Source of the DNA: a virus
Taxonomy: Duplodnaviria > Heunggongvirae > Uroviricota > Caudoviricetes
IMG/VR virus record: IMGVR_UViG_2693429560_000008
DNA: 5,058 nucleotides
Strand: one strand, 5' to 3'
In this document: positions 1 through 5,058 of the stretch, piece after piece
How positions within the stretch are numbered: position 1 is the stretch's first letter
How the letters are laid out: each line of letters starts with the position of its first letter
Program-made: the position numbers and the translations under genes
Notes under the pieces: model-generated
Databases searched by the model: none
What the model was told of the DNA's origin: nothing
Seen by the model: only the letters and a program-made list of their open reading frames with translations

Positions 1-25
1 GGGAAAAATATCATCAGATGGCTGC

Positions 26-214
26 TTAAAAAAAGAACAAATGGTAGTGTCCGCTATTGCCAGTACACCTCAGGGTATAAGGGGTTATGGCCACCGGACT
101 ACCAAACGGCTGCCAGCCCTCTTTCAGTTTATGTGTCAGCTTTTCCGCAAGATCTGACGGCGGCGCCGCCCTGACAACATCATAGTGTTTAAATGCCATG
201 GTTCTTTCCACCAT
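26..214 (-). CDS. small prophage protein, possibly DUF1737-like
   Basis: Minus-strand ORF from the track. The second in-frame ATG (197-199) follows a GGAAAG RBS-like sequence, so the true start is probably 199 (MAFKHYDVV..., 57 aa). The stretch LAEKLTHKLKEGWQPFG resembles the short phage DUF1737 family from memory only. Confidence 0.45.
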   Translation of the reverse strand: MVERTMAFKHYDVVRAAPPSDLAEKLTHKLKEGWQPFGSPVAITPYTLRCTGNSGHYHLFFF

Positions 215-392
215 CTGAAAAATAATTCTTTAAAATACCTGACATGTAATACAGAAAAAACACAAAACCATACCTTAAATAAAAACCTGATTATCAAGCA
301 GATATGCATGGATAAACTACAAGACGAGATATAAACCACCCTGCATTTAAATAAACAATAAACAACATCAGAAAAATAATTCTGCTCTATGG

Positions 393-419
393 TTTACATT
401 CAAAAATATCATTTATACT
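393..419 (+). promoter_or_regulatory. putative sigma70-type promoter for the 111-aa ORF
   Basis: -35 TTTACA (393-398) and -10 TATACT (414-419) with a 15-nt spacer, about 40 nt upstream of ATG 460, in an AT-rich intergenic region. The short spacer makes this tentative. Confidence 0.3.
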
Positions 420-459
420 TTTCAGAACATCACCAGCAAGGCATAAACAAGGAAACTAA

Positions 460-795
460 ATGAAGTGGATTGTGATTGATACAGTTATCCAGCCATCATG
501 CGGAATATCTTTTTCAGTCATATGGAGTAAAATAAAATTAATAATCTGGTATCAATCGGATGCTTTCTTACCTCCTGAAAGTATATTTACACTGACTCAC
601 ACAGGCATCATGCTCAATAACAAAGTGCTACCTGTAACCATTTACAACGTAGTACCATTCAATAAAACATTCTGGAATTCAATCAAAAATAGCCAGGAAT
701 GCCCTACAAATACAGATAACGTATTGAATGAATGCTTTAATAACCGTTGCACTCTGCAAATATGTCCTTATGGACTAAAACAACAAAGTCCATAA
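460..795 (+). CDS. hypothetical protein, 111 aa, AT-rich cargo gene (copy 1)
   Basis: 336-nt ORF open in strongly AT-rich DNA where stops should be frequent. AGGA lies 6 nt before the ATG. An identical copy sits at 1834-2169. Five Cys residues; no family recognised. Confidence 0.5.
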
Positions 796-814
796 GGAGT
801 TTACTCACATCTGA

Positions 815-851
815 CAAAATCAATATAAACAGCCCCTCCGGAGAGGGGCTG
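815..851 (-). terminator. intrinsic terminator-like hairpin, minus-strand orientation
   Basis: Perfect 9-bp GC-rich stem (830-838 with 843-851) and 4-nt loop. On the minus strand it is followed by the U-rich run GUUUAUAUUGAUUUUG. Confidence 0.4.
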
Positions 852-1046
852 GAGAGTGGCGCTATGTGCCATTGCATGGTGCCGGGTGCCTCCCGGTGAA
901 TTCAGTACCAGCACCTGAATCCGCGATTATCCCATATACCTACTCGCTGATTGCCCCTCCGCACAGGGGGATTCACCATGCCAGTTTCTTTTAACAAACT
1001 CCCCGCAAAACAGACAACTGTCAACCGTCTGAATTGTGAGACATTT

Positions 1047-1072
1047 AAAAAAAAGGCCCGCAAAAGCGAGCC
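1047..1072 (-). terminator. intrinsic terminator just downstream of the copy-1 tRNA cluster
   Basis: On the minus strand: stem GGCUCGC, loop UUUU, stem GCGGGCC (one G-U pair), followed by eight U. Lies in the 36-bp copy-1-specific spacer; absent from copy 2. Confidence 0.5.
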
Positions 1073-1086
1073 AGGGAAAATAAGTG

Positions 1087-1163
1087 TGGCGCGTTGTACT
1101 GGATTCGAACCAGTGACCGATTGCTTAGAAGGCAATTGCTCTGTCCGGCTGAGCTAACAACGC
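1087..1163 (-). tRNA. argO: tRNA-Arg, anticodon TCT (copy 1)
   Basis: 77-nt cloverleaf folded by hand from the reverse complement: acceptor GCGTTGT/ACAACGC, T-loop TTCGAAT, anticodon loop CTTCTAA, encoded CCA. Symbol assigned from the Stx-phage ileZ-argN-argO order, from memory. Confidence 0.85.
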
Positions 1164-1176
1164 ATGATGCAGATAA

Positions 1177-1253
1177 TGGACCGCCATCGGGGACTTGAAC
1201 CCCGCGCAGCCAGCTTCGAAGGCTGGCGCTCTTTCCTGATGAGCTAATGGCGG
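1177..1253 (-). tRNA. argN: tRNA-Arg, anticodon TCG (copy 1)
   Basis: 77-nt cloverleaf: acceptor CCGCCAT/ATGGCGG, D-stem GCTC/GAGC, anticodon stem CCAGC/GCTGG with loop CTTCGAA, T-loop TTCAAGT, encoded CCA. Unusual C1-G72 first pair. Symbol from cluster order, less certain. Confidence 0.75.
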
Positions 1254-1260
1254 TATGTGA

Positions 1261-1336
1261 TGGTGGCCCTTGCTGGATTTGAACCAGCGACCTGGCGATT
1301 ATGAGTCGCTCGCTCTCACCACTGAGCTAAAGGGCC
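1261..1336 (-). tRNA. ileZ: tRNA-Ile2, anticodon CAT (lysidine type, reads AUA), copy 1
   Basis: 76-nt cloverleaf GGCCCTTTAGCTCAGTGG...CTCATAA...GGTTCAAATCC...AAGGGCCACCA, very close to E. coli ileX-type tRNA-Ile2 as recalled. Anticodon loop CTCATAA. Confidence 0.85.
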
Positions 1337-1376
1337 GGGAGCCGCATAATAACGACGCGTAATTAATTCTTCAATA

Positions 1377-1743
1377 TCATCCGTTCTGGCTGACTAAATC
1401 CTGTACTTCCCGAACCGTCTGCTCAAAACGTTCAGTCTCCAGCTCAACGCCAATTGCACGACGCCCGAGCGCCAGTGCCGCTTTCACTGTCGAACCCAAC
1501 CCCATGAAAAAATCTGCAATCAGGTCACCCGGACGACTGCTAGCGCTGATTATCTGCTGCAGCATTTCTGCCGGTTTTTCGCACGGATGTTTCCCGGGAT
1601 AGAACTGCACCGGTTTATGCGTCCACACATCGGTATACGGCACCTGCACCGTCACGCCAAAATACCGCCGCAGATGTTTATATTCACTCAGCAGCTCCGC
1701 ATACTGCCGGTTCAGTGAGGTATACGTATCCACCAGCTGGTGG
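1377..1743 (-). pseudogene. 3'-terminal fragment of the N6-adenine DNA methyltransferase gene
   Basis: Encodes only the last ~122 codons of the 352-aa protein (the 118-aa track ORF begins at an in-frame GTG at 1731-1733), identical to the full copy. Keeps the FxGxG AdoMet motif but lacks the N-terminal DPPY catalytic motif. Broken at 1743/1744 where block A copy 2 begins. Confidence 0.8.
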
Positions 1744-1766
1744 AGAAAAATAATTCTGCTCTATGG

Positions 1767-1793
1767 TTTACATTCAAAAATATCATTTATACT
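1767..1793 (+). promoter_or_regulatory. putative promoter for the 111-aa ORF, copy 2
   Basis: Identical to 393-419: TTTACA, 15 nt, TATACT. Confidence 0.3.
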
Positions 1794-1833
1794 TTTCAGA
1801 ACATCACCAGCAAGGCATAAACAAGGAAACTAA

Positions 1834-2169
1834 ATGAAGTGGATTGTGATTGATACAGTTATCCAGCCATCATGCGGAATATCTTTTTCAGTCATATGGA
1901 GTAAAATAAAATTAATAATCTGGTATCAATCGGATGCTTTCTTACCTCCTGAAAGTATATTTACACTGACTCACACAGGCATCATGCTCAATAACAAAGT
2001 GCTACCTGTAACCATTTACAACGTAGTACCATTCAATAAAACATTCTGGAATTCAATCAAAAATAGCCAGGAATGCCCTACAAATACAGATAACGTATTG
2101 AATGAATGCTTTAATAACCGTTGCACTCTGCAAATATGTCCTTATGGACTAAAACAACAAAGTCCATAA
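1834..2169 (+). CDS. hypothetical protein, 111 aa, AT-rich cargo gene (copy 2)
   Basis: Identical to the ORF at 460-795. Confidence 0.5.
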
Positions 2170-2188
2170 GGAGTTTACTCACATCTGA

Positions 2189-2225
2189 CAAAATCAATAT
2201 AAACAGCCCCTCCGGAGAGGGGCTG
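2189..2225 (-). terminator. intrinsic terminator-like hairpin, copy 2
   Basis: Identical to 815-851. Confidence 0.4.
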
Positions 2226-2449
2226 GAGAGTGGCGCTATGTGCCATTGCATGGTGCCGGGTGCCTCCCGGTGAATTCAGTACCAGCACCTGAATCCGCGA
2301 TTATCCCATATACCTACTCGCTGATTGCCCCTCCGCACAGGGGGATTCACCATGCCAGTTTCTTTTAACAAACTCCCCGCAAACCAGACAACAGTCAACC
2401 GCCTGAATTGTGAAGTATTTAAAAATTTCTCCCGCTAACTGATACCCGG

Positions 2450-2536
2450 CTAACAGTCTGGCGTTTTCTTTTTCAGCAACGGGAAAGCAACAACCACCAC
2501 ACCCGCCACCAGCACACCGTCAGCCAGCACTGACAT
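2450..2536 (-). CDS. possible 28-aa hydrophobic peptide
   Basis: Hand translation of the minus strand gives ATG...TAG: MSVLADGVLVAGVVVVAFPLLKKKTPDC, one hydrophobic stretch then KKK. No convincing RBS; could be a chance ORF in GC-rich low-complexity sequence. Confidence 0.15.
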   Translation of the reverse strand: MSVLADGVLVAGVVVVAFPLLKKKTPDC

Positions 2537-2616
2537 TATCCGGCTGCTGCAATGCCATTCACAAAAACAGTAAGCAATCACTTTTTACCGTAACAGGTGA
2601 TAATCCAGATATGTAT

Positions 2617-2970
2617 CTACCCCAGATGAGTAATCCGAAGTTCATCCATACCACAGGTCCTGGCTATTCTGTTGTACTCCTGAACAAGAGCAAATAATTC
2701 TGAATTAGCAACCATGAACTCATCGCAAACCCTCTGTATAGCATCACTATTCAGAATAATAACGTCTCTTCCCGAAAGACGATCAGGAGTACAGAACAAA
2801 ACTGTCAAACGGCTGAAGGCCTTTGCTCGTGCTGCATTGACTATATCAATACGCTGCCTAAGGATGAAACACCCCGACGCCTCATCAATATTCACTCTAC
2901 CCACACCATATGAATGATAAATATTTAATGCTGAAAAAACCATTAGACCGTATAACAAACACTCAATCAA
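2617..2970 (-). CDS. hypothetical protein, 108-117 aa, copy-2-specific cargo
   Basis: Minus-strand ORF from the track, which begins at a TTG. The first ATG is at 2941-2943 (MVFSALNIYHSYG...). Weak RBS. Lies directly downstream of the tRNA cluster in the slot where Stx phages carry stx, but has no resemblance to Stx A or B. Confidence 0.4.
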   Translation of the reverse strand: MIECLLYGLMVFSALNIYHSYGVGRVNIDEASGCFILRQRIDIVNAARAKAFSRLTVLFCTPDRLSGRDVIILNSDAIQRVCDEFMVANSELFALVQEYNRIARTCGMDELRITHLG

Positions 2971-3080
2971 TACTTAACAGAACTTTTATTTTTGACAAAC
3001 ATAAAATATTTTCAACAATATCCTGAGCCAGGTATATTTCAGTATAAGGCTCTGCCGGAAGGAATCTGGAAGAATGAATA

Positions 3081-3157
3081 TGGCGCGCTGTACTGGATTC
3101 GAACCAGTGACCGATTGCTTAGAAGGCAATTGCTCTGTCCGGCTGAGCTAACAACGC
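3081..3157 (-). tRNA. argO: tRNA-Arg, anticodon TCT (copy 2)
   Basis: Same as 1087-1163 except tRNA position 69 is G instead of A, turning the U4-A69 pair into a U4-G69 wobble. Confidence 0.85.
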
Positions 3158-3170
3158 ATGATGCAGATAA

Positions 3171-3247
3171 TGGACCGCCATCGGGGACTTGAACCCCGCG
3201 CAGCCAGCTTCGAAGGCTGGCGCTCTTTCCTGATGAGCTAATGGCGG
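3171..3247 (-). tRNA. argN: tRNA-Arg, anticodon TCG (copy 2)
   Basis: Identical to 1177-1253. Confidence 0.75.
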
Positions 3248-3254
3248 TATGTGA

Positions 3255-3330
3255 TGGTGGCCCTTGCTGGATTTGAACCAGCGACCTGGCGATTATGAGT
3301 CGCTCGCTCTCACCACTGAGCTAAAGGGCC
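3255..3330 (-). tRNA. ileZ: tRNA-Ile2, anticodon CAT (copy 2)
   Basis: Identical to 1261-1336. Confidence 0.85.
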
Positions 3331-3370
3331 GGGAGCCGCATAATAACGACGCGTAATTAATTCTTCAATA

Positions 3371-4429
3371 TCATCCGTTCTGGCTGACTAAATCCTGTAC
3401 TTCCCGAACCGTCTGCTCAAAACGTTCAGTCTCCAGCTCAACGCCAATTGCACGACGCCCGAGCGCCAGTGCCGCTTTCACTGTCGAACCCAACCCCATG
3501 AAAAAATCTGCAATCAGGTCACCCGGACGACTGCTAGCGCTGATTATCTGCTGCAGCATTTCTGCCGGTTTTTCGCACGGATGTTTCCCGGGATAGAACT
3601 GCACCGGTTTATGCGTCCACACATCGGTATACGGCACCTGCACCGTCACGCCAAAATACCGCCGCAGATGTTTATATTCACTCAGCAGCTCCGCATACTG
3701 CCGGTTCAGTGAGGTATACGTATCCACCAGCTGGTGGTGGAGCTTTTCCAGTTCACCACGCCGATGCTTCTCTTCTGCCACCCGGGCAAACAGCGCCTGT
3801 AATTTCAGATAATCGCTTTCATTCGGCAACTGCCACTGACCGGCACTGAACCAGTGCGACACCATGTTTTTCTTTCCTGTGGCATCTGCAATCTGTTTTG
3901 CCGTTATCCCCAGGGCAGCTCGCGCATCACGAAAGTAAGAAATCAGCGGGGCCATCACATGCTGTTTCAGTGCACTGCCCTTCGCCGCATACCCGGCATC
4001 TTTCGGACGATACGGCCCCTGATAATGTTCCGCGAACAGAATGCGCTCTGTGGCGGGGAAATACGCCCGCAGGCTTTCCTTGTTGCATCCGTTCCAGCGT
4101 CCGGACGGCTTCGCCCAGATAATATGGTTCAGCACACTGAAGCGTTCACGCATCATGATTTCGATATCAGATGCCAGGCGATGACCACAGAACAGGTAAA
4201 GACTTCCGGCAGGTTTCAGCACCCGCCAGAACTGCGCCAGACACTGGTCCAGCCACTTCAGGTAATCATCGTCGCCCTTCCACTGGTTATCCCAGCCCTC
4301 AGGCTTCACTTTAAAGTACGGCGGGTCCGTGACTATCAGGTCAACAGAATTTTCGGGTAACGACCGGATAAATTCCAGGCAGTCGGCGTTGATTAACTCA
4401 CAACTGGATATTTTTACAGTATTAAGCAT
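3371..4429 (-). CDS. N6-adenine DNA methyltransferase, beta-class, apparently orphan
   Basis: 352-aa ORF. Catalytic motif DPPY near the N-terminus (LIVTDPPY) and AdoMet-binding motif DFFMGLGST near the C-terminus; that motif order defines beta-class amino-methyltransferases. No restriction endonuclease partner in the window. Confidence 0.9.
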   Translation of the reverse strand: MLNTVKISSCELINADCLEFIRSLPENSVDLIVTDPPYFKVKPEGWDNQWKGDDDYLKWLDQCLAQFWRVLKPAGSLYLFCGHRLASDIEIMMRERFSVLNHIIWAKPSGRWNGCNKESLRAYFPATERILFAEHYQGPYRPKDAGYAAKGSALKQHVMAPLISYFRDARAALGITAKQIADATGKKNMVSHWFSAGQWQLPNESDYLKLQALFARVAEEKHRRGELEKLHHQLVDTYTSLNRQYAELLSEYKHLRRYFGVTVQVPYTDVWTHKPVQFYPGKHPCEKPAEMLQQIISASSRPGDLIADFFMGLGSTVKAALALGRRAIGVELETERFEQTVREVQDLVSQNG

Positions 4430-4461
4430 GGATCATTAAGCCTGTCTCTGATAGGCTCATT

Positions 4462-4551
4462 CTGCTTTTGCGCAAAGCAGTGGGCCTGAGGTTTGCTTGT
4501 GAACCCAACGCATGAGCAGATGGCTGGTGGGTGCCCCTAACACCCACCAGC
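4462..4551. promoter_or_regulatory. inverted repeats in the leader upstream of the methyltransferase gene
   Basis: Perfect 11-bp inverted repeat GCTGGTGGGTG / CACCCACCAGC (4523-4533, 4541-4551) with a 7-nt spacer, and a 7-bp inverted repeat CTGCTTT / AAAGCAG (4462-4468, 4474-4480). Neither is followed by a U-tract on either strand. Confidence 0.3.
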
Positions 4552-4565
4552 CGCCCATTTACCAC

Positions 4566-4593
4566 AAATAAAAAAGCCTTCACTGCGGAAGGC
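4566..4593 (-). terminator. intrinsic terminator after the 65-aa gene
   Basis: Minus strand: stem GCCUUC, loop CGCAGU, stem GAAGGC, followed by UUUUUUAUUU. The stem overlaps the stop codon of the 65-aa ORF. Confidence 0.5.
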
Positions 4594-4777
4594 GTCTGTA
4601 ACAACCGAACTGATAGTCTGCCAGACCCGCCATAACCAGCTGGGTCAGTATTAACTGGCAGCGTTCGCGTGAAAGGTAAGTATTCTGCGCTATCTCCCCG
4701 ACTGTCGCCGGTTCGGTAACGCTTAATTCATTAAACACCACTCTGGCGGTTTCTGTCATATCCTGCTGTTTTAGCAT
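4580..4777 (-). CDS. small putative DNA-binding protein, 65 aa
   Basis: AGGA sits 6 nt upstream of the ATG. The pattern TVGEIAQNTYLSRERCQLILTQLVMAGL is helix-turn-helix-like and weakly resembles FaeA/PapI-type winged-helix regulators, from memory. Confidence 0.5.
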   Translation of the reverse strand: MLKQQDMTETARVVFNELSVTEPATVGEIAQNTYLSRERCQLILTQLVMAGLADYQFGCYRRLPQ

Positions 4778-4896
4778 GTCTTTTCCTTTTCCGGTTAACG
4801 TGACACACCAATAACTCTTGTCGAAAAAGCCAGCAAGCTGAAAGACAGGTATTCACCGCCACCAGCGCGTTTACTGTACTGACGCGATTTCAGTCA

Positions 4897-4920
4897 TAAA
4901 AAACCCGCTCGGCGGCGGGT
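4897..4920 (-). terminator. tR'-like intrinsic terminator
   Basis: Minus strand: stem ACCCGC, loop CGCCGA, stem GCGGGU, followed by UUUUUU. About 65 nt downstream of the putative pR'. Confidence 0.55.
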
Positions 4921-4968
4921 TGTAGAAACTCTTCTAACGTCAGGCATAAAACGCCCATCGTTATGACG

Positions 4969-4996
4969 AATTTACCACAGATTCCGGAAAAATCAA
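4969..4996 (-). promoter_or_regulatory. pR'-like late promoter
   Basis: Minus strand: -35 TTGATT (plus 4991-4996), 16-nt spacer, extended -10 TGgTAAATT (plus 4969-4977). It sits between the end of the upstream ORF and the tR'-like terminator, the layout expected for a lambdoid pR'/tR' unit. Confidence 0.4.
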
Positions 4997-5001
4997 CCTT
5001 G

Positions 5002-5058
5002 TTACCTAGTTACCTTTTTTAACTGCCGCTCAGCCCATGCTTCTTCAATATCAAACCG
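5002..5058 (-). CDS. 3' end of an upstream minus-strand gene, possibly the Q antiterminator (partial)
   Basis: Two minus-strand frames stay open to the window edge: one ends ...RFDIEEAWAERQLKKVTR with stop at 5002-5004, the other ...GLILKKHGLSGS with stop at 5019-5021. The frame cannot be resolved. Identity is inferred only from position upstream of the pR'-like promoter. Confidence 0.2.
   Translation of the reverse strand, partial: RFDIEEAWAERQLKKVTR

What the first reader, a model, noticed from the sequence alone, without database searches (positions are those of the whole stretch)
460..795. Duplicated AT-rich cargo ORF of unknown function, antisense to phage late transcription
The 111-aa ORF is far more AT-rich than the methyltransferase, and an open frame of that length is unlikely by chance in such DNA. 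It has its own candidate promoter and RBS, is convergent with the late operon, and is shielded from it by a minus-strand terminator-like hairpin (830-851). It is present twice, so it is a dosage-amplified accessory gene. I recognise no family; this is one of the two best candidates in the window for something undescribed.
Basis: partly seen in the sequence, partly recalled or inferred. Interest (0 to 1): 0.6.

Follow-up and report, generated by a model that had tools for sequence, protein, structure and literature searches.

The report
Known RpoS-stabilising gene iraL; duplication doubtful
The AT-rich 111-codon gene is iraL, an already characterised prophage-borne inhibitor of the RssB adaptor that protects the stress sigma factor RpoS from degradation, and its apparent second copy is most likely a draft-assembly artefact.

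Summary
The ORF at 460-795 (+) is real, and an identical copy sits at 1834-2169. It is not undescribed. It is IraL: 110 of 111 residues match the experimentally characterised CFT073 protein, and the exact sequence is the Shigella sonnei allele. It scores 162 bits on NCBIfam NF007393 (anti-adapter IraM; cut-off 121) and is 61% identical to K-12 IraM, whose complex with RssB is solved (8TWD). The gene does lie opposite to late transcription of a lambdoid prophage, next to the slot that holds stx in Stx phages. A conserved minus-strand terminator-like hairpin lies at 830-851. IraL binds the RssB receiver domain, blocks delivery of RpoS to ClpXP, and raises RpoS in growing cells (published for CFT073 and S. 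sonnei). The duplication is doubtful. The window is a perfect mosaic of two single-copy loci of complete S. sonnei chromosomes. The novel joint (1743|1744) is absent from 5,426 complete E. coli genomes. In the only other contig with this layout, that joint carries the contig's single 'N' and the crossover falls elsewhere. Verdict: already known, low interest.

The parts
460..795 (+). iraL coding sequence (111 aa plus stop), copy 1
   Evidence: ORF list. NCBIfam NF007393 scores 162 bits against a cut-off of 121. It is 99% identical to CFT073 IraL and 61% to K-12 IraM. PDB 8twd_A matches at E=6e-31. The exact sequence is named IraM in Shigella sonnei.
393..427 (+). iraL sigma-70 promoter: -35-like TTTACA at 393-398, -10 TATACT at 414-419, TSS A427
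   Evidence: The 5'-RACE mRNA end ACATCACCAGCAAGGCATAAACAAGGAAAC reported in PMC4045071 matches window 427-456. Upstream DNA is identical to CFT073 apart from one base at -1. The hexamer assignment is my inference.
427..459 (+). 33-nt 5' UTR with Shine-Dalgarno AAGGAA at 449-454
   Evidence: Read from the sequence with the published TSS.
830..851 (-). GC-rich hairpin, terminator-like on the minus strand, between iraL and the incoming late/tRNA-side transcription
   Evidence: Terminator scan. An identical stem with a better T-tract lies between stx2B and the iraM-like ORF in Stx2a phage AP012536. Function is inferred.
1834..2169 (+). second, identical iraL copy in the window, with promoter retained from -57; probably the same genomic gene written twice by the assembler
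   Evidence: Window 1744-3157 is 100% identical to the single S. sonnei 53G iraL locus, as is window 1-1009.
1743..1744 (.). novel joint between an internal point of the methyltransferase gene and position -57 of the iraL promoter (ggtgg|agaaaaat); suspected scaffold join
   Evidence: Absent from 5,426 complete E. coli genomes and from GTDB representative genomes. In contig L015 the only non-ACGT character lies exactly here, as ggtggNCagaaaaat.
1377..1743 (-). 3' fragment of the DNA methyltransferase gene (a duplicate of 3371-3737), created by the joint
   Evidence: This 118-aa product is on record in only 3 short contigs.
1087..1336 (-). phage tRNA cluster (Arg-TCT, Arg-TCG, Ile2/Met-CAT); second copy at 3081-3330
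   Evidence: ARAGORN. The same ileZ-argN-argO cluster precedes stx2A in Stx2 phages.
3371..4429 (-). phage N6/N4 DNA methyltransferase (context: late-operon side, downstream of Q)
   Evidence: Pfam PF01555 at E=8e-42. Synteny with O104:H4 and Stx2a phages.
1..72 (.). end of an IS element that truncates the DUF1737/nanS-p gene (ORF 26-214, minus strand)
   Evidence: 100% matches next to IS3-family transposase genes at several sites in S. sonnei loci. DUF1737 hit.

Best explanation
The ORF is iraL, an IraM-family anti-adaptor carried as a moron by a (here IS-decayed) lambdoid prophage of Shigella sonnei. It is transcribed from its own constitutive sigma-70 promoter (TSS at window 427). Its direction opposes the Q-dependent late operon (Q - methyltransferase - tRNAs - [moron slot] - nanS-p - lysis genes). 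The small PmrD-like beta-barrel protein binds the N-terminal receiver domain of the adaptor RssB, so RssB cannot hand sigma-S (RpoS) to ClpXP. RpoS is therefore stabilised during exponential growth and the general stress regulon is primed. The 830-851 hairpin probably stops minus-strand transcripts (from the tRNA/DUF3927 side, or unmodified RNA polymerase) from running antisense into iraL. The apparent tandem duplication is not a biological dosage amplification. The 5-kb contig is a chimeric walk through two separate S. sonnei prophage remnants that share short exact repeats, closed by an unsupported scaffold join. What is shown: the gene's identity, the family match, the promoter/TSS correspondence, the synteny and the mosaic structure of the window. 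What is taken from the literature: RssB binding, RpoS stabilisation, and expression at RNA and protein level. What is inferred: the hairpin's role and the artefact mechanism.
For: Identity. NCBIfam NF007393 scores 162 bits against a cut-off of 121. The protein is 110/111 identical to CFT073 IraL, 61% to K-12 IraM and 72% to a Stx2a-phage paralogue. PDB 8twd_A (IraM in complex with RssB) matches at E=6e-31 over residues 1-78 without gaps. The exact sequence is named IraM in S. sonnei and Shigella generally. RefSeq annotates IraM at at least 80% coverage in 1,425 complete E. coli genomes. dN/dS between paralogues is 0.09-0.15.

Function, from PMC4045071. IraL copurifies with RssB and interacts with its N-terminal domain in two-hybrid assays. 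Deleting iraL lowers log-phase RpoS in CFT073 and in S. sonnei and halves RpoS half-life. iraL with 100 nt of upstream DNA raises RpoS in K-12. The 5'-RACE end matches window 427-456.

Consistency with the IraM-RssB structure (PMC10844676). All 5 cluster-I residues that contact the RssB N-terminal domain are identical in IraL. Clusters II and III, which contact the C-terminal domain and the linker, are partly substituted: T13S, L75I, H63N, I64V. This fits N-terminal-domain-only binding.

Expression. iraL (c1429) mRNA rises 1.6 log2 at 37 C (PMC12890032), and IraL protein rises in a fur mutant (PMC7157518).

Context. The order Q - methyltransferase - tRNAs - DUF3927 - iraL (opposite strand) - nanS-p - holin - lysozyme is seen in O104:H4 and CFT073.

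Artefact. Window 1-1009 and 1744-3157 are 100% identical to the single iraL locus of S. sonnei 53G. Window 880-1743 and 3089-5058 are 100% identical to the single methyltransferase locus of the same chromosome, about 0.8 Mb away, which has no iraL. The joint is absent from 5,426 complete E. coli genomes. The joint-specific ORF is on record in only 3 short contigs, whereas IraL and the methyltransferase each appear in more than 4,000 blocks of the collection. Contig L015 has the same layout, but its only 'N' lies exactly at the joint, the joint sequence differs by 2 nt, and the locus-1/locus-2 crossover falls at a different tRNA repeat.
Against: No experiment was done on this exact allele (S74 instead of L74, next to contact residue 75), although the S. 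sonnei gene was the one deleted in PMC4045071. My AlphaFold model was poor (mean pLDDT 60), so the fold was not independently confirmed; the only significant PDB hit was still 8twd_A, at low TM-score. My scan of the 2025 Pfam-A gave no hit, although the collection's precomputed table labels these proteins PF11183 (PmrD). For the artefact reading, the same overall layout appears in at least two draft contigs. A single N could be an ambiguous base rather than a gap. I could not inspect reads. Complete Shigella genomes could be reached only through exact-protein look-ups, which showed one context per chromosome but are not a whole-genome copy count.
Confidence: 0.9

Rival explanations
1. The gene is iraL, and the tandem arrangement is real. 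In a small S. sonnei sublineage an illegitimate join plus recombination between the two prophage remnants produced two expressed iraL copies, doubling anti-adaptor dose.
For: Both copies are intact with identical coding sequence and keep the core promoter from -57. The same layout is seen in an independent draft contig, L015. Two iraL copies in one strain have a precedent (JJ1886, on separate loci) in PMC4045071.
Against: The joint is absent from all 5,426 complete E. coli genomes and from GTDB representatives. No S. sonnei chromosome returned showed it. Every base of the window is accounted for by two single-copy loci at 100% identity. L015 has its only N at the joint, a joint sequence that differs by 2 nt, and a different crossover point, which is not expected of one inherited rearrangement. 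The duplicated spans are 640 and 649 nt, roughly the length expected if they arose by paired-read gap filling; that reading is my inference.
Confidence: 0.12
2. The protein is a PmrD-like connector that acts mainly on a response regulator other than RssB (for example PmrA), so it has a role different from RpoS stabilisation.
For: The IraM fold resembles only PmrD in the PDB (PMC10844676). The precomputed Pfam label is PF11183 PmrD. Some RssB C-terminal-domain and linker contact residues differ from IraM.
Against: A protein 99% identical binds RssB directly and changes RpoS stability. All five residues contacting the RssB N-terminal domain are conserved. The NCBIfam IraM model scores above its cut-off.
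Confidence: 0.03
3. The ORF is a chance open frame or a non-coding or antisense element in AT-rich phage DNA.
For: AT-rich composition; there is no hit in the current Pfam-A; PHROGs lists it as 'unknown function'.
Against: dN/dS is 0.09-0.15 across three paralogues. The frame is kept in 16 cluster representatives down to 53% identity. Protein was detected and genetic phenotypes are published.
Confidence: 0.01

Closest known systems
IraL of uropathogenic E. coli CFT073 (c1429; Hryckowian et al. 2014, mBio, PMC4045071)
   Same: The same gene: 110/111 residues, the same promoter and 5' UTR (two base differences, at -1 and between the SD and the ATG), and the same prophage neighbourhood (Q - tRNAs - DUF3927 - iraL on the opposite strand - DUF1737/nanS-p - lysis genes). 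The paper also deleted the S. sonnei gene.
   Different: One substitution (S74 instead of L74). In the window the methyltransferase lies between Q and the tRNAs, whereas CFT073 has an IS200 there. In the real S. sonnei iraL locus there is no methyltransferase either.
IraM of E. coli K-12 (b1160; PDB 8TWD with RssB)
   Same: A paralogue with 61% identity and the same length class. The N-terminal PmrD-like barrel (residues 1-78) aligns without gaps. Residues contacting the RssB N-terminal domain are identical, and the four C-terminal cysteines are conserved.
   Different: The promoters are unrelated (no similarity upstream of the SD). IraM is induced under Mg2+ starvation (PMC10844676), whereas IraL acts in unstressed log phase. 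IraM contacts both RssB domains, whereas IraL binds only the N-terminal domain in two-hybrid assays. The genomic site also differs: K-12 iraM lies beside e14.
IraM-like ORF next to stx2AB in Stx2a phages (e.g. AP012536, L013:3012-3335)
   Same: 72% identical, same orientation and same slot (between the terminator hairpin and nanS-p), and intact. RefSeq calls it IraM in 236 complete STEC genomes.
   Different: A third allele class, 107 aa long. It is not annotated in the phage GenBank record, and I found no functional study of it.
PmrD (PDB 4HN7), connector protein of the PhoPQ-PmrAB systems
   Same: The same unusual beta-barrel fold according to PMC10844676. Both bind a response-regulator receiver domain and raise its net phosphorylation.
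   Different: The target is PmrA, not RssB. There is no detectable sequence match in my scans. It is not involved in proteolysis control.
IraD and IraP (the other RssB anti-adaptors)
   Same: The same functional outcome: RssB is inhibited and RpoS is stabilised.
   Different: Unrelated sequences and folds, different RssB surfaces, and different inducing signals (literature, PMC3877760 abstract).

Membership tests
IraM/IraL anti-adaptor family (NCBIfam NF007393) | Full-length match to the curated family model above its cut-off | tested here: met
   162 bits against a cut-off of 121, covering residues 1-110 of 111.
IraL (the CFT073-type allele, as opposed to IraM) | At least 95% identity to CFT073 iraL over the whole coding region, the paper's own criterion | tested here: met
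   2 nt differences in 333 and 1 aa difference. Identity to K-12 IraM is only 61%.
IraL | The iraL-specific sigma-70 promoter and mapped transcription start | tested here: met
   The published 5'-RACE sequence matches window 427-456. The upstream 100 nt are identical to CFT073 except at -1. Copy 2 keeps only 57 nt upstream of the start.
IraM/IraL family | PmrD-like antiparallel beta-barrel plus a helix in residues 1-78 | tested here: inconclusive
   The sequence aligns to the solved IraM chain 8twd_A without gaps (E=6e-31). My AlphaFold model shows 7 strands and one helix, but mean pLDDT is 60. Foldseek finds only 8twd_A (E=7e-6, TM 0.37/0.46).
IraM/IraL family | Conservation of residues that contact RssB in the crystal structure | tested here: met
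   Cluster I is 5/5 identical. Cluster II is 3/5 identical with 2 conservative changes. Cluster III is 2/4 identical. P66 is identical.
IraM/IraL family | Physical binding to RssB and stabilisation of RpoS against ClpXP | not testable with these tools
   Published for the 99%-identical CFT073 protein and for an S. sonnei iraL deletion (PMC4045071). Not measured for this allele here.
Lambdoid-prophage moron | Independent promoter and terminator, divergent base composition, inserted within a phage operon and dispensable for the phage | tested here: met
   GC is 34.5% against 53% for the neighbouring methyltransferase gene. The gene has its own mapped TSS. A terminator-like hairpin is present. 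It lies between the tRNAs and nanS-p in otherwise syntenic prophages, some of which lack it, such as S. sonnei locus 2.
Genuine tandem gene duplication | A novel joint that is reproducible in independent, contiguous assemblies | tested here: not met
   0 of 5,426 complete E. coli genomes carry the joint, and GTDB representatives give 0 hits. The only other contig with the layout has an N and a different sequence at the joint.

The most novel reading that the evidence does not exclude
IraM-family genes may be a conserved cargo of the lambdoid 'stx slot'. An intact third paralogue lies convergent with stx2B in Stx2a phages. It is unannotated in the phage records, listed as 'unknown function' in PHROGs, and under purifying selection. 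Lambdoid prophages, Stx phages included, might therefore routinely reprogramme host RpoS proteolysis. The four invariant cysteines in the C-terminal tail (removed in the crystallised IraM construct) might add a metal- or redox-sensing input. For the finding itself, the residual novel reading is a real iraL tandem duplication in an S. sonnei sublineage.
Probability: 0.3. Interest if true: 0.4.

Novelty: already known. Interest (0 to 1): 0.1.

Why it matters
For the scan, this candidate can be closed: the 'undescribed cargo ORF' is a published and annotated regulator of RpoS stability. Two practical lessons follow. First, phage-oriented resources still list this family as 'unknown function' (PHROG 4407), and Stx-phage GenBank records leave the paralogue next to stx2B unannotated, so a reader using phage resources alone would miss a known host-physiology regulator. 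Second, copy-number claims drawn from short draft contigs of IS- and prophage-rich genomes such as Shigella need checking against complete genomes. Here the 'dosage amplification' disappears on inspection.

Tried and rejected
- Pfam-A scans at E<=0.01 and E<=10 gave no meaningful hit for IraL or for K-12 IraM. The PF11183 (PmrD) label in the precomputed tables could not be reproduced.
- The simple promoter scan did not find the experimentally mapped promoter.
- An exact search for the joint in GTDB representative genomes found nothing. This is weak evidence, because I expect Shigella to be represented there under E. coli rather than by its own genomes (my assumption, not checked).
- A phage-collection search found no record with the duplicated layout.
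- The AlphaFold2 model built on a 16-sequence alignment was poor (pLDDT 60), so the fold search is only weakly informative.
- Contig L016, which also encodes the 118-aa truncated methyltransferase, has a different interruption and says nothing about the joint.
- The word-indexed homologue search returned only Escherichia clusters, and the genome scan added one Citrobacter. Salmonella RssC was not recovered by either.
- I considered a PhoP-box reading of GGTTTA at 391-396 and dropped it. The iraL upstream region is unrelated to that of K-12 iraM, and the published data show stress-independent expression.

Full report
**Observation.** The window has an ATG-to-TAA ORF of 111 codons at 460-795 on the plus strand and an identical one at 1834-2169. 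Its GC content is 34.5%, against 53.2% for the methyltransferase gene at 3371-4429. In first-order Markov simulations of the 612-nt AT-rich island, a stop-free run of at least 111 codons appears in 1.4% of trials. Length alone is therefore only moderately unusual. Self-comparison shows two repeated blocks. Block A (370-1051) matches 1744-2425 at 99.1%, and block B (1075-1743) matches 3068-3737 at 99.3%. Six tRNA genes, as two copies of an Arg-TCT / Arg-TCG / CAT-anticodon trio, lie on the minus strand.

**Identity.** The product matches NCBIfam NF007393 'anti-adapter protein IraM' at 162 bits, above the curated cut-off of 121. It aligns without gaps to the solved IraM chain of the IraM-RssB complex, 8twd_A, at E=6e-31. 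RefSeq annotates the same DNA as IraM in 1,425 complete E. coli genomes at 80% coverage or more. Alignment shows 110/111 identity to the CFT073 protein, 72% to an ORF in a Stx2a phage and 61% to K-12 IraM. The CFT073 protein is IraL, described by Hryckowian et al. 2014 (PMC4045071). That paper reports 58.9% identity between IraL and IraM and places iraL on the potB island. I confirmed that this island is a complete lambdoid prophage. The exact window sequence is the allele named for Shigella sonnei and for Shigella generally in the protein collection. dN/dS between the three paralogues is 0.09-0.15, and the frame is kept in 16 cluster representatives down to 53% identity.

**Expression signals.** The paper's 5'-RACE end, ACATCACCAGCAAGGCATAAACAAGGAAAC, matches window 427-456. 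This gives a 33-nt leader with AAGGAA at 449-454, five nt before the ATG. A -10 TATACT lies at 414-419, and the best -35-like hexamer, TTTACA, lies at 393-398; the hexamers are my assignment. The 100 nt upstream are identical to CFT073 except at -1. The K-12 iraM upstream region is unrelated, which fits the published difference in regulation. iraL mRNA and IraL protein have been detected in CFT073 (PMC12890032 and PMC7157518).

**Context.** In O104:H4 and CFT073 the gene order is as follows:
- Q antiterminator
- (65-aa ORF, methyltransferase)
- tRNA-Ile2, tRNA-Arg, tRNA-Arg
- DUF3927
- iraL, on the opposite strand
- DUF1737/nanS-p esterase
- holin, lysozyme

The methyltransferase-tRNA block is the one that precedes stx2AB in Stx2a phages. 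In those phages an intact 107-aa IraM-like ORF sits convergent with stx2B, after the same hairpin. The hairpin at 851-830 (9 pairs, 7 GC, T-rich tail on the minus strand) is reported by the scan. Its stem is identical in the Stx2a phage, where the tail is TTTTTATC. Its role as a shield is plausible but inferred, and Q-modified polymerase would be expected to read through it.

**Mechanism.** The published work shows four things:
- IraL copurifies with RssB.
- It interacts only with the RssB N-terminal domain in two-hybrid assays.
- Deleting iraL lowers log-phase RpoS in CFT073 and S. sonnei and halves RpoS half-life.
- iraL under its own promoter raises RpoS in K-12.

The IraM-RssB structure (PMC10844676) defines three contact clusters. 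In the window protein:
- Cluster I, which contacts the 4-5-5 face of the receiver domain where sigma-S binds, is 5/5 identical.
- Cluster II, which contacts the C-terminal domain, carries T13S and L75I.
- Cluster III, which contacts the linker and helix alpha-8, carries H63N and I64V.

This pattern agrees with N-terminal-domain-only binding. The most likely mechanism is occlusion of the sigma-S site on RssB, so that RpoS escapes ClpXP.

**The duplication.** The joint at 1743|1744 links an internal point of the methyltransferase gene to position -57 of the iraL promoter. It is absent from all 5,426 complete E. coli genomes: every hit covers only one half of a 120-nt probe. It is also absent from GTDB representative genomes. 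The truncated 118-aa methyltransferase ORF created by the joint is on record in just three short contigs. IraL and the full methyltransferase are each listed in more than 4,000 blocks of the collection, including more than 90 with contigs over 1 Mb.

In the complete S. sonnei chromosomes returned, the two genes lie in different prophage remnants. In strain 53G these are at about 1.31 Mb and about 2.10 Mb. The iraL locus has no methyltransferase, and the methyltransferase locus has no IraL-like sequence by tblastn. Base-by-base comparison shows the window is a perfect mosaic of these two loci:

| Window segment | Identity | Source in S. sonnei 53G |
|---|---|---|
| 1-1009 | 100% | iraL locus |
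| 880-1743 | 100% | methyltransferase locus |
| 1744-3157 | 100% | iraL locus, used again |
| 3089-5058 | 100% | methyltransferase locus, used again |

The switches fall in exact shared repeats of 130 and 69 nt. The only other contig with this layout is L015 (GCA_900160015.1, 5,183 nt). Three features of L015 argue against a single inherited rearrangement:
- Its single non-ACGT character lies exactly at the joint (ggtggNCagaaaaat).
- Its joint sequence therefore differs from the window's by two bases.
- It switches loci at a different tRNA repeat.

The window also starts in an IS end and is only 5,058 nt long. I read it as a whole short draft contig bounded by repeats; that is my inference. 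I conclude that the second copy is most probably an assembly or scaffolding artefact, at about 85%, and that a real rare rearrangement is not excluded.

**Comparison and novelty.** The gene is IraL itself, so the finding is already known. It works like IraM, with a different promoter and a narrower RssB interface. It shares a fold with PmrD according to the literature. My own fold test was inconclusive because the model was poor.

**Side observations that may deserve a look:**
- The unannotated IraM-like ORF beside stx2B.
- Four invariant cysteines in the C-terminal tail, which was removed in the crystallised IraM construct.
- The 'unknown function' label of PHROG 4407.

**Verdict.** It is wrong about novelty, and probably wrong about duplication. 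Interest is low.

Noticed in passing
L013:3012-3335 (+) (Stx2a phage AP012536.1): An intact 107-aa IraM/IraL paralogue lies immediately downstream of and convergent with stx2B. It is 72% identical to IraL, with dN/dS 0.15. The phage record does not annotate it, but RefSeq calls it IraM in 236 of 5,426 complete E. coli genomes. I found no functional study.
   Followed up: partly
window 700-795 (IraL residues 81-105): Four cysteines (C81, C92, C97, C102, in a CP-x9/10-C-x4/5-C-x4-CP[YH]G pattern) are invariant in 16 family representatives down to 53% identity. The IraM structure paper removed this tail, describing it as less conserved and flexible. It may be a metal-binding or redox motif.
   Followed up: partly
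window 2617-2970 (-): A 117-aa ORF (108 aa from an internal start) matches phrog_2873, 'unknown function', at E=4e-70, with no Pfam or NCBIfam hit. It lies in the 642-nt segment found only in the second repeat unit, between DUF3927 and the tRNAs. It looks like a real phage gene family without a known role.
   Followed up: partly
window 2450-2581 (-): A 43-aa DUF3927 ORF matches phrog_1470 (TciB-like; inhibition of cell division or colicin resistance), another small moron candidate in the same slot.
   Followed up: no
window 1-72: The left end of the window is the terminus of an IS element. It has 100% matches beside IS3-family transposase genes at several S. sonnei sites. It truncates the DUF1737/nanS-p gene (ORF 26-214, minus strand).
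   Followed up: partly
window 1055-1072 (-): A strong intrinsic-terminator-like hairpin with a T8 tail lies just downstream of tRNA-Arg(TCT). It occurs only in the short 23-nt linker variant (S. sonnei locus 2 type). The variant carrying the 642-nt insert lacks it.
   Followed up: no
window 4580-4777 (-): A 65-aa ORF between Q and the methyltransferase matches phrog_331 (unknown function). It has a weak TrmB-like winged-helix hit, below the Pfam cut-off.
   Followed up: no
IraL protein (window 460-792) and homologues P0002-P0034: The collection's precomputed tables label these proteins PF11183 (PmrD). A direct hmmscan against the 2025 Pfam-A gave no PmrD hit even at E<=10, so the two Pfam versions appear to disagree.
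   Followed up: partly
L033:4001-4318 (CP178306.1) and L032 (Citrobacter sp. ANG330): Distant IraM-family relatives appear in the species-representative genomes: 32% identity in a record titled Escherichia coli strain ECGI0523 (CP178306.1), and 54% in a Citrobacter. Their genomic contexts were not examined.
   Followed up: no

Follow-up and report, generated by a model that had tools for sequence, protein, structure and literature searches.

The window, by which we mean the whole stretch of 5,058 nucleotides analyzed, can be recognized in its minus-strand reading as the late-operon region of a lambdoid E. coli prophage. As presented in Table 1, it holds in this direction the end of the antiterminator gene Q, a pR'-like region with a tR'-like terminator, a 65-aa ORF and an N6-adenine methyltransferase gene, followed by a tRNA trio of the order pT-ileZ-argN-argO, a variable slot, an STnc100 sRNA gene, a convergent IraM gene and a nanS-p remnant. 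The tR'-like terminator matches by its position the pR'/terminator layout annotated in phage SC370 (GenBank AF548457). The same late-region setting is annotated in near-identical single-copy loci of RefSeq E. coli genomes and of phages, where nanS-p/DUF1737 and then the lysis genes follow beyond IraM.

Using an ungapped self-comparison, we observed two tandem units of 1374 and 1994 bp in window 370-3737. Block 370-1051 is the same as 1744-2425 except for six mismatches, at 1010, 1019, 1028 and 1040-1042, and block 1087-1743 is the same as 3081-3737 except for a single one, 1094 T vs 3088 C. Between these matching blocks lie 35 bp in copy 1 (1052-1086) and 655 bp in copy 2 (2426-3080), referred to below as the short and the long allele of the slot. 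A previous reading of this DNA, made from its letters alone (the sequence-only reading), had described segments of 36 and 656 bp at the same place, which is correct within the 1 bp by which the alignment is ambiguous. The flanks do not differ at any position over 640 and 649 bp, and all the differences fall in a central patch (1010-1094 / 2384-3088). A simple tandem duplication, with copies either identical or evenly diverged, was rejected, as the central patch is replaced and the flanks are perfect.

Table 1. Features of the window, with their positions, strand and the evidence used to place them.
Feature	Position	Strand	Evidence
IraM-family anti-adaptor gene	copy 1 460..795; copy 2 1834-2169	+	NF007393, 162 bits vs cutoff 121; RefSeq annotation
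STnc100-family sRNA gene (RF02076)	copy 1 821..1010; copy 2 2195..2384	-	Rfam covariance model
Conserved block upstream of the STnc100 Rfam 5' end, reaching the slot boundary	1011..1051	-	Allele alignment
Putative intrinsic terminator of the tRNA unit (hairpin 1072-1055, U8 1054-1047)	1047..1072	-	Motif and folding
tRNA 3' trailer between tRNA-Arg(TCT) and hairpin, short allele	1073..1086	-	Sequence comparison
tRNA cluster, copy 1, ileZ-argN-argO type	1087..1336	-	ARAGORN, Rfam tRNA, RefSeq/phage annotation
tRNAs of copy 1	Ile2(CAT) 1261-1336; Arg(TCG) 1177-1253; Arg(TCT) 1087-1163	-	ARAGORN
Promoter-like site upstream of ileZ, TTGAAG-17-TATTAT	1346..1374; second copy 3340-3368	-	Promoter-motif match
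N6-adenine DNA methyltransferase, 3' fragment cut at junction 1743/1744	1377..1743	-	Self-comparison
Long allele, two-gene insert in place of the terminator hairpin	2426..3080	-	Self-comparison
43-aa DUF3927 (TciB-like) small hydrophobic protein gene	2450..2581	-	PF13064, phrog_1470
phrog_2873 protein gene, 108 aa (ATG 2943) or 92 aa (GTG 2895)	2617..2943	-	phrog profile
Promoter-like site upstream of the phrog_2873 gene, TTGAAA-16-AAAAAT, weak (9/12)	2988..3015	-	
tRNA cluster, copy 2	3081..3330	-	ARAGORN and self-comparison
N6-adenine DNA methyltransferase gene, complete, late region, downstream of Q	3371..4429	-	Profile match and annotation
tR'-like terminator directly downstream of the Q end (~5002)	4902..4921	-	Hairpin folding and related annotation
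Antiterminator Q, final codons	~5002-5058	-	Annotation of related loci

ARAGORN called two sets of three minus-strand tRNA genes, Ile2/Met-CAT, Arg-TCG and Arg-TCT. The sole difference between the sets is the mismatch at 1094/3088, located in the acceptor stem of tRNA-Arg(TCT). Working out pair 4-69 by hand gives U-A for copy 1 and U-G for copy 2. In our survey of related loci (see below), the 3088 C variant mostly accompanies the long allele. The promoter-like site upstream of ileZ aligns by eye with the element annotated in AF548457 as 'pT, putative tRNA promoter'; across the window, the count of promoter-like matches is not above that obtained with shuffled sequence.

The short allele consists essentially of a hairpin, GGCUCGC-UUUU-GCGGGCC, with a 7-bp stem (6 G-C pairs), a 4-nt loop and a U8 tract, which begins 15 nt past the 3' end of tRNA-Arg(TCT) in the same orientation as the tRNA unit. 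Its minimum free energy is -14.3 kcal/mol (z = -3.98), and 0/200 shuffles fold equally well. The sequence-only reading had described a textbook intrinsic terminator at this place on the minus strand, after tRNA-Arg(TCT), and the motif, the folding energy and the z-score all confirm it. Among the surveyed loci, a stem of 6-7 bp is kept in all 14 sequence variants of the terminator, two of the stem changes yielding G-U pairs with the pairing not broken. The trailer that separates the tRNA from the hairpin shows weak similarity with its counterparts in the long allele (3065-3080) and in Stx2 phages.

The same element is present in Shiga toxin phages. In phage SC370 (AF548457), the identical hairpin after argO is annotated as a 'possible rho-independent terminator', in a record which also lists pR', a putative tRNA promoter 'pT', ileZ, argN and argO. 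In phage Stx2a_WGPS8 (AP012540), the hairpin after argO (GGCTCGCTTTTGCGGGCC followed by a T-run) is succeeded by stx2A and stx2B, and beyond stx2B we found a 70%-identical homologue of window 70-1043, the alignment stopping at 1043, which is the slot boundary. This argO-hairpin-stx2A arrangement was found in 255 phage records, nearly all of them Stx2-converting. Since the hairpin directly precedes stx2A in these phages and is already annotated there, the short allele can be understood as an empty slot. The hairpin itself is better read as a putative terminator of the tRNA unit, active in the uninduced prophage. This reading is supported by its position after argO and directly before stx2A in Stx2a_WGPS8 and in the 255 phage records, its joint annotation with pT and the three tRNAs in AF548457, its retention next to the tRNA in other alleles that carry their cargo beyond it (the 1427/1428-bp and 1125-bp forms described below), and the preservation of the stem in every natural variant, including those with G-U replacements.

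In the long allele, the place of the hairpin is taken by two genes. The protein encoded by the larger one matches phrog_2873 over profile positions 1-108 of 108 (E 3.8e-70), and its ORF is intact, with 98-100% identity, in all the long alleles surveyed. Homologues were found in E. coli and Shigella only and form two subgroups that are ~57% identical; against a 57%-identical homologue, likewise encoded downstream of this methyltransferase and next to an AraC-type regulator, the dN/dS ratio is 0.26, which indicates purifying selection. We regard the phrog_2873 ORF as a real gene on these grounds. The sequence-only reading had given the ORF as 117 aa, which corresponds to a start at TTG 2970. The start is more likely ATG 2943 or GTG 2895, and the diverged homologue begins at the GTG equivalent to 2895. 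The second gene, encoding a DUF3927 protein of 43 aa (2581-2450), had been overlooked in that reading, which described a single ORF in the insert; it is matched by PF13064 with 95.6 bits against a cutoff of 25, and by phrog_1470 with an E-value of 7.8e-13.

The phrog_2873 gene is absent from the annotation of the RefSeq genomes inspected (cf. L001 7138-7638). An AlphaFold2 model of its protein is a helical hairpin (pLDDT 76), for which the comparison with the PDB gave only non-significant coiled-coil matches; a sequence search of the PDB was likewise without significant match. A defence-system or named-family identity for the two inserted proteins was considered and rejected, as the PADLOC and NCBIfam searches gave no match for either the phrog_2873 or the DUF3927 protein. 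At 2186-3279 of another locus (L127), a homologue with a 57%-identical product follows the same small ORF and methyltransferase and lies beside an AraC-type regulator, on a contig on which no tRNA genes were called. This different neighborhood suggests that the gene moves between slot contexts.

The composition and the edges of the insert were analyzed as well. Its GC content is 41.5%, whereas the adjacent flank has 50.4% and the methyltransferase gene 53%. At neither edge of the long allele does a hairpin fold beyond what shuffles give (z -0.18 and -0.58); the former value applies to the sequence after the DUF3927 gene, where the next terminator is that of STnc100. Searching for a remnant of the short segment in the whole insert by local alignment gave a result at chance, and the comparisons anchored at the ends were weakly significant. 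Next to the tRNA, 9 of 16 trailer positions match between the short and long alleles, a figure already given in the sequence-only reading and modestly above chance, as ~0.7% of the positions in the insert equal it. The left-anchored residue matches at 11 of 24 positions, again above chance (~1%).

On the other side of the slot, both copies carry a gene for an STnc100-family sRNA, matched over the full length of the model with 133.6 bits in copy 1 and 132.4 bits in copy 2, for a gathering score of 47. Its 3' hairpin (851-830 and 2225-2204; -20.3 kcal/mol, z -4.7) also ends the convergent IraM gene. Because the Rfam match is full-length, the left flank of the slot can be identified as a known prophage sRNA; the sequence-only reading had the coordinates of this flank right but took it for anonymous sequence and missed the gene. 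In Stx2 phages, an sRNA of the STnc100 family is reported to lie 75 nt downstream of stx2 (PMC12370729), and STnc100 has been related to PasD, upstream of a sialate esterase gene (bioRxiv 10.64898/2026.05.13.724894).

The STnc100 match begins with position 1010. Between this position and the slot boundary, the conserved block holds the other SNPs of the left flank (1019, 1028 and 1040-1042). This block, TCACAATTCAG-N-C-N-GTTGAC(A/T)GTTG, is kept in all the alleles, even in the 70%-identical homologue from Stx2 phages, and the A/T-rich boundary ATTTAAAA is common to all of them. The conserved block may be the reason why the slot boundary lies at this position. A motif scan and inspection of 1011-1051 revealed no convincing -10/-35 pair of a sigma-70 promoter for STnc100. 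Directly upstream of the sRNA, we observed in all the alleles an inverted repeat, CAGAC-N11-GTCTG (1011-1032 / 2385-2406, minus strand), in which SNP 1028 turns an A-U pair into a G-U pair, so that the pairing is not lost. The conservation of this repeat, together with the pairing-preserving SNP, suggests that STnc100 or its control region reaches further upstream than the Rfam model.

The sequence-only reading had counted six mismatches in 1010-1042, and this count is exact. It had also described a graded divergence of the flank, which does not hold for the three outer positions. Among the ~52 short alleles surveyed, the bases at 1010/1019/1028 are C-A-C in 34, A-T-T in 10 and C-A-T in 6. Every long allele carries C-A-C, and A-T-T is the combination of copy 1 of the window. 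These three SNPs thus represent an independent flank haplotype, since most short alleles carry the long-allele bases. Only the triplet 1040-1042 (GAC vs AGT) and the tRNA trailer track the allele, and they always differ between short and long.

We then classed 120 IMG/VR loci, retrieved by an exact 31-mer from the left flank, by the content of the slot up to the next tRNA. The short form, empty apart from the terminator and with an A-run of 7-9, accounts for ~52 loci. The 656-bp form, with the phrog_2873 and 43-aa DUF3927 genes and no tRNA-adjacent hairpin, was found in ~29 complete loci and additionally in truncated contigs. Two loci (L036, L039) carry a TerB/TciB-type form of 1427/1428 bp with four ORFs, including a TerB-like one of 167 aa and the full 54-aa DUF3927, and one locus carries a methyltransferase-type form of 1125 bp with a 331-aa methyltransferase-like ORF. 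Both of these forms retain the tRNA-adjacent hairpin and have their cargo beyond its U-tract, as in Stx2 phages. Several loci carry other forms, with no tRNA within 4 kb, to which the presence of a tRNA-adjacent hairpin is not applicable. With stx2AB, at least five fillings of the slot are found in ~120 related loci. The short and long forms contrasted in the sequence-only reading thus both recur among related prophages, together with further fillings.

Both alleles are also frequent in complete genomes. With a threshold of at least 80% coverage, the short query (960-1163) was found in 1011 and the long query (2334-3157) in 1182 of 5426 complete E. coli genomes. They can be present in one genome at different prophages, for example in the O104:H4 strain FDAARGOS_401. 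Among isolated phages, Nil3 has the short arrangement and mEp460 the long one, phage mEp460_ev081 matching the long query over its full length at 99.3%. The long allele is mostly accompanied by two tRNAs and the short allele by three; the window and the O104:H4 strains pair the long allele with three.

The comparison of the fillings informs on the structure of the long allele. It has in common with the 1428-bp allele only its first 169 nt (92% identity), which comprise the 3' 28 codons of DUF3927 and the downstream boundary, and the last ~98 nt, made of 8 nt of trailer and the tRNA. As only these end regions are common, the DUF3927 end is probably the common property and the ~520-bp phrog_2873 part a replacement, which would have taken the place of the remainder of a TerB/TciB-type cassette plus the terminator hairpin. 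The long allele can therefore be described as itself a mosaic two-gene moron. The TerB/TciB-type allele differs from it by a longer DUF3927, additional ORFs and the retained terminator.

Taken together, these observations define a multi-allelic 'moron' slot between the tRNA unit and the STnc100 gene. Its fillings occur in combination with different tRNA sets and flanks, which indicates lambdoid mosaicism. We consider it likely, with good though not full confidence, that the short allele is the empty slot with the tRNA-unit terminator and the long allele a mosaic phrog_2873 and DUF3927 moron in a lambdoid late region. The exchange of mosaic modules, as opposed to a clean insertion or deletion, had been proposed in the sequence-only reading, and it is upheld by the diverged edges, the many fillings, and the variety of tRNA sets and flanks. 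The size polymorphism at a single site could also result from an IS- or MITE-like mobile element inserted into the terminator, or from its precise excision, and IS3-family elements are active nearby (window 1-72, and L016 at the same slot boundary). However, the insert has no terminal inverted repeats or other terminal repeats, no target-site duplication at its ends (2426 and 3080) and no transposase, its edges are diverged and not sharp, and its DUF3927 end is common to another, larger allele, so that we hold a mobile element for highly improbable.

A further question concerns polarity. The short allele may be derived, by deletion of cargo such as stx2AB, a Tci-type cassette or similar between the U-tract and the block upstream of STnc100. 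The terminator-retaining long alleles and the Stx2 phages indeed carry their cargo exactly between the U-tract and the conserved block, and the A/T-rich boundary found in all the alleles is in line with such a deletion. However, an insertion into an empty slot fits equally, and the weak similarity of the edges suits either polarity. We thus view a derived short allele as plausible without favoring it. It is compatible with the reading of the short form as an empty slot and of the long form as a mosaic moron, and bears on polarity only.

From the sequence and from the annotation of homologous phages, we infer the following scheme for promoters, termination and read-through. In an uninduced lysogen with the short allele, tRNA-unit transcripts from pT would stop 15-40 nt after argO, and the terminator would insulate STnc100. 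If the long allele is present, transcription starting at pT or at the weak internal promoter-like site (3015-2988) would cross both genes and end at the STnc100 terminator. As nothing would stop transcripts before this terminator, a single transcript could span the tRNAs, the inserted genes and the sRNA region. After induction, Q-modified polymerase is expected to read through either allele.

In Stx phages, stx2 is a late, Q-dependent gene. This bears on the role given to the copy 1 hairpin in the sequence-only reading, that of a valve on late transcription initiated at pR', through which the alleles would deliver unequal amounts of late transcript to the downstream cargo. The hairpin is a strong, canonical terminator, is oriented with late transcription and is absent from the long allele, which speaks for such a valve. 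However, the Q end, the pR'-like region and the tR'-like terminator lie upstream in the same operon, and polymerase modified by Q ignores terminators, reading through those located downstream (PMC8065619, PMC6266700). In addition, the identical hairpin before stx2A in the 255 Stx phage records does not prevent Q-dependent expression of the toxin, and both copies have a stronger terminator (that of STnc100) ~200 bp downstream. Read-through by Q-modified polymerase, the stx2A precedent and the common downstream terminator make an allele difference in the delivery of late transcript unlikely. The earlier claim to this effect is thus poorly supported, and there is little probability that the hairpin acts as a late valve. 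A terminator of the tRNA unit in the uninduced prophage remains our preferred reading of this hairpin.

The locus can be compared to two known systems. Like Stx2-converting phages (933W type, SC370 and Stx2a_WGPS8), it has a tRNA trio with a pT annotated in these phages, an identical terminator hairpin 14-15 nt after argO, and an STnc100-family sRNA as left landmark of the slot, followed by nanS-p. In contrast to these phages, the slot is empty in copy 1 and holds phrog_2873 and DUF3927 in copy 2, instead of stx2AB; copy 2 is without the terminator hairpin; and the window has a methyltransferase gene between Q and the tRNAs and IraM beyond the sRNA. Lambdoid morons are additional genes lying between conserved late ones, and they often have a promoter and a terminator of their own (PMC8065619). 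The insert resembles them by its presence or absence in relatives at a fixed position of the late region, including in isolated phages, by a GC content below that of the flank, and by small genes without obvious phage function. It differs from them in that no terminator of its own was found in the insert and its only promoter-like site is weak (9/12), in that it appears to use the terminator of the sRNA, and in that the terminator of the tRNA unit is displaced.

Overall, the short and long forms appear as common alternatives in the slot which, in toxin phages, is occupied by the Shiga toxin genes. As both are common fillings of a known post-tRNA slot, the finding is real but ordinary. Gain and loss of morons at such a position is textbook lambdoid mosaicism. 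Since, moreover, both alleles are widespread and the terminator was already annotated in Stx2 phages, we give the polymorphism little weight as a discovery. Its value lies in a map, in which the stx2 slot exists in ordinary E. coli prophages as an empty, terminator-only form and as several other filled forms. The limits of the slot are argO with the terminator at one end and, at the opposite end, the conserved block preceding STnc100. Such a map could aid the annotation of stx-negative relatives of Stx phages, and it raises the question whether the content of the slot affects the expression of STnc100.

The unusual feature of the window is its tandem arrangement, which is separate from the slot polymorphism and might not be genuine. 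Junction 1743/1744 (GGTGG/AGAAAAAT) fuses an internal position of the methyltransferase gene with sequence upstream of IraM. Searches with a 32-mer and a 21-mer found this junction in none of the 5426 complete E. coli genomes, phage records, IMG/VR contigs, metagenome contigs and GTDB representatives. The flanks are of mixed ancestry: the left one is nearest to long-allele loci (L057, 99.8%), and the right one is nearest to short-allele loci (99.85%), its identity with long-allele loci being only 93%. In the survey, the A-T-T short haplotype is normally without the IraM flank.

The tandem could be a chimera of assembly or cloning, or a consensus built from two separate prophages of one strain; the two copies would then be the alleles of two prophages. 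The absence of the junction from every collection searched is in line with such an artefact, as is the coexistence of short and long alleles in single genomes at separate prophages. The flanks, moreover, are 100% identical over 640 and 649 bp, and natural short and long loci differ there by 1-7%. Direct reading of the junction shows, however, neither microhomology nor a common k-mer that could mislead a graph assembler, and the same picture would result from a true illegitimate tandem duplication with later patch conversion by a co-resident prophage. We therefore consider an artefact possible but somewhat unlikely. A real heteroallelic tandem, which would have arisen from a recent ~1.4-2 kb duplication of IraM, STnc100, the slot and the tRNAs and a subsequent patch conversion from a co-resident prophage, leaving STnc100 in two wirings, seems to us doubtful. 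If it were real, this stretch would hold six tRNA genes, two IraM genes and two STnc100 genes. Of the two sRNA copies, one would be insulated by the tRNA terminator and the other would form the 3' end of a phrog_2873-DUF3927 transcript, and what the slot contains (nothing, a moron or stx2) would set how STnc100 is made.

Some minor observations concern the surroundings of the duplicated units. A 21-nt direct repeat, CAnCATCnGAAAAATAATTCT, is found upstream of IraM at 209-229 and 363-383, and the left end of the duplication (370) lies inside its second copy. The IraM cassette (window ~200-831; cf. L083, L002) is itself present or absent among prophages, and in some short-allele prophages (E. 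coli 55989, L083) the STnc100 region runs to nanS-p without IraM. Window 1-72 represents one end of an IS3-family element: the identical 72 nt flank transposase ORFs in L016 (IMGVR_UViG_2681813268_000014) and recur in L057, L083 and L086. The DUF1737/nanS-p N-terminal ORF of the window (214-26) runs into this end and is cut by it. In L016, an IS3-family element (~3080-4800) is located exactly at the slot boundary, after ...CTGAATTGTGA, with the STnc100 region on both sides of it, which represents a second, different rearrangement at the same spot.

Follow-up and report, generated by a model that had tools for sequence, protein, structure and literature searches.

The tRNA cluster that stands twice in the window, the whole 5,058-nucleotide stretch of DNA analysed here, is the ileZ-argN-argO module already known from lambdoid (Stx-type) prophages in Escherichia and Shigella. 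The tandem arrangement itself is probably a product of scaffolding or gap closing and not a genomic duplication, a reading to which we assign a probability of roughly 0.8. Most likely a draft scaffold here runs two times through a pair of prophage loci that lie apart in one genome. The real genome would most likely carry clusters on two prophages, one with the full trio and A69 in its argO, the other with ileZ, a pseudo-argN and an argO with G69.

Identity of the tRNA genes and their cluster

The tRNA genes were called with ARAGORN, and their cloverleaves were scored against the Rfam covariance model RF00005, which has a gathering score of 29 bits. With ARAGORN, the minus strand of the window yields six tRNAs, two each of Ile2-CAT, Arg-TCG and Arg-TCT. 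All six score above the gathering score of RF00005 (58-72.5 bits). The two methods agree on the gene content that the original prediction had given for both copies, and the covariance model also accepts the fold of Arg-TCG, with TCG as its anticodon. Rfam matches below the gathering score (Plastid-ycf2, Trp_leader, P26 and AaHKsRNA20) were set aside as chance or tRNA antisense. The tRNA genes and their immediate surroundings are as follows.

1045-1072, minus strand: intrinsic terminator, GGCTCGC-TTTT-GCGGGCC followed by T8, directly 3' of Arg-TCT copy 1
1087-1163, minus strand: tRNA-Arg (TCT) of the argO type, copy 1, with U4-A69 (ARAGORN; RF00005, 70.1 bits; 77/77 with annotated argO)
1177-1253, minus strand: tRNA-Arg (TCG) of the argN type, copy 1 (ARAGORN; RF00005; 73/77 with annotated argN)
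1261-1336, minus strand: tRNA-Ile2 (CAT), copy 1, same sequence as copy 2 (ARAGORN; RF00005)
1346-1374, minus strand: sigma-70-like promoter, TTGAAG-17-TATTAT, copy 1 (sequence scan)
1377-1743: 3' fragment of the methylase gene that is intact at 3371-4429
3081-3157, minus strand: tRNA-Arg (TCT) of the argO type, copy 2, the U4-G69 wobble allele (ARAGORN; RF00005, 68.0 bits)
3171-3247, minus strand: tRNA-Arg (TCG) of the argN type, copy 2, with C1-G72, U73 and an encoded CCA (ARAGORN; RF00005, 58 bits)
3255-3330, minus strand: tRNA-Ile2 (CAT) of the ileZ type, copy 2 (ARAGORN; RF00005, 72.5 bits; 76/76 with annotated ileZ)
3340-3368, minus strand: the same promoter site, copy 2 (sequence scan)
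3371-4429, minus strand: intact N6/N4 DNA methyltransferase of 352 aa, upstream of the tRNAs (Pfam PF01555, E = 7.9e-42)

Both CAT tRNAs carry the ARAGORN label Met(cat). Their sequence assigns them to the Ile2 type and not to elongator or initiator Met tRNAs. Identity to K-12 ileX is 68/76, with C4-G69 and C5-G68 preserved and a compensatory change from C6-G67 to U6-A67. The pairs C4-G69 and C5-G68 are TilS determinants of tRNA-Ile2. The PGAP annotation of E. coli genomes likewise gives this tRNA as tRNA-Ile. For Arg-TCG, the D loop AUCAGGAAA puts A at position 20, and the anticodon reads U34-C35-G36. Both A20 of the D loop and C35 are identity elements of E. coli ArgRS. The U73 of Arg-TCG departs from the usual A/G73.

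The annotated genes of the Stx2-converting phage Stx2a_1447 (AP012536.1) match the window trio at 76/76 (ileZ), 73/77 (argN) and 77/77 (argO, copy 1), and in that phage they sit between a DNA methylase gene and stx2A. Of 120 loci in which tRNAs were called, 101 show the order Ile2(CAT)-Arg(TCG)-Arg(TCT) on one strand; the 120 comprise the window, two loci of E. coli and those retrieved from IMG/VR with the anticodon arm of Arg-TCG as query. A search of 5,426 complete E. coli genomes matched the cluster in 3,061 and at least 80% of it in 2,578, and one genome can carry it at as many as 13 places. In E. coli FORC_069 and 55989 alike, antiterminator Q is followed by a 65-aa ORF, a DNA methyltransferase, the tRNA trio, a cargo slot of variable content, an esterase, a holin and a lysozyme. 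The window fits this late-region position through its methylase gene and through its right end, which can be aligned with the 3' portion of Q (Antiterm) in one of the two parental loci described below (locus 1, L138).

The cluster also looks like a self-contained promoter-tRNA-terminator cassette within the late region. In both copies the -10 hexamer ends 9 nt ahead of the Ile tRNA. The TTG of the -35 element and the TATTAT of the -10 element are unchanged in 24 distinct 55-nt upstream variants from related loci; the spacer and all sequence upstream of the -35 element vary in these variants, and some contexts are without the methylase gene. Across the window, promoter-like sites stand at chance level (9 found against 7.8 expected). 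A 'pS tRNA promoter' has been named in the q-stx2 region (PMC2858043). The terminator of copy 1 is also found 3' of Arg-TCT in more than 60 related IMG/VR loci. Expression of the cassette might proceed both from its own promoter and through Q-dependent read-through.

Why the trio appears twice

The window contains two pairs of repeats and a single novel junction, and its sequence can be assigned without mismatch to two prophage loci. The elements of this arrangement are listed here, with the parental segments last.

370-1040: repeat A1, with homologues of iraM and of the STnc100 sRNA
1744-2414: repeat A2, the same as A1 but for 3 sites near the right end
1074-1743: repeat B1, with the 3' third of the methylase gene and the tRNA trio
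3068-3737: repeat B2, the second copy of the B1 content
Between A and B: 33 bp in unit 1 (u) and 653 bp in unit 2 (U, with DUF3927 and ORF117)
1743-1744: novel junction that joins an internal methylase site to the region upstream of iraM, so that B1 abuts A2
1-1009: locus 2 (L126), 100%
880-1743: locus 1 (L138), 100%
1744-3157: locus 2 (L126), 100%
3089-5058: locus 1 (L138), 100%

The IraM homologue is listed under PF11183 (PmrD) in a precomputed table and named IraM by PGAP; our own scan against Pfam gave no match for it.

Loci 1 and 2 belong to one same complete genome and were compared with the window base by base. The parental loci were located in complete genomes by exact-protein look-ups. 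Locus 1 runs Q, 65-aa ORF, methylase, tRNA trio, terminator, STnc100, esterase and holin. Locus 2 runs Q, ileZ, pseudo-argN, argO (G69), ORF117, DUF3927, STnc100, iraM, a DUF1737 stump and an IS. In HE616528.1, which we take to be Shigella sonnei 53G, the two stand at 1.31 and 2.10 Mb; in CP104423.1 they stand at 2.53 and 1.86 Mb. Their separation is 0.67-0.78 Mb. They have two stretches in common, 880-1009 (130 bp, STnc100) and 3089-3157 (69 bp, Arg-TCT). The window is a perfect mosaic that passes from locus 2 to locus 1 twice, with the second switch inside Arg-TCT. Positions 1-73 match several IS ends at 100%. The ends of the window, an IS end on one side and the 3' part of Q on the other, are typical of repeat-bounded contigs.

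A sister draft contig, FUBV01000231.1 (5,183 bp), was found by looking up the 118-aa truncated-methylase ORF that the junction creates, and it has the topology of the window. Two differences separate it from the window and no others. The sister contig has 'NC' inserted exactly at 1743|1744, and it carries locus-2 sequence, including the pseudo-argN, over 3158-3249. It therefore switches loci in the Ile tRNA, whereas the window switches in Arg-TCT. The locus-2 pseudo-argN preserves the acceptor and T-arm halves around a scrambled anticodon arm, and it received no call from either ARAGORN or Rfam. The junction-made ORF is present on three contigs in the whole collection, in which the intact methylase and IraM proteins each occur in more than 4,000 blocks. 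One of these three contigs (L134) was rejected as a carrier of the same junction; its 118-aa ORF stems from a different methylase truncation. A separate draft locus (L080) has two clusters 2.3 kb apart and likewise an N beside the first cluster.

Searches for the junction elsewhere were negative. The 5,426 complete E. coli genomes gave no record across 1743|1744, every match covering one half alone, and the junction has no exact match in the 144 retrieved loci, complete-genome loci included. Exact-string searches of GTDB representatives, IMG/VR and JGI metagenomes also came back empty, negatives that are weak for Shigella because GTDB folds Shigella into E. coli; the look-ups of exact proteins described above weigh more heavily. 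The junction was thus not found contiguous in independent assemblies or closed genomes.

We suggest that the path of the draft scaffold changed locus inside the 130-bp shared STnc100 and the 69-bp shared Arg-TCT, and that two chimeric contigs, which overlapped, were then joined end to end at 1743|1744. A de Bruijn misjoin at this point was rejected, as the two sides share at most 2-4 nt. With no shared k-mer there, the join is better put down to scaffolding or gap filling, which the single N of the sister contig fits; the exact assembler step behind the join is our inference.

The best placed of the alternatives, though an unlikely one, is a genuine tandem segmental duplication of about 1.4-2 kb in this isolate or sublineage, of a segment that begins upstream of iraM and ends within the methylase gene. 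It would have arisen by illegitimate recombination at 1743|1744, followed by exchange of the middle part (u against U, A69 against G69) with another prophage, and the genome would have two iraM genes and, side by side, two tRNA trios. Direct repeats that end exactly at one novel junction are what a true tandem duplication would leave, and the methylase is preserved at full length with merely its 3' fragment doubled, as expected. At 1743|1744 the window reads through without an N, and its topology is shared by at least two or three deposited assemblies, at least one of them another contig. However, each segment matches one or other of the two distant loci at 100%, and a tandem duplication would call for at least three separate recombination events. 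A 5-kb short-read contig is also unlikely to resolve two perfect repeat pairs of about 640-650 bp correctly. We doubt a tandem duplication because of this perfect mosaic, the N at the join in the sister contig, its different switch point and the absence of the junction from the complete genomes and all retrieved complete-genome loci.

Considerably less probable again is a mixed case, in which one inter-locus join is real (e.g., a hybrid prophage formed by recombination in the shared STnc100 or tRNA) and the tandem repeat is an assembly product. The identical 130-bp and 69-bp stretches would offer sites for such exchange. Exchanges between prophages of this kind do occur in nature, because tRNA-u-STnc100 and tRNA-U-STnc100-iraM architectures are seen in many natural combinations. 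Yet the roughly 19 retrieved complete-genome loci all keep the two parental arrangements, and the displaced switch in the sister contig points to path ambiguity over a fixed recombinant. As an observation that speaks against an artefact, the arrangement of methylase, trio, U (DUF3927/ORF117) and iraM is real in E. coli O104:H4-type genomes, which makes half of the mosaic natural.

An origin in scaffolding or gap closing carries a practical caution. Short contigs of IS- and prophage-rich genomes (Shigella, EHEC) can show distant paralogous loci as a 'tandem duplication'. In the window, the artefact would even restore an intact tRNA where the real locus 2 has a pseudogene.

Variation in the Arg tRNAs and their presumed decoding role

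An ungapped comparison of 1087-1743 with 3081-3737 (offset 1994) leaves a single difference, 1094 T against 3088 C. The site is position 69 of Arg-TCT: copy 1 has the pair U4-A69 and copy 2 the pair U4-G69, both as originally predicted. G69 lowers the tRNA-model score by about 2 bits (68.0 against 70.1), and the predicted acceptor helix stays intact with a G-U wobble. Among about 100 Arg-TCT copies tallied, the G69 allele is found in 5, FORC_069 counted, and the A69 sequence of copy 1 is the commonest variant (51 copies). Arg-TCT copy 2 matches its counterpart in locus 2 at 100%, and E. coli FORC_069 has the same allele. A mutation after duplication was ruled out as the source of G69, which is native to locus 2 and found in other prophages. 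The A69/G69 contrast is best described as an allelic difference between the argO genes of two prophage loci, with G69 as a pre-existing minority allele.

Arg-TCG reads CCGCCAU...AUGGCGG-U-CCA, with C1-G72, discriminator U73 and an encoded CCA. The C1-G72 pair noted as an oddity of this tRNA is present, but it is not a local peculiarity, being fixed across the argN family. A(-1), C1, G72 and U73 are invariant in about 118 argN-type copies, and positions without variation permit no covariation test. Some members of the family have stem mismatches or have lost the encoded CCA. An identical 23-nt D-stem/anticodon arm occurs at 44 loci among species-representative genomes, 43 of which ARAGORN calls as tRNA-Arg(UCG). 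The first base of these 43 is G in 39, T in one (probably an offset call) and C in three. The G-starting tRNA-Arg(UCG) sequences printed in full end in A/G73 and CCA. The three sequences with C1-G72 and U73 are argN-type copies, from Escherichia albertii and two MAG contigs. The combination of C1-G72 and U73 is a fixed signature of an argN-type phage tRNA family.

In E. coli, C1-G72 is otherwise characteristic of tRNA-Pro. One may speculate that A(-1) pairs with U73 and so creates a potential 8-bp acceptor helix, as in tRNA-His. That the argN-type tRNA-Arg(UCG) is matured or recognised non-canonically by way of A(-1), C1-G72, U73 and CCA seems improbable. If this were true, RNase P cleavage could shift, or the tRNA could be orthogonal to a tRNA-targeting factor of the host or of phage defence, and the phage would supply a CGA/CGG reader of which the host has none. 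Whether A(-1), C1-G72 and U73 affect the processing or identity of argN is the remaining curiosity.

The module probably supplies tRNAs for the host-rare codons AUA, AGA/AGG and CGA/CGG. A rare-codon supplement is the standard hypothesis for the ileZ-argN-argO cluster. The cargo genes use the relevant codons and are compatible with this idea: the iraM homologue has 34.5% GC with ATA in 6 of 13 Ile codons, and ORF117 has 3 ATA, 3 AGA, 3 AGG, 1 CGA and 1 CGG, with 11 Arg codons. The original interpretation holds only in part. Its anticodons are correct and the general rare-codon idea agrees with local codon use, but the specific proposal that doubling the tRNAs raises decoding capacity fails, as the local doubling rests on a probable assembly artefact. 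Multi-copy tRNA dosage in these genomes comes from multiple prophages and not from local duplication. Very improbable is an adaptive doubling of the cluster that raises AUA, AGA and CGA decoding in AT-rich cargo, with the acceptor-stem change as post-duplication divergence: the cargo ORFs iraM and ORF117 are AT-rich with rare codons and genomes do carry several clusters on different prophages, but the duplication is probably not real, G69 already exists as an allele of locus 2 and other prophages, iraM lies on the opposite strand as part of a separate locus, and a published comparison of lambdoid phages with and without tRNA genes saw no difference in their codon adaptation (PMC4631060).

Comparison with Stx phages and cellular tRNAs

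As established features of Stx-type prophages, the cluster, its promoter, its location and the role presumed for it are already known, and the biological weight of the present observations is accordingly small. The arm of 23 nt that argN has in common with cellular tRNA-Arg(UCG) of other bacteria is joined to different acceptor ends, starting mostly with G in the cellular tRNAs and with C1 in argN. The window Arg-TCT has the anticodon loop, D arm and T loop of K-12 argU, with a whole-gene identity of merely 56/77. The E. coli host decodes CGA with an inosine-containing ACG tRNA. To our knowledge, K-12 has no tRNA-Arg(UCG), and argN would therefore be an addition to the host set and not a spare copy.

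The original description of 933W was reportedly given by Plunkett et al. in 1999. Three tRNA genes are present in 933W, Min27, VT2-Sakai and Stx2 phages II and 86, and two in phiP27 (PMC4631060). Prophages are also described in which the trio is down to two annotated tRNA genes, one of them termed a pseudo-tRNA (PMC13641118). The window trio has the anticodons, order, strand and upstream promoter motif of the Stx-phage cluster (933W, VT2-Sakai, Stx2a_1447), and it likewise follows Q and a DNA methylase and precedes the moron/lysis region. The spacers of the trio are 7 and 13 nt in the window against 9 and 13 nt in AP012536.1, so that the difference from the Stx-phage cluster falls on the Ile-Arg spacer. 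A 2-bp indel at this spacer position separates O157 clades (PMC2858043). Copy 2 of the window differs further by its minority G69. Stx phages have stx downstream of the cluster, whereas the window has none and its slot is filled by a terminator and STnc100 (locus-1 type) or by ORF117, DUF3927, STnc100 and iraM (locus-2 type).

The tRNA module and its flanking elements

Features around the Ile2-Arg-Arg tRNA trio (ileZ-argN-argO) in the window:

1346-1374 and 3340-3368, minus strand: sigma-70-like promoter, TTGAAG-17-TATTAT
821-1010 and 2195-2384, minus strand: STnc100 (RF02076) sRNA, full-length Rfam matches
460-795 and 1834-2169, plus strand: 111-aa ORF, iraM homologue
2617-2970, minus strand: 117-aa ORF between the tRNAs and DUF3927, in a cargo slot of locus-2 type
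26-214, minus strand: 62-aa DUF1737 ORF adjoining an IS end

The end of the -10 hexamer of the promoter lies 9 nt upstream of the Ile tRNA, and the TTG of the -35 element and the TATTAT of the -10 element are unchanged in all 24 of 24 different upstream contexts. The site is probably what PMC2858043 calls the 'pS tRNA promoter'. Just downstream of the module, the STnc100 copies score 133.6 and 132.4 bits in Rfam against a gathering score of 47, and each is closed by a strong hairpin-plus-T terminator (851 to 830 and 2225 to 2204). Within a 130-bp part of this element the two parental prophage loci show no differences, and this identical stretch is one of the two sites where the assembly path changes locus.

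The 111-aa ORF is labeled anti-adapter protein IraM by PGAP in related E. coli genomes. A precomputed table assigns it PF11183 (PmrD); a Pfam scan of the ORF returned no family at E<=0.01. Its GC content is 34.5% and ATA accounts for 6 of its 13 Ile codons. The iraM homologue is prophage-borne and occupies the slot held by stx in Stx phages. The 117-aa ORF, without a Pfam family, makes heavy use of rare codons for Arg and Ile (three each of AGA, AGG and ATA), and among the complete-genome loci it is annotated only in L127, there as a 108-aa gene.

Interrupted genes and probable draft assembly joins

At the left end, window positions 1-73 match IS-element ends at 100% in several places in complete-genome loci. 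The adjoining DUF1737 ORF looks like the N-terminal remainder, severed by the IS, of a 617-aa DUF1737-SASA esterase that is intact in locus 1.

Another draft-derived record, L080 (IMGVR_UViG_2671180758_000015), carries two tRNA clusters at 9756-12604 with 2.3 kb between them, in the order CAT-(pseudo)-TCT with the G69 allele, then CAT-TCG-TCT. Its single N, at position 10085, lies immediately past the first cluster. Scaffold joins over these prophage tRNA regions seem to recur in draft assemblies.

The unrelated draft contig L134 (CXCK01000401.1, 1511 bp) has the same methylase gene broken near the equivalent of window position 3775. About 800 bp at this break have no match to the window and are possibly an IS. 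The interruption independently yields the same 118-aa C-terminal ORF.

Decay and possible 8-bp acceptor helix of the Arg-TCG tRNA

Two further features concern Arg-TCG (argN):

L126 7325-7424 (complete-genome locus 2) and L133 1890-1989 (sister draft contig): decayed argN, the central one of the three tRNAs in the second prophage locus
1254/1180 and 3248/3174, window: positions -1/73 of Arg-TCG

The decayed argN keeps its acceptor stem, the first part of the D arm and the 3' T arm, with the anticodon arm scrambled or replaced; neither ARAGORN nor Rfam calls a tRNA there in L126 or L133. The argN at the corresponding place in the window, 3171-3247, is intact only because the assembly path is already on locus 1 at this point. 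A(-1) and U73 of Arg-TCG are complementary and show no variation in approximately 118 family copies. Because both positions are invariant, covariation evidence for the pair is absent in either direction. Given their complementarity, the Arg-TCG precursor could form an 8-bp acceptor helix via A(-1)-U73, an arrangement recalling the G-1:C73 pair of tRNA-His.

Follow-up and report, generated by a model that had tools for sequence, protein, structure and literature searches.

The window, that is, the whole stretch of 5,058 nucleotides that was analysed, appears to derive from a draft Shigella sonnei assembly and to cover, in lambdoid prophage remnants, the region from Q to lysis (the 'stx position'). 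Its layout is X[A-j-B'][A-C-B]D (offsets 1374 and 1994 nt), and its segments trace to two remnants, which we call locus 1 and locus 2. The minus strand is the phage late direction. The following features were identified.

1-73: end of a multicopy IS of the IS3 family, which cuts the nanS-p/DUF1737 gene and has 100% matches at several IS ends (contigs L005 and L008).
26-214, minus strand: nanS-p/DUF1737 stub of 57-62 aa, cut short by the IS end.
460-795, plus strand: iraM-like gene, copy 1, in block A copy 1 (370-1009).
880-1009 and again 2254-2383: R1, a 130-nt exact repeat common to locus 1 and locus 2.
1010-1094, minus strand: linker j, of the locus 1 type and short (47-nt linker), with linked SNPs at 1010, 1019, 1028 and 1094.
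1087-1336, minus strand: tRNA cluster copy 1, with Arg(tct) at 1087-1163, Arg(tcg) at 1177-1253 and a tRNA with a CAT anticodon at 1261-1336.
1377-1733, minus strand: methylase 3' fragment of 118 aa with a GTG start, equal to residues 235-352 of the intact protein.
1730-1743, both strands: 14-nt perfect palindrome CCACCAGCTGGTGG, made up of two overlapping opposed Chi octamers (plus strand 1736-1743, minus strand 1730-1737).
1834-2169, plus strand: iraM-like gene, copy 2, in block A copy 2 (1744-2383), identical to 460-795.
2415-3067, minus strand: linker C, of the locus 2 type, 653 nt, with a DUF3927 gene (2450-2581, minus strand) and ORF117 (2617-2970, minus strand).
3081-3330, minus strand: tRNA cluster copy 2 with the same three tRNAs, of which 3089-3157 (tRNA-Arg tct) is a 69-nt exact inter-locus repeat.
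3371-4429, minus strand: intact beta-class N6/N4 DNA methyltransferase of 352 aa (PF01555, 144 bits against a cutoff of 26.7).
3724-3737: second occurrence of the Chi/Chi palindrome, within the intact methylase gene, with the plus strand Chi at 3730-3737.
4580-4777, minus strand: 65-aa gene.
Window end beyond the 65-aa gene, minus strand: Q, upstream edge only.

The iraM-like gene matches the NF007393 IraM profile with 162 bits (cutoff 121) and is assigned to IraM by sequence only. The linker C genes match phrog_2873 and phrog_1470, and linker j carries a terminator-like hairpin at 1055-1072. RefSeq relatives annotate the CAT-anticodon tRNA at 1261-1336 as tRNA-Ile. The IS end at 1-73 is likely the contig boundary. 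A promoter scan returned 9 promoter-like sites against a shuffle mean of 7.8, which is chance level; a terminator scan returned 11 terminator-like sites against 4.8 in shuffles, and none of these touches the joint described below. The G+C content of 370-879 is 36%.

We observed that the methylase gene is present twice, once intact and once as a 3' fragment. The intact protein matched profile positions 1-219, with DPPY at residues 35-38 and FMGLGST (FxGxG) near the C-terminus, and so has the beta-class PF01555 architecture, with DPPY (motif IV) N-terminal and the AdoMet motif I C-terminal. It also matched phrog_67 and phrog_6025, and entries for the exact 352-aa protein are found in 4,314 blocks of the searched collection. 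The match of the 118-aa fragment to the Pfam N6_N4_Mtase profile (221 positions) is confined to positions 134-220; motif I (FMGLGST) is kept and DPPY is absent, and the fragment does not qualify as a beta-class methylase. This agrees with the initial annotation, which had described a remnant that keeps the AdoMet motif and cannot methylate. The fragment is predicted to be a catalytically dead remnant and not an enzyme. It lies in the late-transcript orientation with GTG as its sole start and, being non-catalytic, would give rise to an AdoMet-binding stub at best. The same 118 aa are on record as CSP98475.1, CSS27422.1 and SJI92518.1, all from Shigella sonnei. One of the first two belongs to a window-type contig and the other to a contig with a run of Ns (L004).

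The joint that truncates this copy lies between positions 1743 and 1744, between GCTGGTGG and AGAAAAAT (feature 1736-1751, plus strand); a slash marks the break in what follows. The initial annotation had quoted the junction and its intact counterpart, and both were recovered when the window was re-read: positions 1730-1758 are CCACCAGCTGGTGG/AGAAAAATAATTCTG, or GTATCCACCAGCTGGTGG/AGAAAAATAATTCTG with four more nucleotides on the left (1726-1758), and the intact gene is CCACCAGCTGGTGG/TGGAGCTTTTCC at 3724-3749, or GTATCCACCAGCTGGTGG/TGGAGCTTTTCC from 3720 (3720-3749). When the joint was aligned with its parental regions, as had been proposed there as a check, identity ended abruptly on both sides. 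The left flank, block B, is 100% identical between 1095-1743 and 3089-3737 (649 nt), and the right flank, block A with the iraM-like gene, is 100% identical between 1744-2383 and 370-1009 (640 nt). In both comparisons identity breaks off at one phosphodiester bond, 1743/1744. The 649-nt left flank contains three tRNAs and the methylase 3' end. The two parental breakpoints are as follows.

3737/3738 (..GGTGG/TGGAGC..): parental breakpoint 1, in the intact methylase gene.
369/370 (..AACATC/AGAAAAAT..): parental breakpoint 2, upstream of the iraM-like gene and 90 nt from its start codon.

In register, the left flanks of 3737/3738 and 369/370 agree at 0 of 5 bases and the right flanks at 2 of 5; within +/-40 nt the best local alignment has a score of 6, where shuffles give 6.3 +/- 1.1. 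A 2-nt AG overlap can be obtained at the joint if one TGG unit is lost as well. We considered a parental allele with two TGG units, which would account for these 2 nt of microhomology and for a natural fork of the assembly graph at 3738, and rejected it: a search with a synthetic TGG-less query found no such allele in 5,426 complete E. coli genomes or in 14 fetched relatives, and the best matches all carried a 3-nt gap. All 14 fetched relatives read ...GCTGGTGG TGG(A/G)GC at the methylase site, and both parental sites are contiguous in each of them. Because there is no TGG-less allele, the strict microhomology is 0 nt. The earlier figure of 2-5 bp can thus stand as an upper bound only, the actual value being 0-2. 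The break had also been placed within a TGG repeat; TGG does occur at the site, and this description understates the position, which is exactly the 3' end of a Chi site within a 14-nt palindrome. By breakpoint criteria the joint is homology-free and of the illegitimate type, as had been claimed: local alignment stays at the shuffle level, and neither extended homology nor a recombinase core was found at the breakpoints.

To place the window in a chromosomal context, its segments were compared with S. sonnei 53G, in which each matches one of two loci with 0 mismatches.

Window 1-1009: locus 2.
Window 880-1743: locus 1.
Window 1744-3157: locus 2.
Window 3089-5058: locus 1.

The path therefore runs from locus 2 to locus 1, across the junction to locus 2 and again to locus 1, at 100% identity throughout. 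In copy 1 the switch from locus 2 to locus 1 falls in the 130-nt repeat, with locus 2 mismatching from 1010 on and locus 1 mismatching until 879; in copy 2 it falls in the 69-nt tRNA-Arg repeat at 3089-3157. The order of the locus 1 remnant is Q - 65 aa - MTase - tRNAs - j, and that of locus 2 is IS - DUF1737 - iraM - DUF3927 - tRNAs* - Q'. Exact repeats of 130, 87, 69 and 23 nt are common to both remnants. Closed S. sonnei genomes have one copy each of segments 370-879 and 1377-1743. Exact matches to the 352-aa methylase and to the 57-aa DUF1737 stub are found at two separate sites of the same closed chromosomes. These lie in the same orientation at 1.86 and 2.53 Mb in CP104423.1 and at 2.10 and 1.32 Mb in HE616528.1 (S. 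sonnei 53G), and the inter-locus distance in closed S. sonnei genomes is 0.67-0.78 Mb. The initial annotation had read the site as a duplication junction; a simple duplication within one prophage does not hold, as the window is a 100% mosaic of two S. sonnei remnants. Linkers j and C are unrelated in sequence, and the two units do not go back to one parental stretch.

The mosaic also bears on how far the order of the window can be taken at face value. Were both hybrids real, each would join loci about 0.7 Mb apart in the manner of a deletion, and this would be incompatible with a duplication-type joint between them, so that at least part of the window order is the path choice of the assembler. 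A sibling contig (L003) from a second assembly (GCA_900160015.1) has a window-like architecture and makes its second switch from locus 2 to locus 1 later, in an 87-nt repeat at 3250-3336. Because this contig turns elsewhere, the order 'A-j-B / A-C-B' is read as an assembler path. At least in part, the apparent tandem structure would thus be such a path or the product of extra homologous events.

We next asked where else the joint occurs. The sibling contig reads GCTGGTGG-N-C-AGAAAAAT at this point, where C is the base at 369 of the undisturbed locus. The N is the sign of a scaffold gap and the C is parental, which indicates that the adjacency was not read through in that assembly. A third, unrelated submission (GCA_001688485.1, LYEP01000239.1) contains a 570-nt contig (L031), found by direct look-up of the correct 121-aa partial protein, that ends exactly at 1743. 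Its other end, at 1174, lies 2 nt from 1172-1194, where locus 1 equals locus 2, and fits no block border of the window. A short contig with both such ends has the look of a collapsed two-copy segment. Position 1743 is accordingly the same end point in three assemblies (the window, L003 and L031). Three further contigs (L032-L034) end at 1709-1711, about 33 nt before the break, through end-trimming at the same fork or for unrelated reasons. Four truncated contigs are on record, of which 3 are meaningful: the 118-aa fragment accounts for three, including the contig with the N run, and the 121-aa partial protein for one. They are rare beside the 4,314 intact methylase blocks, which argues that the break is not a systematic product of repeats common to all S. 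sonnei. Two candidates were discarded on inspection. Contig L004 (GCA_001260575.1), at first taken for a second truncated gene, holds an intact gene with a run of about 115 Ns, 38 nt past the palindrome, and P0015, a member of the 121-aa cluster on a 367-nt contig, does not end at 1743 and is an internal fragment spanning the site.

The initial annotation had suggested looking for the same joint in other genomes. A 200-nt query did not find it in 5,426 complete E. coli genomes, and the closed S. sonnei-type loci that were fetched lack it. As an exact 24-mer it was not found in GTDB species representatives, IMG/VR or JGI metagenomes, nor was it found when the whole window was compared with 50,697 phage records. 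Part of the reason for its absence from these collections is that they do not include Shigella.

The N and the parental C in the sibling contig meant that an assembly artefact, which the initial annotation had missed, had to be weighed. Under this explanation no DNA molecule would carry the joint; contigs of the two remnants would have been abutted and a single-N gap wrongly 'closed'. Several hallmarks of an artefact are present. There is a gap character exactly at the joint in the sibling contig, followed by the parental C; the path alternates between loci 0.67-0.78 Mb apart, and does so only inside exact repeats, which differ from one draft to the other; and the joint is in no closed genome searched. 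In addition, the copies of blocks A and B are 100% identical to each other while relatives in the databases are about 3% divergent from the window, and a scaffold gap in the same gene is seen in L004, which is the same kind of assembly. Against this, the single-copy segments 370-879 and 1377-1743 give no cause for ends at 1743 and 370, or for being used twice, unless there is a real branch. In three assemblies, one of them an unrelated submission, the end point falls on the identical nucleotide, and the joint is absent from very many other S. sonnei assemblies with the same repeats, in which a systematic artefact should be common. The break point is thus neither irreproducible nor systematic. 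Gap-closers need overlapping reads to remove an N, which likewise counts against an artefact. For a graph assembler to pass through blocks A and B a second time, the reads would have to contain an edge from B to A. The N and C of the sibling contig would then be what a gap-closer left at a 50:50 branch, and the window the version in which the gap was closed by reads. We regard an artefact as unlikely, though as a serious contender. Taken over all models together, the joint is probably real, and we lean, by a little, towards a rare, lineage-specific and non-homologous joint produced by illegitimate joining or template switching. The reads spanning the joint, its true local structure and the enzymology are what we infer here.

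The model that follows from the initial annotation, an in situ tandem duplication in one prophage through a single illegitimate crossover, with the window order exact, fares less well and is improbable. It fits the reading X[A-j-B'][A-C-B]D, and both arrangements are natural in E. coli prophages, A-j-B in 631 genomes and A-C-B-D in 567, where they are single-copy and about 97% identical to the window. However, the units differ in their linkers (j and C, with linked SNPs), so that at least one further event is needed, and each unit is a hybrid with a locus 2 left part and a locus 1 right part at 100% identity. The two deletion-type hybrids, if both real, would clash with the duplication-type joint between them, the hybrid point differs in the sibling contig, and the start of the 570-nt contig at 1174 matches no block border.

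Somewhat less probable still is a direct tandem duplication that spans about 0.7 Mb, beginning upstream of iraM in locus 2 and ending at Chi in the locus 1 methylase gene, and that arose by one-step aberrant restart of a broken fork, with the small tandem as an assembler shortcut. In the orientation of the window, locus 2 is upstream of locus 1, and locus 1 on the left joined to locus 2 on the right is the signature of a duplication for which a single event suffices. Large duplications of this kind are unstable, however, which counts against the model and makes it unlikely that one would be shared by several sequenced isolates, and the left end of the 570-nt contig at 1174 is left unexplained. 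Site-specific recombination or transposition, in which a recombinase or an IS moved block A or the methylase fragment, is hardly credible: S. sonnei is IS-rich, the window begins with an IS end (1-73), and the block A border is straddled by a direct repeat of 21 nt (209-229 and 363-383), but that repeat is also found in undisturbed relatives, no shared core, terminal inverted repeat or target-site duplication was found at 369/370 and 3737/3738 (in line with the initial annotation, which had argued against site-specific recombination), 369/370 is uninterrupted in the 14 relatives, the window contains no recombinase gene, and no other site was found to hold the block as an independent insertion with identical ends.

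We then examined the position of the joint relative to the surrounding sequence. The last 8 bases to the left of the break are GCTGGTGG, the E. coli Chi site, and the break falls right after its final G. The last base of the palindrome at 1730-1743 is the breakpoint, and its 3' half is the plus strand Chi. The palindrome is the only perfect one in the window with arms of at least 7, and the joint lengthens it to 16 nt (1729-1744). As single-stranded DNA it would form a hairpin of -5 to -6.8 kcal/mol (z of about -2.4), a modest strength that is suggestive only. The retained DNA lies on the 5' side of the plus strand Chi, which is the active orientation and the one expected for an end trimmed by RecBCD. 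There are 2 plus strand Chi sites in 3,716 non-redundant nt, and by our arithmetic the chance that a random break falls exactly at the 3' end of Chi is about 5e-4, and within 0-6 nt of it about 4e-3. Chi is locally dense, with 6 octamers in 3.7 kb. The coincidence of break, Chi and palindrome is a single case and was spotted post hoc.

This coincidence could be read as a RecBCD stop at Chi or as a break upon completion of the palindrome, and we prefer neither. In vitro, RecBCD nicks 4-6 nt 3' of Chi, not at 0 nt. That the joint is the fossil of a Chi-arrested RecBCD product, missed by homologous repair and captured at a non-homologous site, is a rather doubtful proposal.

For the joint itself, the parts brought together would be the 3' part of the locus 1 methylase gene up to the last G of Chi, and locus 2 from 90 nt upstream of the iraM-like gene. 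In a first step, a free or nascent 3' end with locus 1 sequence would be fixed at ...GCTGGTGG-3', either because RecBCD degraded a broken end as far as a correctly oriented Chi or because synthesis stalled at the completed palindrome. In a second step, this 3' end would be linked to an unrelated A+T-rich site or serve as a primer there, with 0-2 nt paired. Such an event would count as illegitimate recombination, either template-switch (MMBIR-like) or homology-facilitated, and the other side of the locus 1 patch would be anchored in one of the short exact inter-locus repeats (130, 87, 69 or 23 nt). The outcome would be an extra, dead methylase fragment and a duplication of the tRNA genes, the iraM-like gene or both.

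Three models might accommodate this event. In model (a) it is the direct duplication discussed above, in which some 0.7 Mb between locus 2 and locus 1 is doubled in one step. In model (b) a locus 1 patch (j - tRNAs - methylase 3' end) would be copied into locus 2 via the 130-nt repeat, exit at the Chi end and re-enter locus 2 upstream of iraM, with a net gain of 1374 nt. Model (c) is like (b) with entry inside the tRNA cluster, which would give a net gain of 1994 nt and a duplicated linker C; the left end of the 570-nt contig at 1174 favours it. The same non-homologous joint and the same putative step would be common to all three.

The event can be compared with systems already described. Illegitimate recombination in E. 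coli is driven by resected 3' overhangs (PMC3375238), and the lambda bio/Spi- type is described as starting after replication trouble and as suppressed by RecQ, ExoI and SSB (PMC3375238; PMC11372144). Our joint resembles aberrant lambda excision, as scored in the lambda bio/Spi- assay, in being prophage-borne with little or no homology; here, however, each partner is a prophage remnant, a duplication or patch results in place of an excision, and the event is known from sequence alone. Homology-independent events in the lambda bio/Spi- system are ascribed to DNA gyrase. RecBCD halts degradation of the 3'-ended strand at a correctly oriented Chi (PMC3375238, PMC6393298). The retained end, 5'-GCTGGTGG-3', has the orientation for RecBCD entry from the 5' side of the methylase gene, in keeping with Chi-regulated processing. 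In contrast, Chi normally leads to RecA-dependent homologous repair whereas the partner here is non-homologous, the end lies at Chi+0 and not at Chi+4-6, and the palindrome offers an independent explanation.

Homology-facilitated illegitimate recombination (HFIR) is documented in E. coli (PMC3240628). With MMBIR, FoSTeS and HFIR the window would share a patch taken from an ectopic locus of partial homology, with one side in short exact homology and the other at 0-2 nt. It differs in that different assemblies place the homologous side differently and in that there is no sign of incoming linear DNA. The gene order is the same as in the Q - methylase - ileZ/argN/argO - stx region of Stx phages, with about 93% nucleotide identity to Stx2a phages and phiP27 over the methylase and tRNAs. 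Here there is no stx, however; its position is taken by DUF3927 and ORF117 in locus 2, or by the terminator hairpin only in locus 1, and both S. sonnei remnants are IS-cut.

In conclusion, the class of mechanism is already known and no new mechanism is involved: this would be another case of prophage remnants joined illegitimately, the dead methylase fragment being what is left over, and a specialist would not be surprised by it. It is also a cautionary case, in which a clean 'tandem duplication' in a 5-kb draft contig is a walk through two loci 0.7 Mb apart. A real doubling of tRNA or iraM dosage depends on the local structure, and claims about copy number or gene dosage (extra tRNAs, extra iraM) should not rest on the contig alone. 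The one element that deserves a wider survey is the Chi palindrome coincidence. If the fossil reading were true, Chi sites, and above all back-to-back Chi palindromes in prophage genes, would be favoured end points for illegitimate rearrangements and for mosaic joints between lambdoid prophages. The nucleotide-exact hit on a Chi palindrome thus leads to a testable hypothesis, namely that the ends of enterobacterial prophage rearrangements may be enriched at Chi 3' ends, a question that could be answered from the large public genome collections for E. coli and Shigella.

The density of Chi octamers across the window is high. We counted eight in positions 1-5058, or six in the 3.7 kb of non-redundant sequence. 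The two S. sonnei prophage remnants from which the window is assembled differ in this respect, with 0.77 Chi per kb in locus 1 versus 0.25 in locus 2. Besides the Chi palindrome at 3724-3737 in the intact methylase gene, whose copy at 1730-1743 ends exactly at the joint 1743|1744, we observed a structured element upstream of the methylase:

4522-4552, inverted repeat with 12-bp arms, GGCTGGTGGGTG-(7 nt)-CACCCACCAGCC, in the spacer that separates the 65-aa gene from the start of the methylase

This repeat is strong (-16.7 kcal/mol, z = -5.2, folded as DNA), and each arm carries one Chi octamer, at 4523-4530 on the plus strand and at 4544-4551 on the minus strand. Since both arms contain Chi, the repeat forms a second back-to-back Chi pair, less than 800 nt from the first.

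The border of block A, the duplicated iraM-like segment, is placed at 370 and falls inside the second copy of a short repeat:

209-229 and 363-383, direct repeat of 21 nt, CAnCATCnGAAAAATAATTCT, copies 154 nt apart

This repeat is not a product of the rearrangement, because its core is also found, once and at the site equivalent to 371-383, in L001 and L002, two relatives in which this region is undisturbed.

The two copies of tRNA-Arg(tct) differ at a single site, 1094 versus 3088, in the acceptor stem. Copy 1 has T, the locus 1 allele, giving a perfect stem, whereas copy 2 has C, the locus 2 allele, giving a G-U pair. This polymorphism is linked with the type of linker. Essentially all of the short linker j consists of a GC-rich hairpin and its T tract, which are absent from the long linker C:

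1055-1072, minus strand, terminator-like site immediately downstream of the tRNA genes, made up of a GC-rich hairpin and a T8 run after it

At locus 2 itself (L017/L015, 6201-6506), the tRNA cluster is diverged, with 87% identity to that of locus 1, and its middle tRNA-Arg is strongly different. Locus 2 has neither the methylase nor the 65-aa gene, and its tRNAs directly adjoin a homologue of window 4896-5058.

Two small genes occupy the position at which Stx phages carry stx:

2617-2970, minus strand, ORF117, matching phrog_2873 (3.8e-70; function label: unknown), with no family found in Pfam or NCBIfam
2450-2581, minus strand, DUF3927 gene of 43 aa, matching phrog_1470, labelled TciB-like inhibition of cell division or resistance to colicin

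The window opens with a multicopy element:

1-73, end of an IS3-family element, matching several IS ends of closed S. sonnei genomes at 100%

This element truncates the gene of a nanS-p type esterase, DUF1737-SASA-DUF6645, whose product has 617 aa in relatives. What is left is a DUF1737 stub of 57-62 aa (26-214, minus strand), and 888 blocks of the collection list the stub in exactly this form.

L032-L034, three further draft contigs of S. sonnei, end at window 1709-1711, ~33 nt short of the end of the Chi palindrome. Two members of the protein cluster, P0006 and P0012, on five additional contigs, start 2-3 residues further in, which suggests similar ends on those contigs. The ends at 1709-1711 may come from contigs trimmed back from the fork at 1743, or from a separate break that is unrelated to it.

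Follow-up and report, generated by a model that had tools for sequence, protein, structure and literature searches.

In lambdoid phages, Shiga toxin and other conversion genes reside in a slot that is bounded by Q with its accompanying tRNA genes and, at the far end, by the lysis genes. Occupants of this slot are massively expressed on induction, and cargo genes of unknown function are common in the region. Two described systems are closest to the locus studied here. In the Stx2a phage Stx2a_1447 (AP012536), a 65-aa ORF, a methylase gene and the tRNA genes ileZ, argN and argO are followed by stx2A and stx2B; in phage JLK-2012 and its relatives, the same Q–tRNA-to-lysis slot holds tciA–tciB, which encode a TerB-like and a DUF3927 protein. 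We analysed a stretch of 5,058 nt from a Caudoviricetes virus (IMG/VR record IMGVR_UViG_2693429560_000008; hereafter, the window) in which a short reading frame of the same orientation stands just after the tRNA genes.

Phage late transcription runs along the minus strand of the window, and in that direction the window opens with the Stx-phage-type late-region backbone. It consists of a 65-aa ORF (4777..4580, from the ORF list), a 352-aa DNA methyltransferase gene (3371..4429; ORF list, PGAP and Stx-phage annotation) and an array of ileZ-type (CAT), Arg(tcg) and Arg(tct) tRNA genes (3081..3330; ARAGORN, Rfam and the ileZ, argN and argO of the Stx2a phage annotation). This backbone is the same in Stx2a_1447, at 93.5% identity. 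There, stx2A and stx2B come after argO and the hairpin found in the first of two repeat copies in our window (see below), and beyond them lies a homologue, 70% identical, of window positions 1819–2413, the STnc100/IraM region. In the window, the minus strand continues after the tRNA genes with an AT-rich spacer (2971..3080), where DNA homology to a non-O157 STEC lineage (L003) begins only at 2972, an in-frame upstream extension (2896..2970) and a conserved coding sequence (2617..2895). Next comes a gene for a small hydrophobic DUF3927/TciB-like protein of 43 aa (2450..2581; PF13064 at E = 1.7e-27, phrog_1470 and PGAP). The promoter-distal boundary of the slot is formed by the STnc100 sRNA (2195..2384; RF02076 at 132 bits, with a gathering threshold of 47) and its intrinsic terminator (2225..2204, from a terminator scan), beyond which lies a convergent, plus-strand IraM-like gene (1834..2169; NCBIfam, 4.7e-48). 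An Rfam E-value scan returned no known RNA families between 2385 and 3080. Because the backbone is the same and the content after argO differs, the cassette of ORF and DUF3927 gene and stx2AB are alternative occupants of one slot, as the preliminary description of this DNA had proposed in calling the position equivalent to that of stx.

The window also contains this slot in a second state. An imperfect tandem duplication (370–1060 matching 1744–2434, and 1074–1741 matching 3068–3735) has two copies separated by a single indel: 642 bp (2426–3067) in copy 2 versus a 22-bp hairpin linker in copy 1. The span to which the ORF had originally been assigned, 2425–3080, matches this indel. In copy 1 (1047..1086, minus strand, by direct reading), tRNA-Arg is followed by the hairpin GGCTCGCTTTTGCGGGCC and a T-run in place of the 642-bp cassette. 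As one indel accounts for the difference between the repeat copies, the filled and empty alleles of one slot lie side by side, and the spacer at 2971..3080 belongs to the filled allele only.

Both alleles are widespread. The 642-bp cassette is covered to at least 80% in 1183 of 5426 complete E. coli genomes (about 22%), with ST131, CFT073, O104:H4 and ETEC strains among the carriers, and a 141-bp probe for the empty-slot junction, again covered to at least 80%, detects at least 1020 complete E. coli genomes. Presence and absence between near-identical prophages mark the cassette as dispensable cargo. Two signs of a moron were found: variable presence between close phage genomes, with stx instead in Stx phages, and deviant base composition, the GC content being 0.44 in the ORF and 0.31 in the leader against 0.53 in the methylase gene. 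Of the suggestion that this could be a novel moron, the cargo status therefore stands; the novelty does not, as the sequence is already present in PHROGs and has been deposited many times in GenBank and RefSeq as a 'hypothetical protein'. These entries, from GenBank submissions and occasionally RefSeq, are 108 aa or 92 aa long, and in the complete genomes inspected all near-identical copies lack a PGAP annotation under the ORF.

To judge whether the ORF is coding, we compared the window type with two further lineages, L003/L005 (non-O157 STEC) and L006 (ETEC4079), whose core DNA is 28–33% diverged. A 276-nt frame is free of indels in all three lineages, whereas the flanks contain several. In all three lineage pairs, Nei–Gojobori dN/dS is 0.26–0.27 at a dS of 0.9–1.1; the other two frames of the same alignment give 0.8–1.25 and contain 4–13 stops. 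Substitutions are in excess at third positions (for example, 24/23/43; p = 0.006–0.015). Moreover, the 80 best-matching IMG/VR copies, which are 98–99% identical to the query, are all intact, and none of the 11 alleles among them contains a stop or an indel; the viral-contig scan used a narrow family alignment. An antisense ORF (2714..2917, plus strand) was also considered and rejected: it is closed in L003, and its frames have a dN/dS of about 1. Taken together, these comparisons indicate that the segment carries a genuine, intact and selectively maintained protein-coding gene, the conserved form of which has 92 codons. The contrary view, implicit in PGAP, is that of a spurious ORF in AT-rich non-coding DNA. 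It can draw on the missing features under the ORF, which hold for all near-identical copies listed, on the weakness of the formerly assumed starts and on a GC content of 44%. However, purifying selection is specific to this one frame, the length is kept across lineages and genera, a 21-sequence alignment yields a confident structure prediction, and PGAP does annotate a homologous 92-aa allele. We consider a spurious ORF barely credible.

The same comparisons bear on where the gene starts. The ORF occupies 2617..2970 on the minus strand, co-oriented with the three tRNA genes at 3330..3081, and reads 117 aa from TTG 2970 or 108 aa from ATG 2943. The preliminary description had given it as a 108–117-aa ORF with weak translation signals and a start about 110 bp from the tRNA. 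In these respects it was accurate for the open frame: the last tRNA ends 110 nt before TTG 2970, and Shine–Dalgarno pairing is weak at both TTG 2970 (−0.9 kcal/mol) and ATG 2943 (−2.4 kcal/mol). The length, however, needs correcting, as conserved coding extends over only 92 codons and the 25 N-terminal codons are unconserved. The conserved part begins at GTG 2895, 185 nt from the last tRNA, which has the best pairing of the three candidate starts, although at −4.5 kcal/mol this is only moderate; at the matching position, homologues have the Shine–Dalgarno sequences AGGAG, AAGGA or AGGAGG. The 25 codons upstream of GTG 2895 are interrupted by an in-frame stop in L006, a 4-nt deletion in L005 and a 3-nt deletion in another relative, L004, and AlphaFold assigns the extension a pLDDT below 50. 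Remote homologues are 91–100 aa long, with some called at 106–110 aa with an N-terminal extension; they align from residue 26, starting at, or slightly upstream of, the residue encoded by GTG 2895. In ETEC4079, PGAP calls exactly the 92-aa form (WP_001017777.1). Given the unconserved extension, the N termini of homologues, the PGAP call and the Shine–Dalgarno strength, the best gene model is 2895..2617, from GTG 2895 to the stop codon TAG (2619..2617), and the in-frame extension at 2896..2970 is most likely a 5′ leader and not coding. The extension is hydrophobic and was examined as a signal peptide, but this was rejected as a stop or frameshift interrupts it in relatives. The 92-aa product has a mass of 10.4 kDa, a pI of 5.7 and a near-neutral charge. 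Its N terminus, MNIDEASG, is not hydrophobic; no Sec signal peptide was found in the 92-aa product and no transmembrane segment, the top 19-residue Kyte–Doolittle mean being 0.94.

Sensitive homology searches, which the preliminary description had called for along with structure prediction, place the protein in a small family. It matches phrog_2873 at E = 3.8e-70 in the 117-aa reading and at E = 5.6e-58 as the 92-aa core, which covers profile positions 17–108 of 108; the model reaches 108 positions by taking in 16 residues from the upstream extension, which is not conserved. All 21 aligned members match phrog_2873 (best 5.6e-58), and 20 of the 21 match phrog_4827 (best 1.1e-19; 2.2e-05 for the window protein itself). 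Both PHROGs are labelled 'unknown function'. A word-indexed search of 5.8e9 clusters and an exhaustive HMM search of 1.84e9 representatives were used; the sets of relatives found numbered 17, 21 and 40, the last being clusters in the 5.8e9 library. Named members come from E. coli, Shigella, the Citrobacter freundii complex, Salmonella, Serratia marcescens, Morganella morganii and Xenorhabdus, and the database name of every one is 'hypothetical protein'. Sb55 of Salmonella phage ST64B also belongs here (hhalign probability 99.1%, E = 1e-18, 93 columns aligned). On the strength of these matches, the gene is a member of a small, uncharacterized (pro)phage family, PHROG 2873/4827, which in the libraries searched is confined to Enterobacterales.

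No credible match to the ORF product was obtained from Pfam, NCBIfam or PDB sequences, the PADLOC defence HMMs did not match the window protein, and no toxin, defence, signal-peptide or transmembrane signatures were detected. Several weak hits were discarded. PADLOC HEC-07 matched an internal helical stretch of four remote members at 11–16 bits, in keeping with coiled-coil noise, and matches to UPF0335/GapR (E of about 0.1), RHIM and the AMPK AID were rejected as chance. A literature search found nothing on this gene, on the function of Sb55 or on DUF3927; the papers on Pas/STnc100 and HnrS concern only neighbouring sRNAs.

The lengths of the relatives also answer the proposal that the ORF is what truncation has left of some larger gene or module; it could, for instance, be the end of an operon that once comprised an AraC-type regulator gene and the ORF and then lost the regulator. 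The idea has a basis in about 80 mainly non-O157 STEC genomes, in which a gene for a 241-aa AraC-type regulator is followed after 21 nt by a 56%-identical homologue of the ORF and then by nanS-p. However, full-length members have 91–110 aa, and the longest relatives, at 118–122 aa, are start-codon extensions or, in one case, a C-terminally diverged partial sequence; the check for longer homologues suggested beforehand returned none above about 122 aa in libraries of 5.8 billion and 1.84 billion proteins. The 110 nt upstream (2971–3080) do not significantly resemble the AraC gene, its leader or the upstream regions of homologues, and an adjacent regulator is absent from most lineages. As no homologue is longer, the gene is not a remnant; we rate that origin as very improbable, and these comparisons effectively exclude it together with the spurious-ORF reading.

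We then considered where members of the family reside. In prophages, the gene lies in the late region between Q and the tRNAs and the lysis or terminase genes, and it is co-oriented with the late operon in all phage contexts examined. The Serratia loci read Q, tRNAs, family gene, small proteins and lysozyme; those of Morganella read Q, methylase (with tRNA-Asn at some loci), family gene, holin and lysozyme. In Citrobacter, a TerB-like gene, a DUF3927 gene, holins, endolysin, HNH and terminase come after the family gene. In ST64B, Sb55 stands behind the lysis genes instead of ahead of them, in the order lysis genes, a KilA-N gene, Sb55, HNH and terminase. The window-type allele, found in E. coli prophages and in phage mEp460_ev081, has Q, methylase, tRNAs, holin and lysozyme as neighbours. 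Wherever the contig reaches far enough, the tRNAs, spacer, ORF and DUF3927 gene form one block, followed at nearly all loci by STnc100. The outer flanks vary, with Q alone or Q and the methylase upstream and a TciA-like gene, IraM or nanS-p downstream.

In the Serratia, Morganella, Citrobacter and ST64B loci examined, the position is conserved, either directly ahead of the holin–lysozyme cassette or flanked by lysis genes and terminase genes, and it would suit a lysis-timing or late-gene control factor that serves the optimal lytic growth of the phage itself and is not cargo. We regard such a role as quite unlikely: on the same backbone, empty and filled alleles occur at about equal frequency, Stx phages have stx in its place, and the gene persists on plasmid-like contigs without lysis genes. 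On those E. coli contigs, a 91-aa relative stands beside tRNA-Thr and a K88-like fimbrial operon. The persistence of this homologue outside a phage late operon fits a host-beneficial role at least as well as one in the lytic cycle.

The cargo reading leaves the question of the second cassette gene, which is co-oriented and begins 35 nt downstream of the ORF. Its linkage to the ORF holds in 79 of the 80 IMG/VR loci of the window allele, and in the marker scan the lone exception stops with the ORF. The two genes could therefore form one unit, for example a cytoplasmic regulator or antidote with a membrane-active DUF3927/TciB-like peptide, for superinfection exclusion, colicin- or tellurite-type resistance or abortive infection. 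The close spacing and tight linkage speak for such a unit, as do the Citrobacter loci, in which the family gene precedes a TerB-like gene and a DUF3927 gene, the Serratia and Morganella loci, in which it precedes small membrane proteins or holins, and the filling of the JLK-2012 slot by tciA–tciB. However, no DUF3927 gene was called near the Serratia, Morganella, ST64B, ETEC4079 and plasmid copies, and the tciAB of JLK-2012 come without the family gene. As each gene occurs without the other, neither requires the other, and we think a functional unit of this kind unlikely, if somewhat less so than a role in lysis timing.

Transcription of the cargo gene would follow from its place in the operon. 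In the filled allele, the stretch from the tRNAs to the ORF contains nothing that resembles a terminator; in the Stx phage and the empty allele, argO is followed by a strong hairpin. Because the filled allele lacks a terminator there, the ORF, judging from its position, would be expressed like stx: Q-antiterminated transcripts of the phage late operon, started upstream, would read through into it. The first convincing terminator downstream of the ORF is that of STnc100. The codons ATA, AGA, AGG and CGA, which are served by the three upstream tRNAs, make up 9 of the 92 codons of the ORF versus 5 of 353 in the methylase gene, and the co-transcribed rare-codon tRNAs may thus help its translation. 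One weak σ70-like match (TTGAAA-16-AAAAAT, 9 of 12 positions; 3015..2988) lies in the spacer, in a region with 6 such matches versus 3.4 expected from shuffles. Given this promoter-like site, the gene may also be expressed in the lysogen.

The predicted structure offers a guide to the kind of protein that is encoded. From the 21-sequence alignment, AlphaFold2 gives a model with a mean pLDDT of 88 and a pTM of 0.75, in which helices at residues 3–34 and 50–81 are joined by a loop and followed by a short C-terminal tail. The predicted fold is a single antiparallel hairpin whose two helices each span about 32 residues, and the loop contains a TPDRxSG motif that is conserved in the E. coli/Citrobacter/Salmonella branch. 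Foldseek returned no match at E ≤ 0.001 in the PDB or BFVD, and the fold searches led only to generic hairpins, shared by hundreds of unrelated proteins. Hairpins of this type, which pair into four-helix bundles, are known from ROP, designed bundles, CHMP4B and prefoldin. The product is thus predicted to be a soluble two-helix hairpin protein of about 10 kDa, and its fold is probably that of a small, oligomeric, helical protein-binding module. It would probably form a dimeric four-helix bundle and act through stoichiometric binding to a partner protein, and its role might be that of a small regulatory or inhibitory adaptor in host takeover, anti-defence, exclusion or lysis control. On this view it would be neither an enzyme nor a secreted toxin nor a membrane protein. 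As the fold is a generic hairpin of hundreds of unrelated proteins, 'protein-binding adaptor' is a default assignment only.

Taken together, we favour, as reasonably probable, the reading of a genuine 92-codon cargo gene whose product is dispensable, late-transcribed and, as a best guess, a protein-binding accessory factor. A bolder version, which we consider doubtful, is that the family forms a new class of small helical-hairpin effectors, expressed by lambdoid phages of many enterobacterial genera from the Q-dependent late leader, in the slot of Shiga toxin. Such effectors would either set the timing of lysis or disarm some function of the host, such as a nuclease directed at tRNAs or a defence against phages. 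The family gene often stands directly downstream of phage tRNA genes, which is the context for the idea of a tRNA-targeting nuclease. If the effector reading were true, the family would be an unrecognized and widespread determinant of the outcome of prophage induction in about one-fifth of E. coli genomes. The gene itself is no toxin candidate and holds nothing that would surprise a phage specialist. What matters is that the alternative occupant of this slot, carried by about 22% of complete E. coli genomes, proves to be a real gene that selection maintains; at least six other genera have relatives of it, and the fold searches gave it no informative match. The gene model is now corrected (92 aa, GTG start), and the defined presence/absence polymorphism offers natural isogenic comparisons. 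The gene's prevalence, cross-genus conservation, position allelic to stx and frequent annotation gaps merit a modest follow-up.

Set beside the described occupants, the cassette shares features with both. Relative to the tci cassette of JLK-2012, its DUF3927 gene matches the 3′ part of tciB at 93% DNA identity, and the 92-aa gene stands where JLK-2012 has tciA, although the two proteins are unrelated and the 92-aa product has no TerB match. Relative to stx, the gene products differ: the ORF resembles neither Stx A nor Stx B in sequence or domains, in agreement with the preliminary description, and its product has no RIP or SLT_beta Pfam match at E ≤ 1 and no PDB sequence match. Identity with Shiga toxin was thus rejected, also in view of the lack of a Sec signal peptide and the predicted all-helical hairpin fold. 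The junctions differ too, in that Stx phages retain the hairpin after argO whereas the filled allele of the window is without it. The arrangement, however, is that of the stx2AB cassette, which likewise follows ileZ–argN–argO, precedes an STnc100-like element and nanS-p, and has the orientation of the late operon. Codons that the upstream tRNAs decode are frequent in the stx genes, as they are in the ORF.

The window contains an imperfect tandem duplication, in which positions 370–1741 and 1744–3735 share an IraM-like gene, the STnc100 small RNA, the tRNAs and the 3′ end of the methylase gene. None of 5,426 complete E. coli genomes covered at least 80% of a 211-bp probe spanning the 1741/1744 junction, which was likewise absent from all 103 comparison loci; the duplication is therefore an assembly artefact, specific to this strain, or derived from a genome that the collection does not include. 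At the junction lies a short repeated motif, (C)ATC(A/T)GAAAAATAATTCT, which occurs again at 209–229 and 363–383.

The two IraM-like anti-adaptor genes (460–795 and 1834–2169, both on the plus strand; 111 amino acids; NCBIfam PRK09919, 4.7e-48) are identical and AT-rich (GC 0.35), and they converge with the late operon. They represent prophage cargo that could stabilize RpoS. Each half of the duplication also carries a full-length STnc100 prophage sRNA on the minus strand (RF02076; 821–1010, 134 bits, and 2195–2384, 132 bits), closed in both cases by the terminator CAGCCCCTCTCCGGAGGGGCTG. STnc100 has been linked to the PasD sRNAs of EPEC prophages (2026 preprint, doi 10.64898/2026.05.13.724894).

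Within the filled allele, the DUF3927/TciB-like gene (2450–2581, minus strand) matches tciB of phage JLK-2012 at 93% DNA identity only over 2436–2549; that is, its final 33 codons and 14 nt past the stop. Because its 5′ part is unlike tciB, the start is uncertain and may be either the GTG at 2581 called by PGAP or a codon further downstream.

Relatives of the neighbouring cargo gene occur in other settings. A diverged homologue is directly preceded by a gene for a 241-amino-acid AraC-type (HTH_18) regulator (164–889 in L003 and 4322–5047 in L005, loci of a non-O157 STEC lineage), which itself follows a methylase 3′ fragment. This arrangement is present in about 80 complete genomes, mostly of non-O157 STEC, with serotypes O91:H21, O113:H21, O104:H21, O178:H19 and O22:H8, and the regulator may be an uncharacterized prophage regulator of the Psr/PatE-like type. 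A 91-amino-acid family member, around 33% identical, lies at 4001–4276 of plasmid-like E. coli contigs (L011–L013), which carry Rep3_N and integrase genes. Its neighbours are a PapB/usher/K88-like fimbrial operon and the gene for a tRNA-Thr, with no recognizable phage late operon around it on these contigs.

In the Stx2a phage Stx2a_1447, an unannotated 0.9-kb region 3′ of stx2B (1175–2127 of L104), situated between that gene and a 645-amino-acid nanS-p-like gene, has about 70% identity to the IraM/STnc100 region of the window. This similarity suggests that a diverged IraM/STnc100 module may be present, without annotation, in Stx2 phages. The filled allele lacks the hairpin GGCTCGCTTTTGCGGGCC + T8 after argO, an absence that would let tRNA transcripts continue into the cargo gene. 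The Stx2a phage has this strong, intrinsic-terminator-like hairpin after argO, as does the empty allele of the window (1047–1072, minus strand).

Follow-up and report, generated by a model that had tools for sequence, protein, structure and literature searches.

The open reading frame at positions 3371-4429 on the minus strand of the window, the whole 5,058-nucleotide stretch of DNA that was analysed, is best read as the Shigella-lineage allele of the prophage M.EcoGI/M.EcoGII family: an orphan, beta-class enzyme predicted to methylate adenine at N6 in any sequence context, encoded in the late unit of a lambdoid prophage. We put the probability of this reading, which is drawn from sequence comparison, at roughly 0.8. 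Members of the family are not strangers, as the type enzyme is a commercial reagent whose prophage location has been published. The enzyme family and the genomic slot are thus both already known and the gene is one more allele, so its novelty is low and the gene itself adds little to the known family.

The gene encodes 352 amino acids from an ATG start. An earlier note on this DNA had given the coordinates exactly; the strand was absent from it. The note had also placed the enzyme in the beta class, and several lines of evidence bear this out. The Pfam model PF01555 (N6_N4_Mtase) matches residues 29-340 with E=7.9e-42 and 144 bits, the curated cut-off being 26.7 bits. Among solved beta-class enzymes, M.RsrI (6.5e-21), CcrM (2.5e-18) and M1.MboII/MboIIA (1.4e-14) are matched, as is DpnA, with an overall range of E=1e-14 to 1e-21. 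Motif IV is the DPPY within TDPPYF at residues 35-38 (window 4316-4327, minus strand), and it lies N-terminal to motif I, an F-M-G-L-G of the FxGxG type at residues 310-314 (window 3488-3502, minus strand), which is the motif order of the beta class. The PADLOC model MTase_II PDLC03265 covers the full length of the reading frame with 540 bits, and the start codon is identical to that of M.EcoGII (MLNTVKISS...).

The closest characterized relatives come from a single strain. E. coli O104:H4 C227-11 is the source of both M.EcoGI and M.EcoGII; M.EcoGII is prophage-encoded, silent in its host and toxic on expression, it methylates adenine in any context, and M.EcoGI is identical to it at 333 of 349 residues (PMC5778455). 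The C227-11 prophage methyltransferase WP_000935536.1 (349 aa; NZ_CP011331.1 2234080-2235129) sits in the same gene-order slot, and 336 of its 348 aligned residues are identical to those of the window protein (97%). It is probably M.EcoGI, since it shows about 16 genuine differences from M.EcoGII, which fits the published 333/349. Against the M.EcoGII sequence printed in PMC11551740, the window protein is identical at no fewer than 324 of 349 residues (at least 92.8%, about 93%), a figure that is a lower bound only, the copy in the supplement of that paper being machine-read with a few errors; a corrected 349-aa reconstruction of M.EcoGII had no exact match in the sequence collection. M.EcoGII (GenBank EGT69837.1) resembles the window enzyme in its beta class, its N-terminus, its prophage location and its length class (349 vs 352 aa). 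The window enzyme differs from it by about 24 substitutions, among them S313L in motif I and S197G, and by a C-terminus three residues longer, and its activity is a prediction.

The exact window protein is already public, under the names ‘site-specific DNA-methyltransferase [Shigella sonnei]’ and ‘MULTISPECIES [Shigella]’, and is found in thousands of Shigella assemblies (at least 997 contigs, 4,314 index blocks). The whole window matches 366 phage records, mostly of Stx-converting phages, where the aligned genes are annotated as DNA methylase, tRNA-Arg, tRNA-Ile and stx2A/B. Of the complete E. coli genomes, O104:H4 strains match best, C227-11 among them, at 96.8%.

Is the Shigella allele still active? 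Its SAM-binding loop departs from the family consensus D-F-F-M-G-S-G-S-T in having Leu for Ser at residue 313, between the two glycines of FxGxG. Leu occurs at this position in none of 142 close relatives (74-98% identity), of which 141 have Ser, and in one of 125 distant representatives, where Ser (104), Thr (7), Gly (6) and His (2) are the other residues counted. Residue 197 is Gly, a position at which 139 of 146 close relatives have Ser. A single transition accounts for each change: TCG became TTG in the codon for residue 313 (3491-3493, minus strand) and AGT became GGT in that for residue 197 (3839-3841, minus strand). Both are recent, since the nearest relatives, two S. boydii proteins, have the other lineage substitutions in common with the window protein and retain both serines. 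We searched the literature for mutants of the motif I serine and found no data.

These substitutions bring up a reading that is possible, if somewhat doubtful, namely that the gene is a relic: full length in appearance yet hypomorphic or dead, crippled by two substitutions, S313L within the SAM-binding loop and S197G within the target-recognition region, and carried by a defective prophage that no longer needs the enzyme. The rarity and recency of the two changes fit such a history, and so does the state of the prophage, which in Shigella is broken by IS1 and IS3-family elements and has no lysozyme gene; window positions 1-73 are an IS end that truncates the esterase gene, and a partial gene duplicate is evidence of local rearrangement. 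The reading frame, however, is full length and every other invariant family residue is intact, and position 313 is the ‘x’ of FxGxG, at which Gly, His or Leu is tolerated in a few family members. Retention of the exact protein in thousands of assemblies also speaks against a relic, but weakly, because S. sonnei is clonal. S313L lowers confidence in the activity of the allele, which may be inactive; the assignment of its ancestry is unaffected. With so many IS elements in the prophage, the gene could be in decay and might never undergo induction.

The partial duplicate lies at 1075-1743 (minus strand; self-BLAST) and holds the 3' third of the methyltransferase gene (aa 232-352; open reading frame 1377-1733) together with a second copy of the three downstream tRNA genes (1087-1336). 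The corresponding segment at 3068-3737 (segment A) matches it at 99.25% by self-BLAST and is identical to it over 3089-3737 (649 bp); an adjoining segment B (1744-2425), with IraM and the STnc100 sRNA, recurs at 370-1051. The truncated copy of the methyltransferase begins inside codon 231 and has neither DPPY nor leader, and therefore cannot encode an active enzyme. The 1,374-bp repeat is absent from the complete E. coli and S. sonnei genomes that were compared. Could it be an assembly artefact? It might be, given that both A copies agree at every position of those 649 bp, but the junction between B and the second A copy (1743/1744) shows no microhomology, that is, no shared sequence to mislead an assembler, and the same order is present at 99.4% identity in an independent 5.2-kb draft contig. 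The duplicate, S313L, the decayed state of the prophage and the structured leader described below had all been missed in the earlier note.

The gene lies in a compact late region. Along the minus strand the order is Q, a pR'-like promoter, a terminator, orf65, a second terminator, the leader, the methyltransferase, the tRNA genes ileZ-argN-argO, a moron slot and the lysis genes. The 3' end of the Q antiterminator gene occupies 5002-5058 (minus strand) with its TAA stop at 5002-5004; in S. sonnei loci that align with the window at 99.7%, the corresponding position is the end of a 273-aa PF03589 Antiterm protein. A lambda pR'-type late promoter follows at 4957-4996 (minus strand), with a -35 element TTGATT at 4996-4991, a -10 element TAAATT at 4974-4969 and, by homology to pR', a promoter-proximal pause element, AACGAT then GGG, at 4962-4957. 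The window promoter reads TTGATT-N16-TAAATTcgtcatAACGATGGG, with TAAATT followed by cgtcatAACGATGGG. Lambda pR' for comparison reads TTGACT-N17-TAAATTtgactcAACGATGGG, and its alignment with the window takes in the pause element. The site was not flagged by a simple promoter scan; we take it to be a pR' promoter from this homology and from what is established for lambda pR'.

Two intrinsic terminators were placed on the minus strand by a terminator scan. The first, of the tR' type, lies between the Q stop codon and orf65 at 4892-4921 (AACCCGCCGCCGAGCGGGTT then TTTTAT) and would cut transcription from pR' short at about 70 nt. The second, at 4566-4593 (GCCTTCCGCAGTGAAGGC then TTTTTTATTT), overlaps the stop codon of orf65, and loci without orf65 likewise have a terminator directly before the leader. 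Narrower bounds were also given to the pair, 4921-4902 for the first and 4593-4576 for the second. The intervening orf65 (4580-4777, minus strand) encodes a 65-aa putative winged-helix protein with a weak Pfam match to TrmB (E=0.0026) and a match to PHROG 331, a family of unknown function (1.4e-37); it immediately precedes the methyltransferase in 53 of 80 genome loci and 104 of 120 viral contigs. On the minus strand, a promoter scan of the stretch from the second terminator to the ATG gave no sigma-70-like site, though the scan is crude and may have passed over an internal promoter. With two terminators in front of it and no promoter-like site before its ATG, the gene falls into the Q-dependent late unit. 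Its place in the late operon, downstream of Q, the pR'-like promoter and the two terminators and upstream of the lysis genes, is as the earlier note had it.

Downstream of the methyltransferase are three tRNA genes (3081-3330, minus strand; ARAGORN and Rfam), with a CAT anticodon (ileZ type), Arg-TCG (argN) and Arg-TCT (argO). C227-11 and Stx2a phages also carry this trio after the methyltransferase, its first member being annotated tRNA-Ile in RefSeq. In C227-11 the order is Q, a 65-aa open reading frame, methyltransferase, three tRNAs, small open reading frames, SASA esterase, holin and lysozyme, and S. sonnei chromosomes have the same core gene order. The C227-11 locus and the window have in common Q, orf65, leader, methyltransferase, the three tRNAs, DUF3927, IraM, SASA esterase and holin, but C227-11 lacks the repeat with the truncated gene copy and has Ser at both 197 and 313. 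Stx2a-converting phages (Stx2a_WGPS2, gp29; phage 1720a-02) carry the same module of orf65, leader, 352-aa methyltransferase, ileZ, argN and argO at 93-94% nucleotide identity. The moron slot of the window holds a 117-aa open reading frame, a DUF3927 open reading frame, the STnc100 sRNA and IraM, whereas Stx phages have stx2 in this slot, as with the stx2AB that follow the tRNAs in Stx2a_WGPS2. Across 80 species-level enterobacterial loci the methyltransferase is downstream of differing Q types and upstream of holin/lysozyme genes. M.EcoGII is silent in lysogens, and the published view is that temperate phages make enzymes of this kind when they are induced (PMC5778455, PMC12707154). For the window gene, the terminators and the pR'-like promoter are consistent with the same timing, silent in the lysogen and turned on at induction.

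The earlier note had called the target specificity unknown, and here it does not stand. Identity of 93-97% to M.EcoGII and M.EcoGI, with M.EcoGII acting on adenine in any context (PMC5778455), makes motif-free adenine methylation the expected activity, and no new methylation motif is to be expected from the window enzyme. The activity that defines the family is methylation of adenine in any context in double-stranded DNA, single-stranded DNA and RNA, a range that the window allele would share by virtue of its identity to M.EcoGII (PMC5778455). The note's own alternative, a sequence-specific orphan methyltransferase with its own motif that takes part in epigenetic regulation of host or phage genes, now seems very improbable. 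The database name ‘site-specific DNA-methyltransferase’ agrees with it, as does a central target-recognition region like that of sequence-specific beta-class enzymes, but the relatives at 93-97% identity have been shown or listed to be non-specific (PMC5778455; PMC6602927). Published methylomes assign no motif to the homologs, and those at about 93% identity were entered as ‘nonspecific’ in a methylome study of O111 (PMC6602927). The two upstream terminators and the silence of homologs in lysogens also oppose a standing epigenetic role.

Might the relevant substrate be RNA rather than DNA, for example the adjacent phage tRNAs or late mRNA? M.EcoGII does methylate RNA and DNA:RNA hybrids in vitro (PMC5778455, PMC11551740), and three tRNA genes adjoin the methyltransferase in Escherichia-type loci. 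The tRNAs are confined to loci of that type, however, being absent after the gene in the other approximately 75 species-level loci, and the activity on RNA is much weaker than that on DNA (PMC5778455). An RNA substrate is therefore given as little credence as a specific DNA motif.

No cognate endonuclease had been seen in the window by the earlier note, which allowed for a restriction partner just outside it. None is present in the window, nor in the flanking 6 to 10 kb on either side in C227-11, in eight complete S. sonnei chromosomes and in a Stx2a phage, and PADLOC found no nuclease match among the neighbouring proteins. The adjacent endonuclease of a type II restriction-modification system is thus missing, and the setting is that of the M.EcoGI/M.EcoGII family, a lambdoid prophage with no partner. 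That the gene is the modification half of a restriction-modification pair, with a nuclease outside the window, is highly unlikely: the one candidate, a DUF968 protein with a weak HNH-like match that is encoded upstream of Q in the same prophage type and named ‘HNH endonuclease’ in one phage record, was rejected because its gene belongs to the early nin region, with RusA and Q between it and the methyltransferase, and because it has no PADLOC restriction match; no other nuclease lies within 10 kb on either side in the eight complete chromosomes, DUF968 genes occur also in lambdoid prophages without the methyltransferase (e.g. YdfU in K-12 Qin), and we know of no nuclease that is paired with a non-specific methylase.

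For a non-specific late methyltransferase of the M.EcoGI/M.EcoGII family, the following course of events can be proposed. In the lysogen, pR' transcripts would stop at the terminators and the toxic enzyme would stay silent. After induction, Q-modified RNA polymerase would read through and the enzyme would be made with the late proteins. Replicating phage DNA would then become heavily methylated, and in the next host the progeny might be shielded from many of the restriction systems that are sensitive to adenine methylation. The folded leader, which abuts the AUG and has no Shine-Dalgarno sequence, probably adds a translational or RNA-level gate. We infer here both the non-specificity of the window allele and the function of the leader. 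Phage Mu offers a parallel in com-mom, where a toxic DNA-modification gene of relaxed specificity is silent in lysogens and lies behind a small open reading frame and an RNA structure at the translation start. Mom is paired with M.EcoGII in PMC12707154. The likeness of com-mom to the window module is one of functional analogy only, as the two have no sequence relation and Mom is not a methyltransferase. A role in protection of progeny DNA, one of the two that the earlier note had offered, would agree with the published proposal for M.EcoGII (PMC5778455, PMC12707154); what the note had found is confirmed to be real and its interpretation largely right.

Of interest is the sequence that separates orf65 from the methyltransferase. 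A conserved structured RNA leader of 138 nt, with five helices (P1-P5), occupies 4430-4567 on the minus strand and ends at the methyltransferase AUG, before which no Shine-Dalgarno sequence is visible. A covariance model finds the leader in the window with 128 bits (E=1.5e-32), and in 54 of 80 species-level genome loci it occurs as one copy per locus, on the strand of the gene and abutting the ATG. It is found as well in C227-11, S. sonnei and the Stx2a phage, with scores, the window included, of 76-157 bits. In viral contigs that have the core pattern of the leader, the methyltransferase is directly downstream in 114 of 120. The spacer between orf65 and the methyltransferase is 147-154 nt across genera and has a mean column identity of 80%, above that of the flanking coding sequence.

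The helices are P1 (UGGGC/GCCCA), P2 (a long variable hairpin), P3 (UUCGCU..UG/CA..AGCGAA), P4 (GCUUU/AAAGC) and P5 (GAGCC/GCUU), the last just before the AUG. Standard pairs fill 88.5% of cells in an alignment of 29 diverse sequences and 92.9% in one of 80 distinct sequences, the latter leaning to the structure since it was fitted to the model. When the 3' partners are slid by 1-3 columns, paired cells fall to 32-43% and 30-43%, respectively. Pairs with compensatory changes number 14 in the smaller alignment and 15 in the larger, and in both none of 500 shuffles reached the observed covariation score. The covariation is mostly in P2 and P3, with P1 and P4 nearly invariant and P5 weak. An alternative helix beside the AUG, GGUCA/UGAUC, can pair in 96% of cells but is uninformative because it hardly varies.

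Could the conserved segment act as DNA? G-U wobbles on the sense strand are frequent at two pairs (UG in 25 and GU in 13 of the 80 sequences), and these are C-A mismatches on the other strand, which speaks for RNA and makes a DNA palindrome or a site bound by a protein the less favoured reading. An extended -10 promoter within the leader, TGTGAAAAT, was also considered, but this motif is not conserved in the version of the leader found in lambda. By analogy with Mu, orf65 could act on the leader as Com does, to activate translation. As a general mechanism this was rejected, since the leader is present in about 22 loci without orf65 or any other recurrent upstream small open reading frame; with orf65 missing from about one third of the loci that keep the leader, a Com-like activator is no general requirement. 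A search of 4,227 curated Rfam models gave no match to the leader, the best being P26 on the opposite strand with 24 bits against a gathering threshold of 36, and a search of the literature by sequence brought up nothing relevant.

Shorter versions of the leader occur away from the methyltransferase. In four viral contigs a version of 94-100 nt is upstream of holin genes, with no methyltransferase, and phage lambda itself (NC_001416) has a short version at 45016-45129, about 55 nt before S. Further copies of the lambda type were found, 71 of 94 of them at 80-99 nt before a recognised holin gene. The lambda late leader shares the 5' half of the window leader, with a GUGAAA box, the long hairpin P2, helix P3 and a UCAC..AAC..AA box, and its distance from the first late gene is likewise fixed. 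It differs in being shorter (about 95-115 nt), in lacking P4, P5 and the GCCCA strand of P1, and in preceding a holin gene. The short versions before holins thus suggest that the 5' half is general to lambdoid late leaders and that the 3' half is specific to the methyltransferase. To our knowledge no function has been described for the lambda version.

What might the leader do? Our tentative proposal, held with less than even confidence, is that 4430-4567 represents an undescribed family of structured cis-acting RNAs that gates translation or stability of the toxic methyltransferase, and that its 5' module (P2, P3 and the boxes) is a general lambdoid late-leader RNA, placed at a constant spacing ahead of the first late gene, as with the holin gene S of lambda, where it would have escaped notice. 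As to its role, the best guess is that it gates the first late gene at the level of translation or RNA stability. Possible mechanisms include a switch that senses a ligand (e.g. SAM or SAH) or self-methylation by an enzyme able to methylate RNA.

The S313L allele constitutes a natural test of how essential the near-invariant motif I serine is, and a marker of prophage decay. Beside it and the duplication, the chief point worth follow-up is a leader that is supported by covariation and abuts the start codon of a toxic enzyme across many enterobacterial genera. If functional, the leader might account for the silence of a lethal methylase in lysogens, and it would be an unrecognised control element in the best-studied of phage late operons.

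Directly adjoining the start codon of the methyltransferase gene is a conserved RNA leader of 138 nt (window 4430-4567, minus strand), structured as five helices with covariation support. It occupies this same position in 54 of the 80 species-level enterobacterial genome loci (L013-L092), and further copies lie at L001 8984-9124 and L012 7813-7953. No Rfam family match was found for the 138-nt leader, and no Shine-Dalgarno sequence is visible in it before the methyltransferase start codon.

The 5' half of the leader recurs as a shorter element in lambda-like phages, where it stands 80-99 nt ahead of holin genes. In phage lambda itself it precedes S (L213 1217-1330, i.e. NC_001416 45016-45129); other copies are found at L115 4257-4350, L202 12156-12249 and in loci L214-L326. 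The long hairpin of the lambda-type copies often has one mismatched position (GGCAnGAGG vs CCUCnUGCC). To our knowledge, no function has been described for this shorter version before lambda-like holin genes.

The promoter downstream of Q (4892-4996 region, minus strand) carries the AACGAT pause element, as lambda pR' does. By its sequence the promoter is clearly a homologue of pR', although the window Q is a 273-aa PF03589-type protein. Transcription from this promoter that stops at the terminator (4921-4902) would yield an RNA of ~70 nt, a predicted transcript comparable to lambda 6S RNA. A putative winged-helix ORF of 65 aa (orf65, 4580-4777) accompanies the methyltransferase in 53/80 of the genome loci and in 104/120 viral contigs carrying the core pattern of the leader, and its relatives in Xenorhabdus and Photorhabdus have identities down to 37%. 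Many loci with the leader are without orf65.

Two methyltransferase substitutions, each a single transition, are confined to the Shigella allele: in motif I, S313L (codon 3491-3493) replaces a serine that is nearly invariant; S197G (codon 3839-3841) is within the conserved WFSxSQW stretch. Past the methyltransferase stop codon and ahead of the first tRNA gene lies a sigma-70-like site, TTGAAG-N17-TATTAT (minus strand, 3340-3368, with a second copy at 1346-1374), which may act as a promoter of the tRNA genes. IraM is separated from the first tRNA trio by a unique segment (2426-3067), which fills the slot that holds stx2AB in Stx phages; it contains a 43-aa DUF3927/TciB-like ORF (2450-2581) and a 117-aa ORF of PHROG 2873, function not annotated (2617-2970).

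The IraM-type anti-adapter genes, two identical copies (460-795 and 1834-2169, plus strand; NF007393, E=5e-48), form part of the prophage cargo and are oriented against late transcription. Immediately beyond the 3' end of each, on the opposite strand, is a copy of STnc100 sRNA (RF02076; 821-1010 and 2195-2384, minus strand; 132-134 bits). An IS3-family insertion-sequence end (1-73), 100% identical to several S. sonnei locus copies, cuts off a DUF1737/SASA esterase gene of nanS-p type (26-214) after ~50 codons.

How did the duplicated copies originate? Two direct repeats are interleaved, 370-1051 (B') with 1744-2425 (B; 99.1%) and 1075-1743 (A') with 3068-3737 (A; 99.25%), and these yield a further, truncated copy of the 3' third of the methyltransferase gene, another tRNA trio and the second IraM and STnc100 copies. 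The arrangement is absent from complete E. coli and S. sonnei genomes and is also present in one draft contig (L010). With U as the unique segment, the order A-U-B|A'-j-B' would fit a circular A-U-B segment that integrated via recombination within A.

Follow-up and report, generated by a model that had tools for sequence, protein, structure and literature searches.

The question raised by positions 4897-5058 of the window (the whole 5,058-nt stretch of viral DNA analysed here) is what kind of control element lies between the end of one open reading frame and the first gene downstream of it. The first-pass annotation, made from the letters alone, had proposed a lambdoid Q-dependent late promoter with a short terminated leader. 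We read the stretch as the late-gene control cassette (pR', pause element and tR') of a lambdoid E. coli prophage with an antiterminator of the Q-lambda family, and put the probability of this reading at about 0.9; which elements are present, how far they are conserved and what Q is are shown here, whereas the start site, the pause, the Q-binding site and the readthrough are inferred by homology. All elements of the cassette lie on the minus strand, in the order Q, pR', pause element and hairpin:

5002-5058, minus strand: 3' end of the Q antiterminator gene, its last 18 codons, RFDIEEAWAERQLKKVTR, plus the stop codon TAA at 5004-5002
4996-4991, minus strand: -35 element of pR', TTGATT, at positions -34 to -29
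4990-4975, minus strand: 16-nt spacer, containing the presumed Q-binding heptamer TTCCGGA at 4989-4983
4977-4969, minus strand: extended -10 element, TGG plus TAAATT; T4977 and G4976 (-15/-14) form a canonical TGn, and the hexamer lies at 4974-4969
4962, minus strand: inferred transcription start (+1), an A, placed by register with lambda pR'
4962-4954, minus strand: putative sigma70-dependent pause element, AACGAT (+1 to +6) followed by GGG (+7 to +9), assigned by homology to lambda
4962-4897, minus strand: predicted leader transcript of 65-66 nt, starting at A4962 and ending with the T run (4898/4897)
4921-4898, minus strand: tR' terminator, with a stem of 4921-4915 and 4908-4902, a loop at 4914-4909 and six T at 4903-4898
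4593-4576, minus strand: second terminator-like hairpin, GCCTTC...GAAGGC plus T6, from the terminator scan (-8.9 kcal/mol)

Identity of the upstream gene

Translation places only the last 54 nt of the upstream gene within the window, with the remainder past 5058. A 659-nt regional query had matches in 3,136 of the 5,426 complete E. coli genomes; in 1,090 of these the match covered 80% or more of the query. The best match was to E. coli TOE17 at 99.7% identity. At the TOE17 locus the gene in question (5236-6057, with rusA just before it) encodes a protein of 273 amino acids labelled 'antitermination protein'. When searched in full, this protein matched Pfam family PF03589 (5.3e-54), which is the Q-lambda family (PMC9388147), and the Q-lambda chains 7ubm/7ubn in the PDB (1e-39). 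The annotation had named identification of the gene beyond 5058 as Q as a check; the Pfam and structure matches, carried through the TOE17 copy, bear this out and speak against an upstream gene of another kind. Judged by homology, then, the gene leaving the window at 5058 encodes a Q-lambda-family antiterminator.

In an alignment of 11-12 homologues, lambda included, the C-terminal VTR of Q is invariant, and the N-terminal residues that form the torus in lambda Q are strongly conserved. The same alignment places an insert of ~66 residues (about 114-181) in this Q, carrying an additional CxxC...CxxC motif; together with a weak DnaJ_CXXCXGXG match in the insert region, this suggests an additional zinc ribbon in the Q subfamily that includes phi80 and the Qin-like Qs.

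Conservation of the cassette

A scan with one genome per species yielded 16 loci with Q at 40-99% identity, which served as the divergent set and came from the enterobacterial genera Escherichia, Atlantibacter, Scandinavium, Mangrovibacter, Kosakonia, Phytobacter, Buttiauxella and Entomohabitans. Fifteen of the 16 carry, directly after Q, a -35 element, a TGG-type -10 element, ~6 nt, the motif AAYGATRGG and a hairpin terminator; downstream of Q at the Mangrovibacter plantisponsor locus (L007), the pause-element motif was absent. In a 19-sequence alignment of divergent members, the invariant columns are TTG of the -35 element, the T, A and final T of the -10 hexamer (TA...T), AA..AT and GG in the pause region, and G-T at +25/+26. 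A scan of viral contigs with the Q alignment returned only relatives at 90-99% identity, so that it informs on micro-variation and not on distant diversity. The pR'-tR' unit is also found in the complete phage records mEp460_ev081 and Stx2_EH1910, the second of which carries a 91%-identical Q with the same pR'/tR' upstream of stx2a.

The pR' promoter and presumed Q-binding site

Directly after Q, a sigma70 promoter of the form TTGATT-16-TGG-TAAATT could be recognized by sequence, its -35 element beginning 5 nt past the Q stop codon. TTGATT aligns with TTGACT of lambda and with the annotated TTGCAT of phi80, and its TTG is invariant in the 84 close relatives (viral contigs and genomes) as well as in the divergent alignment. 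The -10 hexamer TAAATT is the lambda pR' hexamer, base for base. A promoter-like element with an extended -10, as had been noted between the end of the upstream frame and the first downstream gene, is thus present at 4977-4969, where TGn precedes TAAATT.

As a bare consensus match pR' is unremarkable: a generic sigma70 scan with a threshold of 9 of 12 consensus positions did not list it, as it matches at 8. The composite TGnTAAATT-N6-AACGATGGG, by comparison, occurs once in the window, with 0.00 occurrences expected and none in 200 shuffles, and the 24-nt core TGGTAAATT-N6-AACGATGGG equals lambda pR' in hexamer, spacing and pause element. The miss by the generic scan was not counted as a refutation, since a count of consensus positions is much less specific than homology and conservation.

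The spacer showed little or no similarity to the lambda Q-binding element. Its heptamer TTCCGGA lines up in register with the phi80 feature to which gp17(Q) binding is assigned, five of the seven bases being identical. The heptamer varies between Q clades (ATTGAAT in lambda, ATTCAAA in Qin-like phages, GTGGGGA at locus L020) and is near-invariant within the clade of this Q (84 close relatives). The register with the phi80 site, taken with this clade-specific and clade-conserved pattern, places the presumed Q-binding element around TTCCGGA at 4989-4983.

Inferred start site and putative pause element

A4962 lies seven bases downstream of the -10 hexamer, with ACGATGGG following, and by the lambda register initiation is expected at this base. 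The nine bases at +1 to +9, AACGATGGG, are identical to the lambda pause element plus GGG. In lambda, AACGAT at +1 to +6 is an experimentally defined sigma70-dependent pause element and the GGG is discriminator-like (PMC4005639, PMC5001585); the hexamer resembles a -10 element, and re-binding of sigma70 to it produces the pause at +16/+17 that is needed for Q loading (PMC4005639, PMC5001585, PMC4604602). By analogy, a pause at about +16/+17 is predicted for the present cassette.

A+2, A+5, T+6, G+8 and G+9 are the same in all 84 close relatives. Positions +3 and +4 are hyper-polymorphic, with three alleles each, among otherwise near-identical prophages; the pause-element alleles seen in relatives are AACGAT, AATGAT, AATAAT, AACTAT, AACAAT and AAAGAT. 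Such a pattern, with A+2, A+5 and T+6 fixed and +3 and +4 free (AAnnAT), is what a -10-like element read by sigma70 should show. The variation at +3/+4 may tune pause strength, and in lambda a consensus element leads to more pausing and more Q-dependent arrest (PMC4005639). Sigma region 4 in lambda uses a -35-like TTGACT upstream of the pause element, whereas the sequence found here is TCGTCA, a weak match by eye.

The tR' terminator and the predicted leader RNA

Between the pause element and the late genes sits an intrinsic terminator, listed by the terminator scan at 4921-4902. The tR' hairpin has 7 bp, five of them G-C, and a 6-nt loop, and is followed by TTTTTTAT; of the six T at 4903-4898, the first two complete the stem. 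On its own it folds at -11.2 kcal/mol, and within the leader ensemble its G-C core is paired with a probability of 0.99-1.0. Over 20 homologues, 95.6% of the cells of the stem are paired and three pairs show compensatory change; none of 500 shuffles reached the observed score, and slid controls gave 27-57%. A terminator about 65 nt beyond a start near 4962 had been proposed, and the distance from A4962, itself set by the lambda register, to 4898/4897 is indeed 65-66 nt. The description of this terminator as strong is somewhat generous: the hairpin, with its six U, is of moderate strength. The second hairpin (4593-4576) overlaps the stop codon of the 65-aa wHTH frame, about 370 nt downstream of the inferred start, and may back up tR'.

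The predicted fold of the whole leader (-21.4 kcal/mol, z = -2.1) has a hairpin at the 5' end (+2 to +26), a small stem in the middle and, lastly, the terminator. The lengths of homologous leaders fall within 54-71 nt, and the same two-hairpin fold is predicted in 14 of 17. Pairing is predicted between the 5' end, AACG, and a conserved CGUU at +24 to +27, and the lambda leader likewise has complementary AACGA (+1 to +5) and UCGUU (+19 to +23). In the 5' hairpin 91% of cells can pair, with one compensatory change; its covariation does not rise above shuffles: the observed percentage of pairing was reached in 118 of 500, and the score for covariation in 103 of 500. Among the 84 close relatives, +5 to +33 shows only low-frequency variants apart from a G/T polymorphism at +11; the fixed differences between the two main haplogroups lie immediately to either side of this segment, and none falls within it. 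An Rfam search of the leader (E<=1) gave no family at threshold, and a search for the exact cassette sequence found no paper in the literature collection covered.

Comparison with known late-control systems

The Q-dependent cassette of the Q-lambda family is defined as the Q gene, PR', the SDPE, the terminator and the downstream genes (PMC9388147), and the parts found here follow one another in this order. Lambda shares with the present locus the Q family (PF03589), including the N-terminal torus segment and the C-terminal VTR, and the order of Q gene, promoter, pause element, terminator and late genes (PMC9388147). It also shares TAAATT, the distance to +1 and AACGATGGG at +1 to +9, reading TAAATT-TGACTC-AACGATGGG. 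The two differ in the spacer, which is 17 nt in lambda and 16 nt here and has another sequence in the presumed Q-binding element; in the true TGn extended -10 found here; and in the TTGACT upstream of the lambda pause element, which is not kept. Lambda Q has 207 amino acids against 273 here, where the ~66-residue insert is present. The leader also differs: at 65-66 nt it ends in a hairpin for which there is no counterpart within +85 of the lambda start. The 6S RNA leader of lambda is 194 nt long.

Phage phi80 (GenBank JX871397, gene 17/Q) offers a parallel for the short leader. Its Q is of the long form (269 amino acids, 41% identical, PF03589), and at the homologous positions its record has features for the pR' -35, the gp17(Q) binding site, the -10 and the terminator. 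The phi80 sequence runs TTGCAT-t-TCGCGGA-...-TAGATT-...-AACGCTGGG-...-terminator, with the protein_bind feature TCGCGGA one base after the -35 element, and the phage has both a pause-element-like AACGCTGGG and a short leader of ~74 nt that ends in a hairpin terminator. Short late RNAs of phi80, 21, 82 and P22 have been cited (PMC7547250). Points of difference are a 17-nt spacer, a pause element reading AACGCT and unrelated leader and terminator sequences; furthermore, the lysis genes (holin/lysozyme) directly follow in phi80, whereas a wHTH-methyltransferase-tRNA-iraM region intervenes here. Phages 82 and 21 follow the same control logic: their Q has a binding element within the promoter, sigma70 brings about a pause close to the promoter, and a terminator lies not far beyond (PMC5001585, PMC9388147). 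Their Q proteins belong to other families, PF06323 and PF06530 (PMC9388147), and phage 82 has its pause element at a more downstream position, with the pause at +25 (PMC5001585).

Set beside known qut sites, the locus therefore agrees with lambda pR' in TAAATT, start distance and AACGATGGG, and with phi80 in elements that are annotated there. The proposal of a lambdoid Q-dependent late promoter with a short terminated leader is upheld by the upstream Q, the lambda pR' core and the phi80 annotation. The cassette is a new allele of the textbook system with a short, phi80-like leader, and involves no new mechanism.

The Stx phages (933W/Sakai Sp5) resemble the locus in the order of the slot: Q, pR', terminator, (methylase remnant), ileZ-argN-argO tRNAs and cargo. 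A homologue of the tR' hairpin (4898-4921), followed by U7, lies at +25 to +48 of the Sakai pR' transcript (L103, 870-893). The Sakai Q differs, having 144 amino acids and belonging to the unrelated Q21 family PF06530, as do the promoter and the initial transcribed region. In Sakai lysogens the transcript ends at +258 and is processed to the 74-nt StxS (Sy et al., PMC7547250). Our mapping of the Sakai start site was checked against that report, and both the 258 nt to the second terminator and GUAUU at about +173 fit (PMC7547250). A transcript end at +258, past the homologous hairpin, makes the termination efficiency that we infer for the tR' hairpin uncertain; either the Sakai hairpin is leaky, or a roughly 50-nt product went unscored.

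Alternative readings of the unit

The best-surviving alternative is that the unit is chiefly an sRNA gene, whose product would be a stable, possibly Hfq-binding 65-nt trans-acting regulator of host genes in the manner of StxS, with antitermination secondary or additional. We consider this unlikely, although it is compatible with a late switch and does not exclude one. As Sy et al. showed, a by-product of pR'-tR' can act as a regulatory sRNA, and they proposed that such cases may be common (PMC7547250). The leader is predicted to have hairpins at its 5' end and at the terminator, and a U tail, with the same fold in most of the members folded and the 5' hairpin predicted to be kept in almost every member of the Q subfamily. 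The scarcity of variation over +5 to +33 points the same way. The functional part of StxS, however, is not homologous to the leader. When StxS-S and StxS-L (from L103) were compared with the window by blastn, only the precursor hairpin at +25 to +48 matched (24 nt, 87.5%), and homology to the 74-nt StxS, including its rpoS-pairing seed, was absent from the window. StxS is moreover correlated with the 144-aa Q (PMC7547250), a short Q of the Q21 family, whereas the Q here has 273 amino acids and belongs to PF03589. The result of the Rfam search and the covariation of the 5' hairpin, which stays within shuffles, also speak against an sRNA gene. The conservation of +1 to +28 can be explained equally well at the DNA level, since the scrunched complexes of lambda that carry sigma and Q reach as far as +17-19 and +24-28 (PMC4005639). 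It is slightly less probable still that the 65-nt leader, with its 5' hairpin, terminator and U tail, is a stable, constitutive trans-acting sRNA and so a second, unrelated case of the StxS principle. If it were, about one in five complete E. coli genomes would contain a prophage that produces it constitutively.

Far less credible is the view that the hairpin merely ends the early Q operon and that the promoter-like sequence is a matter of chance or a dead relic in a decaying prophage. It would account for the absence of the promoter from the generic scan, for the closeness of the -35 element to the Q stop codon and for the truncated genes of the TOE17 prophage, which holds the nearest copy. 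Against it stand the exact match to the lambda pR' core, of which none is expected by chance, and the invariance of the positions read by sigma70 across genera and in the 84 close relatives. The unit is also intact in the window and is carried by the complete mEp460_ev081 and by Stx2_EH1910, where it lies upstream of stx2. In lambda, such a terminator would not stop N-modified early transcription anyway. A leader-peptide or attenuator element, for example one like the Trp leader, in place of protein-mediated antitermination has next to no claim: the weak Rfam match to Trp_leader (RF00513; 4895-5001, minus strand, 21.8 bits, E = 0.53) falls far below the gathering score of 41 and was rejected, as was a leader peptide from the ATG at +16. 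That ATG opens a 17-codon frame across the terminator, but relatives do not conserve it: some have ATA or GTG there, and others a different frame or a stop after 4-7 codons. Alternative antiterminator pairing is absent.

Proposed operation of the cassette

For the late-gene control cassette we infer the following course. RNA polymerase with sigma70 would start constitutively at A4962, and sigma region 2 would re-bind AACGAT(GGG) at +1 to +9, holding the polymerase at about +16/+17. Without Q, the polymerase would escape, terminate at 4921-4898 and free an RNA of 65-66 nt. Upon prophage induction, Q would bind its spacer site, presumed to lie around TTCCGGA (4989-4983), load with NusA on the paused complex and narrow the RNA-exit channel, so that terminator hairpins could not form. 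The polymerase would then pass tR', the second hairpin at 4593-4576 as the next barrier, and the later terminators. Readthrough of this kind would transcribe the co-oriented wHTH gene, methyltransferase and tRNAs, as well as the lysis and structural genes located outside the window.

On this reading the cassette is the master late-gene switch of a type of prophage that some 1,090 of the 5,426 complete E. coli genomes carry. For annotation, it marks where late transcription would start and helps in understanding which Q/pR' type controls the cargo, including stx2a in a related phage; the Q/pR' type controlling stx is thought to influence toxin output (PMC6266700).

Module boundaries and genes downstream of tR'

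Beyond tR' the window carries the following features:

4777-4580, minus strand: wHTH open reading frame of 65 amino acids, with a weak, sub-threshold TrmB match
co-oriented with pR', minus strand: N6/N4 DNA methylase (Pfam)
3368-3340 and 1374-1346, minus strand: promoter-like TTGAAG-17-TATTAT, just upstream of each tRNA cluster
co-oriented with pR', minus strand: two ileZ-argN-argO-type tRNA sets, tRNA-Ile(CAT)/Arg/Arg
821-1010 and 2195-2384, minus strand: two full-length STnc100 sRNAs (RF02076; 133.6 and 132.4 bits, gathering score 47)
460-795 and 1834-2169, plus strand: two identical 111-aa open reading frames, iraM, named anti-adapter protein IraM in relatives

More than 30 viral contigs share 5058-4896 with the window at 94-99% identity (97.5-99.4% in all but two). 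After the T run, at 4896, these contigs jump to window position 3370 or 3362, the base after the methylase stop codon and just upstream of the tRNAs, and so skip 4895-3371. As they switch DNA exactly past the terminator, the Q-pR'-tR' block behaves as one module, and the wHTH frame plus DNA methyltransferase (3371-4895) is an insertion/deletion cassette placed exactly after tR'. Stx2 phages with a different Q (for example L021, with a PF06530 Q of 126 amino acids) share window DNA only from 4921 leftwards. The tR' hairpin is thus a junction common to the cassettes of two unrelated Q families, PF03589 and PF06530.

The annotation had further held that everything to the left of the cassette is under Q antitermination. 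This stands for the co-oriented genes, which would be read through under Q: the wHTH gene, methyltransferase, tRNAs and STnc100 genes share the orientation of pR', and lysis genes follow in relatives. As a statement about everything to the left it is too broad, since both iraM copies lie on the opposite strand, antisense to late transcription, and the tRNAs have promoter-like sites of their own, with further terminators in between. Those promoter-like sites make it probable, by sequence, that the tRNAs are expressed independently of Q, and in the Sakai Stx2 phage a mapped start site appears to drive these tRNAs (Sy et al., PMC7547250). Additional minus-strand terminator-like sites were listed by the terminator scan at 2781, 2225, 1072 and 851; several terminators along the path fit a need for processive antitermination. 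Within the window the downstream genes are accessory, with lysis and structural genes not among them, and relatives continue with a nanS-p-type esterase, holin and lysozyme, the last two also in TOE17. The TOE17 prophage, the nearest copy in a complete genome, contains pseudogenes or truncated genes, and the cassette may be idle in some hosts.

A Pfam search of the 111-aa IraM frame gave no match. Both STnc100 copies are located between tRNAs and iraM, and each has a terminator hairpin at its end. The paired features reflect a heterologous tandem duplication of window positions 70-1743 and 1744-3727, with the junction at 1743/1744: 5058-1744 is collinear with an O104:H4 prophage (L022, 97%), and 1743-70 begins anew within the methyltransferase gene and runs collinear with the prophage of TOE17 (L001, 96.7%). 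The duplication yields a truncated methylase (1377-1733), the second tRNA triplet, the second STnc100 and the second iraM, and the second unit is without about 620 bp present in the first. A search with the whole window showed this arrangement to be absent from the complete E. coli genomes in the collection, and it may represent recombination between two prophages or an assembly chimera. The promoter-proximal unit alone carries a 117-aa open reading frame (2617-2970, minus strand) with no Pfam match; in this region the O104:H4 record has a DUF3927 protein and a partial hypothetical gene.
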